From Syntrophales bacterium (GTDB lineage Bacteria; Desulfobacterota; Syntrophia; Syntrophales; UBA2210): a stretch of 32,877 nt of DNA. Under the pieces are notes generated by a model. It was not told where the DNA came from, did not search any database, and saw only the letters and a program-made list of their open reading frames with translations. Position numbers and translations under genes: made by a program. This document shows positions 1 through 32,877 of this stretch, in pieces. The DNA is taken from the NCBI GenBank assembly GCA_028715865.1, contig JAQUQY010000001.1:1-32877 (forward strand), given 5' to 3'. Every line of letters starts with the position of its first letter. Positions within the stretch are counted from its first letter, which is position 1.

Positions 1-335
1 CCTCCATAGGATATACCACGGCCATGTTCGTGGTCATGAACCTGAGAAAGTGGAACGCGCTCCCGGCCGATATTCAGAAGATTTTCGAGGAAGTGAGCGC
101 CGAATGGATTGAACGCCATGGGGCCGTATGGGACAAAGACGATGATGAGGGACGGGCCTATACACTGGAACTGGGGAACGAAATAATTCCTCTTTCGGGA
201 GGAGAAAGCGCCCGTTGGACTGAGGCCGTGAAGCCCATCCTTGACGAATACGTTGCAAACACTCAAAGCCAGGGTGTACCCGGTGAAGCCGCGCTGTCCG
301 AAGTACAGAAGCTCCTGGAGAAACACCGGAATTAG
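1..335 (+). CDS. TRAP transporter substrate-binding protein (DctP family), C-terminal fragment; the 5' end lies outside the window
   Basis: The reading frame is open from nt 3 ([14 protein letters not shown]...) with no stop. The translated tail is soluble and charged. It lies directly upstream of DctQ- and DctM-like genes, the canonical TRAP order. Confidence 0.7.
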
Positions 336-390
336 CCATAGTTTAATATACCCTTGGGGAATATGTGGTTCGCCTGGGCGGGAGTAAAAC

Positions 391-876
391 ATGGTAAGAC
401 AGGAACAAATCCTGTTCAGGGCCGCCCAGGCAGTCAACTGGGTGGCTGCGGGAGCCGTTACGTCGATGATGCTTCTCGTGTCCGCCGACGTGGTATTGCG
501 TTTTTTCCGCTCCCCGATCCCGGGAGCTTATGACCTTGTGGGATTTCTTGCAACACTGGCCGTGTCTCTGTCTCTGTCCTACACGACCGTCACGAAAAGC
601 CACATCGCCGTAGAATTTCTCGTTGAAAAACTGCCAAGAAAAATAAGGCATGCCATTGATGCCCTCAATTCGCTGGTTGCGTTTATTCTCTTCCTGATCA
701 TAACCTGGCAGACAGCCCTTTACAGCCTTTACATGAGAAGTACCGGCGAAGTGTCAATGACTCTCAAGATTCCAGTGTATCCCTTTGTTCTCGGATTAAC
801 CGTAGGATGCGGATTCCTGTGTGTAATCCTTGCCTTTCAATTCTACACGTCTGTCAGGAGGGTCGCGAAGCTATGA
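391..876 (+). CDS. dctQ: TRAP transporter small permease subunit (DctQ family)
   Basis: 161 aa with about four hydrophobic helices. Its stop overlaps the next start (ATGA at 873-876). It sits between the binding-protein and large-permease genes. Confidence 0.8.
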   Translation: MVRQEQILFRAAQAVNWVAAGAVTSMMLLVSADVVLRFFRSPIPGAYDLVGFLATLAVSLSLSYTTVTKSHIAVEFLVEKLPRKIRHAIDALNSLVAFILFLIITWQTALYSLYMRSTGEVSMTLKIPVYPFVLGLTVGCGFLCVILAFQFYTSVRRVAKL

Positions 877-2171
877 CCCCAACGACAATAGGAATCATCG
901 GCATTATCTCACTTTTCGTACTGATTTTTTCGCGCATGCCCGTGGCTTTTGTCATGACAATCATAGGCTTCATCGGCTTTGGCTGGGTTATTAACTTCGA
1001 TGCCGCCATGAGTCTCGTAGTAAAGGATTTCTACACTGTCTTCGGATCTCATAGCCTCACCGTAGTTCCTCTCTTTGTCCTTATGGGACAGGTTGCTTTC
1101 CATTCAGGGATAAGCAAGCGTCTTTTCGACGCCGCCTACGTGTTTCTTGGCAACCAGCCTGGAGGCCTGGCCATGGCCACCATTGGGGCTTGTGCAGGTT
1201 TTTCTGCCATATGCGGTTCCACAAACGCCACGGCAGCGACCATGGGAGCCGTCACCCTGCCGGAGATGAAGCGGTTCAACTATAAACCCGAACTGGCAAC
1301 CGGAGTTGTAGCAGCAGGGGGAAGCCTGGGAATTCTTATTCCCCCCAGCGTCATATTCATCGTCTATGGTGTCATGACGCAGCAGTCCATCGGCAAGCTC
1401 TTTATGGCCGGCATAATTCCGGGAATCATTCTCACTGCATTGTTTATCGCCACCATTGCCATCTGGACCCGAATCAAGCCTGACCTTGGTCCACCGGGGC
1501 CCAAAACGTCAGTCCGGGAAAAAATTACCGCTCTATCAGGACTCGCGGAAGCTATTATCCTTTTCGTCATGGTCATGGGGGGACTTTTTGCGGGTATCTT
1601 CACGCCCACCGAAGCAGGCGGCGTTGGAGCCCTGGGAACGATTATACTGTCCCTTATCAAGCGCCAGTTAACCTGGAAGGGCTTCGTGGAATCTCTCATG
1701 GAAACCACCCGTATATCCTGCATGATCCTTCTAATTGTCGCCGGCGCCACAGTTTTCGGCCATTTCCTGGCAATCACCAGAATTCCCTTCGACATCGCAA
1801 ACTTGATATCTTCTTTAGCACTACCACCATGGGCTGTTATCATGCTGATTCTCATGGTCTACTTTATAGGAGGGTGCTTTATTGACTCCCTGGCCCTTAT
1901 TATGCTCACGGTTCCTATTTTTTATCCCGTTATCATGTCGCTTCAATACGATCCCATATGGTTCGGCGTCGTCATTGTTCTGGTAACGCAGATAGGCGTA
2001 ATAACGCCGCCCGTGGGAATCAATGTATATGTTGTCAGCGGTGTCGCGAGAGACGTGCCTCTTCAGACCATATTCAGGGGAGTTCTTCCCCTTCTCCTGG
2101 CGCTTATCATCGCCGTTCTTCTTCTTATTCCCTTCCCCGGGATCGCCCTCTGGCTCCCCGGACTCATGTAA
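873..2171 (+). CDS. dctM: TRAP transporter large permease subunit (DctM family)
   Basis: 432-aa polytopic membrane protein. I moved the start from the ORF-track position 807 to ATG 873 (MTPTTIGIIG...), which is translationally coupled to dctQ. Confidence 0.9.
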   Translation: MTPTTIGIIGIISLFVLIFSRMPVAFVMTIIGFIGFGWVINFDAAMSLVVKDFYTVFGSHSLTVVPLFVLMGQVAFHSGISKRLFDAAYVFLGNQPGGLAMATIGACAGFSAICGSTNATAATMGAVTLPEMKRFNYKPELATGVVAAGGSLGILIPPSVIFIVYGVMTQQSIGKLFMAGIIPGIILTALFIATIAIWTRIKPDLGPPGPKTSVREKITALSGLAEAIILFVMVMGGLFAGIFTPTEAGGVGALGTIILSLIKRQLTWKGFVESLMETTRISCMILLIVAGATVFGHFLAITRIPFDIANLISSLALPPWAVIMLILMVYFIGGCFIDSLALIMLTVPIFYPVIMSLQYDPIWFGVVIVLVTQIGVITPPVGINVYVVSGVARDVPLQTIFRGVLPLLLALIIAVLLLIPFPGIALWLPGLM

Positions 2172-2428
2172 AAAATCAGTCTCTCTCATTATTCCGGCTC
2201 GCCGGCCGGAAGAACATCTCATTTATCCTGTAATACATATACTTGTGGGTATTTTTATTCATAATACACCCACACCCATAAATTAGGGTTTATGGCTGTA
2301 CTACTGCTTAATCATCAAAAGCCTAATTTTTTTAGCTGCGCCATGCCTCCGGTGCATGAAAACCACGGAGTCAATGTGGTAAATCAGAGCAATATCTGGT
2401 ATCAACTGTTGCATAGTGTTGCCTGTCG

Positions 2429-3256
2429 GTGAAACTCACCGCCGAAGAAGACACAAATTATGGAGGCTCACCCAAGGTGGCGGCAGTTCACAGTCTTTCA
2501 AAAGCAGACATTATGGAGTTTGCTCTTCGGAAGCGCAATTCCGGGGAATTTTACGACATGAGCCTTGATCACCTGGAAGACAACTTTCGTGGATCCATTG
2601 GCCGCTTCTGCGACATCGCTATGGCTCTACGGGAATCGCCTCGCGTCCTTGATGCCGGCTCTGGAAACGGACTTTTGATGGCTCTTCTGAAAATGCTTGG
2701 TCACGAAGTCCACGCCGTCGATATTGTAGATCACAGTGCCGATGATCTCTACCGCAGGCACGGTATTCCTTTTTCTATCTGCAATATAGAGGCGGACACG
2801 TTTCCCTTCGACATGGAATCCATTGATGCCGTGACCTGCTGCCAGGCTCTTGAACACTTCACCCACTCACACCTGTCCCCGGTATTGGAAATGAAGCGTG
2901 TTTTAAAAACTGGAGGCATCCTGGAAATCGATGTTCCGAACGCCGTCTGTTTTCGCAATAGAAGCCGCATGCTGAGGGGGAAAAACATTACTTTCGACTA
3001 CCACCAGCACTATCTCTACGCGAAACCGGTAGTTTACAAGGGCCGGGAATACTACCCTGAGAGACACAATCGTGAATTTACCAAGGCGGAAATGGAGCTT
3101 CTGCTCCGGGAAGCCGGTTTCAGGGATATTGAAGTGCGGTTTCTGAAGTCCCGGCGCTATAGAACGGGACTGGACCGTATCCGTTCACTTGGGACGGCAC
3201 TTAGAGATGCCATTCCCTCCTTAAGAAAATCGCTTATCGCATTTGCCAGGAAGTAA
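2429..3256 (+). CDS. Class I SAM-dependent methyltransferase
   Basis: Motif I VLDAGSGNGLL followed by an acidic residue (HAVDI), plus a post-I/II region (DAVTCCQALEHF). The ORF start is GTG 2429; ATG 2513 is an alternative. Confidence 0.75.
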   Translation: MKLTAEEDTNYGGSPKVAAVHSLSKADIMEFALRKRNSGEFYDMSLDHLEDNFRGSIGRFCDIAMALRESPRVLDAGSGNGLLMALLKMLGHEVHAVDIVDHSADDLYRRHGIPFSICNIEADTFPFDMESIDAVTCCQALEHFTHSHLSPVLEMKRVLKTGGILEIDVPNAVCFRNRSRMLRGKNITFDYHQHYLYAKPVVYKGREYYPERHNREFTKAEMELLLREAGFRDIEVRFLKSRRYRTGLDRIRSLGTALRDAIPSLRKSLIAFARK

Positions 3257-3320
3257 AAAGAAACCCGCGCCTCCTACGGCAGCCATTTATCTGGAAGCAA
3301 ACAGAATGACGCCGATACAT

Positions 3321-3348
3321 ATATGATTCTTCGCTTTGAGAATCATAT
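3321..3348. terminator. Perfect 10-bp inverted repeat (ATATGATTCT / AGAATCATAT, 8-nt loop) between convergent genes; possible bidirectional terminator
   Basis: Seen directly in the sequence. It lies between the stops at 3256 (+) and 3386 (-). There is no flanking U-tract, so terminator function is uncertain. Confidence 0.3.
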
Positions 3349-3385
3349 TGCAGGCTTAATCGATTGGAAGAGGCGGGAAATCGAA

Positions 3386-3784
3386 TCAGTCAAAGTCGAT
3401 GTAAATAACTCCATTTTTAATAAAGTAGGGTGAACCTTCTCCGTCACGGTTGATGTAATAGCCTTCCCCGCTCATAAATATTTGGTCTTCTGAAACTCTT
3501 TGAATCAGTTTCTCGATGGTTTGTGGCATGACGCCCCGCTGTTCCTGAAGTATCTTCAGTTTCTCATCAAAATAAACATTGAAACATCGAACGGCATCCC
3601 GCTTGTCCTCAACGGGCTGGAAGCATTCGAATTCTTTCACGAATTCACCGCAATATGCCGTCTCACCCATTGACGGTACGCAGGTAATTAGCATGAGTAT
3701 AAAAACAAGAAAGGCTACTCTTAGATGTCTCAATGTTCCGTAAGCACCGAATGCCATGGTCAGCTTTCCTTTGCCTTTTTTCAT
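3386..3784 (-). CDS. Hypothetical secreted protein or lipoprotein
   Basis: ATG 3784 is preceded by AAGGAG. The N-terminus MKKGKGK... has a hydrophobic stretch and a lipobox-like LITC. No recognisable domain. The longer ORF reaching 3895 lacks an RBS. Confidence 0.5.
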   Translation of the reverse strand: MKKGKGKLTMAFGAYGTLRHLRVAFLVFILMLITCVPSMGETAYCGEFVKEFECFQPVEDKRDAVRCFNVYFDEKLKILQEQRGVMPQTIEKLIQRVSEDQIFMSGEGYYINRDGEGSPYFIKNGVIYIDFD

Positions 3785-4039
3785 ATAAACTCCTTTGTTG
3801 CTCAATGCTTGCATAGCATCAGGAATAAATCCGGATTGATTACATGCAGCAAAAAAATACAACCCTTGATCCGCGGCATTTTCGCGACCACCCATTGAAC
3901 GGTTCCTGTAATTATACCAGGAACTCCTTTAAGACAAGAAGCCAACACGGAACCATACCCATTTGAGGCGATCAGAGCAGAAAGATTCTTCCATTCACAT
4001 CACACCCCTTAAAAAAGATTTAAAATCCCTCATAAATGC

Positions 4040-4068
4040 TTGAAAATGATTTCTCGATACATTATACA
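4040..4068 (+). promoter_or_regulatory. Candidate sigma-70 promoter (TTGAAA - 17 nt - TATACA) upstream of the PagL-like gene
   Basis: Hexamers and spacing read directly from the sequence. It is bracketed by two TTTAAAATCC copies exactly 60 bp apart (4019-4028 and 4079-4088). Confidence 0.3.
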
Positions 4069-4114
4069 TTCCGACATCTTTAAAATCCATTGTTCCAGCA
4101 AATAAGGAGGCTCA

Positions 4115-4663
4115 GTGAAAACTGCCGGGTCACGCTCAATGTATGTCGTGATGTTTCTTCTAGCATTCATAGCCTCACTTTCATCCACAGCCTTCGGTGC
4201 GGATGCCGCTTATGAAATCACCGTCGGAGCGGGGTCTTCCCTTAACGAAGGGATTAATTCAAGGCAGGTGCTGATAACTCCAGCCTTGAAATGGACCACA
4301 AATAATGAACCATCGATTCAGTTCCGCCTTGAAGGCAACTTCGAGGCAATCTATTACAATGGAAAGATGACCGTCCTGGCCGGTATAGCTCCTATGATTC
4401 GATTATTCCTCTTTCCCTATGAAAAAGGACCCTTTATAGAGGGAGGAGCGGGCCTTAATTACATAAGCCGGCTTTCAATCGGGCACAGGGATCTGGGAGG
4501 CTCCATGATTTTCAGCCCCATGGCGGGAGCCGGATATGGATTTTCCTGGAATGGAAAGCCCCTGATTCTTTCTTTACGTTACCGGCACATTTCCAACGCC
4601 GGTCTGTACTCAAAAAACGATGGTTTTGATTCCCTCTATCTTATGACATCCATACCGTTTTAA
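4115..4663 (+). CDS. Acyloxyacyl hydrolase / lipid A deacylase-like outer-membrane beta-barrel (PagL family)
   Basis: GTG start with an AAGGAGG RBS. It has a signal peptide, alternating beta-strand-like pattern and a C-terminal aromatic residue (…SIPF). The H-x-S-N motif (RHISNAG) matches the PagL-family catalytic His/Ser as I recall it. Confidence 0.7.
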
Positions 4664-4676
4664 TTGGGAGAAGGAA

Positions 4677-5102
4677 ATGAAAAGGCTTATTGCGGGGTTT
4701 TGCCTGATTCTGTTGCTGACAGGAAACGCCTGGGCCGGCGAGGGAGAAACTGTCGTCACTCATGTGTTGTCAAAAACCAGCGAAAGCTGGAACGGCTCGC
4801 CGCTGCCCCCCTATCCGGCGGACACGCCGGAAATTACAATCCTGAGAATAGAAATCCCCCCCGGCGCCGTTCTGCCAATGCATTCCCATCCGGTGATTAA
4901 CGCGGGAGTGCTCCTGCGCGGAGAATTGACGGTAGTGACTGATGAGGGGTCAATACTTAATCTGAAGTCGGGGGAAGCCATCGTGGAAGTTGTGGACACC
5001 TGGCACTACGGAACAAACAAGGGCTCCGAAACATCCGAAATAATCGTTTTTTACGCTGGCGTCGCTGGTAAGCCAATAACCGTCCTCCACCGCGATGAAT
5101 AA
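4677..5102 (+). CDS. Secreted cupin-domain protein
   Basis: Signal peptide ([20 protein letters not shown]). Cupin motif 1 is [17 protein letters not shown], with a second His-containing strand (VDTWHYGTN). Confidence 0.75.
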
Positions 5103-5153
5103 GAAAAATCTAGTCACTCGCAGATCCCAGAATCATGATCAGGAAGCAACTAA

Positions 5154-5873
5154 TTAGAGGATTTCAACTGCCACCTGGGTGCCTTTACGAATATACCCTA
5201 TATAGCAGAATTCAATTTGATGCCTCTCAGTAAACTCCATAAATGCCTTGTATTCATGTTCTACCCATCCAGGGTAGTTATAGTACTCATCGAAAACAAT
5301 GATTGTCCCGGTTACAATCATCTCCCTCAAACCCTCAAGTATTGTCACCGTGGAGCTGTAAAGGTCGCTGTCATTGTGAATGAAGGCAACTTTTTCGCCC
5401 GCATGATCCTTAACAAAAAGGGGCAATGTCTGGTCAAAAAAACCCTTGATTAAAGTGACGTTGCCCCTCACCTTTGGAAGACGGCCCCCCGTGTCAAATG
5501 CTCCTGACCGGCTTCCCATAGTCCAGGTTTCGGGCAATCCGACAAAAGAATCAAAGCCGAAAAAATGTCTTTCCCGTTGCAGCTTGGCCAGCAAATTTAT
5601 TGAATCCCCCTTGTAAACACCGAACTCAAGGCAAAGACCATCGGGAATGTTTTTGTTAAAACAGTATGAAAAGAGCTTTTCTCGCGTTTTGAAGTCCGGC
5701 ACATTTTTAAAATGTTCCCTCTCAAATTCCAAAGTGAGTTTCACAGATTCAACAGTGGCAATTATATCCATGTTCTGAAGCACGCTATAGGCGCAGGTCG
5801 CGAGAAAGCGGTCAAGTGTTTTACGCAACACATAATTAAACTTGGCAGCCAATTCCCTTAATAATATCTGCAA
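5154..5873 (-). CDS. Class I SAM-dependent O-methyltransferase, TylF/MycF-like
   Basis: FGVYKGDSINLL (SAM-binding loop) and FIHNDSDLYSST (metal/acidic motif) are typical of the TylF family. TTG start at 5873; ATG 5771 is an alternative. The gene is about 38-40% GC, below the backbone. Confidence 0.65.
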   Translation of the reverse strand: MQILLRELAAKFNYVLRKTLDRFLATCAYSVLQNMDIIATVESVKLTLEFEREHFKNVPDFKTREKLFSYCFNKNIPDGLCLEFGVYKGDSINLLAKLQRERHFFGFDSFVGLPETWTMGSRSGAFDTGGRLPKVRGNVTLIKGFFDQTLPLFVKDHAGEKVAFIHNDSDLYSSTVTILEGLREMIVTGTIIVFDEYYNYPGWVEHEYKAFMEFTERHQIEFCYIGYIRKGTQVAVEIL

Positions 5874-6090
5874 TGTAACCCCTCCCTCTCAGTTGACCCT
5901 GCAGTAACTTTATCTGTTCGCACTCGAGCGTATAAAGCAACCCTTTAATATAATAAGCATATCGCAATTCCATAAGTTCTATTAATTCCATTTGTTTCCT
6001 TTGTTTACTAAGGACCCAAGCACGCTCTTATCACAAATTTATCATAGTGTGTCAACGCTTCTAATTCTTATACTTATTGGATTTATGGCA

Positions 6091-6230
6091 TGAACCGCCC
6101 CGGGATTGCCGGAGACTTCATTCTGTGAGAGGGTGGAGTCATGAAAGCACAAAGCAGGTATTCCCCTGAAGTCAGAGAGAGGGCGGTTCGAATGGTATTT
6201 GACCATGAGCGTGAGCACGAGTCTCAGTGG
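6091..6230 (+). mobile_element. Truncated left end of an IS3-family (IS51/IS6110-like) insertion sequence: terminal inverted repeat plus the first 30 codons of orfA
   Basis: TGAACCGCCCCGGGATTGCCGGAGACTTC closely resembles the IS6110 28-bp IR as I recall it (TGAACCGCCCCGGCATGTCCGGAGACTC). ATG 6141 encodes MKAQSRYSPEVRERAVRMVFDHEREHESQW, compared with IS6110 OrfA ...RRYPPELRERAVRMVAEIRGQHDSEW. Similarity stops near 6230. Confidence 0.75.
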
Positions 6231-7504
6231 TCACAGATATTGTCGCCTGTCCGGAGCGTTCCTGCCATGTAATCGCCCACCAACCGCTCCGGCGTTTCAG
6301 GTGGAGCGCCGACCACCACGTCGATGCCCTGTTCTGTGAAAAGGCCTTGGGCCCGCTGGCCCATGCCTCCGGCTATTATAAGGTTGGCTCCCCGCTCCGC
6401 CAGCCATGGTGGCAGAAGCCCAGGCTGGTGAGGGGGAGCTTCCACGTCTTCCCGCCCGATGATTTTTTTCTCTACCGGATCGACATCGATAAGAGCAAAC
6501 TGTTCACAGTGCCCGAAATGCATGGAAAGTTTGCCCTTTGCCATGGGAATCGCAATCCGCATATGTTTGTCCTCCTTTTCAATTCCCGTCTCAACTGGTT
6601 TTTCCAAAACGTCCTTCTCGTCCAGTGCCAATATGGGACTCATTATGGCTGCCATGATGCCTGCTGTTGGATTCGAGGCGTAGTGCCGAACAAAAACACG
6701 CCCTTTGTCGGCGGCTTCAGCAACCTCCGAATCCATGGGAATGGAACCGAGAAATGGCACGCCCATGTCCTCGGCGATACTTTTTCCGGCGCCGGAACTA
6801 AGGATATGCGTTACTTCACCACACTTCGGACAAATGAAGCCGCTCATGTTCTCCACAACCCCAAGTAACGGTACGTTGAGCTGACGGCAAAAAGTAATGG
6901 ATTTTCGGACGTCCACCGCCGAGAGCTTCTGGGGGGTGGTGACAACGACGGCTCCGTCAAGTTGTCCTATTATCTGGCAGACCGAAAGAGGTTCGTCACC
7001 TGTCCCGGGAGGAGAATCTATTACGAGGTAATCCAGATCCTCCCAAACCACATCCATAAGAAATTGCTTGATAACACCCATTTTCATCGGACCACGCCAG
7101 ATAACCGCGTCATCGGGATTCCGAAGCAGCAGTCCAAGGGACATTACCTTCATGCCTCCAACGTCAACAGGGAGAAATCCTTCTTCGCAACTTTTGATCG
7201 TCGCGCCATCCAGACCCGGCATGGTTGGAATGCTCGGACCATGTATATCAACATCGAGAAGACCGACTTTTTTCCCCGACAGCATGAGAGTAGTTGCCAG
7301 ATTCACAGCCACTGTACTTTTGCCTACGCCTCCCTTGCCTGAGAGCACAACCACCTTGTGCCTTATGCGGCATAGCCGTGACTCCAATTTTTGCCTTTCC
7401 TGAAAATCCCGGTCGCTTTCACCATCCTTCCGCTGGGAGGTAGAGCAATCCCGGTCGGAACAGCTGCCGCATGAGTCAGCGCCTGCCGAGGCCCCTTCGA
7501 TCAT
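6224..7504 (-). CDS. Mrp/NBP35-family Fe-S cluster carrier ATPase fused to a C-terminal NifB/NifX-type (dinitrogenase FeMo-cofactor-binding-like) domain
   Basis: Deviant Walker A VVLSGKGGVGKST and an ICPKCG motif typical of Mrp/ApbC. The C-terminal 120 aa (MRIAIPMAKGKLSMHFGHCEQFALIDV...IIAGGMGQRAQ) are NifX/NifB-like. Its start overlaps the upstream stop (ATGA). Confidence 0.85.
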   Translation of the reverse strand: MIEGASAGADSCGSCSDRDCSTSQRKDGESDRDFQERQKLESRLCRIRHKVVVLSGKGGVGKSTVAVNLATTLMLSGKKVGLLDVDIHGPSIPTMPGLDGATIKSCEEGFLPVDVGGMKVMSLGLLLRNPDDAVIWRGPMKMGVIKQFLMDVVWEDLDYLVIDSPPGTGDEPLSVCQIIGQLDGAVVVTTPQKLSAVDVRKSITFCRQLNVPLLGVVENMSGFICPKCGEVTHILSSGAGKSIAEDMGVPFLGSIPMDSEVAEAADKGRVFVRHYASNPTAGIMAAIMSPILALDEKDVLEKPVETGIEKEDKHMRIAIPMAKGKLSMHFGHCEQFALIDVDPVEKKIIGREDVEAPPHQPGLLPPWLAERGANLIIAGGMGQRAQGLFTEQGIDVVVGAPPETPERLVGDYMAGTLRTGDNICDH

Positions 7505-7773
7505 GCCCAGTGCCCTTCCACGTCGGGAGCCTTTGCCTCCTCCAGACGTCCTGACCGGTATTCTTCCAGCGCCTCGGCTACCGTCCCGGCGCTGGTGTTG
7601 AAAACTGCAATCCCAGCCGCCGTAAGAACACGAAATGCCTTCGGACCGCAGTGACCCGTAACGAGAGCCTTCGCGCCCGTCCCCGCAACTGTTTGCGCCG
7701 ATTGAATTCCGGCCCCTTGGGCCGCGTTAAGATTCTGCCGGTTGTCTATCACTTCGAAGGCGTCACTTTCCAT
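7501..7773 (-). CDS. NifB/NifX-family small protein; this is the uninterrupted part downstream of an in-frame TGA (the full gene appears to be 7501-7863)
   Basis: NLNAAQGAGIQ...TGHCGPKAF...EGHWA matches the small NifX-like family. The ORF track starts it at an internal Met. Confidence 0.75.
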   Translation of the reverse strand: MESDAFEVIDNRQNLNAAQGAGIQSAQTVAGTGAKALVTGHCGPKAFRVLTAAGIAVFNTSAGTVAEALEEYRSGRLEEAKAPDVEGHWA

Positions 7774-7863
7774 GTCATATACCAGAAACTTCGCCGCCCG
7801 ACCGAAACGTCAGTCCAGCGGAGCCTTAAGATCGTCACCTGATGATGTAAATGCTATTTTCAC
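7774..7863 (-). other. N-terminal 30 codons of the NifX-like gene (GTG 7863 with a GGAGG RBS), in frame with 7501-7773 but containing TGA at 7810-7812
   Basis: Hand translation gives VKIAFTSSGDDLKAPLD*RFGRAAKFLVYDM. This is the conserved N-terminus of the family (MKIA...DPRFGRA), with GGAGG 9 nt upstream of the GTG. Confidence 0.7.
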
Positions 7864-8002
7864 CTGTACATGCCTCCTCACGTGCATCTGTGGTTCATTT
7901 ATGAATGACCGCGCCATCTTCATGGAAAGGGCGCGGCAGCTCATCCTCACAACATACAACTACACGAAGGTTAAGCCGTTCATCTAAAAAGTTTCGAGAT
8001 TA

Positions 8003-8314
8003 TCAGTCCGTCGCGTTTCCGGCTTCAAGCTCGGCAAGACGCTTCCTTATGCTTTCCAGTTCGACCTGCAGGACATCCGCCTGGTTCCTGAGCGCCTGTT
8101 TTTCCATCTCAGGTTCCGGTTCCTGATATGGAGCCGCATGGCCGTAAGGCGCCGCGTAACGGCCGAAGCTACCCCAGCCGGGGAAAACGCCGGCAGTGAC
8201 CATGTCTCGCCATCGGAATCCTGCTCCTCCAAATCCTCTTCCCCGGGTTCCACGTTCTCTGCCGAAGCCCATTCCATAGTTTCTTCCTGGAACGGGATTG
8301 GCGTATCCCGGCAT
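8003..8314 (-). CDS. DUF5320-family protein (Gly/Arg-rich N-terminus, C-terminal coiled coil)
   Basis: MPGYANPVPGRNYGMGFGRERGTRGRGFGG... followed by EMEKQALRNQADVLQVELESIRKRLAELE. This is the architecture and gene neighbourhood (NifX-like plus Mrp) I associate with DUF5320. The ORF could also start at 8347. Confidence 0.6.
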   Translation of the reverse strand: MPGYANPVPGRNYGMGFGRERGTRGRGFGGAGFRWRDMVTAGVFPGWGSFGRYAAPYGHAAPYQEPEPEMEKQALRNQADVLQVELESIRKRLAELEAGNATD

Positions 8315-8436
8315 TGCGAAAACATCCCGCTCGAGACTGTTCGCCATCCAGGCGCTTATTGCCTCGCCCAGATCACCGGCAACAACTGAATGCTGTTCTC
8401 ATTCTCCGGGCCTTTTTGTCCTTTGCCCCATAACAC

Positions 8437-8452
8437 AGCAATACTGGTGCCA
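8437..8452 (-). promoter_or_regulatory. Sigma-54 (-24/-12) promoter: TGGCAC-CAGTA-TTGCT
   Basis: Exact match to the TGGCAC-N5-TTGCW consensus on the minus strand. It lies about 90-120 nt upstream of the DUF5320 start and immediately downstream of a sigma-54 activator gene. Confidence 0.75.
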
Positions 8453-8556
8453 AAGCGCCACCATCATAGCAATTTTTATAACGTCTCGATATTATTGTAT
8501 ATAAATTGAATGGAAAGTATGTGACCGGGATTGGTAGGTTGCGATATAGCTACTGC

Positions 8557-8715
8557 TTATGCCAGCTCAGGCGCATTGATGCTACTCTTATTCTTTCGTG
8601 AAGATCGGCCGTCCTTTTCCGGAAGGGTCATGCCAAGCCTCTTCATTCTGCGGAAGAGTGTGGTTTTATGGATACCAAGTTCCCGTGCCGCCGCGAGGCG
8701 GTTGAAGCCGTTTTT
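8557..8715 (-). pseudogene. Detached Fis-type HTH DNA-binding segment of the sigma-54 activator, in frame behind a TAA stop
   Basis: Hand translation after TAA (8716-8718) gives KNGFNRLAAARELGIHKTTLFRRMKRLGMTLPEKDG...*. This is the canonical C-terminal HTH of NtrC-family enhancer-binding proteins. Confidence 0.7.
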
Positions 8716-10059
8716 TTACAAAGCGGCCTTGATAGCCTGGGTGTCGAGGATTTCGTGGGCGGACCTGATATTCTGATCAATGCCCACCTTTGAACCTCGC
8801 TTCGTCAATTCTTCAGGCAACTGTTCAATCCCGATGTGACCGTCGCCTCGTAAAATAAAGGCCCGCTCAATGACATTCTCCAGCTCCCTGATATTTCCGG
8901 GCCAGTCATGGGCCATGAAAAGCGAGAAGGCTTCCGGTGTCACACCCTGCACTGACTTTTGCTGCAGCCTGTTAAATCGCGCGACAAACTGGGCCGCCAG
9001 GAGAGGAATATCTTCTTTTCGCCGGCGAAGCGGGGGCAATTCAAGACGTACCACGTTCACACGATAATAGAGGTCCTCCCGGAAAAGACCCTGATTCATC
9101 CTGGCCGCGAGATCCCTATTGGTCGCCACAATCACGCGAACATCAGCTTTTTCGGATCTGGTTGATCCAAGGGGCTCAAAGGTTCGCTCCTGAAGTACCC
9201 TGAGAAGCCGGACCTGGAGGGCCGGTGATATCTCGCCTATTTCATCGAGAAACAACGTACCTCCCCGGGCCAGGGCGAAACGGCCGGGCTTGTCACGGTT
9301 GGCGCCAGTAAAGGCTCCAGCCTTGTAGCCGAATAGTTCCGACTCAAGGAGCGTTTCGGGCAGCGCCCCGCAATTGACTGCCACAAAGGGGGAACGGTTT
9401 CGCGGGCTGAGGGAATGAATCGTCCTCGCAACAAGCTCCTTGCCTGTTCCCGTTTCGCCAAGGAGAAGAACGGTGCTGGGGCTTGCGGCAATCGCGGGTA
9501 GAACCTCGAACACCTTCTGCATAAGGGGGCTTCGGCTTGACAGATCACCTACACGGTATTTTCCCTCAAGTTCCTGACGCAGAGCTTCGATTTCCGACAA
9601 GTCCCGGAAGGTCTCCGCCCCGCCGATGACTTCGCCGCGGCCATCCCTAAGCACCGCCGTGGAGATGCTTATTGAAATGCGGTTTCCGTCGGCATCAATA
9701 ATGTATCCTGATTTTCCGATGACAGGTTTGCCCGTCTTCAAGGTTTTCTGAAGCGAGCAGTCTGCCCCGCACATACTGGATCGGAAGACCTCCGAGCAGA
9801 GTCGGCCCAAGGCCTGCTCCCGCGGAACCCCGGTAATCTCTTCGGCTGCCCGGTTGAAGGACGTGACGCGCCATTCCATGTCCACCGTAAAAACACCGTC
9901 AGAGATGCTCTCCAGGATTTCATCCGTCGGAGTACGCATATTCGACACTTTGTTCTTTCTTCCCGTCATAACCGCTTGTTTACCCACGTGTTCCAGGTGC
10001 GTGGATCTTAAAAAATGGTTGCTGTTCTCCCTGCGCCTCTCACGGTTCACCTGCCGCAC
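8716..10059 (-). CDS. Sigma-54-dependent transcriptional activator (PAS sensor plus AAA+ domain), ending prematurely at an in-frame TAA
   Basis: PAS-like N-terminus (ILESISDGVFTVDMEWRVTSFNRAAEEITG). Walker A is LLLGETGTGKE and the GAFTGA loop is YKAGAFTGA, with RELENVIERA near the end of the AAA+ domain. The maximal ORF starts at GTG 10059; ATG 9969 or 9939 is more likely. Confidence 0.85.
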   Translation of the reverse strand: MRQVNRERRRENSNHFLRSTHLEHVGKQAVMTGRKNKVSNMRTPTDEILESISDGVFTVDMEWRVTSFNRAAEEITGVPREQALGRLCSEVFRSSMCGADCSLQKTLKTGKPVIGKSGYIIDADGNRISISISTAVLRDGRGEVIGGAETFRDLSEIEALRQELEGKYRVGDLSSRSPLMQKVFEVLPAIAASPSTVLLLGETGTGKELVARTIHSLSPRNRSPFVAVNCGALPETLLESELFGYKAGAFTGANRDKPGRFALARGGTLFLDEIGEISPALQVRLLRVLQERTFEPLGSTRSEKADVRVIVATNRDLAARMNQGLFREDLYYRVNVVRLELPPLRRRKEDIPLLAAQFVARFNRLQQKSVQGVTPEAFSLFMAHDWPGNIRELENVIERAFILRGDGHIGIEQLPEELTKRGSKVGIDQNIRSAHEILDTQAIKAAL

Positions 10060-10225
10060 CGCCGGTTGTTCGAGCTCACCCTGCTTTGGTTTTTTTCTTA
10101 CAAAATCCCCCTCCTGTTATCGTGCCGGGAGAACTTGGAAGTTCAAAATTTCAAGCATGTAATTGTGTTCTTGCATGATTCTTGGAATTGGTCAATTGTT
10201 GACTAAAAAACGCTTGTCCTGGCAG

Positions 10226-10246
10226 TGAACCGCCCCGGATAGTCCG
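10226..10246 (+). repeat. Solo IS3/IS6110-type terminal inverted-repeat remnant (TGAACCGCCCCGGATAGTCCG)
   Basis: The first 13 nt are identical to the IR at 6091-6103. The next 8 nt resemble the IS6110 right IR as recalled (…GGTGAGTCCGG…). No transposase coding sequence follows. Confidence 0.5.
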
Positions 10247-10374
10247 CTACCCCTTTTTCATCCAGGGAAAAAGCTGCCGGACAAGAAAACTCAAGGGAAA
10301 TAAAACGTAACGGCCGGTAACGGCAGAAACAAGGACAAACAGGAAAAGAGCGTTCAACATCCGGGGTGGGTCAA

Positions 10375-10409
10375 TTTTCGTGATAAAAAGGGATTAGTTT
10401 TCGTGATAA
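10375..10409. repeat. Two direct copies of TTTTCGTGATAA spaced 23 nt start to start
   Basis: Read directly at 10375-10386 and 10398-10409, in non-coding DNA between the activator gene and the csp terminator. Function unknown. Confidence 0.6.
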
Positions 10410-10569
10410 TTGACAGCGGTTATCCTGACAATTACGACCACGGTCAGTAAAAAATGACCCCGGTCTCGTACCGCTCTTCATCCGAAAGGAATTCTCGAAC
10501 TCTCCTTGAGGGCGTGTTTGATGACCGTTAAAGCATACGCGGGACGGTTCAGAGATTGATCTTTGCCGT

Positions 10570-10611
10570 AAAAAAAAGGCACTCACACATGATATTCATG
10601 TAATGAGTGCC
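10570..10611 (-). terminator. Rho-independent terminator of the cold-shock gene
   Basis: GGCACTCA / TGAGTGCC stem with an inner ACATGA/TCATGT extension, followed on the minus strand by eight U. It lies 24 nt after the csp stop. Confidence 0.75.
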
Positions 10612-10634
10612 TGCTTCTGTTCATCTGGCAGACC

Positions 10635-10838
10635 CTAGATGATTTTTACATTCTCTGCTGATGGACCTTTCGCGCCCTTTACAACATCGAAGCTCACGGA
10701 CTGGCCTTCAGTCAAGGTCTTGAATCCACCGGCCTGGATGGCGCTGTAATGCACAAAAACATCACCGCTGCCATCACTCTTCTCGATAAACCCGAAACCT
10801 TTGCCTTCGTTAAACCATTTCACTTTACCTTCTGACAT
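10635..10838 (-). CDS. Cold-shock protein, CspA family
   Basis: 67 aa. [12 protein letters not shown] (RNP-1) and DVFVHYS (RNP-2) motifs. AGGAGG RBS. Confidence 0.95.
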
Positions 10839-11007
10839 CGCTTGTATCCTCCTTTCTTAAATTTTCTCAGCCGGATCAAAACGATGACAAGGTAAAAAAA
10901 TAGCCACCCAGACATTAGAGCATGGTGGCCATCCCTCGCACTTCAAAATGTCTCTATCCAACTTTCTGCCGCACTTCTTTAAGGATTAAATATGCAGCAT
11001 GCTGGTG

Positions 11008-11036
11008 ACATTACACCTGTGCTGCTCAATAGTCAA
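11008..11036 (-). promoter_or_regulatory. Candidate sigma-70 promoter of csp (TTGACT - 17 nt - TAATGT), giving a 5' UTR of about 160 nt
   Basis: Hexamers read on the minus strand. The long leader agrees with cspA-type thermosensing UTRs. Confidence 0.4.
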
Positions 11037-11195
11037 GGATTATTTTACTAACAGTTATTTTGTAATGTCTAAGAAACCGGTGCTTACGCGGGAAAGTCCC
11101 TGAAACGTCCCGGGTATTAAGGAGCCGTCGTTAATGGATGTTCTTGACCTGCGCTTGCATGCTTTGCCTATATTAGCATGATATTATTAATAAAA

Positions 11196-11224
11196 TGGCG
11201 GAAGTGCATGGGAATCGAACCCAC
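11196..11224. repeat. Distal att repeat: a 29-bp duplicate of the 3' end of tRNA-Sec
   Basis: TGGCGGAAGTGCATGGGAATCGAACCCAC is identical to 16511-16539. Confidence 0.9.
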
Positions 11225-11436
11225 AGGGCTGATTGCAACAATATGTAATTATTATGATAATTCTTTTTAGAAAAAAGCGGGTACAGAATGGGGACAGCCC
11301 CTGCCACCTGCACAATAATCACCGGCGGATCTCACAGTACTGCATATCTTCAGATACATCTATATGGGTTGGTCGTACGCTTACCCAAAAACAGCTGAAG
11401 TATTGCAAGGTGGTTTTTCAGGTAATCAACTGATTG

Positions 11437-12030
11437 TTAGTTTCGCGATATTTCCTCCCGGAATCGACAAAAACGAATGGACAGCTTCAATAAAAAAAGA
11501 TAAAAACCACTTGTCGAGAGTGTAAACAACTTTATTTTTTCGCTCTTTTCCAAGAACACCGCTAATGGCATAGAGTGGATGTCATCGAGCAAAGCTATGT
11601 ATTCATCATCCAATCCCATGCCTTGCGGCAAATAGAATAAAGTGTATACGTGCTGCTTGCGGATAGCATCAAGTTTAGAATCGATTTCGGTTCTTGATAT
11701 TCCGCTATTCTCAAGTACCTCTATGTAGCTACTCAGCGGAATGATTGGTGCGAAAACTATGTTGACTGGCAAGTCTCTTTCATTGTCGGGATCAATATCG
11801 CAACTATTAGAAAGAATTATTCCCCTAACATTACACAATGTTCTACTGCTATATTCAATTAGCTCAAACGAGTTCCAGCCATCTCCCTGAAGGATTTCAT
11901 CTGGGTACAAACGAGTATAGTACATAAAGTTATCAGGGAAACCCTCCAATGCCCTGATGAGATTATTTTTTTGCTCCTGGGTTAAGTAATATGGAATGTA
12001 GTCTTCAATTGTTTCTCTATTTATCTCCAT
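11437..12030 (-). CDS. Hypothetical protein, cargo gene C (197 aa, no recognised domain)
   Basis: Last gene of the AT-rich operon, 17 nt after gene B. Contains ...RGIILSNSCDIDPDNE.... I could find no Walker, nuclease or HTH motif. Confidence 0.6.
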   Translation of the reverse strand: MEINRETIEDYIPYYLTQEQKNNLIRALEGFPDNFMYYTRLYPDEILQGDGWNSFELIEYSSRTLCNVRGIILSNSCDIDPDNERDLPVNIVFAPIIPLSSYIEVLENSGISRTEIDSKLDAIRKQHVYTLFYLPQGMGLDDEYIALLDDIHSMPLAVFLEKSEKIKLFTLSTSGFYLFLLKLSIRFCRFREEISRN

Positions 12031-12047
12031 ACTTGGGCTCTTGTATG

Positions 12048-12386
12048 TTAGTTCACGTAAAGTTTCCCGATGTTTTCATATAGTACTTTCTCAAACTTTC
12101 TTCCCAAAGGTTCCTGATTCGAAAGTAGATTATGGTAGAATTCAGATATTTTCTCCTCAAAAATAGTGTTTTCAGAATAATGTGAATATGTGAATAGATA
12201 TTTATGTGCATCATTAGTTGGGGTATTAGAGAGTGATCTATACCAACTTGCTCCTACTTTTTCCTTTAATTCCTTATAGTTAACATACGGATCATACGTT
12301 ACGGGCGTTTGAGCTGCCATGATACCAGCGACAATGAAAATTGATCCAATTGTACGCGAGAGATGATTAATGCGATATTCATTCAT
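12048..12386 (-). CDS. Hypothetical small protein with an N-terminal membrane anchor, cargo gene B (112 aa)
   Basis: Hydrophobic segment IGSIFIVAGIMAA near the N-terminus. Its start overlaps the stop of gene A by 8 nt (ATGAATGA). Confidence 0.55.
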   Translation of the reverse strand: MNEYRINHLSRTIGSIFIVAGIMAAQTPVTYDPYVNYKELKEKVGASWYRSLSNTPTNDAHKYLFTYSHYSENTIFEEKISEFYHNLLSNQEPLGRKFEKVLYENIGKLYVN

Positions 12387-13131
12387 AAATTGGCCCCAGT
12401 CTTTCTAGTGTTTCAGCTGTAAGACAACTGAAGAACATCTCTTTGTTTGCAGTATGAATATCTTCAAGCTTATCCTCTAGGCGTGTCAGAAAATCATCAA
12501 ATTTCTCGTCTTGCAAATTACATATCGTATCGATATCAATAACCAATCCCTCAGAAATGATCTTCTTATCAACTGATTCAGCTTTAACTGATGACATGAT
12601 TTGAACAGCCTGAATATATATGGTTCGTGGTATTTCAATACGAATTTGAATGTTTTCTTTTTCCAGTTTGTGCTCACCTATTTGTACTTTAAGCTTGACT
12701 GATGATATCTGGTCTTGCAAGCGAGCTGATGGAATAATATCCACGTACTTCATTGAGTAACGATAAACATTTTGGATAGTGCCAACATCAACAAGGATTT
12801 GTGTAGCTTTCAGAATAAATTCCTTAAAATTATTCCACCCCGGATATGGTAATTTACATGCAATCCCGAAGCTCGCATCTCCAATGAGAATGATAAAGTT
12901 GCCCCAAAAAATTCTAGTCAAAGGTGTGTACTGCAGATTTGAATCATTGTCTCGAATTTCTTTAGGAACACTTGCTGCTCCTAATTGCTCAATTTTTTTC
13001 TCGCCTTCCAGATTCTTAAAAAAAATCCCAGGTAATATGTTAGAAGCAGCAACAGAAGATTTAAATCGCATTTCAAAGACTGCATCAATCAATGGTTCCG
13101 CAGTGAGCTTTATAGGTAATTGCGAAGACAT
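12379..13131 (-). CDS. Hypothetical protein, cargo gene A (250 aa), resembles the uncharacterised TIGR04255 family
   Basis: AAGGA RBS 8-9 nt upstream. The N-terminal signature EPLIDAVFEMRF matches my recollection of the TIGR04255 consensus (P-[LI]-x-E-[AV]-x-x-[ED]-[IL]-R-[FV]). This needs an HMM check. Confidence 0.55.
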   Translation of the reverse strand: MSSQLPIKLTAEPLIDAVFEMRFKSSVAASNILPGIFFKNLEGEKKIEQLGAASVPKEIRDNDSNLQYTPLTRIFWGNFIILIGDASFGIACKLPYPGWNNFKEFILKATQILVDVGTIQNVYRYSMKYVDIIPSARLQDQISSVKLKVQIGEHKLEKENIQIRIEIPRTIYIQAVQIMSSVKAESVDKKIISEGLVIDIDTICNLQDEKFDDFLTRLEDKLEDIHTANKEMFFSCLTAETLERLGPIYE

Positions 13132-13272
13132 TTAGTTTCCTTGGATGTTATCCGGCATGAAGCGTTGTTAGGTAAATAATTCACCGGTAACGTTTGTCCA
13201 TTGACAATGTTCACAACAAAACAATTTAGCCAGTCTGTTAGGTGTGAGAAAGAAGTCCATCATTTACTATAA

Positions 13273-13301
13273 TTCATAATCCTTCTAATGTGTTTTGTCA
13301 A
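13273..13301 (-). promoter_or_regulatory. Weak candidate promoter for the cargo operon (TTGACA - 17 nt - TATGAA)
   Basis: Read on the minus strand, about 140 nt upstream of ATG 13131. The -10 is poor. Confidence 0.25.
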
Positions 13302-13430
13302 TAGTAGCGATTATCCAAGAATATGGCATGATTATATCGATCCAACGAACCACAGGCGGCGAGAATGAGCCTGTAAAGGGCTCGTCGGAGCCGGCATGCA
13401 TTTTTTTTCATCAAAGCAAAAAAAAAGTGC

Positions 13431-13460
13431 TTGACAGGCCTACAGACTCTCATGTACACA
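13431..13460 (+). promoter_or_regulatory. Candidate promoter of the RHH-rep-int module (TTGACA - 18 nt - TACACA)
   Basis: Consensus -35, weak -10. It lies 25 nt upstream of an AGGAGG RBS and ATG 13486. Confidence 0.3.
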
Positions 13461-13485
13461 TTAGTCACTAACAGGAGGTGACACC

Positions 13486-13755
13486 ATGCCCAAAGAAAAA
13501 GGAGACATGCAGGCAGTAACCATCTGGATCAACAAAGACCTGGTGGCACAGATCGACACACTCGCAGAAAAGGGAGACCTTACACGGAGCAAGCTCATCG
13601 GTAATATCATTGAGGTAGGCGTGGAAGAACTCCAGGTAATGAACAAGCTGGGCATATGGGCGGCGGCCCGGATATTCGAGGATATACGACAAGCGTTGAA
13701 GAATCGTCACAAGAGACGAAAAGCCGCCCAGGAATCAAAGGACCAAGAAGAATAA
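13486..13755 (+). CDS. Ribbon-helix-helix (CopG/Arc-like) DNA-binding protein; possible element repressor or excision factor
   Basis: The N-terminal beta-strand plus two helices (QAVTIWINKDLVAQIDTLAEKGDLTRSKLIGNIIEVG) is a typical RHH pattern. Strong RBS. First gene of the replication/integration module. Confidence 0.65.
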   Translation: MPKEKGDMQAVTIWINKDLVAQIDTLAEKGDLTRSKLIGNIIEVGVEELQVMNKLGIWAAARIFEDIRQALKNRHKRRKAAQESKDQEE

Positions 13756-13760
13756 AAAAA

Positions 13761-13797
13761 GGCAAGCACCCGACTTTGGCCGGTCCCGGTGCTTGCC
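13761..13797. other. 10-bp GC-rich hairpin (GGCAAGCACC / GGTGCTTGCC, 17-nt loop) preceded by A7; attenuator/terminator or candidate Rep origin
   Basis: Read directly. It sits between the RHH gene and the small ORF/rep. The U-tract would be on the minus strand only. Confidence 0.35.
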
Positions 13798-13894
13798 CTT
13801 CCCGAAACCTGAGTGTCTTTCGACAGGCTCAAGCAGTTCAACTCTAACAACCTGCCTGATGCGTGTCAAGGACTCTCGAACACAAGGAGTGTCT

Positions 13895-14137
13895 ATGAGG
13901 ACGCGCAGATACAACCGATATCAGCTCGAGAAACATCAAAAGGCGATTAAAACCATTCTTGCCCTCTTTCCTGGGTCCAGAGTTGTCGACACAGGGGATC
14001 AGGATTGCCCGAGGAAACAACCAAGTTATAGTAAGCCCGCGCCGGGAACCGTAGACAGGGCCCAAGCGGGCGGGTCACGGCCTGTAATGGAAAATTATGA
14101 CCTGTTTGAAGGGGAATCAGATGGGGGTGCTATATGA
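13895..14137 (+). CDS. Hypothetical small protein (80 aa)
   Basis: AAGGAG lies 5 nt before ATG 13895. Its stop overlaps the rep start (ATGA at 14134-14137). No similarity recognised. Confidence 0.4.
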   Translation: MRTRRYNRYQLEKHQKAIKTILALFPGSRVVDTGDQDCPRKQPSYSKPAPGTVDRAQAGGSRPVMENYDLFEGESDGGAI

Positions 14138-15327
14138 CTATCAGGCACCCCGCAAAGGTGAAAATTAACGTCTTATCGTCAGGGTTAGATACGGTTGTTT
14201 TATCATTTGACGTAGATTGGAAGGACAGGCAACTATTTGGATATCTTGAAGAAGTTAAAAAGCTATCACAGGAAGTTAGTTGCGATTATCCTGGTTTTCT
14301 CTCACATTTCAAACCTAATGAAAAATGGCCCTTTCATATCAAGCCGAATGGCACAAAGGGGTATTCCTGGATTCTCGTCAATAATGATTTCACATTCAAG
14401 ATTGCCGACAGGCAAAACCCTGGGCCAAGGCCCAATATGATGGTTGAAATCAGATCAGAGGCCCTATGGCGGTTAGGACCTCAGGAAGCCAAAGAAATCG
14501 CTTACAAGGTCATCCGGGCAAGCCAGGGGAATATTGTTGACGTTAAGCCAAGTCGGGTTGATCTTTGTCTTGATTTCATGGTGCCGGAAAAATACTGGAC
14601 CCAGTCGCTGCTTGACTATGCAGTTACCAGGGCAACGGATTTTACACCCTATTATACTCACAGGAAATTGAACGGAATCAGGATCGGCAAGGGCAACATA
14701 TCAGCCCGTTTGTATGACAAGCCCCTGGAGATCCGACAGAAATCAAAGAAATTCTGGATGTACGATATATGGGGGATTGATGAGGTTCCGCCAGATCAGA
14801 AAATAATCCGTATCGAATTTCAGCTAAGAAGGCCGGTGCTGAAAGAACTCGGCCTGAACTGTGATCGTGACCTAATCAATAAGGCTACCGGTGCCTGGGC
14901 CTATTGTACCGGTGAATGGTTAAAGTTTCAGGATCGGCCGGGATTGCACCACACGCAACGGAGAACATTTGATTGGTACAGGCACATACAGGAGGGCTTT
15001 CAGGGAGCCCAAGATGCAGAACCCCTCATCAGAAACAAGGCTGTGCGAGTTGATAAGAAGCGCCTGCTTCAGCAGATCAATGGATCGATAATATCATTGA
15101 AAGCCATAGAACAGGAGGAACGGGGAATCAATGACAGCGGACCTCTAACAATGCAGGATGCGGTCCTTACCTATGCCCAGGAGATAACGAACCATCAGAT
15201 GGAGTATGAGGATATTCAGGAAAGGTTGAAAAAGAAAAGGGCACGGTATCACCGGGAGCTTTCATTGTCGAAGAATCTAGAAGGTGAGGACATGTACGAG
15301 CTCCGAGAGGCCCAAGAATCATGTTGA
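14134..15327 (+). CDS. Replication initiation protein (Rep_trans / phage-plasmid gene II-like rolling-circle initiator)
   Basis: Motif series SRVDLCLDF, ARLYDKPLEI and IIRIEFQLRR matches the R-x-D-x-x-x-D, Y-D-K-x-x-E and R-[IV]-E-x-x-L-R pattern I associate with PF02486-type initiators. Confidence 0.65.
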   Translation: MTIRHPAKVKINVLSSGLDTVVLSFDVDWKDRQLFGYLEEVKKLSQEVSCDYPGFLSHFKPNEKWPFHIKPNGTKGYSWILVNNDFTFKIADRQNPGPRPNMMVEIRSEALWRLGPQEAKEIAYKVIRASQGNIVDVKPSRVDLCLDFMVPEKYWTQSLLDYAVTRATDFTPYYTHRKLNGIRIGKGNISARLYDKPLEIRQKSKKFWMYDIWGIDEVPPDQKIIRIEFQLRRPVLKELGLNCDRDLINKATGAWAYCTGEWLKFQDRPGLHHTQRRTFDWYRHIQEGFQGAQDAEPLIRNKAVRVDKKRLLQQINGSIISLKAIEQEERGINDSGPLTMQDAVLTYAQEITNHQMEYEDIQERLKKKRARYHRELSLSKNLEGEDMYELREAQESC

Positions 15328-15380
15328 CCCATGCCCTCAAATGTCACATAACCTCTCAAAAGAGAGGGGGTGGCTTTTGC

Positions 15381-16496
15381 ATGAAGGGATCAATCCATTA
15401 TCGGAAAGACCGGAAACGATGGCTTGTCAGGTGGTACCATGAAGGAAAAGCCTACAATATCTATCGCTACAACGGAGAATATTTATATGATAGGAGACTG
15501 GCGGAAAAGCTCTTGTCCTGCATGCAGGCAGACGAAGAAAGAAATGTTTTCCGAATCGAAAAATATCTCTATTCGGCAACGGATGTTGTCCCTTATCTGA
15601 GGAAATGGCTTGAAAGTATATCATCCACCTTATCACCGGCAACACATAAGGATTATCAAAACAGCATAGAAAACCATCTCGCCCCGTGGTTTGATGAAAA
15701 CCCCTTCATGCTCCATGAAATTCAATACGACGTTTTGTGTCGACTCATGAATGACATTAAGAGATCGGGCAAGGGAAAGCTCAATGTCCTGTATTGCTTG
15801 AGAGCCTGCCTGGACTACGCATGGAGATCCGGACGAATACCGGCGATTCCTCCTTTTCCGAAAAGAAAAATGTTCGGGATCGTTGAAAAATCCATAAAGT
15901 GGGTTCGTGAGGACAGGCAAAAGGCGATCATTGAAGCGATTCCCGAAGCGCATCAACCAATCTTCTGGTGGCTCAAATACCACTTGCGCCGACCATCTGA
16001 GGCTATGGCGCTCATGAAGGAAGACTATGATCAGGATGCCGACGTTTTCATTATTAGAAGGGCCTTTTCAAATAAGAAGCTAATTGATCGCACGAAGACG
16101 GGCAAGATTCACATCATCCCCTGTCACCCGGATTTCAAGAAGATGATGGAACGGATGCCCTTAACCTTCTCGCCTTTCATGTTTACAAATCAAACAGGAC
16201 GGCTTGAAGGGAAGCATTACCAGCACGATTACTTGGTTGATCTCTGGAACAAAGCATGTCGGGACGTGGGAGAGTCGATAAACATGTATGCCGGATTGAA
16301 GCATTCTTCGTGCTCGCAGTATGTAAACGAGAAGGGCTTGTCAATTGATGAACTGCAAATGCTGACGGATCACGCACGACGGGAAAGCGTTTTGAAATAT
16401 GCCGCGGTCCAGGCAGAAGCAAAAAGAAAACTCATGGCAAGAGTGGTTTCAATTGGGAACAGAACGGGAACAGAAAAAAAGACAGCCGATGGCTGA
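15381..16496 (+). CDS. int: Tyrosine-type site-specific integrase
   Basis: C-terminal catalytic region ...LRRPSEAMAL (Arg I) ... GLKHSSCSQY ... LTDHARRESVLKY (H-x-x-R ... Y). It lies next to the tRNA att site. ATG 15381 is preferred over the ORF-track start 15321. Confidence 0.9.
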   Translation: MKGSIHYRKDRKRWLVRWYHEGKAYNIYRYNGEYLYDRRLAEKLLSCMQADEERNVFRIEKYLYSATDVVPYLRKWLESISSTLSPATHKDYQNSIENHLAPWFDENPFMLHEIQYDVLCRLMNDIKRSGKGKLNVLYCLRACLDYAWRSGRIPAIPPFPKRKMFGIVEKSIKWVREDRQKAIIEAIPEAHQPIFWWLKYHLRRPSEAMALMKEDYDQDADVFIIRRAFSNKKLIDRTKTGKIHIIPCHPDFKKMMERMPLTFSPFMFTNQTGRLEGKHYQHDYLVDLWNKACRDVGESINMYAGLKHSSCSQYVNEKGLSIDELQMLTDHARRESVLKYAAVQAEAKRKLMARVVSIGNRTGTEKKTADG

Positions 16497-16510
16497 AATT
16501 ACTCATAAAT

Positions 16511-16539
16511 TGGCGGAAGTGCATGGGAATCGAACCCAC
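16511..16539. repeat. Proximal att repeat (the 3' 29 nt of the intact tRNA-Sec)
   Basis: Identical to 11196-11224. Confidence 0.9.
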
Positions 16540-16608
16540 CTGAGAGGTTACTAGCCCCCCACACTGGATTTGAAGTCCAGGAGGCCCACCAGAGACCTTG
16601 GCACTTCC
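16511..16608 (-). tRNA. selC: tRNA-Sec (anticodon UCA)
   Basis: 98 nt: GGAAGTGC...CTGGA-CTTCAAA-TCCAG...GTGGGTTCGATTCCCAT-GCACTTCC-G-CCA. It has an 8-bp acceptor stem, a long variable arm, anticodon TCA (plus-strand tga at 16571-16573) and an encoded CCA. The anticodon arm is identical to E. coli selC as I recall it. Confidence 0.9.
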
Positions 16609-16618
16609 GCGAGGACTA

Positions 16619-16647
16619 TGCATACAGAAAACGGTCTTGGCTGTCAA
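16619..16647 (-). promoter_or_regulatory. Candidate sigma-70 promoter of selC (TTGACA - 17 nt - TATGCA)
   Basis: The -10 ends 10 nt upstream of the mature tRNA 5' end. Hexamers read on the minus strand. Confidence 0.45.
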
Positions 16648-16674
16648 TGACGATGATGGCAAGAACGCTTAAGA

Positions 16675-17925
16675 TTAAAAATCAAGATACTGGGGCTCAG
16701 CAGCCGCGAGCAGTGAGTTGTCGATGAGCTGGACCGCTACTTCGTCTCCCCTTTCGGCATTGGTCATCGCTCTCGGCAGTACTATGATGCCGTTCGCCAG
16801 CACCATGGATTTTAGGATGCCCGATCCCTGGTCACCGGTGGTCCTTACGGTCATCCGTCCATTCCGGCATGACAGTATCCCCCTTAGGAAGTATGTGAAC
16901 CCGCTTCGCTTGGCCAATTTTTCTTCCAGAACAGCCTTGACGGTTTTTCTATATAGAGCCCTGTGGCCGGTTATTTTTCGAAGAGCCGGCCTCACGTACT
17001 GTTCGAAAGACATCATCGCCGAAACAGGGTTTCCCGGCAATCCAAAGAAGGGAACTGATCCAAGTGTGGCAAAGGTAAAGGGCTTTCCCGGTCTTTGAGC
17101 CACGGTGTCGAATTCGACGCGGGCGCCCAGGTTTTTGAAAACCGACTGGACGAAATCGTAATCACCAACGGAAACGCCCCCCGATGATATGATCACATGG
17201 GCCTCTTCCTTCGCCTTGCTTAACAGGGTAAAGACGTCTCCCCGGTTATCCTTGGCGATACCCAGAATCAGCGGGATTCCTCCTCCTTCGGTCACCTGTC
17301 CAAACAGGGAGTAACTGTTGCTGTTCACAATTCTTCCCGAAGAGGGATCGCCATCGATGTCCATGAGTTCGTCGCCGGTAGAGATGATTGCTACAACAGG
17401 CCTTTTGTAAACTGGGACCAGCGAGTTTCCAGTCGCCGCCAGCATACCCATGTGTGCTGGCCCGATGAGGGTTCCCTTGGCTATTACTGTTTCTCCCTCC
17501 GTTACATCCTCCCCACGGCGCCTGACGTTCGCCCCCTCTCCAACTGGCTCGAAAAAAGTCACCCTGTCTCCCTCGGTATCCACGTCTTCGATTTTTACTA
17601 CCGCATCGGCCCCGTCTGGAATGGGGGCACCCGTCATAATCCTCGAGACCTCTCCCCTTCCGGGTGACTTATCCGGGACAATCCCGGCAGGGATCTCTTC
17701 CACGCACCGGAGCGTTACCGGCACTTCCCTCGAAGCCTTTTTAATGTCTTCCCACTTAAGGGCGTATCCGTCCATGGCCGAATTATCCCGCGGCGGGATA
17801 TGGCGCGACGAATAGATATCCTTCGCAATAACCCGGTTAAGGCTTTCCGTGATAGCGACCCGTTCAACACCCAGGGAACTGACAAAATCGATAATCTGTG
17901 ACAGGCAATCTTCTGCGGTCTTCAT
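16675..17925 (-). CDS. moeA: Molybdopterin molybdenumtransferase MoeA
   Basis: SPRDNSAMDGYAL, the MoeA domain order and the C-terminal beta-barrel region. ATG 17925 (MKTAEDCL...) is preferred; the ORF extends to 17958. Confidence 0.9.
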   Translation of the reverse strand: MKTAEDCLSQIIDFVSSLGVERVAITESLNRVIAKDIYSSRHIPPRDNSAMDGYALKWEDIKKASREVPVTLRCVEEIPAGIVPDKSPGRGEVSRIMTGAPIPDGADAVVKIEDVDTEGDRVTFFEPVGEGANVRRRGEDVTEGETVIAKGTLIGPAHMGMLAATGNSLVPVYKRPVVAIISTGDELMDIDGDPSSGRIVNSNSYSLFGQVTEGGGIPLILGIAKDNRGDVFTLLSKAKEEAHVIISSGGVSVGDYDFVQSVFKNLGARVEFDTVAQRPGKPFTFATLGSVPFFGLPGNPVSAMMSFEQYVRPALRKITGHRALYRKTVKAVLEEKLAKRSGFTYFLRGILSCRNGRMTVRTTGDQGSGILKSMVLANGIIVLPRAMTNAERGDEVAVQLIDNSLLAAAEPQYLDF

Positions 17926-18167
17926 ATCATTGTAATCCTTCCAATAGATCGTAGTCATATAGGAAGGTTAAGGCATTGTCAATACGGCGGACGGCGCCTT
18001 GCGTTCCGCATCCCTGAGAAAATGTTTTTGGCCTCCCTCGAAGCATATACGCTGCGAAGCTCTCGCCGGGTTCTTTGGGCTTGAATAATAACAGTTTATG
18101 ATATAGTGGAGTTCCCTGTACCTGGGGAGCCAATTATCGATTCTGGAACGCGTGACGGAGCGATGTA

Positions 18168-19076
18168 ATGAACACGGAAGAAATGCAAAAAGAAATACGG
18201 GGACTGCTTAAGGAGAAAAACGCTGTTCTTCTGGCACACTACTATCAGGAAGGCGACATTCAGGATATAGCTGATTTTCTTGGAGATTCTCTCGCCCTCA
18301 GTATGGAAGCCGCGAGAACCAGGGCAGATTGCATTGTATTTGCCGGCGTCCGTTTCATGGCAGAAACAGCCGCCATCCTGGCTCCGGATAAAACGGTCCT
18401 TCTCCCCGTTCCCGAAGCCGGCTGCCCCCTTGCCGACAGGATAACGGCCGATGAGCTGAAAAAGGCCCGGCAGCAGCATCCCCATGCGGCCGTGGTCACA
18501 TACGTAAACTCCACAGCCGAAACGAAGGCTCTCAGCGACATCTGCTGTACATCAACCAACGCTGTCAAAGTGGTGCAGAGCATGGACACGCACGAGATTC
18601 TCATGACGCCCGACGGGAACCTTGCCCGCTACGTGTCCCGCTTTACAAGGATACCTATCATTCCCTGGAATGGCGACTGCCCTGTACACCAGGGTTTGAC
18701 GCCGGGCGACATCCGCAAGGTGCGTGAGGAACATCCCGGAGCGCCTCTGGCGGTTCATCCCGAGTGTTCACCCGAAGTCATCGATCTGGCCGATTTTACC
18801 GGCAGCACATCTGCCATCATTGAATTCGCCGGAAAAACAGAAGCCGGAAAGGTTATTATAGGAACTGAATCGGGAATTATTCACGAACTCGAAAAACGAT
18901 ATCCCGGAAAAACATTTGTAGCCGCTGCGGCTTCTCTAGTATGCGAGGACATGAAAAAAATTAAACTGAAAGACGTGCTGGCGGCGCTCAGGGAAACCCG
19001 GCATGTCGTAACTGTTGCCGAGGAAATCCGACTGCCCGCCCACCGCGCACTGTCCCGAATGCTGGAGCTGGCATAG
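18168..19076 (+). CDS. nadA: Quinolinate synthase NadA
   Basis: LLAHYYQ..DIQDIADFLGDSL, FAGVRFMAETA, and three conserved Cys regions (CPLAD, CPVHQ, LVCEDM). Confidence 0.95.
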   Translation: MNTEEMQKEIRGLLKEKNAVLLAHYYQEGDIQDIADFLGDSLALSMEAARTRADCIVFAGVRFMAETAAILAPDKTVLLPVPEAGCPLADRITADELKKARQQHPHAAVVTYVNSTAETKALSDICCTSTNAVKVVQSMDTHEILMTPDGNLARYVSRFTRIPIIPWNGDCPVHQGLTPGDIRKVREEHPGAPLAVHPECSPEVIDLADFTGSTSAIIEFAGKTEAGKVIIGTESGIIHELEKRYPGKTFVAAAASLVCEDMKKIKLKDVLAALRETRHVVTVAEEIRLPAHRALSRMLELA

Positions 19077-19197
19077 CTCCTTGTAACAGCTTTCAATCTC
19101 CTATCAGGAGCACAATCTGATTTTAGGCTATGCCATAGATCACTTTTTCCGCGAAAGATCAGATGCTGCAAGGCAATAGTCCCTGGACCGTCACTTA

Positions 19198-22100
19198 ATG
19201 AGAAAAAAAGTAGAGCAGAAAGAGCGCAGTAACGACCCGGTCCTGAACTCCTTTTTTGAAAACCTGTCCAGCGAGAAAGAAACACTTCTGCTTACAGGCC
19301 TGCAGGGATCATCAGCTGCCCTTGTGTTGTCCCTTGTGTTCAAGAGACTTAACCGCACCATTCTTGTTACTCTTTCGTCACAAAAAGAAGCGGAATCCTT
19401 ATTCGGAGACCTGCAATTTTTCCTGGAACCCGGGAACGTGTTTATCCACATGGCCTGGGATATAAGACTCTTCTCCTCTGACGAAATTCTCTCTTTTGAT
19501 CAGGAAGCGGTGCAGTCAAGAATGCGTGTCCTTACAAGGCTAATGACCGGCAAGCCAATGATCGTTGTAAGTTCTACGGAAGCCCTGCTTCAGCGGGTCA
19601 TTCCCATGTCAGCTCTGGTTGATTACCTTGAAATAATCTCCCAGGGAGATAGCCTGGAACGAAGCCGCCTGGAGAATAAGCTGCTTGAGGGAGGCTACCA
19701 GAGGGTGCCCCTCGTGGAAGAACCGGGCGAATTCAGCTTGCGGGGATTCATAGCCGACATTTATTCCCCTGCCGAAGACAGTCCGGTCAGAATCGAATTT
19801 TTTGGCGATGAAATCGAATCGATCCGGGAATTCAACCCCGAAACACAGCGGTCTCTCAAAGAGATATCGTCCTTTATGATGGCTCCCGCCGGTGAAATAC
19901 TATTTACCGAGGAATCAAAGAACCTGGCACTCCGACATCTGCGGGTCCGAGCCGCCGACCTGGGCCTTTCCAGGGCCAGGAGAGACGCGCTGGCGGGGTT
20001 TATAGAAACCGGCATACTTCCCGCCACTGCGGCACAATTCCTTCCCCTTTATTACGACGAACCGAGTATGGCTGAAAGCACGCATCGCAGTTTCGAAACC
20101 ATAATCGATTATCTTCCAAAAAACGGCTTCCTTGCCTTTCTTGACCGGATCGGCATAGAGCAGACCGAGCGGGACCTGATCGGCAAAATTGAAGGTTACA
20201 CGGAGAAAGCCCGCGAGGAAGAAAGGTTTTACCTGGAGAAATCGTCTCTCTTCTCGTCCCTCGAAATGGTTAAACAGCGTTCACAGGGGTTACATAAACT
20301 TGTTTTTGATGATGCAAGGGAACACCACCAAAGCCGCGCCTTCAATTTTTCAATTGAAACACAAATTGGACTTATTCAATCCGAATTTCGAAGTGAACAC
20401 GACGGAGGTCTTCTTTTGCCATTCGTGGAGAGGGTGAAGACCTGGATGAAGGAAGGCGTTACGACGTTTTTTCTATGCGGCGAAGAAGAAATCCGGCGCA
20501 TCACACATATATTCGAGGGGTACGGCCTCACGGTGGAACAGTCATCACGGCCTTTTTTTTTGGACCTGGAAAGGTATAAAGGAAAGGGAACATTCCTGAT
20601 TAAACCAGGCAGGATTTCCGAAGGGTTCCATTACGGCTCTATGAAATTGGCCCTGGTATGCGATGAAGATCTCTTCGGAAAAAAAATCAAGCGCCGCAAA
20701 AAACCCTCCCTACGGGAAGGGTATTTTTTAAGATCCTTCGGTGAATTGAAAGAGGGCGATTTCATCGTTCATATGGATCACGGAATCGGCCTTTACCAGG
20801 GTTTGAAACGCCTGTCAGCGGCAGGCATAGAAAACGATTTTATTCTCCTCGAATACTCCGGCGGCGACAAGCTCTACCTGCCTGTGGACCGTCTTGACCA
20901 GATTCAGCGTTACGTCGGTCCCGACGGGTTCGCCCCTCCCACCGACCGCCTGGGTGGAAGCTCCTGGGAAGCAGTCAAGAAACGTGTTAGCGAGTCGGTT
21001 CGAAAGATCGCCGAGGACCTTCTGGCGCTCTACGCGGCCCGAGAGGTGATGGAGGGACACAGTTTTTCCATGAATGAACGGGCATGTGACGAGTTCGCCG
21101 CGTCCTTCGAGTTCGAGGAAACACCCGACCAGATCCGCGCCATCAATGATATCGATGATGACATGACCGATGCCAGGCCCATGGACCGGCTCATCTGCGG
21201 CGACGCCGGCTTCGGCAAGACTGAAACGGCCTTGAGGGCTTCCTTCAGGGCCGTTATGGACGGAACCCAGGTAGCCCTTCTCGTTCCAACGACCATACTG
21301 GCTGAGCAGCACTATCGAACCTTCGCCAGCCGCTTTTCATCCTGGCCGGTTCGCGTGGAAGTACTGAACCGGTTCAAGAGCAAAAAGGAACAGCAGACCA
21401 TAGTGTCGGACATCAAACGGGGACTGGTGGACATCGTCATCGGTACCCATCGTCTTCTGCAAAAGGACGTGGCCTTTCGAAACCTGGGCCTGGTTATAAT
21501 CGACGAGGAACAACGCTTCGGGGTAGCCCACAAGGAGAAGCTGAAAAAGCTGAGAAAACTGGTGGATGTCATGACGCTTACGGCAACGCCAATACCGAGA
21601 ACGCTCCAGTTATCACTGGTGGGTCTTCGGGACCTTTCAGTAATCGACACCCCGCCAGAGGGACGCCAAGCGGTGCGTGTGTATGTTGCCGAATTCGACG
21701 AAGATCTCATCCGCGATGCCATCGAGGAAGAAATGAATCGCGGCGGCCAGGTATTTTTTATACACGACAGGATACGGTCCATCGAAGGCATGGCCCGATC
21801 GGTACAGCGCATTGTCCCCGGAGCCCGGGTTGCATTTGCCCACGGCCGGATGAAAACCGGGGAACTGGAAAAAATTATGATCAGTTTCCTCGACAGGCGT
21901 ATCGATATCCTTGTATGCACCACAATCATCGGTTCCGGTGTAGATATCCCTGCTGCTAACACGATCATAATAAATCGGGCGGACCGGTTCGGACTGTCAC
22001 AGCTATATCAGCTTCGCGGCAGGGTGGGACGTTCCAGCGAAAGCGCGGCTGCCTACCTCCTTATTCCAAAGGGGGCCGTTTTGACGAAGGACGCGAGGAA

Positions 22101-22737
22101 GCGCCTGCGGGTAGCCCGGGATCTGACAAACCCGGGGTCGGGACTCAAGGTGGCCGCGCACGACCTGGAAATAAGGGGAGCCGGAAATATCCTGGGTGTG
22201 TCACAGTCGGGCCATGTATCAGCCGTGGGTTACGAGCTGTACACGGAAATGATGGAACAGGCTGTCATGGAGTTGCGGGGCCTTAAACCTGAGGACCGGT
22301 CTATACAGCCGGAGATACGCTTGGGAGTGCCTGCTTTCATTCCTGACGAGTACGTGCAGGACACTCAAAGCCGGCTTGTAATCTATAAAAAGGCTTCAAT
22401 GGCGTCATCCGGCGGGGAATTGTCTGATCTGCGATACGAGTTGAGCGACCGCTACGGACCTGTCCCGCCGGCCGTGGACAACCTGCTCAGTATAATAAAC
22501 ATCAAAATACGCCTCAGGCAGATAAAAGCCCGGGAAATTGCTTATGACGGCAAGAATTTCACTATGGCCTTTGCCTATGACACCCCCGTGTCGCCCGAAA
22601 CCATAATAGAAATGTCCAGGAAACGAAAAAACGAAATGAGGTTCACGGCTGACAACCGCCTTTCTCTTTACATGCCTGGCCTTGATTATGAAGGCTGTAT
22701 TCGCGAAGCCGGCAAAATTTTAGATCTTCTATCATGA
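19198..22737 (+). CDS. mfd: Transcription-repair coupling factor Mfd
   Basis: 1179 aa. UvrB-homology N-terminus, RNAP-interaction domain (DFIVHMDHGIG), superfamily-2 helicase motifs (CGDAGFGKTE, DEEQRFG), TRG motif and the C-terminal D7 domain. Confidence 0.97.
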   Translation: MRKKVEQKERSNDPVLNSFFENLSSEKETLLLTGLQGSSAALVLSLVFKRLNRTILVTLSSQKEAESLFGDLQFFLEPGNVFIHMAWDIRLFSSDEILSFDQEAVQSRMRVLTRLMTGKPMIVVSSTEALLQRVIPMSALVDYLEIISQGDSLERSRLENKLLEGGYQRVPLVEEPGEFSLRGFIADIYSPAEDSPVRIEFFGDEIESIREFNPETQRSLKEISSFMMAPAGEILFTEESKNLALRHLRVRAADLGLSRARRDALAGFIETGILPATAAQFLPLYYDEPSMAESTHRSFETIIDYLPKNGFLAFLDRIGIEQTERDLIGKIEGYTEKAREEERFYLEKSSLFSSLEMVKQRSQGLHKLVFDDAREHHQSRAFNFSIETQIGLIQSEFRSEHDGGLLLPFVERVKTWMKEGVTTFFLCGEEEIRRITHIFEGYGLTVEQSSRPFFLDLERYKGKGTFLIKPGRISEGFHYGSMKLALVCDEDLFGKKIKRRKKPSLREGYFLRSFGELKEGDFIVHMDHGIGLYQGLKRLSAAGIENDFILLEYSGGDKLYLPVDRLDQIQRYVGPDGFAPPTDRLGGSSWEAVKKRVSESVRKIAEDLLALYAAREVMEGHSFSMNERACDEFAASFEFEETPDQIRAINDIDDDMTDARPMDRLICGDAGFGKTETALRASFRAVMDGTQVALLVPTTILAEQHYRTFASRFSSWPVRVEVLNRFKSKKEQQTIVSDIKRGLVDIVIGTHRLLQKDVAFRNLGLVIIDEEQRFGVAHKEKLKKLRKLVDVMTLTATPIPRTLQLSLVGLRDLSVIDTPPEGRQAVRVYVAEFDEDLIRDAIEEEMNRGGQVFFIHDRIRSIEGMARSVQRIVPGARVAFAHGRMKTGELEKIMISFLDRRIDILVCTTIIGSGVDIPAANTIIINRADRFGLSQLYQLRGRVGRSSESAAAYLLIPKGAVLTKDARKRLRVARDLTNPGSGLKVAAHDLEIRGAGNILGVSQSGHVSAVGYELYTEMMEQAVMELRGLKPEDRSIQPEIRLGVPAFIPDEYVQDTQSRLVIYKKASMASSGGELSDLRYELSDRYGPVPPAVDNLLSIINIKIRLRQIKAREIAYDGKNFTMAFAYDTPVSPETIIEMSRKRKNEMRFTADNRLSLYMPGLDYEGCIREAGKILDLLS

Positions 22738-22842
22738 GGGTACCCGGTCTGATCTTGGCCGAATAGGAAGTCGTAATTTTTATTGAATATTGGTTCCTCT
22801 TCTGTTAGCCTTCACAAGACCAACCGATACTGGAGAAAAATA

Positions 22843-23811
22843 ATGAAATCAAGCGGTAATCTGATAGGGCTTCTTGTGCTGGCCCTCATTCTTTTTTTTG
22901 CTACGCCCCTGTGGGCACATGAAGACCGGGTAATAGCCGTGGTGAACAGTGACATCATCACTCTCTCTGAATTCAACAGAGCCCTTGATCCTGTTATCAG
23001 AAGCATAGACGATCCCAGAGCACGGGACGACCGCCGTGTAATGGAGGAAGGCAGGCGATTTGTCCTGGATCGGATGATCAAGGAACTTCTCATGAAGCAG
23101 GAAGCAGAGCGTCTTAATATCGTGGTAAGAGACGCAGACGTAGATGCATATATCGAAGATCTGCTGAACAGGCGCAATATTACAAGGAGACATCTCCTGG
23201 AAAACCTTGCCGACGAAAATACCAGCTTTGAGGACTTTCGGGAAAACGTTAGACGGGATATCATGAAGTCAAGGCTAATCAGCAGGGAGATCCGGGCTCG
23301 GGTCACCGTCAGCAATGAAGAGATAGGAGCCTATTACAAAGAACATCGCAATCTTTATGAAGGAAATGAAGCGGTAAGAATCCAGCAGATTTTCACCGTC
23401 GTGCCGCGGGGAAGCGATGACGCCGCCAGAGAGGAGTTGAGAGCCCGCGCTGAGAGCATACACGCTCTGCTTGAGGAGGGTGAAAGCTTTGACTCCCTGG
23501 TTAGGAACTACTCTCAGGGGCCCGAGGTAAGGACTGGAGGGGACATGGGCTTTGTAGAAAAAGGGATGATACATCCGGCAGTGGAAGCCGCGGCCTTCGC
23601 TCTTGAAATAGAAGAGGTGAGCGGTGTAATAGAGTCGCCCGCGGGATTTCACATTATCAGAGTCCTGGACAGACGCGGTGCCGGGCTTAAGCCCCTTGAA
23701 GAAGTGCGTCAGGAAATCCTGGAAGCCATCGGCAACAAACGGATGGAGGAGCGTTTCCAGGAATGGTTGGGGGACCTGCAGGCAAAAGCCTACATCGAAA
23801 TTCGATTATAA
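22843..23811 (+). CDS. Periplasmic peptidyl-prolyl isomerase, SurA/PpiD-like (parvulin domain)
   Basis: Signal peptide, SurA-N-like chaperone region and a parvulin domain (GGDMGFVEKGMIHPAVE...SPAGFHIIRV). The start was moved to ATG 22843. Confidence 0.85.
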   Translation: MKSSGNLIGLLVLALILFFATPLWAHEDRVIAVVNSDIITLSEFNRALDPVIRSIDDPRARDDRRVMEEGRRFVLDRMIKELLMKQEAERLNIVVRDADVDAYIEDLLNRRNITRRHLLENLADENTSFEDFRENVRRDIMKSRLISREIRARVTVSNEEIGAYYKEHRNLYEGNEAVRIQQIFTVVPRGSDDAAREELRARAESIHALLEEGESFDSLVRNYSQGPEVRTGGDMGFVEKGMIHPAVEAAAFALEIEEVSGVIESPAGFHIIRVLDRRGAGLKPLEEVRQEILEAIGNKRMEERFQEWLGDLQAKAYIEIRL

Positions 23812-23876
23812 TAATTGAAAAGCCTCCTTTTACCGGCCCCTTAAAGTATAACCTTCAGGAACATACTCACCCAAAT

Positions 23877-26699
23877 ATGAACTATATTAAGGTCCGCGGC
23901 GCGTGCCTGCATAACCTTAAAAATGTCAGTGTCGACATTCCCCGGGACCGTCTGGTGGTCATCACCGGCATCAGCGGGTCGGGCAAGTCCTCCCTGGCCT
24001 TCGACACAATTTATGCTGAAGGCCAGCGCCGTTATGTGGAATCCCTTTCCACCTACGCCCGCCAGTTCATCGGGCAGATGGACAAACCCGAAGTTGAATC
24101 CATCGAGGGCCTTTCACCTGCAATTGCCATAGAGCAGAGGTCGGCAAGTCATAATCCACGCTCCACTGTGGGAACAGTAACGGAAATTTATGATTACATG
24201 AGGCTCCTTTACGCTCGCGTCGGAACCCCTCATTGCCCTAACTGCGGTCTGGAAATCCGCTCCCAGACCGTGGATGTCATGATAGAGCAACTCCTGGCGC
24301 TTCCGGAAAAAACCCGGCTCCAGATTCTGGCCCCCGTCGCCCGGGGGAAAAAGGGAGAATTCCAGAAGGATTTAGATAGATTGAGAAAGGAAGGATTTGC
24401 CAGGGTACGCGTGGACGGGACAATCCACGATCTTTCCAATGACATTAATCTCGACAGAAACAGGCGTCATGACATCGATGTGGTGCTGGACAGGCTGGTC
24501 GTGCGGGCAGGAATCCGTCAACGCCTCAGGGATTCCCTTGAGACAGGCTTGGCCCTATCCGAAGGAACTATCAAGGTGTCCCTCGAAGGAGCCGAGGAAT
24601 TGCTTTTCAGTGAACGCTACGCCTGTGACCGTTGCGGAATCAGTGTCACAGAAATCGCCCCACGGATATTTTCTTTTAACAGCCCCTACGGGGCTTGTCC
24701 CGATTGTGACGGATTGGGAACCAAGTTCTTTTTCGACGTTGATCTTGTCATCCCTGACCCTGGTCTTTCCATTAGGGAAGGCGCCATCGCGCCCTGGGAA
24801 AAACGAAATTCACTCTATTTCTATCAGATGCTTGAAGCGCTATCGGCACACTATAATTTTGACATAAACCGTTCCTTCAACAAGCTTCCCGAAGCCATCC
24901 AGCAGGTAATTCTTTACGGATCAGGCAAAGAAACCATCGAGTTTTACTTTGACCGCAGGGGAAGAAGACATTTTTACCGCAGGACATTTGAGGGCGTTAT
25001 CCCGACTCTGTACAGGCGATACAATGAAACCGATTCAAGTGACGTAAGGGCCGATTTCGCAAACTATATGAACTTCACTGATTGTCCAACCTGCGGAGGG
25101 GCACGCCTGAAAATGGAGAGCCTGTCCGTAATGCTTGGTGGAATTAACATTCACCAGGCATGCCTGCTGTCTATACGGCAGTGCATGGGTTTTATGGATT
25201 CCCTGGAACTTTCCGGTCAGCAGCGCATCATTGCCGGACCGATCCTCAAGGAAATCCAGTCCCGGCTACGCTTTCTTATTGATGTGGGCATGGACTACCT
25301 CAGCCTTGCCCGCTCATCGGGAACACTTTCAGGGGGCGAATGGCAGCGGATCAGGCTCGCAACACAGATAGGATCCGGGTTGGTGGGAGTCCTCTATGTG
25401 CTCGACGAACCCACCATCGGTCTTCATCCCAGGGATAACCTGCGGCTGATGGCAACACTGCATCGCCTGAGAAACATGGGAAACACCATTCTTGTCGTCG
25501 AGCACGATGCCGCCGTAATGAACGCCTCGGACCACATAATCGATATGGGGCCCGGCGCGGGATTAGAGGGAGGTTATATCGTTTTCCAGGGAACCCCTGA
25601 AGAAGCAATGTCTTCCCGGGAATCACTAACGGGAAGGTATCTGTCCGGTGAGCTTTCAATACCCGTGCCCCAAGGGAGAAGGCCCCTTCCGGACCAATTC
25701 ATACGTATTGAGGGCGCCTCAGAAAACAACCTAAAAAATATCGAAATCAGGATACCCCGTGGTCTTTTTACCTGTGTCACAGGAGTATCCGGGTCCGGGA
25801 AAAGCACCATGGTTATAGAAACCTTGTACAAGGTTCTTCGCAACCGCCTTAACCGCAGCAGGGGAAAAGCAGGGAAAATAATCCGCCTGGCCGACACCGG
25901 GGGGATCGAAAGAACCATAATGATGGACCAGCAACCCATAGGGAGAACACCCCGATCCAACCCAGCAACCTACACCGGCGTGTTCACCATGATCCGGGAT
26001 CTTTTCAGCCGGCTACCGGAATCGAACATTCGAGGCTACAAACCCGGACGGTTCAGCTTCAACGTGAAGGGAGGACGCTGTGAAGCCTGCCAGGGTGACG
26101 GCCTTACAAGAATTGAGATGCATTTTCTGCCCGACGTGCATGTCACATGTGACGTATGCGGGGGTCGCAGGTTCAATCGGGAGACTCTTGACATAATTTA
26201 CCGGGGGAAAAACATCGCCGACGTGCTTGACATGACCGTTGACCAGGCACTTTTCTTTTTCGAATCCATTCCTGGCATACGTTTGAAATTGGAATTGCTC
26301 GCCGATGTAGGCCTGGGCTACATAAGGCTGGGCCAGCCTGCTACAACACTTTCGGGTGGAGAAGCCCAAAGAATCAAGCTTTCCCGTGAACTGGCAAAAC
26401 GCAATACTGCCAACACGCTATATGTACTAGATGAACCCACCATCGGTCTTCACATTGCCGATATAGAAAAACTGCTCCGGGTACTCATGAAACTGGTGGA
26501 TCGGGGAAATACTGTGGTTGTTATCGAACACAACCTCGATGTCGTGAAGTGCGCGGATCACATCATCGATATGGGGCCCGAAGGTGGACAGGAGGGGGGA
26601 ACCATCGTCGCCTCCGGCACGCCCGAAGAGATTCGTGGATGTGGGGAATCACTCACGGGGCGGTTTCTGCAATCGGTGCTTGCGGGAAAGTCTGCATAA
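23877..26699 (+). CDS. uvrA: Excinuclease ABC subunit UvrA
   Basis: 940 aa. Two ABC ATPase modules ([12 protein letters not shown] and GVSGSGKST), LSGGE signatures and zinc-finger Cys clusters. Starts at MNYIKVRGA... Confidence 0.97.
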
Positions 26700-26872
26700 G
26701 TTAATGCCCCATAGAAGGTATTGGCAACAGCCCTTTCCCCTCTATTTGTAAAGCCTGCGTGAGTCGTCAGGACACCACCCCCGGGGGAGTATTTGTCGAC
26801 TGTAACGGGCAGGATGATCCTCCGTTGACAGCAACATGTTCTTCCAGGGGCAGGGGAGTTTAAAAAAGATCG

Positions 26873-27517
26873 TCACCTGTAGAATCCCCGGGACTCTATG
26901 TAGCTTACTACACCATCGGGCAACAGATAGCGGACCGACCGTCCCGCGGCTATGCGTTTTCGTATGTCCGTAGACGATATCTCCAGGAGAGTGAGACGCC
27001 TGGAGTAAATAGCTCCGCCCCGGCTTCCCCGGAAACATTCTCTTTCACGATCGTAGGCGAATTCTGAGAGAACTTCGGCAGGCAGCATGTTCCGGAGAGT
27101 TCTTCCTTCAAATCCCGGCCTGTTCATTATAATAAAGTTACAGCAACGAAGCAGCTCCCTCCACGCTTTCCATAGAGTTATGTCCTGAAAGGCATCCTGC
27201 CCCATAATGAAGTAAAGATCTGTTTCTTCAGGATACTCCCCGAGAAATTCCTTGACCGTATCAATGGAATAGGAAGTCCCCCCACGCTCATGTTCCCGCT
27301 CGGAAAGTGAAAAGGCCGGATTGCCGGCAATGGCCATTCTGACCATGGCGGCACGGTGATGAAAGGGAAGTAAAGGCTTTTCCTCCTTGAGAGGCTGCCT
27401 GCCGGCGGGTATAAAGACCACTTCATCGAGAGCCAGCAGTTCAACCAGCTCTTCGGCACACCGAAGATGCCCAAGGTGGATAGGATTAAAGCTTCCTCCG
27501 AACAGGCCCACCTTCAT
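26873..27517 (-). CDS. nadD: Nicotinate-nucleotide adenylyltransferase NadD
   Basis: [15 protein letters not shown] (HxGH motif) and ISSTDIR. A 4-nt overlap with the proA stop. Confidence 0.93.
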
Positions 27518-28785
27518 GATCGCAGCTGCCCGTCACCATAGATAATAAACTTTGTTGTCGTCAGTTCCTCAAGCCCCATAGGACCAAAGGCATGAAGTTT
27601 GGTGGTGCTGATACCAATCTCCGCGCCGAGGCCCAACTGAAAGCCGTCGCTGAATCGCGTCGAGGCATTGACCAGGACCGTCGATGAGTTAACTTCGTTT
27701 ATGAAGCGCTGGGCATTATGATAGTCCCGGGTCACAATGGCCTCCGTGTGGAGAGATCCGTAGACAGCTATATGGTCCATGGCCTGGTCGATGCCGTCGA
27801 CGACTCGTACGGCCAGGATGAGATCCAGGTACTCTTCATACCAGTCCTCTTCAGCGGCCTCCCCTATGCCTGGCAGTATTGCCCTGGTTCTTTCGCATCC
27901 CCTGAGTTCTACCCCCGCTTCACTGAGCTTTTCCGCCGCCATGGGAAGAAATTCAGGCGCCACGCCACTGTGAACCAGGAGCGTCTCCATGGCATTACAG
28001 ACGCCAGGGCGCTGTACCTTGGCGTTGAAGCAGATATCAACGGCCATGTCAATGTCGGCGCTTGCGTCGACGAAAACGTGACATACTCCCTTATAGTGTT
28101 TAATCACCGGTATCCTGGAAAGCCGGACAACGGTCCTTATCAGGTCTTCGCCGCCCCTGGGAATGATCAGATCTATATAGTCTTCCATGGTCAGCAGTTC
28201 CTCTACGGCTGTCCTGTCAGTAGTGGGTACGATCTGAATGGCTTTTTCAGGAATTCCCGATGATCGAAGCGCTTCCTGGAGGATTCCTGTCAAGGCGAGA
28301 TTCGAATGAAAAGCCTCAGAGCCGCCGCGCAGAATCACACTGTTTCCTGATTTGAGACATAGAGCCGCCGCGTCTACGGTTACGTTGGGACGGGATTCGT
28401 AGATGATACCGATAACCCCCAGCGGGATCCTCATCCTGCCCACCTGCAGGCCATTGGGTCTTTTCCACATTGAAGTTACCATTCCGACAGGATCAGGCAG
28501 GGCAGCCACTTCCCGCAATCCTGCCGCCATGTCCCCTATGGACTGTTCCGTCAGCCGCAGACGATCAATCATCGCCCCGGATAATCCCTTCGCCCCGGCC
28601 CCGTCCAGGTCTTTCCTGTTTTCAGCAATAAGCGCCTCTGATTCTTCCGAAAGCCGTTCCGCCATCGTGATAAGAGCCAGGTTTTTGGTTTCCGAGGAGA
28701 GTGACGCCGTCACCCGGGCAGATTCTTTCGCTTCCCGGGCCATTTTCAATACGGGTTCGGAGATCTTTGACATGGGCTTCCTCAC
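27514..28785 (-). CDS. proA: Glutamate-5-semialdehyde dehydrogenase ProA
   Basis: [19 protein letters not shown] (catalytic Cys) and ASTRFSDG motifs. 423 aa. Confidence 0.95.
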
Positions 28786-28913
28786 AGCTCAATTGGCAAT
28801 AAAAGCAGAATTAATAAACGGTAAAAAGATTAGGGAAATCCCTTTTTCGTTGAGTGAAAGAACTGTATAGTATATGTGATTGCCTGTCAAGATTGACGAA
28901 TGTCGAGGAGAAT

Positions 28914-29981
28914 ATGACAGATATAAACATTCGCGCCGGCGCCGACATTTACGAAATGATTCGCGACGATGGGCTCTCATTTGATCATGTATCGAAGGTA
29001 GTGGGACCCGCCGTGGGTCCACGCTGGCTCCTGGCCTGCGGTTTTGATCTCGCCCTCATTAAGGCCCGAGTGCTGGGAAGACAGAATCCCGTCACCCTTG
29101 CCGGATCGTCCGCGGGAGCGTTGCGCTTCGCCGCCTGGATTCAACCGGAACCGGAAAAAGCATATGACCGGTTGATCGATTCATATATTTCCATGAACTT
29201 CACCCGGGAAGACACCCCATCGAGTATTCTGGAAAAAATTACAATGGTTATTGACAGTTACGTCGAAAATGACGCTCTTCCTTTCATTATTGCAAGCAAA
29301 AAATATCGAATGGCTATTACCACGGCCAGGGCACGGCACCTTGCATCCTCTGAAAACAAGATATTCCAGGCATCGGCGTTGTTTGCAGCAGGAATTCTCA
29401 ATTTCATCAGTCCTTCCTGGCTCTCTCTTTTCTTTGAGCCCATCGTTTTCTACAGCGGCTATATGCCCCCCGCCTTCTGCCGGACAAATGACTATTCAGG
29501 GGTGTCGATTCCCCTCAACGAGGCGAATTTCAAGCGAGCCCTCCTGGCATCGTCGGCGGTGCCTCTCGCGGTTTCAGGTGTTAAAAACATATACGGCGCT
29601 CCTACCGGCACTTACAGAGACGGTGGACTTGTCGATTATCACGGAAATCACAACCATGTAAATGACGGAATCGGAGTGGCAATACTTTTACACCATCAGG
29701 AAAGACTGATTCCCACCTGGCTTGACCGGTATCTGAAGAAGAGGACACTGCCGGAAGCGTGGACAAGGAACCTGCTGGTTATTTCTCCTGGAAATGAGTT
29801 TATTGAAAAGCTGCCGGGCGGAAGAATTCCGGACCGTGGAGACTTCAAGCTCTTTGTTGACAACCCTGCCGAGCGCATGAAACAATGGCGAAAGGTTGTA
29901 GCAGCCTCAAGCATCCTGGGAGAATGGTTTCTTGAGTGTGTTGAAAGTGGAAAGATCAGATCTGTCGTCAGGAAGCTCTGA
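28914..29981 (+). CDS. Patatin-like phospholipase family protein
   Basis: G-x-S-x-G nucleophile elbow (LAGSSAGAL) and a downstream D-G-G motif (YRDGGLVDY) form the Ser-Asp dyad. The start was moved to ATG 28914, after GAGGAG. Confidence 0.6.
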   Translation: MTDINIRAGADIYEMIRDDGLSFDHVSKVVGPAVGPRWLLACGFDLALIKARVLGRQNPVTLAGSSAGALRFAAWIQPEPEKAYDRLIDSYISMNFTREDTPSSILEKITMVIDSYVENDALPFIIASKKYRMAITTARARHLASSENKIFQASALFAAGILNFISPSWLSLFFEPIVFYSGYMPPAFCRTNDYSGVSIPLNEANFKRALLASSAVPLAVSGVKNIYGAPTGTYRDGGLVDYHGNHNHVNDGIGVAILLHHQERLIPTWLDRYLKKRTLPEAWTRNLLVISPGNEFIEKLPGGRIPDRGDFKLFVDNPAERMKQWRKVVAASSILGEWFLECVESGKIRSVVRKL

Positions 29982-30038
29982 TCCCTGAAGTTGACATCTG
30001 GCAAAGGACTTACAGATGCCTTTCAATATGTTATTTTT

Positions 30039-30260
30039 ATGGATCTGACGCCTTTTGGAAAAATACTCATCCTGATCGGTCTTCTTATTGCGGCAGCGGG
30101 AATCCTGCTGGCTCTGGGCTTAAAAATCCCCTGGATCGGACGGCTCCCCGGAGACCTGTTCATAAAGGGCAAATACGGAACATTGTATCTTCCCCTTATG
30201 AGCTGCCTCATTATCAGCATTCTTATTTCTTTGGCACTCTTTTTTTTCAGAAACCGCTAA
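30039..30260 (+). CDS. DUF2905-family small membrane protein
   Basis: 73 aa, two TM helices flanking the conserved ...IGRLPGDLFIKG... loop. Confidence 0.7.
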   Translation: MDLTPFGKILILIGLLIAAAGILLALGLKIPWIGRLPGDLFIKGKYGTLYLPLMSCLIISILISLALFFFRNR

Positions 30261-30278
30261 CATTCCTTAAGGCAGCTG

Positions 30279-30959
30279 TCACGGCAAGATCTCAATCCTG
30301 ACCCCCGAAGGCGGTTCGAAAAGGAAAAGATCATCCGACAGGCCGATGTTGACTGAAATGTTGCTGAAGTAATAGCTATTGGTTGTTCCGTAATGATCCG
30401 TCAACATATAGCCGGACAGGAGGTAGTTTTCGCTGTTGATGGACAGTGTCAGGGTATGAATGCCGACTAACGGGTCCCTGGGCTTCAGCTCTATGAGGTA
30501 GTTCCCCTGATCATCCCGTGATGGGCAGGCGAAGGAAATGTGGAAATCGCGGTCCAGTTCTCCGAGGTCCGTGAGAAACCTGGCCGCGATTTGCGATGCC
30601 ATGGCGGTTTCAGTTTTCTGCTGGTAGACTATGTTGTCGTCGGGCAGGTATAACCATAGATACTGGCGATTCATCACCATCATCTTGCCGGGAGGATCGC
30701 TGTACTCCCATCGAAGGTTTGCGGGTTTTCTGAAAGAAAAAGATCCTTTCTCTGATAAAGCGGTACCCGTTAGAGCCAGCGGAACCCGGTGAAGAAAGTC
30801 AGCCTTAAGATCGGAGATGTTATCGTATCGGCTCCGGACTTCCGTCATAACATTGGAAAGATCAGGTTCACCCCGCGATGACATGACTTCGATGGGATTG
30901 ATACACAGCAACACGAAAAACATGAAAGCAAACATATATTTAGAAAATGAAACATTCAT
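30279..30959 (-). CDS. LolA-like outer-membrane lipoprotein carrier/chaperone
   Basis: Signal peptide, then SDLKADFLH..., FRKPANLRWEY and QYLWLYLPD, typical of the LolA fold family. ATG 30959 is preferred over TTG 30998. Confidence 0.7.
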   Translation of the reverse strand: MNVSFSKYMFAFMFFVLLCINPIEVMSSRGEPDLSNVMTEVRSRYDNISDLKADFLHRVPLALTGTALSEKGSFSFRKPANLRWEYSDPPGKMMVMNRQYLWLYLPDDNIVYQQKTETAMASQIAARFLTDLGELDRDFHISFACPSRDDQGNYLIELKPRDPLVGIHTLTLSINSENYLLSGYMLTDHYGTTNSYYFSNISVNIGLSDDLFLFEPPSGVRIEILP

Positions 30960-31134
30960 AGGAGTTCCGTAAGGCCTCTCAAGGGAAGAATCGCGCAACT
31001 ACTTATATTAGATACGTCCCCATGCTGCCCAAAAAACGGGCAATGTGTCAGCAGTTTTTGCTGTCTGCCTACTTACGTTGTTCACCAACAGGTCTGTCAA
31101 CAGCCCCTTCCACATGACTGTTGATTCATGGCTG

Positions 31135-32211
31135 TCAGGGCCCTATCCTGACCCGCCAGCCAAAGGGATCGTCGCTTTCACCATACTGAAGCGCGAGAAT
31201 TTCATCGTAAAGCTTCCTGGTCAGGGGACCCACGTTGCCACCGTTGATGGAATATTCCTGATTTTTGTAGCAAATCAACCCCACAGGCGACACTACCGCT
31301 GCCGTTCCCGACGCGAAGACCTCCTTCAGCAGCCCCCGTGACAGCGCTTCTATAAGTTCATCCATAGAAACCTGCCGTTCCTCCACTTTTATGTTCCATG
31401 AACGTGCCAGCGTGATGATCGAATCGCGGGTTATGCCCGGCAGAATACTTCCCGAGAGAGGGGGTGTGATCAATGAATCGCCAAAAAGAAAAAAAATGTT
31501 GCTCGTTCCCACTTCTGCAGGGTGTCGGCGGGTCAGGGCATCGAGCCAGAGAACCTGTGTGTAGCCCTTTTCACTTGCTTCCCGGCTTGCGTACAGGCTC
31601 GCCGCATAGTTGCCAGCCGCCTTGCAGTCTCCCACGCCTCCCGGGCAAGCCCTCACATAGGTATCGCTCACGTAAATTTTTGTGGGATTGAATCCTTCAG
31701 GATAGTATGCCCCAACCGGACAGAGTATGATGAAAAACAGATAGGAGTCGGCGGGATGAACTCCCAGGGCCACCTCCGTGGCTATCATTGTTGGCCTTAT
31801 ATAAAGAGAAGTTCCACTTCCCCTGGGAATCCAGTCCTTTTCCAGATTAATCAGCGTATGAAGTGTTAGCATGAAGAAATCCGGATCCAGGAGGGGCATG
31901 CAAAGCCTCTCGGCGGACGCGTTCATTCGCCTGATATTCTCCCGGGGCCTGAAGAGATATATACTGCCATCCTTCCCCAGGTAGGCTTTCATGCCTTCGA
32001 ATATTTCCTGACCGTAATGTAGGCACATGGTAGCCGGATCGAGAGAAAAGGGGCCATAAGGAACTATTGAAGGGTCATGCCATCCCGTAGCGGACTTGTA
32101 TTTCATAATGAACATATGATCCGTGAACTTTTTACCGAAACCCAGATCGGATTCATCCAAAGGCTTGGTTTTCATTCTCTCCGTCGGGACCGTGCTGATT
32201 TTAATTTCCAT
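31135..32211 (-). CDS. ilvE: Branched-chain amino acid aminotransferase
   Basis: 358 aa, class IV aminotransferase. YGQEIFEGMKAY (PLP Lys region), LYIRP, AAGNYA and EVGTSNIFF motifs. Confidence 0.93.
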   Translation of the reverse strand: MEIKISTVPTERMKTKPLDESDLGFGKKFTDHMFIMKYKSATGWHDPSIVPYGPFSLDPATMCLHYGQEIFEGMKAYLGKDGSIYLFRPRENIRRMNASAERLCMPLLDPDFFMLTLHTLINLEKDWIPRGSGTSLYIRPTMIATEVALGVHPADSYLFFIILCPVGAYYPEGFNPTKIYVSDTYVRACPGGVGDCKAAGNYAASLYASREASEKGYTQVLWLDALTRRHPAEVGTSNIFFLFGDSLITPPLSGSILPGITRDSIITLARSWNIKVEERQVSMDELIEALSRGLLKEVFASGTAAVVSPVGLICYKNQEYSINGGNVGPLTRKLYDEILALQYGESDDPFGWRVRIGP

Positions 32212-32341
32212 TGGCCTTATACCCCTCTGTTGTCTGTTTTTCAGCCCCCTGATCGACTGTCAGCTATCCTTTGGCCCTTCATTTCAAAGATATTCCAAAA
32301 GCTTGTAAGCCGACCAGGCAACATGCCCGAATTTTTTAGCA

Positions 32342-32877
32342 CTAAATAACGCTACGATCAAGAGTTCTGTATTGAATGGCCTCTGAAACATGATGAGACT
32401 GGATGACAGGCTCTCCTTCAAGATCGGCTATGGTTCGGGCCACCTTGAGAATTTTAGTATAGCCACGTGCGCTGAGTCCAAGGGTGTCCATTGCCATTTC
32501 CACCAGTTCACTCCCCCCCCTTTCCATGGCGCAGTATCGTCGGATGTCCCTGGCGGCCATGCGGGCGTTATTGGGAACACCCTTTGCGAAACGCTCTTTT
32601 TGAATTTTCCTGGCTTTGTCGATTCGTTTTTTTATATCCGCAGAGGATTCTCCCCCTCCTGAATTCTCCAGGTCATTATAGCGAAGCGACGGAACTTCCA
32701 CATGAATGTCGATTCTGTCCATCAAAGGACCGGATATTCTTGACCGGTACTGACGAACCCTTTGCGGTGTGCACCTGCATGTACGCTGGGGATCAGTAAA
32801 AAAGCCACAGGGACAGGGGTTCATTGCCGCCACCAGCATGAAGCGAGCCGGATAAATTGCCGTTGCCGATGAGCGTA
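32342..32877 (-). CDS. YifB/ComM-family Mg-chelatase-like AAA+ ATPase, C-terminal part; the 5' end lies outside the window
   Basis: The frame is open to the window edge (…IYPARFMLVAAMNPCPCG…). It has the Cys-rich NPCPCG segment, RISGPLMDRIDI and the C-terminal ChlI-like helical domain. Confidence 0.9.
   Translation of the reverse strand, partial: RSSATAIYPARFMLVAAMNPCPCGFFTDPQRTCRCTPQRVRQYRSRISGPLMDRIDIHVEVPSLRYNDLENSGGGESSADIKKRIDKARKIQKERFAKGVPNNARMAARDIRRYCAMERGGSELVEMAMDTLGLSARGYTKILKVARTIADLEGEPVIQSHHVSEAIQYRTLDRSVI

Follow-up and report, generated by a model that had tools for sequence, protein, structure and literature searches.

The ORP-like gene and its operon

The window, a stretch of 32,877 nt from contig JAQUQY010000001.1 of a Syntrophales bacterium (assembly GCA_028715865.1), carries on its minus strand an ORP/Orp8-like gene of the NifX family whose frame is interrupted by a TGA (Table 1). 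Read from the GTG at 7863-7861, the frame gives VKIAFTSSGDDLKAPLD*RFGRAAKFLVYDMESDAFEVIDN... and ends at a TGA at 7503-7501, the in-frame TGA lying at 7812-7810; across codon 18 the minus-strand translation is VKIAFTSSGDDLKAPLD-TGA-RFGRAAKFLVYDMESD.... A mechanical list of open reading frames retained only a 90-aa ORF (7501-7773) for this 120-codon gene. The match to PF02579 (Nitro_FeMo-Co) covers residues 15-103 (E 9.8e-24; 83.9 bits, cut-off 26.3) and the stop lies inside it. Moreover, the 17 codons ahead of the TGA match those of 120-aa orthologues almost perfectly, for instance MKIAFTSSGDDLNAPLD in P0001, so the upstream frame is genuine coding sequence and not a chance extension. Such orthologues number in the thousands, with 73-83% identity and 99-100% coverage, and those of the same genus likewise start with GTG (VKIVFTTSG...).

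Table 1. Positions of the features discussed, numbered along the window
Feature	Position (nt)	Strand	Basis
MrpORP gene (Mrp/NBP35 P-loop ATPase and NifX-like domain fusion); start overlaps the ORP-like stop (ATGA)	6224-7504	-	NCBIfam NF041136; Pfam ParA and Nitro_FeMo-Co
ORP/Orp8-like NifX-family gene, 120 codons and stop, GTG start, broken at codon 18	7501-7863	-	Translation; PF02579; 120-aa orthologues
ATG (Met31) opening the 90-aa ORF; no SD-like sequence ahead	7771-7773	-	Sequence; ORF list
Weak hairpin GUUUCG-GUCGGGCGG-CGAAGU, 6 bp, two G-U pairs, 9-nt loop, from 1 nt past the UGA	7788-7808	-	Sequence reading
In-frame TGA, codon 18, context UGA-C; population allele AGA (Arg)	7810-7812	-	Sequence; contig comparison
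Shine-Dalgarno-like GAGGAGG, 9 nt 5' of GTG 7863	7873-7879	-	Sequence reading
DUF5320 gene, first of the operon	8003-8347	-	PF17253, E 6.3e-11
TGGCAC-N5-TTGCT match to the sigma-54 promoter consensus, ahead of the operon	8437-8452	-	Sole match within the window
PAS/sigma-54 activator gene; TAA at 8716-8718 between AAA+ domain and HTH	8557-10059	-	Translation; Pfam
tRNA-Sec gene (selC), unlinked to the ORP-like gene	16511-16608	-	ARAGORN; Rfam RF01852, 74.7 bits

An earlier, sequence-only reading had proposed a small protein of the NifB/NifX family encoded by 120 codons rather than by the 90-aa ORF, opened by a GGAGG ribosome binding site and GTG 7863 and interrupted at codon 18 (7810-7812). 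All of these proposals hold: the signals and the TGA are seen in the sequence, and both the PF02579 match, which lies above its cut-off over the small protein and spans the stop, and the upstream codons matching orthologues speak for the longer gene. Restart at the ATG at 7773 was considered as a route to function and rejected, as this codon has no SD-like sequence ahead and its product would be devoid of two conserved elements, the N-terminal strand beta-1 and the RFGRA motif. We suggest that the annotation give an ORP-like gene of 120 codons interrupted by a stop (pseudogene or low-quality base) instead of a 90-aa protein.

The ORP-like gene is the middle member of a sigma-54-dependent operon consisting of a DUF5320 gene, the ORP-like gene and an MrpORP gene. 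The MrpORP gene scores 520.7 bits against NF041136 (cut-off 450), the TGGCAC-N5-TTGCT consensus has one match in the window for a chance expectation of 0.04, and the activator gene (Sigma54_activat, E 4.7e-69) lies directly upstream of the operon. The closest solved relative of the ORP-like protein is the ORP of D. gigas (2WFB; E 9.4e-21, residues 2-113), other relatives in the PDB being 1EO1 and 1RDU. In D. vulgaris the orp operons are sigma-54-controlled and encode orange protein as Orp8 and MrpORP as Orp9 (PMC6345978). The operon of the window has in common with them the MrpORP neighbour, the sigma-54 promoter and a cognate activator, and its protein shares with Desulfovibrio ORP/Orp8 (DVU2108; 2WFB) the PF02579 fold family and a length of about 120 aa. 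Unlike the Desulfovibrio operons, it is smaller, with no Orp3-, Orp4- or Orp5-like genes nearby, and it bears a premature TGA in the ORP copy and a TAA in the activator. By analogy with the Desulfovibrio ORP complex, the binding of a Mo-Cu (or other) metal-sulfide cluster and assembly with further Orp proteins are candidate properties of the window protein.

Codon 18 among orthologues and in the landfill population

Codon 18 is ordinarily a freely variable surface codon. Among the 120 best database orthologues the column holds Ser in 92, Thr in 11, Arg in 5, Asn in 4, Ala, Gly and Pro in 2 each, and Asp and Phe in 1 each. Smithella, Syntrophaceae and Syntrophales MAGs make up most of the named genomes with a close orthologue, and 76 named genomes gave Ser (42), Thr (17), Ala (5), Asn (4), Pro (3) and single instances of Lys, Glu, Arg, Val and Asp. 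Same-genus genomes have Arg (CGG), and the solved structures have Pro (ORP), Arg (MTH1175) or Asp (TM1290). Neither Cys nor TGA occupies the column in any of about 220 orthologues (120 from the database, 76 from named genomes and about 25 from related genomes), and none of the 40 related genomes with a match has a stop codon in the orthologue. A column that tolerates Ser, Thr, Arg, Asn, Ala, Gly, Pro, Asp, Lys, Val and Phe is too permissive to be a catalytic or metal-binding Cys/Sec site. The sequence-only reading had stated that the homologous position is usually Pro rather than Cys, and had suggested an alignment of orthologues in which to look for Cys or TGA. Once aligned, orthologues indeed showed neither, but the expectation of Pro needs correction: close orthologues mostly carry Ser, members of the genus and of the population carry Arg, and Pro is confined to remoter relatives, among them the D. 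gigas ORP.

Near-identical sequence was found in five landfill metagenome runs (X1 to X5), and their Logan contigs were compared with the window. At plus-strand position 7812 the window has A whereas the contigs of X2, X3 and X4 have T, so that codon 18 reads AGA (Arg) on the coding strand. Across the gene, this base is the sole difference between the window and the contigs of X3 (303 nt) and X4 (184 nt), and the sequence downstream of the codon, hairpin included, is unchanged in both. Word depth is low (about 2-8). X2 represents a locally divergent haplotype, with 5 differences over 410 nt. The run nearest to the window is X1, which departs from it at 3 positions in about 14 kb (2878, 16761 and 19925); its contigs break on either side of the gene (7513 and 8030), and over 7514-8029 it was judged through the word index only, while X5 gave no coverage of the site. 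All 31-mers within 7782-7842 contain position 7812, and none of the five sampled words spanning the TGA occurs in any public run examined; for the control stretch beside it (7813-7900), X1 and X3 each hold 4 of the 4 sampled words. A search of JGI metagenome contigs for the exact pattern with NNN at codon 18 returned no match, and an exact look-up of the 90-aa product of the TGA allele showed it to be on record nowhere else. These comparisons make the TGA a private feature of the present assembly and Arg (AGA) the ancestral state throughout the population. The base of the TGA is supported by no other sample of the population. A 53-nt X1 unitig joining the reverse complement of 8030-8059 to 7491-7513 hinted at an invertible segment (7491-8029), which was ruled out because its ends carry no inverted repeats and the depth is 2; the unitig was treated as a chimera.

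The same contigs bear on a second premature stop at the locus. The TAA of the activator gene recurs in contigs of two other runs, X1 (8030-8950, without a single difference) and X2 (8493-8756); it is real and population-wide.

A consensus or assembly error would explain the private TGA if the true sequence were AGA, the gene intact and the T at minus-strand 7812 miscalled, because of low coverage or of a graph mixing strains. It is favoured by the AGA of every other sample covering the site, by the absence of TGA-spanning words from all runs examined, including one as close as X1, by the low word depth and by the otherwise perfect gene; the breaks in X1 and the divergent haplotype of X2 further imply that the graph is tangled locally. 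However, short-read assemblers seldom emit a base unsupported by reads, the source run may be missing from the runs examined, and the neighbouring TAA proved real. In addition, the window agrees with X2 against X1 at 19925, a haplotype difference and not noise, which suggests that the assembled haplotype is a little different from that of X1 and that its SNPs are real. We therefore regard a miscalled base as a serious possibility, albeit one that is somewhat doubtful.

Selenocysteine decoding and the in-frame TGA

The genome does decode selenocysteine: it has a tRNA-Sec gene, a selB gene (TIGR00475, 303.5 bits, over the cut-off) and a selD gene (TIGR00476, 379.4 bits) whose own frame contains one TGA, placed where the active-site Sec classically lies (GAGUACK). 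If SelB and tRNA-Sec also decoded UGA-18, a full-length selenoprotein would be made from the ORP-like gene, a possibility to which the weak hairpin after the UGA and the existence of Sec-containing NifX-like proteins in related genomes lend some appeal. The tRNA-Sec gene, placed about 9 kb away by the sequence-only reading, is found 8.7 kb from the ORP-like gene; it is flanked by the unrelated genes for MoeA, NadA, Mfd and UvrA, and its proximity is coincidental. The hairpin exists as it had been drawn, yet it starts 1 nt past the UGA and does not form in the MFE structure, in agreement with the earlier judgement that it is not a convincing bacterial SECIS. Folding energy is of no help in this respect: the 63 nt following the UGA have a z-score of -0.15 relative to shuffled sequences, and the true Sec site of selD scores +1.25, so the test does not discriminate. 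The AGA alleles share the sequence downstream of the codon with the window, and no SECIS can therefore have co-evolved with the stop.

TGA otherwise behaves as a stop codon in this genome. It is the commonest stop, ending 197 of the 385 long frames genome-wide, and it ends the ORP-like gene itself at the C-terminus of its orthologues (...EGHWA); on these two grounds a genome-wide reassignment of TGA was rejected. A genome-wide scan for frames interrupted by one stop gave 552 candidates, mostly neighbouring genes sharing a frame, and only the stop usage was taken from it. Compared with bacterial selenoprotein genes, such as the genome's own selD, the ORP-like gene similarly combines an in-frame TGA with a conserved frame and a Sec-competent genome. 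It differs from them in that its TGA comes with no Cys/Sec column pair, no TGA in orthologues and no apparent conserved hairpin with the spacing typical of such genes, and in that the TGA allele is not fixed, the population allele encoding Arg.

What a genuine selenocysteine looks like in this Pfam family and bacterial order is illustrated by a separate PF02579 clade from other families of Syntrophales (loci L118-L140 and L147), in which TGA occupies one column at 23 loci spanning 52-99% identity. The flanks of this TGA are strongly conserved ([HQ]-U-[IV]-T-R-G-T-A-T-G-N-L-V-A-G), the exceptions L129, P0121 and P0123 have Cys in the same column, and a 7-bp hairpin starts 14 nt past the UGA in 18 of 18 sequences, with changes on both sides at one pair. 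All of these properties (conserved TGA, Cys counterparts, suitably placed hairpin) are missing at the TGA of the window. Moreover, the clade is only 37% identical to the window protein and its Sec aligns not with residue 18 but with Ala47, within a loop whose sequence is ..ASGGAGIQ.. in paralogues lacking the TGA; no member of the clade was found in the genome to which the window belongs. NCBI records cut these proteins to fragments of 63-72 aa beginning past the TGA. The main text of the selenoproteome papers examined does not mention such a Sec/Cys NifX-like clade, and a full-text search combining "selenoprotein" and "NifX" retrieved no paper. This apparently unannotated clade in related Syntrophales is a by-product that may outweigh the main finding of this analysis.

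Selenocysteine at codon 18 is close to refuted, and we give it hardly any credence. Between selenocysteine, a pseudogene and a sequencing error, the options it had left open, the sequence-only reading had argued against the first, and its case stands on the missing Cys/TGA column, the unconvincing SECIS and the AGA found elsewhere. The Cys/Sec column test and the comparison within the same population settle the question, while the proximity of a tRNA-Sec gene and a hairpin that can be drawn carry no weight.

Origin of the TGA and state of the locus

The TGA of the window hides no selenocysteine: one letter of an Arg codon has changed, either by an ordinary knockout mutation or through faulty base calling. 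That it does not reflect programmed recoding can be held with great confidence. With moderate confidence we further favour a real and young null allele. In its favour count the single-base difference from X3 and X4, the Arg of same-genus genomes, the unconstrained column, the lack of stops in the orthologues of the 40 related genomes, the use of TGA as a stop, the haplotype differences from X1, the real TAA of the activator and the IS-end 13-mers on either side of the locus. Against it stand the failure to find the TGA in any independent molecule among the public runs examined, the 90-aa product recorded nowhere else, and the fact that X1 was judged at the site through the word index. The first base of the AGA codon would have changed to T in the lineage of this assembly alone, the resulting TGA would act as an ordinary stop, and translation would end after 17 residues without yielding a functional protein, save at most for trace near-cognate readthrough at a weak UGA-C context. 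Such an allele would be very recent and borne by a minor strain, real molecules of the source sample presumably carrying the T. Beyond the TGA the gene is undecayed, as would be expected of a very young allele and of an artefact alike.

A real TGA could also be leaky, with near-cognate insertion of, for example, Trp or Arg giving enough functional full-length protein. UGA-C, which Poole, Brown and Tate (1995) reportedly described as the signal at which E. coli terminates least efficiently, and the high permissiveness of column 18 would both suit this possibility. On the other hand, the allele is private, nothing suggests that readthrough has been selected for, and readthrough at a typical few percent would still amount to a severe hypomorph; we find a usefully leaky stop very improbable. 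That the TGA is real yet decoded in this strain, either because selenocysteine is inserted although the site is SECIS-poor and not a Cys position, or because near-cognate readthrough of UGA-C is efficient, seems to us more remote still. Were it true, a surface Arg codon would have become a recoded position in a single mutational step.

The state of the activator gene may explain how a null allele of the ORP-like gene could be tolerated. The population-wide TAA cuts the activator ahead of its DNA-binding HTH, so that the operon has probably lost its inducer and is no longer induced, and we infer that selection on it was relaxed after the loss of the activator. The null allele would then have arisen in an operon whose activator had already been cut.

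The window TGA is thus an ordinary feature. Although the finding itself matters little, it provides a worked example of how a tempting "hidden selenoprotein" can be dismissed in a Sec-using genome. Like ordinary nonsense alleles and young pseudogenes of MAGs, the gene is separated from intact population alleles by a single substitution and shows no secondary decay. As with such young pseudogenes, its locus also holds another disrupted gene and IS remnants, the latter seen as identical IS-end 13-mers that flank it at 6091 and 10226.

A clade of NifX-like proteins with an in-frame TGA

The PF02579 family includes one NifX-like clade in which an in-frame TGA is conserved at residue 47 in 23 loci (among L118-L140 and L147, loci of related genomes), which come from several families of the window's order and share 52-99% identity. 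The motif surrounding the TGA is [HQ]-U-[IV]-T-R-G-T-A-T-G-N-L-V-A-G, with RF[GS]RC found upstream of it, and the residue-47 column contains Cys in place of Sec in locus L129 and in database proteins P0121 and P0123. In 18/18 sequences of the clade, the UGA is followed 14 nt further on by the start of a 7-bp hairpin, which exhibits compensatory changes, on both sides, at one pair. NCBI entries P0125 (72 aa) and P0222 (63 aa) are fragments of members of this clade, beginning 3' of the TGA. In two loci, L118 and L120, the gene lies directly 3' of another whose product is a fusion between a YihY/BrkB membrane protein and a cNMP-binding domain. The main text of a set of selenoproteome papers makes no mention of a Sec NifX-like clade and a full-text literature search combining 'selenoprotein' and 'NifX' returned no paper. 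The TGA-bearing clade looks like an unannotated selenoprotein family.

The TGA-bearing clade is absent from the window's genome. This genome encodes SelB as well as SelD, the latter itself a selenoprotein.

Selenoprotein and putative selenoprotein genes, selenocysteine machinery and the in-frame TAA (C, contigs; G027, a related genome)
Feature	Location	Strand	Sequence context
selD, window's own genome	C39:6383-7309 (locus L033 1399-2451)	minus	Sec-containing, ..TVRGAGUACKIGPGDL..
selB, window's own genome	C70		
L118, example locus of the TGA-bearing NifX-like clade	G027:C20:78710-79042	minus	
In-frame TAA, PAS/sigma-54 activator gene	8716-8718, within 8557-10059	minus	..QAIKAAL*KNGFNRLAAARELGIHKTTLFRRMKRLG..

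The in-frame TAA of the sigma-54 activator

The TAA of the activator gene falls between the AAA+ domain and the Fis-type HTH. An X1 contig (8030-8950; X1 is the landfill metagenome run closest to the window) carries it with 0 differences from the window, and it is also found in a contig of a second landfill run, X2 (8493-8756). Because it occurs in independent X1 and X2 contigs, the activator TAA, unlike the TGA of the ORP-like gene, is real in the population. The sigma-54 locus containing both in-frame stops is flanked by two identical copies of the 13-mer TGAACCGCCCCGG in the same orientation (6091-6103 and 10226-10238; 0.01 expected).

Local variation and assembly breaks

While divergence elsewhere is about 0.1-0.2% (20 kb compared), positions 7620-8029 form a polymorphism hotspot, where an X2 contig bears 5 differences in 410 nt (7760, 7812, 7883, 7884 and 7979); the G>A change at 7760 replaces Ala35 of the ORP-like protein with Val. 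In X1, contig ends fall precisely on 7513 and 8030, and one X2 contig stops at 8029. One X1 unitig (53 nt, depth 2) joins the reverse complement of 8030-8059 to 7491-7513, matching the right-hand junction expected for an inversion of 7491-8029. No inverted repeats were found at the ends of this segment, and the unitig is probably a chimeric read that gave rise to the graph branches.

Contig word depth reaches 77-148 in X1 and X2 at 10673-11339 and 16009-16675, versus about 5-8 in the remainder, and the sequence of these two regions is common to many other organisms in the samples. Numerous loose contig ends cluster at about 11190-11223 and 16505-16542, one contig of a third landfill run, X4, skips 16611-16703, and the tRNA-Sec gene is among the spots where the depth peaks and loose ends fall.

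Follow-up and report, generated by a model that had tools for sequence, protein, structure and literature searches.

Enterobacterial islands and phages at selC (LEE, SHI-2, PAI-I of strain 536, and the retronphage phiR73) carry P4-type integrases and occupy the 3′ end of the same tRNA gene as the element described here. pSAM2 is an integrative rolling-circle plasmid of actinomycetes, and integrative mobilizable elements (IMEs) are small elements that combine an integrase with a relaxase and lack a T4SS. In the Islander definition, a tDNA island comprises an intact tRNA gene, a displaced piece of that tRNA lying in the same direction, and an integrase gene inside (PMC4383910).

We analyzed a stretch of 32,877 nt (the window) from a metagenome-assembled genome (MAG) of Syntrophales, an order of the lineage Thermodesulfobacteriota that was once placed in the Deltaproteobacteria, in agreement with the deltaproteobacterial appearance noted in a preliminary description. 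We consider it likely that positions 11196 to 16539 are a site-specific integrative element in tRNA-Sec, an integrative rolling-circle replicon with exchangeable cargo. Compared with the enterobacterial selC islands, its host belongs to another phylum, it is 10 to 20 times smaller, and it has a predicted rolling-circle Rep in place of virulence or phage modules. With Islander islands of the 3′ fragment class, whose attP lies in the T-stem region (PMC4383910), it shares an intact tDNA, a displaced direct 3′ fragment, an integrase next to the tDNA, and a block of identity from T-arm to CCA; it differs in its very small size, in its tRNA-Sec target in Syntrophales, and in an integrase clade that is poorly recognized by Pfam. 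Firmicutes IMEs with Rep_trans/MOB_T proteins (PMC6499999) and pSAM2-type plasmids resemble it in having a tyrosine integrase, a Rep_trans-like nicking protein (predicted here), a small regulator, variable cargo, integration into a tRNA gene, and no transfer apparatus of their own. Unlike the Firmicutes IME proteins, however, the window Rep is not captured by PF02486 and is without the N-terminal HTH described for MOB_T, and the element differs from both groups in having no transfer gene and a host in the Thermodesulfobacteriota.

The tRNA-Sec 3′ end bounds the element on both sides

The limits of the element are set by an exact 29-mer, TGGCGGAAGTGCATGGGAATCGAACCCAC, of which the two copies (Table 1) are identical at 29/29 positions, lie on the same strand in direct orientation, and are 5315 nt apart. 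There are exactly two copies, with no others found even when 3 mismatches were allowed, and the chance expectation from 100 shuffles is 0. One copy is the 3′ end of an intact selC gene, called by ARAGORN as tRNA-SeC (98 nt, anticodon TCA, minus strand) and scoring 74.7 bits against Rfam RF01852 (gathering score, 47). Read on the tRNA strand, the repeat is GTGGG-TTCGATT-CCCAT-GCACTTCC-G-CCA, corresponding to the 5′ (5 nt) and 3′ (5 nt) sides of the T-stem around the 7-nt T-loop, 8 nt of the acceptor 3′ strand, 1 discriminator nucleotide, and the 3 nt of CCA, which sum to 29 nt. Neither ARAGORN nor Rfam called a tRNA body at the other copy, and the host sequence just past it (11184 to 11195; TTTTATTAATAA on the tRNA strand) is similar to the trailer that natively follows selC in the closest relative, L001 (ATTTTATTCAAT). 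With an integrase gene between the cores, the 5.3-kb interval fits the Islander definition of a tDNA island in its intact tRNA gene, displaced fragment, and integrase. The preliminary description had proposed perfect 29-bp direct repeats around the element, the second being the T-arm and acceptor 3′ end of an intact 98-nt tRNA-Sec and the first lacking a tRNA body, and had read them as the signature of tRNA-targeted integration; each of these points held, with the repeats representing a regenerated tRNA 3′ end and a displaced fragment.

Table 1. Positions, strands, and supporting evidence for features of the element, numbered along the window
Feature	Position	Strand	Basis
Distal att core, displaced tRNA-Sec 3′ fragment	11196..11224		exact 29-mer
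Distal tandem pair, same motif (GGGTACAGAA t GGGGACAGCC), putative arm-type sites	11279..11299	+	repeats proximal motif
Exchangeable cargo slot, distal arm-type sites to RHH promoter region	11300..13352		sibling comparison; GC 36-39%
Cargo gene 3, 197 aa	11437..12030	-	PHROG 4575 at 6.5e-59
Cargo gene 2, 112 aa	12048..12386	-	start overlaps end of gene 1 by 8 nt
Cargo gene 1, TIGR04255-family protein, 250 aa	12379..13131	-	NCBIfam TIGR04255 2e-27; PHROG 5464 4e-57
CopG-type ribbon-helix-helix (RHH) regulator, first backbone-operon gene	13486..13755	+	PF01402 RHH_1
Hairpin, 10-bp stem, just after RHH gene	13761..13797	+	DNA fold
80-aa ORF	13896..14137	+	AAGGAG before it; stop overlaps rep start (ATGA)
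Rep, 397 aa, predicted rolling-circle replication initiator	14134..15327	+	fold match, YxKxxE motif, homologs
Tyrosine integrase, 371 aa from conserved Met21	15381..16496	+	PF00589, PHROG 1, homologs
Proximal tandem pair, putative arm-type integrase sites	16455..16475	+	only repeated 8-10-mer in reconstructed attP
tRNA-proximal att core (3′ 29 nt of selC)	16511..16539		exact 29-mer; sequence reading
Intact tRNA-Sec (selC), integration target	16511..16608	-	ARAGORN; Rfam RF01852

The surroundings of the element are chromosomal, with housekeeping genes on both sides (MoeA on one, CspA and a sigma-54 activator on the other), and G+C content falls to 36 to 39% at 11.5 to 13.5 kb versus about 52 to 55% in the flanks. 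An empty attB in a near-isogenic genome was not found, the only two related genomes having MoeA proteins 72% and 52% identical. L001 carries selC without an integrase, but the genes downstream of selC differ; in L002, whose MoeA is the 52% identical one, a C-terminal integrase remnant adjoins selC. No attP junction was found in the viral contigs searched. Because neither an isogenic empty site nor an excised circular form was retrieved, support for the element is comparative, drawn from the family-wide architecture and a sibling element.

An integrase family found beside tRNA-Sec

The integrase gene ends 14 nt before the tRNA, as originally described, and its product passes the Pfam threshold for Phage_integrase PF00589 (30.8 bits versus 27.1, residues 194 to 365) and matches the PHROG 1 integrases (1.6e-32). 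The frame is open from 15321 onward, but M21 is shared by all sequences of the family alignment, and a 371-aa gene was called on a Logan contig from the same sample. Sequence searches against solved structures gave no match. We identified 685 integrase homologs. When 50,697 phage records were searched by tblastn, no relatives were detected in enterobacterial phages, only weak N-terminal matches in Gordonia and Halomonas phages.

The preliminary description had suggested examining whether relatives of the integrase also target selC, and they do: among 87 integrase-related metagenomic or viral loci with at least 150 nt of 3′ flank, 56 have tRNA-Sec or its 3′ fragment beside the integrase relative, either as a complete gene within 150 nt (31/87) or at 0.9 to 2.6 kb (6/87) or as an adjacent 3′ fragment (19/87), and no other type of tRNA was found in the 87 loci. 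Further elements of this family span 4.0 to 11.6 kb and are bounded by 24- to 28-nt repeats of the same tRNA end.

Tyrosine recombinases canonically have a catalytic pentad R-K-H-R-H and a Tyr nucleophile (PMC8138268). Alignments with three canonical integrases (MAFFT) and with hhalign, which are of low confidence (hhalign probability, 10%), map the active site to R224, K259, A324 (His I), K327 (Arg II), H351, and Y360, so that 4 of 6 residues are canonical and A324 and K327 are apparent substitutions. R224, K259, K327, H351, and Y360 are invariant across 37 family members, and the clade appears from this mapping to have Lys at the position of the second catalytic Arg. The copy in the window may be inactive, given its noncanonical residues; activity of the clade is argued from the perfect repeats and the many independent insertions.

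Two tandem 10-mer pairs are probably arm-type binding sites of this integrase, judging from their sequence and placement. The proximal pair, GGGAACAGAA c GGGAACAGAA, has an 11-nt period and lies 36 to 56 nt from the core, within the 3′ end of int, and 31 related loci likewise have a tandem pair there, its sequence being specific to each element. The distal pair lies 55 to 75 nt inside the distal core, and at this position the motif of the proximal pair, particular to each element, recurs in all five other elements that could be delimited (L014, L017, L018, L021, and L029) and in the sibling element L106. The motif is therefore common to both sides of one element and different between elements, while its distances from the core are conserved. 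Putative arm-type sites on both sides of the core are what an arm-binding (heterobivalent) integrase would use.

Conserved backbone and exchangeable cargo

The backbone genes, all intact, are ordered RHH regulator, 80-aa ORF, Rep, and integrase, and the RHH gene precedes rep much as copG precedes repB in pMV158-type rolling-circle plasmids. The RHH protein scores 22.8 bits against PF01402 RHH_1 (cutoff, 20.5) and also matches PHROG repressor families, consistent with a regulatory, repressor-like role; homologs occur in 6 related loci (tblastn), and RHH-family ORFs occur in 4 delimited elements (blastp clustering). Sibling L106 has an 80-aa gene call in the corresponding place, and the 80-aa ORF of the window matches no family in Pfam, PHROG, or NCBIfam. 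It is a candidate accessory or excision factor, and no excisionase was recognized in the element. The hairpin (−12.8 kcal/mol, z = −3.2) has counterparts of divergent sequence at the equivalent place in L011, L018, and L021 and is a candidate double-strand origin or nick-site hairpin, or alternatively a terminator without a T-tract.

By its sequence motif and modeled fold, Rep is a previously unannotated distant relative of the Rep_trans (pT181 family) and inovirus gene II initiators. Its AF2 model (pLDDT, 86.5) has the two-lobed beta-sheet fold of RepD/RepDE, which are its best Foldseek matches (4cwc, 4cwe; E = 1.8e-8, probability 1.0, TM 0.48 on the target). Motif III of Rep_trans/MOBT proteins consists of a catalytic Tyr, Lys at +2, and Glu at +5 (PMC6499999), and Rep has Y194-D-K196-P-L-E199 in this role, with Y-x-K-x-x-E invariant in 42 sequences and a Bacillus homolog aligning ARIYNKTLEV there. 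Rep shares this motif and the TBP-like two-lobed fold with RepD/RepDE and inovirus gene II but differs in its low sequence identity (15 to 16%) and in an extra C-terminal helical region of ∼130 residues. Three cation-binding acidic residues are described for Rep_trans (PMC6499999); by analogy, D19, D143/D147, and E228, which are invariant or nearly so and lie on separate strands of the model, are candidates for this function. Pfam matches within the Rep family are weak (Phage_CRI in 5/42 members and Rep_trans in 2/42, best Rep_trans E value 0.036), no match of the window Rep to PF02486 exceeded the threshold, and a profile search of PDB sequences returned nothing. Homologs include the main ORF (1 of 2 annotated) of a 1.7-kb Mesotoga plasmid, a match within an unannotated 1750-bp Synechococcus plasmid, the Bacillus protein, which is annotated as "replication initiation factor" and sits in a Rep, HTH_17 (Xis-like), Int module, and the gene II "replication endonuclease" of Thermus inoviruses OH3, phiOH16, and Zuza (26 to 27% identity over 38 to 39% of the protein). 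No nick site of Rep could be assigned; a ATGCGTnTGTCAA motif that the window shares with L011 and L021 is conserved in neither L017 nor L018.

Sibling L106, at the same target in another sample, has 85% DNA identity to window positions 13353 to 16078 and retains the same backbone, distal core, and arm motif, with unrelated genes in the cargo interval. In the window this interval holds an AT-rich three-gene cassette. Pseudomonas prophages carry the cassette too, where accessory genes are located: in the P2-like phage Dobby it adjoins the portal gene, and in VW-6S it immediately follows the gene for the CI repressor. The same trio was found in a Desulfobulbaceae MAG. Gene 1 is confidently modeled (AF2 pLDDT, 94), with only weak matches to TBP-like folds. 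The homolog of gene 2 is the middle gene of the cassette in the Desulfobulbaceae MAG (8e-13) and, weakly, in Dobby, and gene 3 is 42 to 47% identical to its counterparts in Dobby and VW-6S. None of the seven element proteins had a match in PADLOC-DB v2 at E values up to 0.1; the cassette is possibly defense related.

Mechanism, alternatives, and implications

The element would have entered by recombination between attP and the tRNA-Sec 3′ end (attB), catalyzed by its own arm-binding tyrosine integrase. Because the attP core copies the tRNA from T-stem to CCA, an intact selC would be regenerated at 16511 to 16608, and the original tRNA 3′ end would stay behind as the 29-bp fragment at 11196 to 11224. 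If the element still excises, the resulting circle would be nicked and copied by the Rep_trans-like initiator, making it a small integrative plasmid, and nicking by Rep may also permit mobilization by a helper.

A possible, less favored reading is that of an IME, in which Rep would act at an oriT, chiefly as a relaxase of the MOB_T type, and the circle would be transferred through the mating pore of a coresident conjugative element, without plasmid maintenance. MOB_T relaxases belong to the Rep_trans family and carry this Y-x-K-x-x-E motif too (PMC6499999), and both the gene content (a small element with an integrase and a Rep-like protein and no T4SS) and the Rep, HTH_17, Int module in Bacillus are compatible with it. 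However, the nearest Rep homologs of known context include the main ORF of the 1.7-kb plasmid and inovirus gene II, which have replication roles, and no coupling protein, oriT, or conjugative element was recognized in the window. The IME and integrative-replicon readings are not mutually exclusive.

The gene II matches, together with the weak Phage_CRI matches and a size similar to that of satellite filamentous phages, could instead point to a satellite or decayed remnant of an inovirus-type prophage whose single-stranded circles are packaged by a helper inovirus. We find this improbable, since no Zot/pI-type assembly ATPase, coat protein, or single-stranded DNA-binding protein was found among the seven ORFs (Pfam, PHROG, NCBIfam), the similarity to gene II is low and partial, and the window shows no helper phage. 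Still less credible is an immobile, decaying island cut off from site-specific recombination, with a repeat that is a tRNA fragment arisen by chance or duplication. The lack of a recovered excision product or empty site and the noncanonical catalytic pentad would fit such an island, but the identity of the repeats far exceeds chance, the backbone ORFs are intact, arm-type motifs are kept on both sides, the sibling holds other cargo at the same target, and the same architecture is found in dozens of loci.

As an integrative replicon, the element is a well-formed but ordinary case of tRNA-targeted integration, and the mechanism itself is textbook. A bolder proposal, which we put forward only tentatively and think doubtful as a whole, is that the integrase represents a subgroup of arm-binding tyrosine recombinases that has not been described before and is widespread among Syntrophales, other Thermodesulfobacteriota, and further anaerobes, that this subgroup is dedicated to tRNA-Sec, has Lys for the second catalytic Arg and no first His, and uses element-specific arm sites, and that the TIGR04255 cassette is a new prophage-type defense or exclusion system. 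If such a subgroup exists, its arm-site sequences could serve to study or reprogram arm-site specificity. For recombinase biochemistry, testable leads come from the arm motifs, which differ between elements, and from the apparent replacement of Arg by Lys in the active site. More broadly, selC is an integration hotspot far outside the Enterobacteriaceae, and in hosts that are uncultured syntrophic anaerobes with scarce genetic tools, this locus offers a compact model for a minimal integrative replicon whose limits are fully defined, with a core, four putative arm-type sites, a regulator, Rep, Int, and one cargo slot.

Integration at tRNA-Sec

Exactly two copies of the 29-mer TGGCGGAAGTGCATGGGAATCGAACCCAC are present in the window, with no others even at 3 mismatches and 0 expected in shuffled sequence. 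One copy forms the end of an intact tRNA-Sec gene (74.7 bits with the Rfam tRNA-Sec model, threshold 47). Read on the tRNA strand as GTGGG TTCGATT CCCAT GCACTTCC G CCA, it runs through the complete T-arm and the 3′ strand of the acceptor stem (8 bp) to the discriminator base and the encoded CCA. The gene for a tyrosine integrase (Int) ends 14 nt from the tRNA; its product passes the Pfam Phage_integrase threshold and matches PHROG 1 ("integrase") at 1.6e-32. The preliminary description had recorded the exact repeat, the intact 98-nt tRNA, and this integrase spacing, and both its observation and its interpretation as tRNA-targeted integration are right. The deltaproteobacterial appearance of the host also agrees with its taxonomy, as Syntrophales belong to the Thermodesulfobacteriota, formerly Deltaproteobacteria.

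The element is flanked by MoeA on the tRNA side and by a cold-shock protein (Csp) and a sigma-54 activator on the opposite side, and the remaining window genes are housekeeping (DctM, PagL, NadA, Mfd, SurA, UvrA). GC content is 36 to 39% at 11.5 to 13.5 kb versus 52 to 55% in the flanks. A second low-GC stretch (3500-6000; 42 to 45%) carries PagL-like, cupin, and methyltransferase genes, and no mobility genes were seen in it.

Features of the selC element and its boundaries in the window
Feature	Position	Strand	Remarks
Distal core	11196-11224		29-mer
Second tandem pair	11279-11299		GGGTACAGAA t GGGGACAGCC
Exchangeable cargo slot	about 11300-13352
Cargo genes		-	250, 112, and 197 aa; first two overlap by 8 nt
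CopG-type RHH protein gene	13486-13755
Hairpin	13761-13797		putative origin
80-aa ORF	13896-14137		overlaps rep start
rep	14134-15327		397 aa
int	15381-16496	+	within a 391-codon ORF ending at 16496
First tandem pair	16455-16475		GGGAACAGAA c GGGAACAGAA
tRNA-side core	16511-16539		29-mer
tRNA-SeC (selC)	16511-16608	-	98 nt; ARAGORN; sole tRNA in window

The predicted junctions are ...CATGATATTATTAATAAAA|TGGCGGAAGTGCATGGGAATCGAACCCAC|CTGAGAGGTTACTAGCC... for the empty site (attB) and ...GGCTGAAATTACTCATAAAT|TGGCGGAAGTGCATGGGAATCGAACCCAC|AGGGCTGATTGCAACAATATG... for the excised form (attP). Neither an empty site nor an excised circle was found: the exact flanking proteins, Csp and MoeA, match no record, a MoeA search of genome contigs returned two relatives only (L001 and L002), both too distant to provide an empty site, and the predicted attP junction is absent from IMG/VR. 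A Logan contig of the source sample (SRR22315506) stops inside the core; this carries no information, as the tRNA end is common to many co-occurring organisms. In the nearest relative, L001 (MoeA 72% identical), selC is present without an integrase, and the trailer of its tRNA, ATTTTATTCAAT, is similar to TTTTATTAATAA on the host side of the window's distal core. This resemblance hints that the sequence from 11195 downward may be the original selC trailer. Similarity also extends past the 29-mer on the tRNA-trailer side, where window positions 11179-11195 and 16494-16510 are identical at 13 of 17 nt (46 nt at 91% overall, 29-mer included); the element side beside the core therefore mimics the selC trailer. 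Related elements likewise have an A/T-rich AATAAAATCAA-like stretch adjoining the core on the trailer side.

The integrase family and its sites

Whether relatives of the integrase also target selC, as the preliminary description proposed checking, was addressed with 685 integrase homologs and a profile-guided scan that yielded 79 loci from metagenomes and 11 viral ones. No tRNA type other than tRNA-Sec was found in any of them. Among the 87 loci that extend 150 nt or more past the integrase gene, 56 carry tRNA-Sec or its 3′ fragment: a complete tRNA-Sec within 150 nt of int and convergent with it, as in the window (31 loci), a tRNA-Sec 0.9 to 2.6 kb away (6 loci), a 3′ fragment immediately following int in the same orientation (7 loci), or a 3′ fragment in the opposite orientation (12 loci, a sub-clade in which int is distal to the tRNA and which includes IMG/VR viral contigs). 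Some of the seven same-orientation loci are truncated at contig ends; others resemble tandem arrays or attP. Nearly all loci at least 62% identical fall in the class with a complete tRNA-Sec within 150 nt, and moeA-selC synteny is kept in 25 loci. Where flanks suffice, elements of 4.0 to 11.6 kb are bounded by 24- to 28-nt direct repeats of the tRNA 3′ end. We infer that crossover would take place in or 3′ of the T-loop, because the 24-nt identity in L106 (a sibling element), L017, L040, L054, and L068 stops at the T-loop/T-stem boundary.

Several loci depart from the layout of the window. In a sub-clade with 42 to 62% identity (L040, L054, L060, L062, and viral contigs L082-L092), int lies at the tRNA-distal end of the element, codirectional with the tRNA and followed by the displaced fragment; this sub-clade includes predicted viruses of >40 kb. 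Other loci have kilobases of sequence beyond int with a tRNA-Sec 3′ fragment and no tRNA, and three have two integrase copies (loci with either layout are L012, L018, and L038 and L014, L047, and L063), which together suggest that elements are arrayed in tandem at selC. In L002, with a MoeA of just 52% identity, the C-terminal remnant of a related integrase adjoins selC. ORFs resembling Fic-type, RhuM-type, and type I methylase-fragment proteins follow (translations judged by eye), and we read this region (L002 6139-11000) as a decayed island at the same selC site. The closest integrase in an NCBI assembly (82% identity; L095, a 14.4-kb contig of GCA_040961015.1) is followed by neither tRNA nor core, and a 29-mer differing from the core at 2 positions is located 5.2 kb upstream of it.

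The sole repeated 8- to 10-mer in the reconstructed attP is a tandem pair within the 3′ end of int, 36 to 56 nt from the core. An 11-nt-spaced tandem pair occupies this same position in every one of the 31 loci that have a tRNA next to int, and its sequence varies by element (GGGGGAA, GGGGGAC, CGTAGGCAC, GTAGGTAA, or TTCCGGG). In the window and the five other elements that could be delimited, a second tandem pair, built from the motif of the same element, lies 55 to 75 nt inside the distal core. With their position conserved and their motif common to both sides of one element and differing between elements, these pairs fit what is expected of arm-type sites of a heterobivalent integrase. The conserved position and the element-specific motif on both sides independently support both boundaries and mark the distal 29-mer as a probable functional att end instead of a stray tRNA fragment.

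Catalytic residues were mapped by MAFFT alignment with three canonical integrases and by hhalign, which were concordant, though the alignments are weak and of low confidence. Numbered in the 391-aa frame, they are R224 (Arg I), K259 (Lys), A324 (His I; Ser or Asp in relatives), K327 (Arg II; invariant), H351 (His II), and Y360 (the nucleophile). The clade would thus have Lys for Arg II and Ala, Ser, or Asp for His I of the RKHRH pentad, substitutions that we treat as a lead and not a result because the alignments are weak. With hhalign, the Int profile gave no usable catalytic-domain alignment to a Xer-like protein or a Bacillus integrase, and a PDB sequence search with this profile found nothing significant. 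So many independent insertions speak for an active clade. We also considered Int as a member of the IntDes subgroup, whose published signature (Tyr at His I and a shifted Arg I; PMC8138268) has no obvious fit here.

A predicted rolling-circle backbone with exchangeable cargo

For the 397-aa protein upstream of Int (Rep), 454 homologs were found, none of them annotated or assigned a Pfam domain. Its AlphaFold model (42 sequences; pLDDT 86.5) matches the rolling-circle initiators RepDE/RepD of staphylococci (E 2e-8), with TBP-like folds as second-tier matches. The family-invariant Y194-D-K196-P-L-E199 reproduces motif III of Rep_trans/MOB_T, in which the catalytic Tyr is followed by an essential Lys at +2 and a Glu at +5 (PMC6499999). 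Four acidic residues, D19 (nearly invariant) and D143, D147, and E228 (all invariant), sit on different strands in the model and could supply the acidic trio that binds cations. Among the homologs are the main one of two annotated ORFs of a 1.7-kb Mesotoga plasmid, a match within a 1750-bp Synechococcus plasmid that has no annotation, gene II of Thermus inoviruses, and a Bacillus thuringiensis "replication initiation factor" (hhalign probability 99.9%) whose gene precedes those of an HTH_17 protein and an integrase. A few family members have weak Phage_CRI or Rep_trans matches; Rep itself falls outside the Pfam definition of Rep_trans, and PDB sequence searches with Rep and its profile found nothing significant. 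On the strength of the fold match, invariant motif, acidic residues, plasmid and inovirus homologs, and weak family matches, Rep is a predicted divergent rolling-circle initiator. The public annotation (PHU03_00090; 296 aa) covers only 75% of the Rep ORF; the 397-aa form with its N-terminal strands, supported by homologs and by the structure model, is the probable protein. The hairpin after the RHH gene (z = -3.2), kept in position in three relatives (L011, L018, L021), is a candidate origin; no nick site was identified. Promoter and terminator scans gave counts equal to shuffled expectation.

The sibling element L106, on a Logan contig from a different sample (SRR18944115), is 85% identical in DNA to window 13353-16078, a stretch that takes in RHH with its promoter region, the 80-aa ORF, Rep, and the beginning of int. 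The contig opens with host flank; a 24-nt core and the arm motif known from the window come next, and the genes between this motif and the RHH promoter are unrelated to the window cargo. The comparison thus separates a conserved backbone from an exchangeable cargo slot. An inverted repeat (perfect, about 28 nt), GGACTAGCCCCCGTTTTGACCGGACACC ... GGTGTCCGGTCAAAACGGGGGCTAGTCC, also lies in the L106 cargo region at about 240-460.

The three cargo proteins of the window match TIGR04255 and PHROGs of unknown function. Their cassette is a mobile unit: it also lies directly beside the portal gene of the P2-like Pseudomonas phage Dobby (L093 1114-2786), immediately after the CI repressor gene of the lambdoid phage VW-6S (L094 4001-5653), and in a Desulfobulbaceae MAG (L097 6001-7712). 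Its sites in the two phages would be typical of lysogenic-conversion or exclusion genes. In another lineage (L099-L102), the partners of a TIGR04255 gene differ (173 and 117 aa), and the gene adjoins polA and a TacA antitoxin gene. The cargo matches no PADLOC model, an exact-protein look-up of the 197-aa protein matched no record, and literature searches on TIGR04255 and the cargo PHROG numbers found no papers. The predicted structure of the 250-aa protein (pLDDT 94) matches only TBP-like and AdoMetDC-like folds, at a TM of about 0.3, and a PDB sequence search with it found nothing significant.

Overall, the element is predicted to be a minimal integrative rolling-circle replicon, or an IME-like island, at tRNA-Sec. 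Elements of this kind are well known, and the architecture of this one is cleanly resolved; it offers two modest leads, an apparently noncanonical integrase pentad and the three-gene cassette.

What the first reader, a model, noticed from the sequence alone, without database searches (positions are those of the whole stretch)
11437..13131. AT-rich, translationally coupled three-gene operon of unknown function carried as cargo of the selC island: candidate undescribed defence or addiction system
Three minus-strand genes form one tight operon: A (250 aa, TIGR04255-like), B (112 aa, N-terminal membrane anchor) and C (197 aa, orphan). A and B overlap by 8 nt (ATGAATGA at 12379-12386), and B and C are 17 nt apart. 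Hand counts of five sampled 60-nt lines give about 37-40% GC. A flanking chromosomal line and a rep line each give about 55%. The cargo therefore appears to have a different origin from both the host and the element's own int/rep backbone. It sits at the int-distal end of a tRNA-integrated element, where mobile elements often carry defence or stabilisation cargo. I find no Walker A, nuclease, HTH or other catalytic signature in any of the three proteins, so no known system type explains them. The combination of a cytoplasmic protein, a small membrane protein and a third orphan resembles sensor/effector abortive-infection modules. That resemblance is inference only.
Basis: partly seen in the sequence, partly recalled or inferred. 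Interest (0 to 1): 0.85.

Follow-up and report, generated by a model that had tools for sequence, protein, structure and literature searches.

The report
Uncharacterised three-gene toxin–antitoxin-like cassette
The three genes are real and form a conserved, unnamed cassette that prophages and small integrating elements carry across many bacterial phyla; its third protein has the fold of the MazF toxin, so it is most likely a toxin–antitoxin-type phage-exclusion or stabilisation module, but nobody has tested it.

Summary
Three minus-strand genes are present: A (12379-13131), B (12048-12386) and C (11437-12030). A and B overlap by 8 nt, and B and C are 17 nt apart. The operon has 36.9% GC and lies at the int-distal end of a 5.3-kb island in tRNA-Sec.

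The trio recurs intact in 74 fetched loci, from Proteobacteria to Bacillota and Chloroflexi. It occupies the P2-type hotspot beside the portal gene in Pseudomonas phage Dobby. In phage VW-6S it sits directly downstream of cI. It often lies next to tRNA genes or integrases, and it is more AT-rich than its flanks in 66 of 68 loci.

It gave no hit in PADLOC v2 and none in Pfam. It is not Rst_3HP and not Tai.

New findings:
- C is not an orphan. Its family has about 880 clusters, and its confident model matches only MazF toxins in the PDB.
- A is a TIGR04255 protein with a TBP-like double fold. It also heads cassettes with other downstream gene pairs.
- B is bipartite. In one relative, A (82% identical) and the N-terminal half of B (55%) are kept, while B's C-terminal half and gene 3 are replaced by an unrelated domain and a UPF0332 protein, a family I recall as HEPN-type.

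Best reading: a tripartite toxin–antitoxin/abortive-infection cassette. Its function is untested.

The parts
12379..13131 (-). Gene A, 250 aa. TIGR04255-family protein with a predicted two-repeat TBP-like alpha/beta fold. It is the conserved first gene of the cassette.
   Evidence: ORF. TIGR04255 E 2e-27. phrog_5464 E 4e-57. AF2 model pLDDT 93.4. Foldseek finds TBP and AdoMetDC-type folds with low TM-scores of about 0.3. The same family heads other cassettes.
12048..12386 (-). Gene B, 112 aa. It has a hydrophobic N-terminal segment (IGSIFIVAGIMAA) and a conserved acidic C-terminal helix. Proposed antitoxin/adaptor.
   Evidence: ORF. A B-like ORF lies between A and C in 86 loci, with the C-terminal consensus FE..FY..LL..QE.LG.EFE.VL..NLWDLYE. 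Weak phrog_5728 hit, E 6e-4. Bipartite nature shown by a module swap.
11437..12030 (-). Gene C, 197 aa. MazF/PemK-like fold with extra helices. Proposed toxin/effector.
   Evidence: ORF. phrog_4575 E 6.5e-59. AF2 model pLDDT 87.4. The top 50 PDB Foldseek hits are all MazF-family toxins, probability 0.99-1.00, TM normalised to the target 0.57-0.71. The family has 878 clusters at 50% identity.
12379..12386 (-). The 8-nt A/B overlap ATGAATGA (translational coupling).
   Evidence: Read. The same -8 overlap occurs in Dobby, VW-6S and most other loci.
13273..13301 (-). Possible promoter of the A-B-C operon: TTGACA (13301-13296), 17 nt, TATGAA (13278-13273). An AAGGA Shine-Dalgarno sequence lies about 8 nt before A's ATG.
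   Evidence: Read directly from the sequence. The scan did not list it because its rule requires a T at the last -10 position. It is a consensus resemblance only.
11179..11224 (.). Island end: a direct-repeat copy of the tRNA-Sec 3' end (att site distal to int).
   Evidence: 46-nt repeat, 91% identical to 16494-16539.
16494..16608 (-). tRNA-Sec (16511-16608) with the other att repeat copy (16494-16539). This is the integration site.
   Evidence: ARAGORN. Rfam RF01852, 74.7 bits. Repeat.
13486..16496 (+). Island backbone, divergent from the trio. It comprises an RHH/CopG regulator (13486-13755), orf114 (13793-14137), a 397-aa putative replication/endonuclease protein (14134-15327) and a tyrosine integrase (15321-16496).
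   Evidence: ORFs. RHH_1 E 8e-5 and Phage_integrase E 3e-7. phrog_1 integrase E 1.6e-32, and only a weak 'endonuclease' PHROG hit for the 397-aa protein. Homologues of that protein lie near the trio in two Geobacter MAGs.

Best explanation
A-B-C is a self-contained, horizontally mobile tripartite toxin-antitoxin-like cassette.

Proposed roles:
- C is the effector: a divergent MazF-fold toxin that probably attacks RNA or another essential target.
- B is the neutralising adaptor. Its acidic C-terminal helix holds C inactive, as the MazE tail does for MazF. Its N-terminal module ties it to A.
- A (TIGR04255, TBP-like fold) is the invariant accessory component, made in step with B through the 8-nt overlap. 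It acts as a chaperone or sensor that decides whether B stays functional.

Proposed trigger: when a phage infects, or when the element is lost, A/B fails and C is released. Growth stops, which aborts the infection and/or penalises loss of the element.

What is shown: gene order, coupling and co-occurrence; the mobile, AT-rich, hotspot context; the folds of A and C; the bipartite structure of B; and the swapping of the 'B C-terminal half + gene 3' unit.

What is inferred: toxicity of C, neutralisation by B, the role of A, and the phage trigger.
For: Conservation and context:
- The trio is conserved with the same order and mostly the same 8-nt A/B overlap in 74 intact loci, from Proteobacteria to Chloroflexi, Coriobacteriia and Bacillota.
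- In the P2-like Pseudomonas phage Dobby it lies beside the portal gene, the site Rousset 2022 showed to be a defence hotspot.
- In phage VW-6S it lies directly downstream of cI on the same strand, where lambda carries rexAB (the lambda comparison is from established knowledge).
- It is lower in GC than its flanks in 66 of 68 loci, by a median of 12.4 points (Wilcoxon p 8e-13).
- 11 of 40 well-flanked genomic loci have a tyrosine integrase within 10 kb, and 9 of 57 lie within about 700 nt of a tRNA gene.
- One 2.1-kb insert bounded by tRNA-Met repeats holds only the trio.

Folds and modularity:
- C's fold matches MazF toxins only.
- In L121, A is 82% identical and B residues 1-72 are 55% identical (E 2e-22) to L061. 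B's C-terminal half and gene 3 are replaced there by an unrelated domain and a UPF0332 protein (HEPN-type from memory).
- Other A-headed cassettes carry further gene pairs.

Decay pattern:
- In decayed loci C is the gene usually broken. A clearly broken with C intact occurs once, in L058.
Against: - No experiment exists.
- C has no sequence-level membership in PemK/MazF (Pfam no hit; hhalign E 0.22). By my reading of the alignment, the residues at the positions of the MazF catalytic Arg/Thr are not conserved, so RNase activity is unproven.
- A has no resemblance to known chaperones or antitoxins. Its Foldseek matches have low TM-scores.
- B has no DNA-binding domain, unlike classical antitoxins. 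It may be exported or membrane-inserted, which would not fit a cytoplasmic neutraliser.
- Known defence genes among the nearest neighbours are few.
- The decay statistics are small and biased, because the loci were fished with C motifs.
- The window's own B and C deviate at conserved positions (B ...NIGKLYVN; C has R at the near-invariant H186 and H191), so this copy could be impaired.
Confidence: 0.5

Rival explanations
1. It is a pure addiction (post-segregational killing) module. It stabilises the prophage or island that carries it and has no role against phages.
For: It has the same TA-like composition as the best explanation. It often sits in very small elements made of an integrase plus the trio, or alone between att repeats, where stabilisation would pay.
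Against: It is almost absent from plasmids, the classic niche of addiction modules: 1 of 72,556 PLSDB records. It occupies sites in temperate phages known for exclusion genes. Many TA modules do both jobs, so this rival is not exclusive.
Confidence: 0.2
2. It is a superinfection-exclusion system acting at the envelope. B is a membrane or periplasmic protein that blocks DNA entry, and A and C assist or regulate it.
For: B has an N-terminal hydrophobic segment resembling a signal peptide or anchor in most homologues. The prophage positions fit lysogen-expressed exclusion genes.
Against: Hydrophobicity is borderline (median 1.57). The gene-2 proteins of the A+X1+X2 cassettes show no similar hydrophobic segment on inspection of their N-termini (no hydrophobicity was computed for them). 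This idea does not explain the MazF fold of C, or why B's C-terminal half is exchanged together with gene 3.
Confidence: 0.1
3. It is not a conflict system. It is an accessory regulatory or ligand-handling module, with a TBP/Bet v1-like binder A and two partners, that benefits host physiology or the element's life cycle.
For: TBP-like and helix-grip folds often bind nucleic acids or small ligands. No catalytic motif is recognisable.
Against: The distribution is patchy across phyla, the composition is always AT-shifted, and the trio sits at phage hotspots and tRNA islands without any conserved neighbour. The third gene is replaced by other genes, one of a family I recall as HEPN-type. The phages carrying it already have their own replication and integration genes.
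Confidence: 0.1
4. In this particular window the cassette is a decaying passenger and no longer works.
For: The window's B lacks the conserved W-D of the NLWDLY motif, and C has Arg at two near-invariant His positions. Several other loci are visibly degraded.
Against: All three ORFs are full length, with strong profile scores (A 3e-109, C 2.5e-94). The coupling and Shine-Dalgarno signals are intact.
Confidence: 0.1

Closest known systems
MazEF / PemIK type II toxin-antitoxin modules
   Same: C's predicted fold matches MazF toxins exclusively. The small protein encoded just upstream ends in an acidic helix with an aromatic residue, like the MazF-binding tail of MazE (MazE detail from established knowledge). 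MazEF-type modules are known to act in phage exclusion.
   Different: There is no sequence membership in PF02452. C is about 80 residues longer, with N- and C-terminal helices and a helical insert. B has no AbrB/RHH DNA-binding domain. A third, larger gene A is obligatory.
Tripartite toxin-antitoxin-chaperone systems (TAC; CmdTAC phage defence)
   Same: Three genes are present. One component (A) is constant while toxin-antitoxin units vary. The antitoxin-like B carries an extra aggregation-prone hydrophobic segment that travels with A, analogous to a chaperone-addiction region. The proposed trigger logic is the same.
   Different: A is not SecB-like; it is TIGR04255 with a TBP-like fold. The extra segment is N-terminal, not C-terminal. 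The gene order is accessory-antitoxin-toxin. No data exist on chaperone activity.
Lambda RexAB and P2 Old/Tin (lysogen-expressed exclusion genes)
   Same: The genomic positions are the same: downstream of cI in a lambdoid phage and at the portal/cos hotspot of a P2-like phage.
   Different: There is no sequence similarity, and PADLOC, which models these systems (from memory), gives no hit. The protein folds and number of genes differ.
Rst_3HP (hp+hp+hp) from the E. coli P2 hotspot, Rousset et al. 2022
   Same: Three hypothetical proteins at a P2-type hotspot, with no recognisable domains.
   Different: The proteins are about 340, 370 and 230 aa, with no similarity to A, B or C by blastp or phmmer.
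Type II Gabija (GajB + GajC), NAR 2026
   Same: A MazF-like fold with a helical insertion serves as the effector of a validated defence system.
   Different: GajC works with a UvrD-type helicase, GajB. No helicase or ATPase is present here.

Membership tests
TIGR04255 family (protein A) | Score above the curated NCBIfam cutoff over the full model | tested here: met
   96.6 bits against a cutoff of 30, covering model positions 2-252 of 252. The family has no assigned function.
MazF/PemK toxin family (protein C) | MazF/CcdB-type SH3-like barrel fold | tested here: met
   AF2 model pLDDT 87.4. The top 50 PDB matches are all MazF-family toxins, probability 0.99-1.00, TM normalised to the target 0.57-0.71.
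MazF/PemK toxin family (protein C) | Sequence-profile membership (Pfam PF02452) | tested here: not met
   No Pfam hit even at E up to 1. No PDB sequence hit.
MazF/PemK toxin family (protein C) | Catalytic Arg (beta1-beta2 loop) and Thr/Ser of the RNase site | tested here: inconclusive
By eye, the candidate Arg position is R, K or Q, and the Thr position is P, K or R in the alignment. C's invariant residues are different (Q48, D50, W52, N75, C77, D78).
Type II TA module (MazEF-like) | Antitoxin with an N-terminal DNA-binding domain, in a two-gene operon | tested here: not met
   B has no Pfam, NCBIfam or PADLOC domain. The operon always has three genes.
TAC (toxin-antitoxin-chaperone) | SecB-like chaperone gene | tested here: not met
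   A matches only TIGR04255. Its fold matches are TBP/AdoMetDC-like, not SecB.
TAC (toxin-antitoxin-chaperone) | Antitoxin carries an extension that makes it depend on the third protein | not testable with these tools
   Indirect only: B's N-terminal 72 residues co-vary with A, while its C-terminal half co-varies with gene 3.
Rst_3HP | Homology to Hp1/Hp2/Hp3 of E. coli E1114 | tested here: not met
   The best blastp E-value was 0.28 over 12 residues, and phmmer found nothing significant.
Any system in PADLOC-DB v2.0.0 | HMM hit to a component | tested here: not met
   No family at E up to 1 for A, B or C. Later DefenseFinder or PADLOC releases could not be run.
Anti-phage defence system (generic) | Location in defence hotspots or mobile islands, with patchy distribution | tested here: met
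   P2-type hotspot and cI-adjacent site; tRNA and integrase association; AT shift in 66 of 68 loci; many phyla.
Anti-phage defence system (generic) | Measured protection against phage | not testable with these tools
   No experiment, and no report found in the searched literature.

The most novel reading that the evidence does not exclude
TIGR04255 proteins are the common 'head' of a large, unrecognised class of modular three-gene immune or toxin systems. A would be a phage-sensing or chaperone-like switch. It would be coupled, through the N-terminal module of an adaptor protein, to interchangeable adaptor-tail-plus-toxin units: the MazF fold here, a UPF0332 (HEPN-type from memory) protein in another cassette, and at least two further uncharacterised pairs. 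These systems would be spread by temperate phages and miniature tRNA-targeting elements across most bacterial phyla.
Probability: 0.4. Interest if true: 0.8.

Novelty: new variant of a known kind. Interest (0 to 1): 0.62.

Why it matters
If it works as proposed, it would add a widespread, unnamed defence or toxin system built from three proteins that current annotation calls 'TIGR04255 family' or 'hypothetical'. B is not annotated at all in the source record.

The system is directly testable. The Dobby version is present on at least 1000 Pseudomonas aeruginosa contigs and in a cultured phage.

The natural module swap (same A and same B N-terminus, but a different B C-terminus and toxin) gives a ready hypothesis for who binds whom. 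It also suggests that the TIGR04255 family could serve as a marker for finding further effector pairs.

It would also give TIGR04255 its first functional context.

Tried and rejected
Named systems considered and rejected:
- Rst_3HP: I took the sequences from Table S2A of Rousset 2022 and found no similarity. A and C motifs are also absent from that paper's supplements.
- Tai: a single-gene system.
- Type II Gabija: needs a helicase, which is absent here.
- RexAB and everything else in PADLOC v2: no hits.

Searches that found nothing useful:
- Sequence searches of the PDB with single proteins and with profiles.
- hhalign of the C profile against MazF/Kid: not significant.
- HEPN identity of the 117-aa gene 3 in L121: Pfam, NCBIfam and PDB gave nothing. 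Only the JGI name 'UPF0332 family' supports it. That UPF0332 is HEPN-type is from my memory.
- Pfam, PHROG and NCBIfam searches of the alternative partners X1 and X2 and of the L003 pair: nothing except a weak PDC-M32A hit for X1.
- Type III antitoxin-like RNA repeats or any Rfam element in the island: none.
- The A+X1+X2 cassette of L031 in complete E. coli genomes: no match.
- A scan of genome contigs with the A alignment failed for lack of a conserved stretch, so I used the C alignment instead.
- Literature searches for TIGR04255, phage Dobby, phiCTX and P2-like hotspots in Pseudomonas, and MazF-like three-gene systems found no description of this trio.

Idea rejected: that the trio serves the element's own replication or integration. 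It occurs in phages with complete life-cycle genes and in loci with no integrase.
Full report
**1. Observation.**
The three minus-strand ORFs exist exactly as described: A 12379-13131 (250 aa), B 12048-12386 (112 aa) and C 11437-12030 (197 aa). Reading the minus strand, A ends ...ATT TAT GAA TGA and B starts at the ATG of ATGAATGA (12386-12379). That gives an 8-nt overlap. B and C are 17 nt apart.

The trio has GC 0.369. The rest of the island has 0.465 and the chromosomal flanks have 0.50-0.52.

tRNA-Sec lies at 16511-16608 on the minus strand. A 46-nt direct repeat (11179-11224 and 16494-16539) bounds a 5315-bp island. The island holds two divergent operons:
- RHH regulator, orf114, a 397-aa putative replication/endonuclease protein and a tyrosine integrase on the plus strand;
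- the trio on the minus strand, at the end far from int.

The contig comes from a Syntrophales MAG. A and C are deposited there as 'TIGR04255 family protein' and 'hypothetical protein', and B is not annotated at NCBI.

**2. Database identity.**
A is a full-length TIGR04255 member (E 2e-27). B and C have no NCBIfam hit, none of the three has a Pfam hit, and none has a PADLOC-DB v2 hit. A and C belong to phage protein families of unknown function: phrog_5464 (E 4e-57) and phrog_4575 (E 6.5e-59). B matches phrog_5728 weakly.

**3. The trio is a conserved unit.**
- tblastn against GenBank phages finds A and C together in Pseudomonas phage Dobby (deposited under two accessions), an unnamed Pseudomonas phage record with identical match statistics, and phage VW-6S.
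- In both named phages the order is A, B-like ORF, C, and A/B overlap by 8 nt.
- An A-based scan of IMG/VR gave 38 loci, about 23 of them with B and C.
- A C-based scan of one genome per species gave 79 loci. They cover all classes of Proteobacteria, Desulfobacterota, Cyanobacteria, Gemmatimonadota, Acidobacteriota, Nitrospirota, Leptospiraceae, Bacteroidota, Chloroflexi, Coriobacteriia and Bacillota.
- With profile HMMs, 74 loci have all three genes intact. Essentially every C with enough upstream sequence has A about 350 nt upstream and a B-like ORF between them.
- The most distant copies keep the three-gene order.
- C's family has 878 clusters at 50% identity among 1.84 billion representatives. 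The 150 best matches listed are mostly about 200 aa and match the profile over nearly its whole length, so I saw no fusions among them. C is therefore not an orphan.

**4. Context.**
- In Dobby, a P2-like phage, the trio abuts the portal gene. Rousset et al. 2022 showed this P2 site to be a hotspot of anti-phage systems.
- In VW-6S it lies directly downstream of cI on the same strand, before int. Lambda carries rexAB at that position (established knowledge).
- The two nearest ORFs on each side in 79 non-redundant loci show no conserved fourth gene. They include integrases (5+5), S24 repressors, tail-tube and terminase genes, and a scatter of unrelated housekeeping genes. A few are RM, MADS or pAgo components.
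- With an iteratively built integrase HMM, 11 of 40 well-flanked genomic loci have a tyrosine integrase within 10 kb. Several are within 330 nt.
- Nine of 57 loci lie within about 700 nt of a tRNA gene.
- In Henriciella (L079), a 35-nt repeat of the tRNA-Met end brackets a 2.1-kb insert that contains only the trio.
- In Neisseria arctica the trio lies between methylase/HATPase genes and TraG/TraH.
- The trio is lower in GC than its flanks in 66 of 68 loci, by a median of 12.4 points (p 8e-13).
- A C homologue occurs in only 1 of 72,556 plasmids.
- Homologues of the island's 397-aa protein lie near the trio in two Geobacter MAGs. This points to a family of small rep-int elements that carry the trio.

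**5. Structures.**
A gave a confident model (pLDDT 93.4) with two beta-alpha-beta-beta-beta-alpha repeats. Foldseek returns AdoMetDC/prozyme, TBP, poxvirus-type early transcription factor and rolling-circle Rep proteins. Probabilities are high for the top hits but TM-scores are low, about 0.3. I take this as a TBP-like double fold only, with no functional transfer.

C gave a good model (pLDDT 87.4). All of its top 50 PDB matches are MazF-family toxins (MazF, YdcE, MoxT), with probability 0.99-1.00 and TM normalised to the target of 0.57-0.71. Sequence methods do not see this relationship. C's invariant residues (Q48, G49, D50, W52, N75, C77, D78...) are not the MazF catalytic pair. So C has a MazF-like fold but is not a PemK-family member, and its chemistry is open. 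A MazF-like effector with a helical insert has a precedent in type II Gabija.

**6. B and module swapping.**
B homologues share two features:
- an N-terminal segment rich in small and hydrophobic residues (best 17-residue Kyte-Doolittle window: median 1.57);
- a conserved acidic C-terminal helix with consensus FE..FY..LL..QE.LG.EFE.VL..NLWDLYE.

A also heads other three-gene cassettes:
- A + X1 (190-230 aa) + X2 (145-165 aa, NPAH motif), often beside a P2-type portal gene;
- A + 117 aa + 145 aa;
- A + 173 aa + 117 aa in L121.

The L121 case is the most informative. Its A is 82% identical to the A of L061, which carries B and C. Residues 1-72 of its gene 2 are 55% identical to L061's B (E 2e-22). 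The remainder of gene 2 is unrelated to B's C-terminal helix. Gene 3 is a 117-aa protein that JGI names 'UPF0332 family'. From memory that is a HEPN-type family, but Pfam, NCBIfam and PDB searches did not confirm it.

Hence B is bipartite. Its N-terminal module goes with A, and its C-terminal module goes with the third gene.

**7. Mechanism proposed.**
C is the toxin/effector. B is the neutraliser: its C-terminal helix binds C, and its N-terminal module is bound or stabilised by A. A is the constant accessory switch, either a chaperone or a sensor. The logic resembles toxin-antitoxin-chaperone systems such as CmdTAC, but the parts are unrelated. Release of C on infection, or on loss of the element, would arrest growth.

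Weak support comes from decayed loci, where C is usually the broken gene. A is clearly broken with C intact only once, in L058. The numbers are small and the ascertainment is biased.

The following steps are all inferred: toxicity, neutralisation, the trigger and B's location.

**8. Known systems.**
- It is not Rst_3HP.
- It is not Tai.
- It is not in PADLOC v2.
- The term TIGR04255 occurs in no paper of the library.
- Searches around Dobby, phiCTX or P2-like hotspots in Pseudomonas and MazF-like three-gene systems found no description.
- I could not run newer DefenseFinder or PADLOC versions, so a recent naming cannot be excluded.

**9. Verdict.**
The reading as a 'candidate undescribed defence or addiction system' is supported by independent comparative evidence. 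It is also sharpened: a MazF-fold effector, a bipartite adaptor and an invariant TIGR04255 head with swappable partners.

It is best filed as a new variant of a known kind, a tripartite TA/abortive-infection-type cassette. Function is unproven.

One caution for this copy: the window's B ends ...NIGKLYVN instead of NLWDLYE, and its C has Arg at the near-invariant H186 and H191.

Noticed in passing
L013 1299-3101; L029 9388-11203; L031 6669-8484; L032 8824-10640; L015, L026, L028: TIGR04255 homologues head a second three-gene cassette: A + X1 (190-230 aa, C-terminal motif DGEINFFW...YSFY) + X2 (145-165 aa, NPAH motif). The A/X1 overlap is usually 8 nt, and the cassette often sits beside a P2-type portal gene. 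X1 has a weak PADLOC PDC-M32A hit (E 2e-7). Otherwise there were no family hits.
   Followed up: partly
L121 10001-11612 (also L122, L123): This is a third cassette type. A is 82% identical to the A of the trio-bearing L061. Gene 2 keeps B's N-terminal 72 residues but has a different C-terminal domain. Gene 3 is a 117-aa 'UPF0332 family' protein (HEPN-type from memory, not confirmed by Pfam, NCBIfam or PDB). The cassette is inserted between polA and a TacA1-like antitoxin gene.
   Followed up: yes
L079 8520-10685: In Henriciella barbarensis, a 35-nt direct repeat of the tRNA-Met 3' end brackets a 2.1-kb insert. It contains only the A-B-C trio and no integrase, so it is a miniature or remnant island.
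   Followed up: partly
window 14134-15327; L050 6366-7463; L051 4224-5120: The island's 397-aa 'rep' has no Pfam or NCBIfam hit, only a weak PHROG 'endonuclease' match (E 5e-8). Homologues (25-28% identity) lie a few kb from the trio in two Geobacter MAGs. This suggests a family of small rep-int elements that carry this cassette.
   Followed up: partly
window 12048-12386: Gene B is absent from the NCBI annotation of the source MAG. Only a Logan-derived record holds the protein. In phage Dobby, A is annotated as a truncated 123-aa ORF, and in VW-6S the B region is mislabelled 'integrase' (46 aa).
   Followed up: yes
window 11437-12030 and 12048-12386: The window's copy deviates at conserved positions. 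C has Arg at the near-invariant H186 and H191 (SIRFCRFRE against S.HFCRFHE). B ends NIGKLYVN instead of NLWDLYE. This could be drift, co-adaptation or early decay.
   Followed up: no
L101 9253-11188: In a Methyloprofundus MAG, C is split into two pieces about 1.3 kb apart. A 398-aa ORF on the opposite strand (9601-10797) lies between them. This looks like an insertion-sequence disruption of the putative toxin gene, with A and B intact.
   Followed up: no
window 10635-10838: A 67-aa ORF ([18 protein letters not shown]...) lies about 340 nt outside the island's att repeat. By its sequence it is a CspA-type cold-shock protein, so the island is inserted between tRNA-Sec and a csp gene.
   Followed up: no
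L120 3075-20753: In Neisseria arctica the trio is flanked by two DNA_methylase + HATPase_c_3 gene pairs and by TraG_N/TraH conjugation genes. The region is ICE-like and rich in likely defence genes.
   Followed up: no
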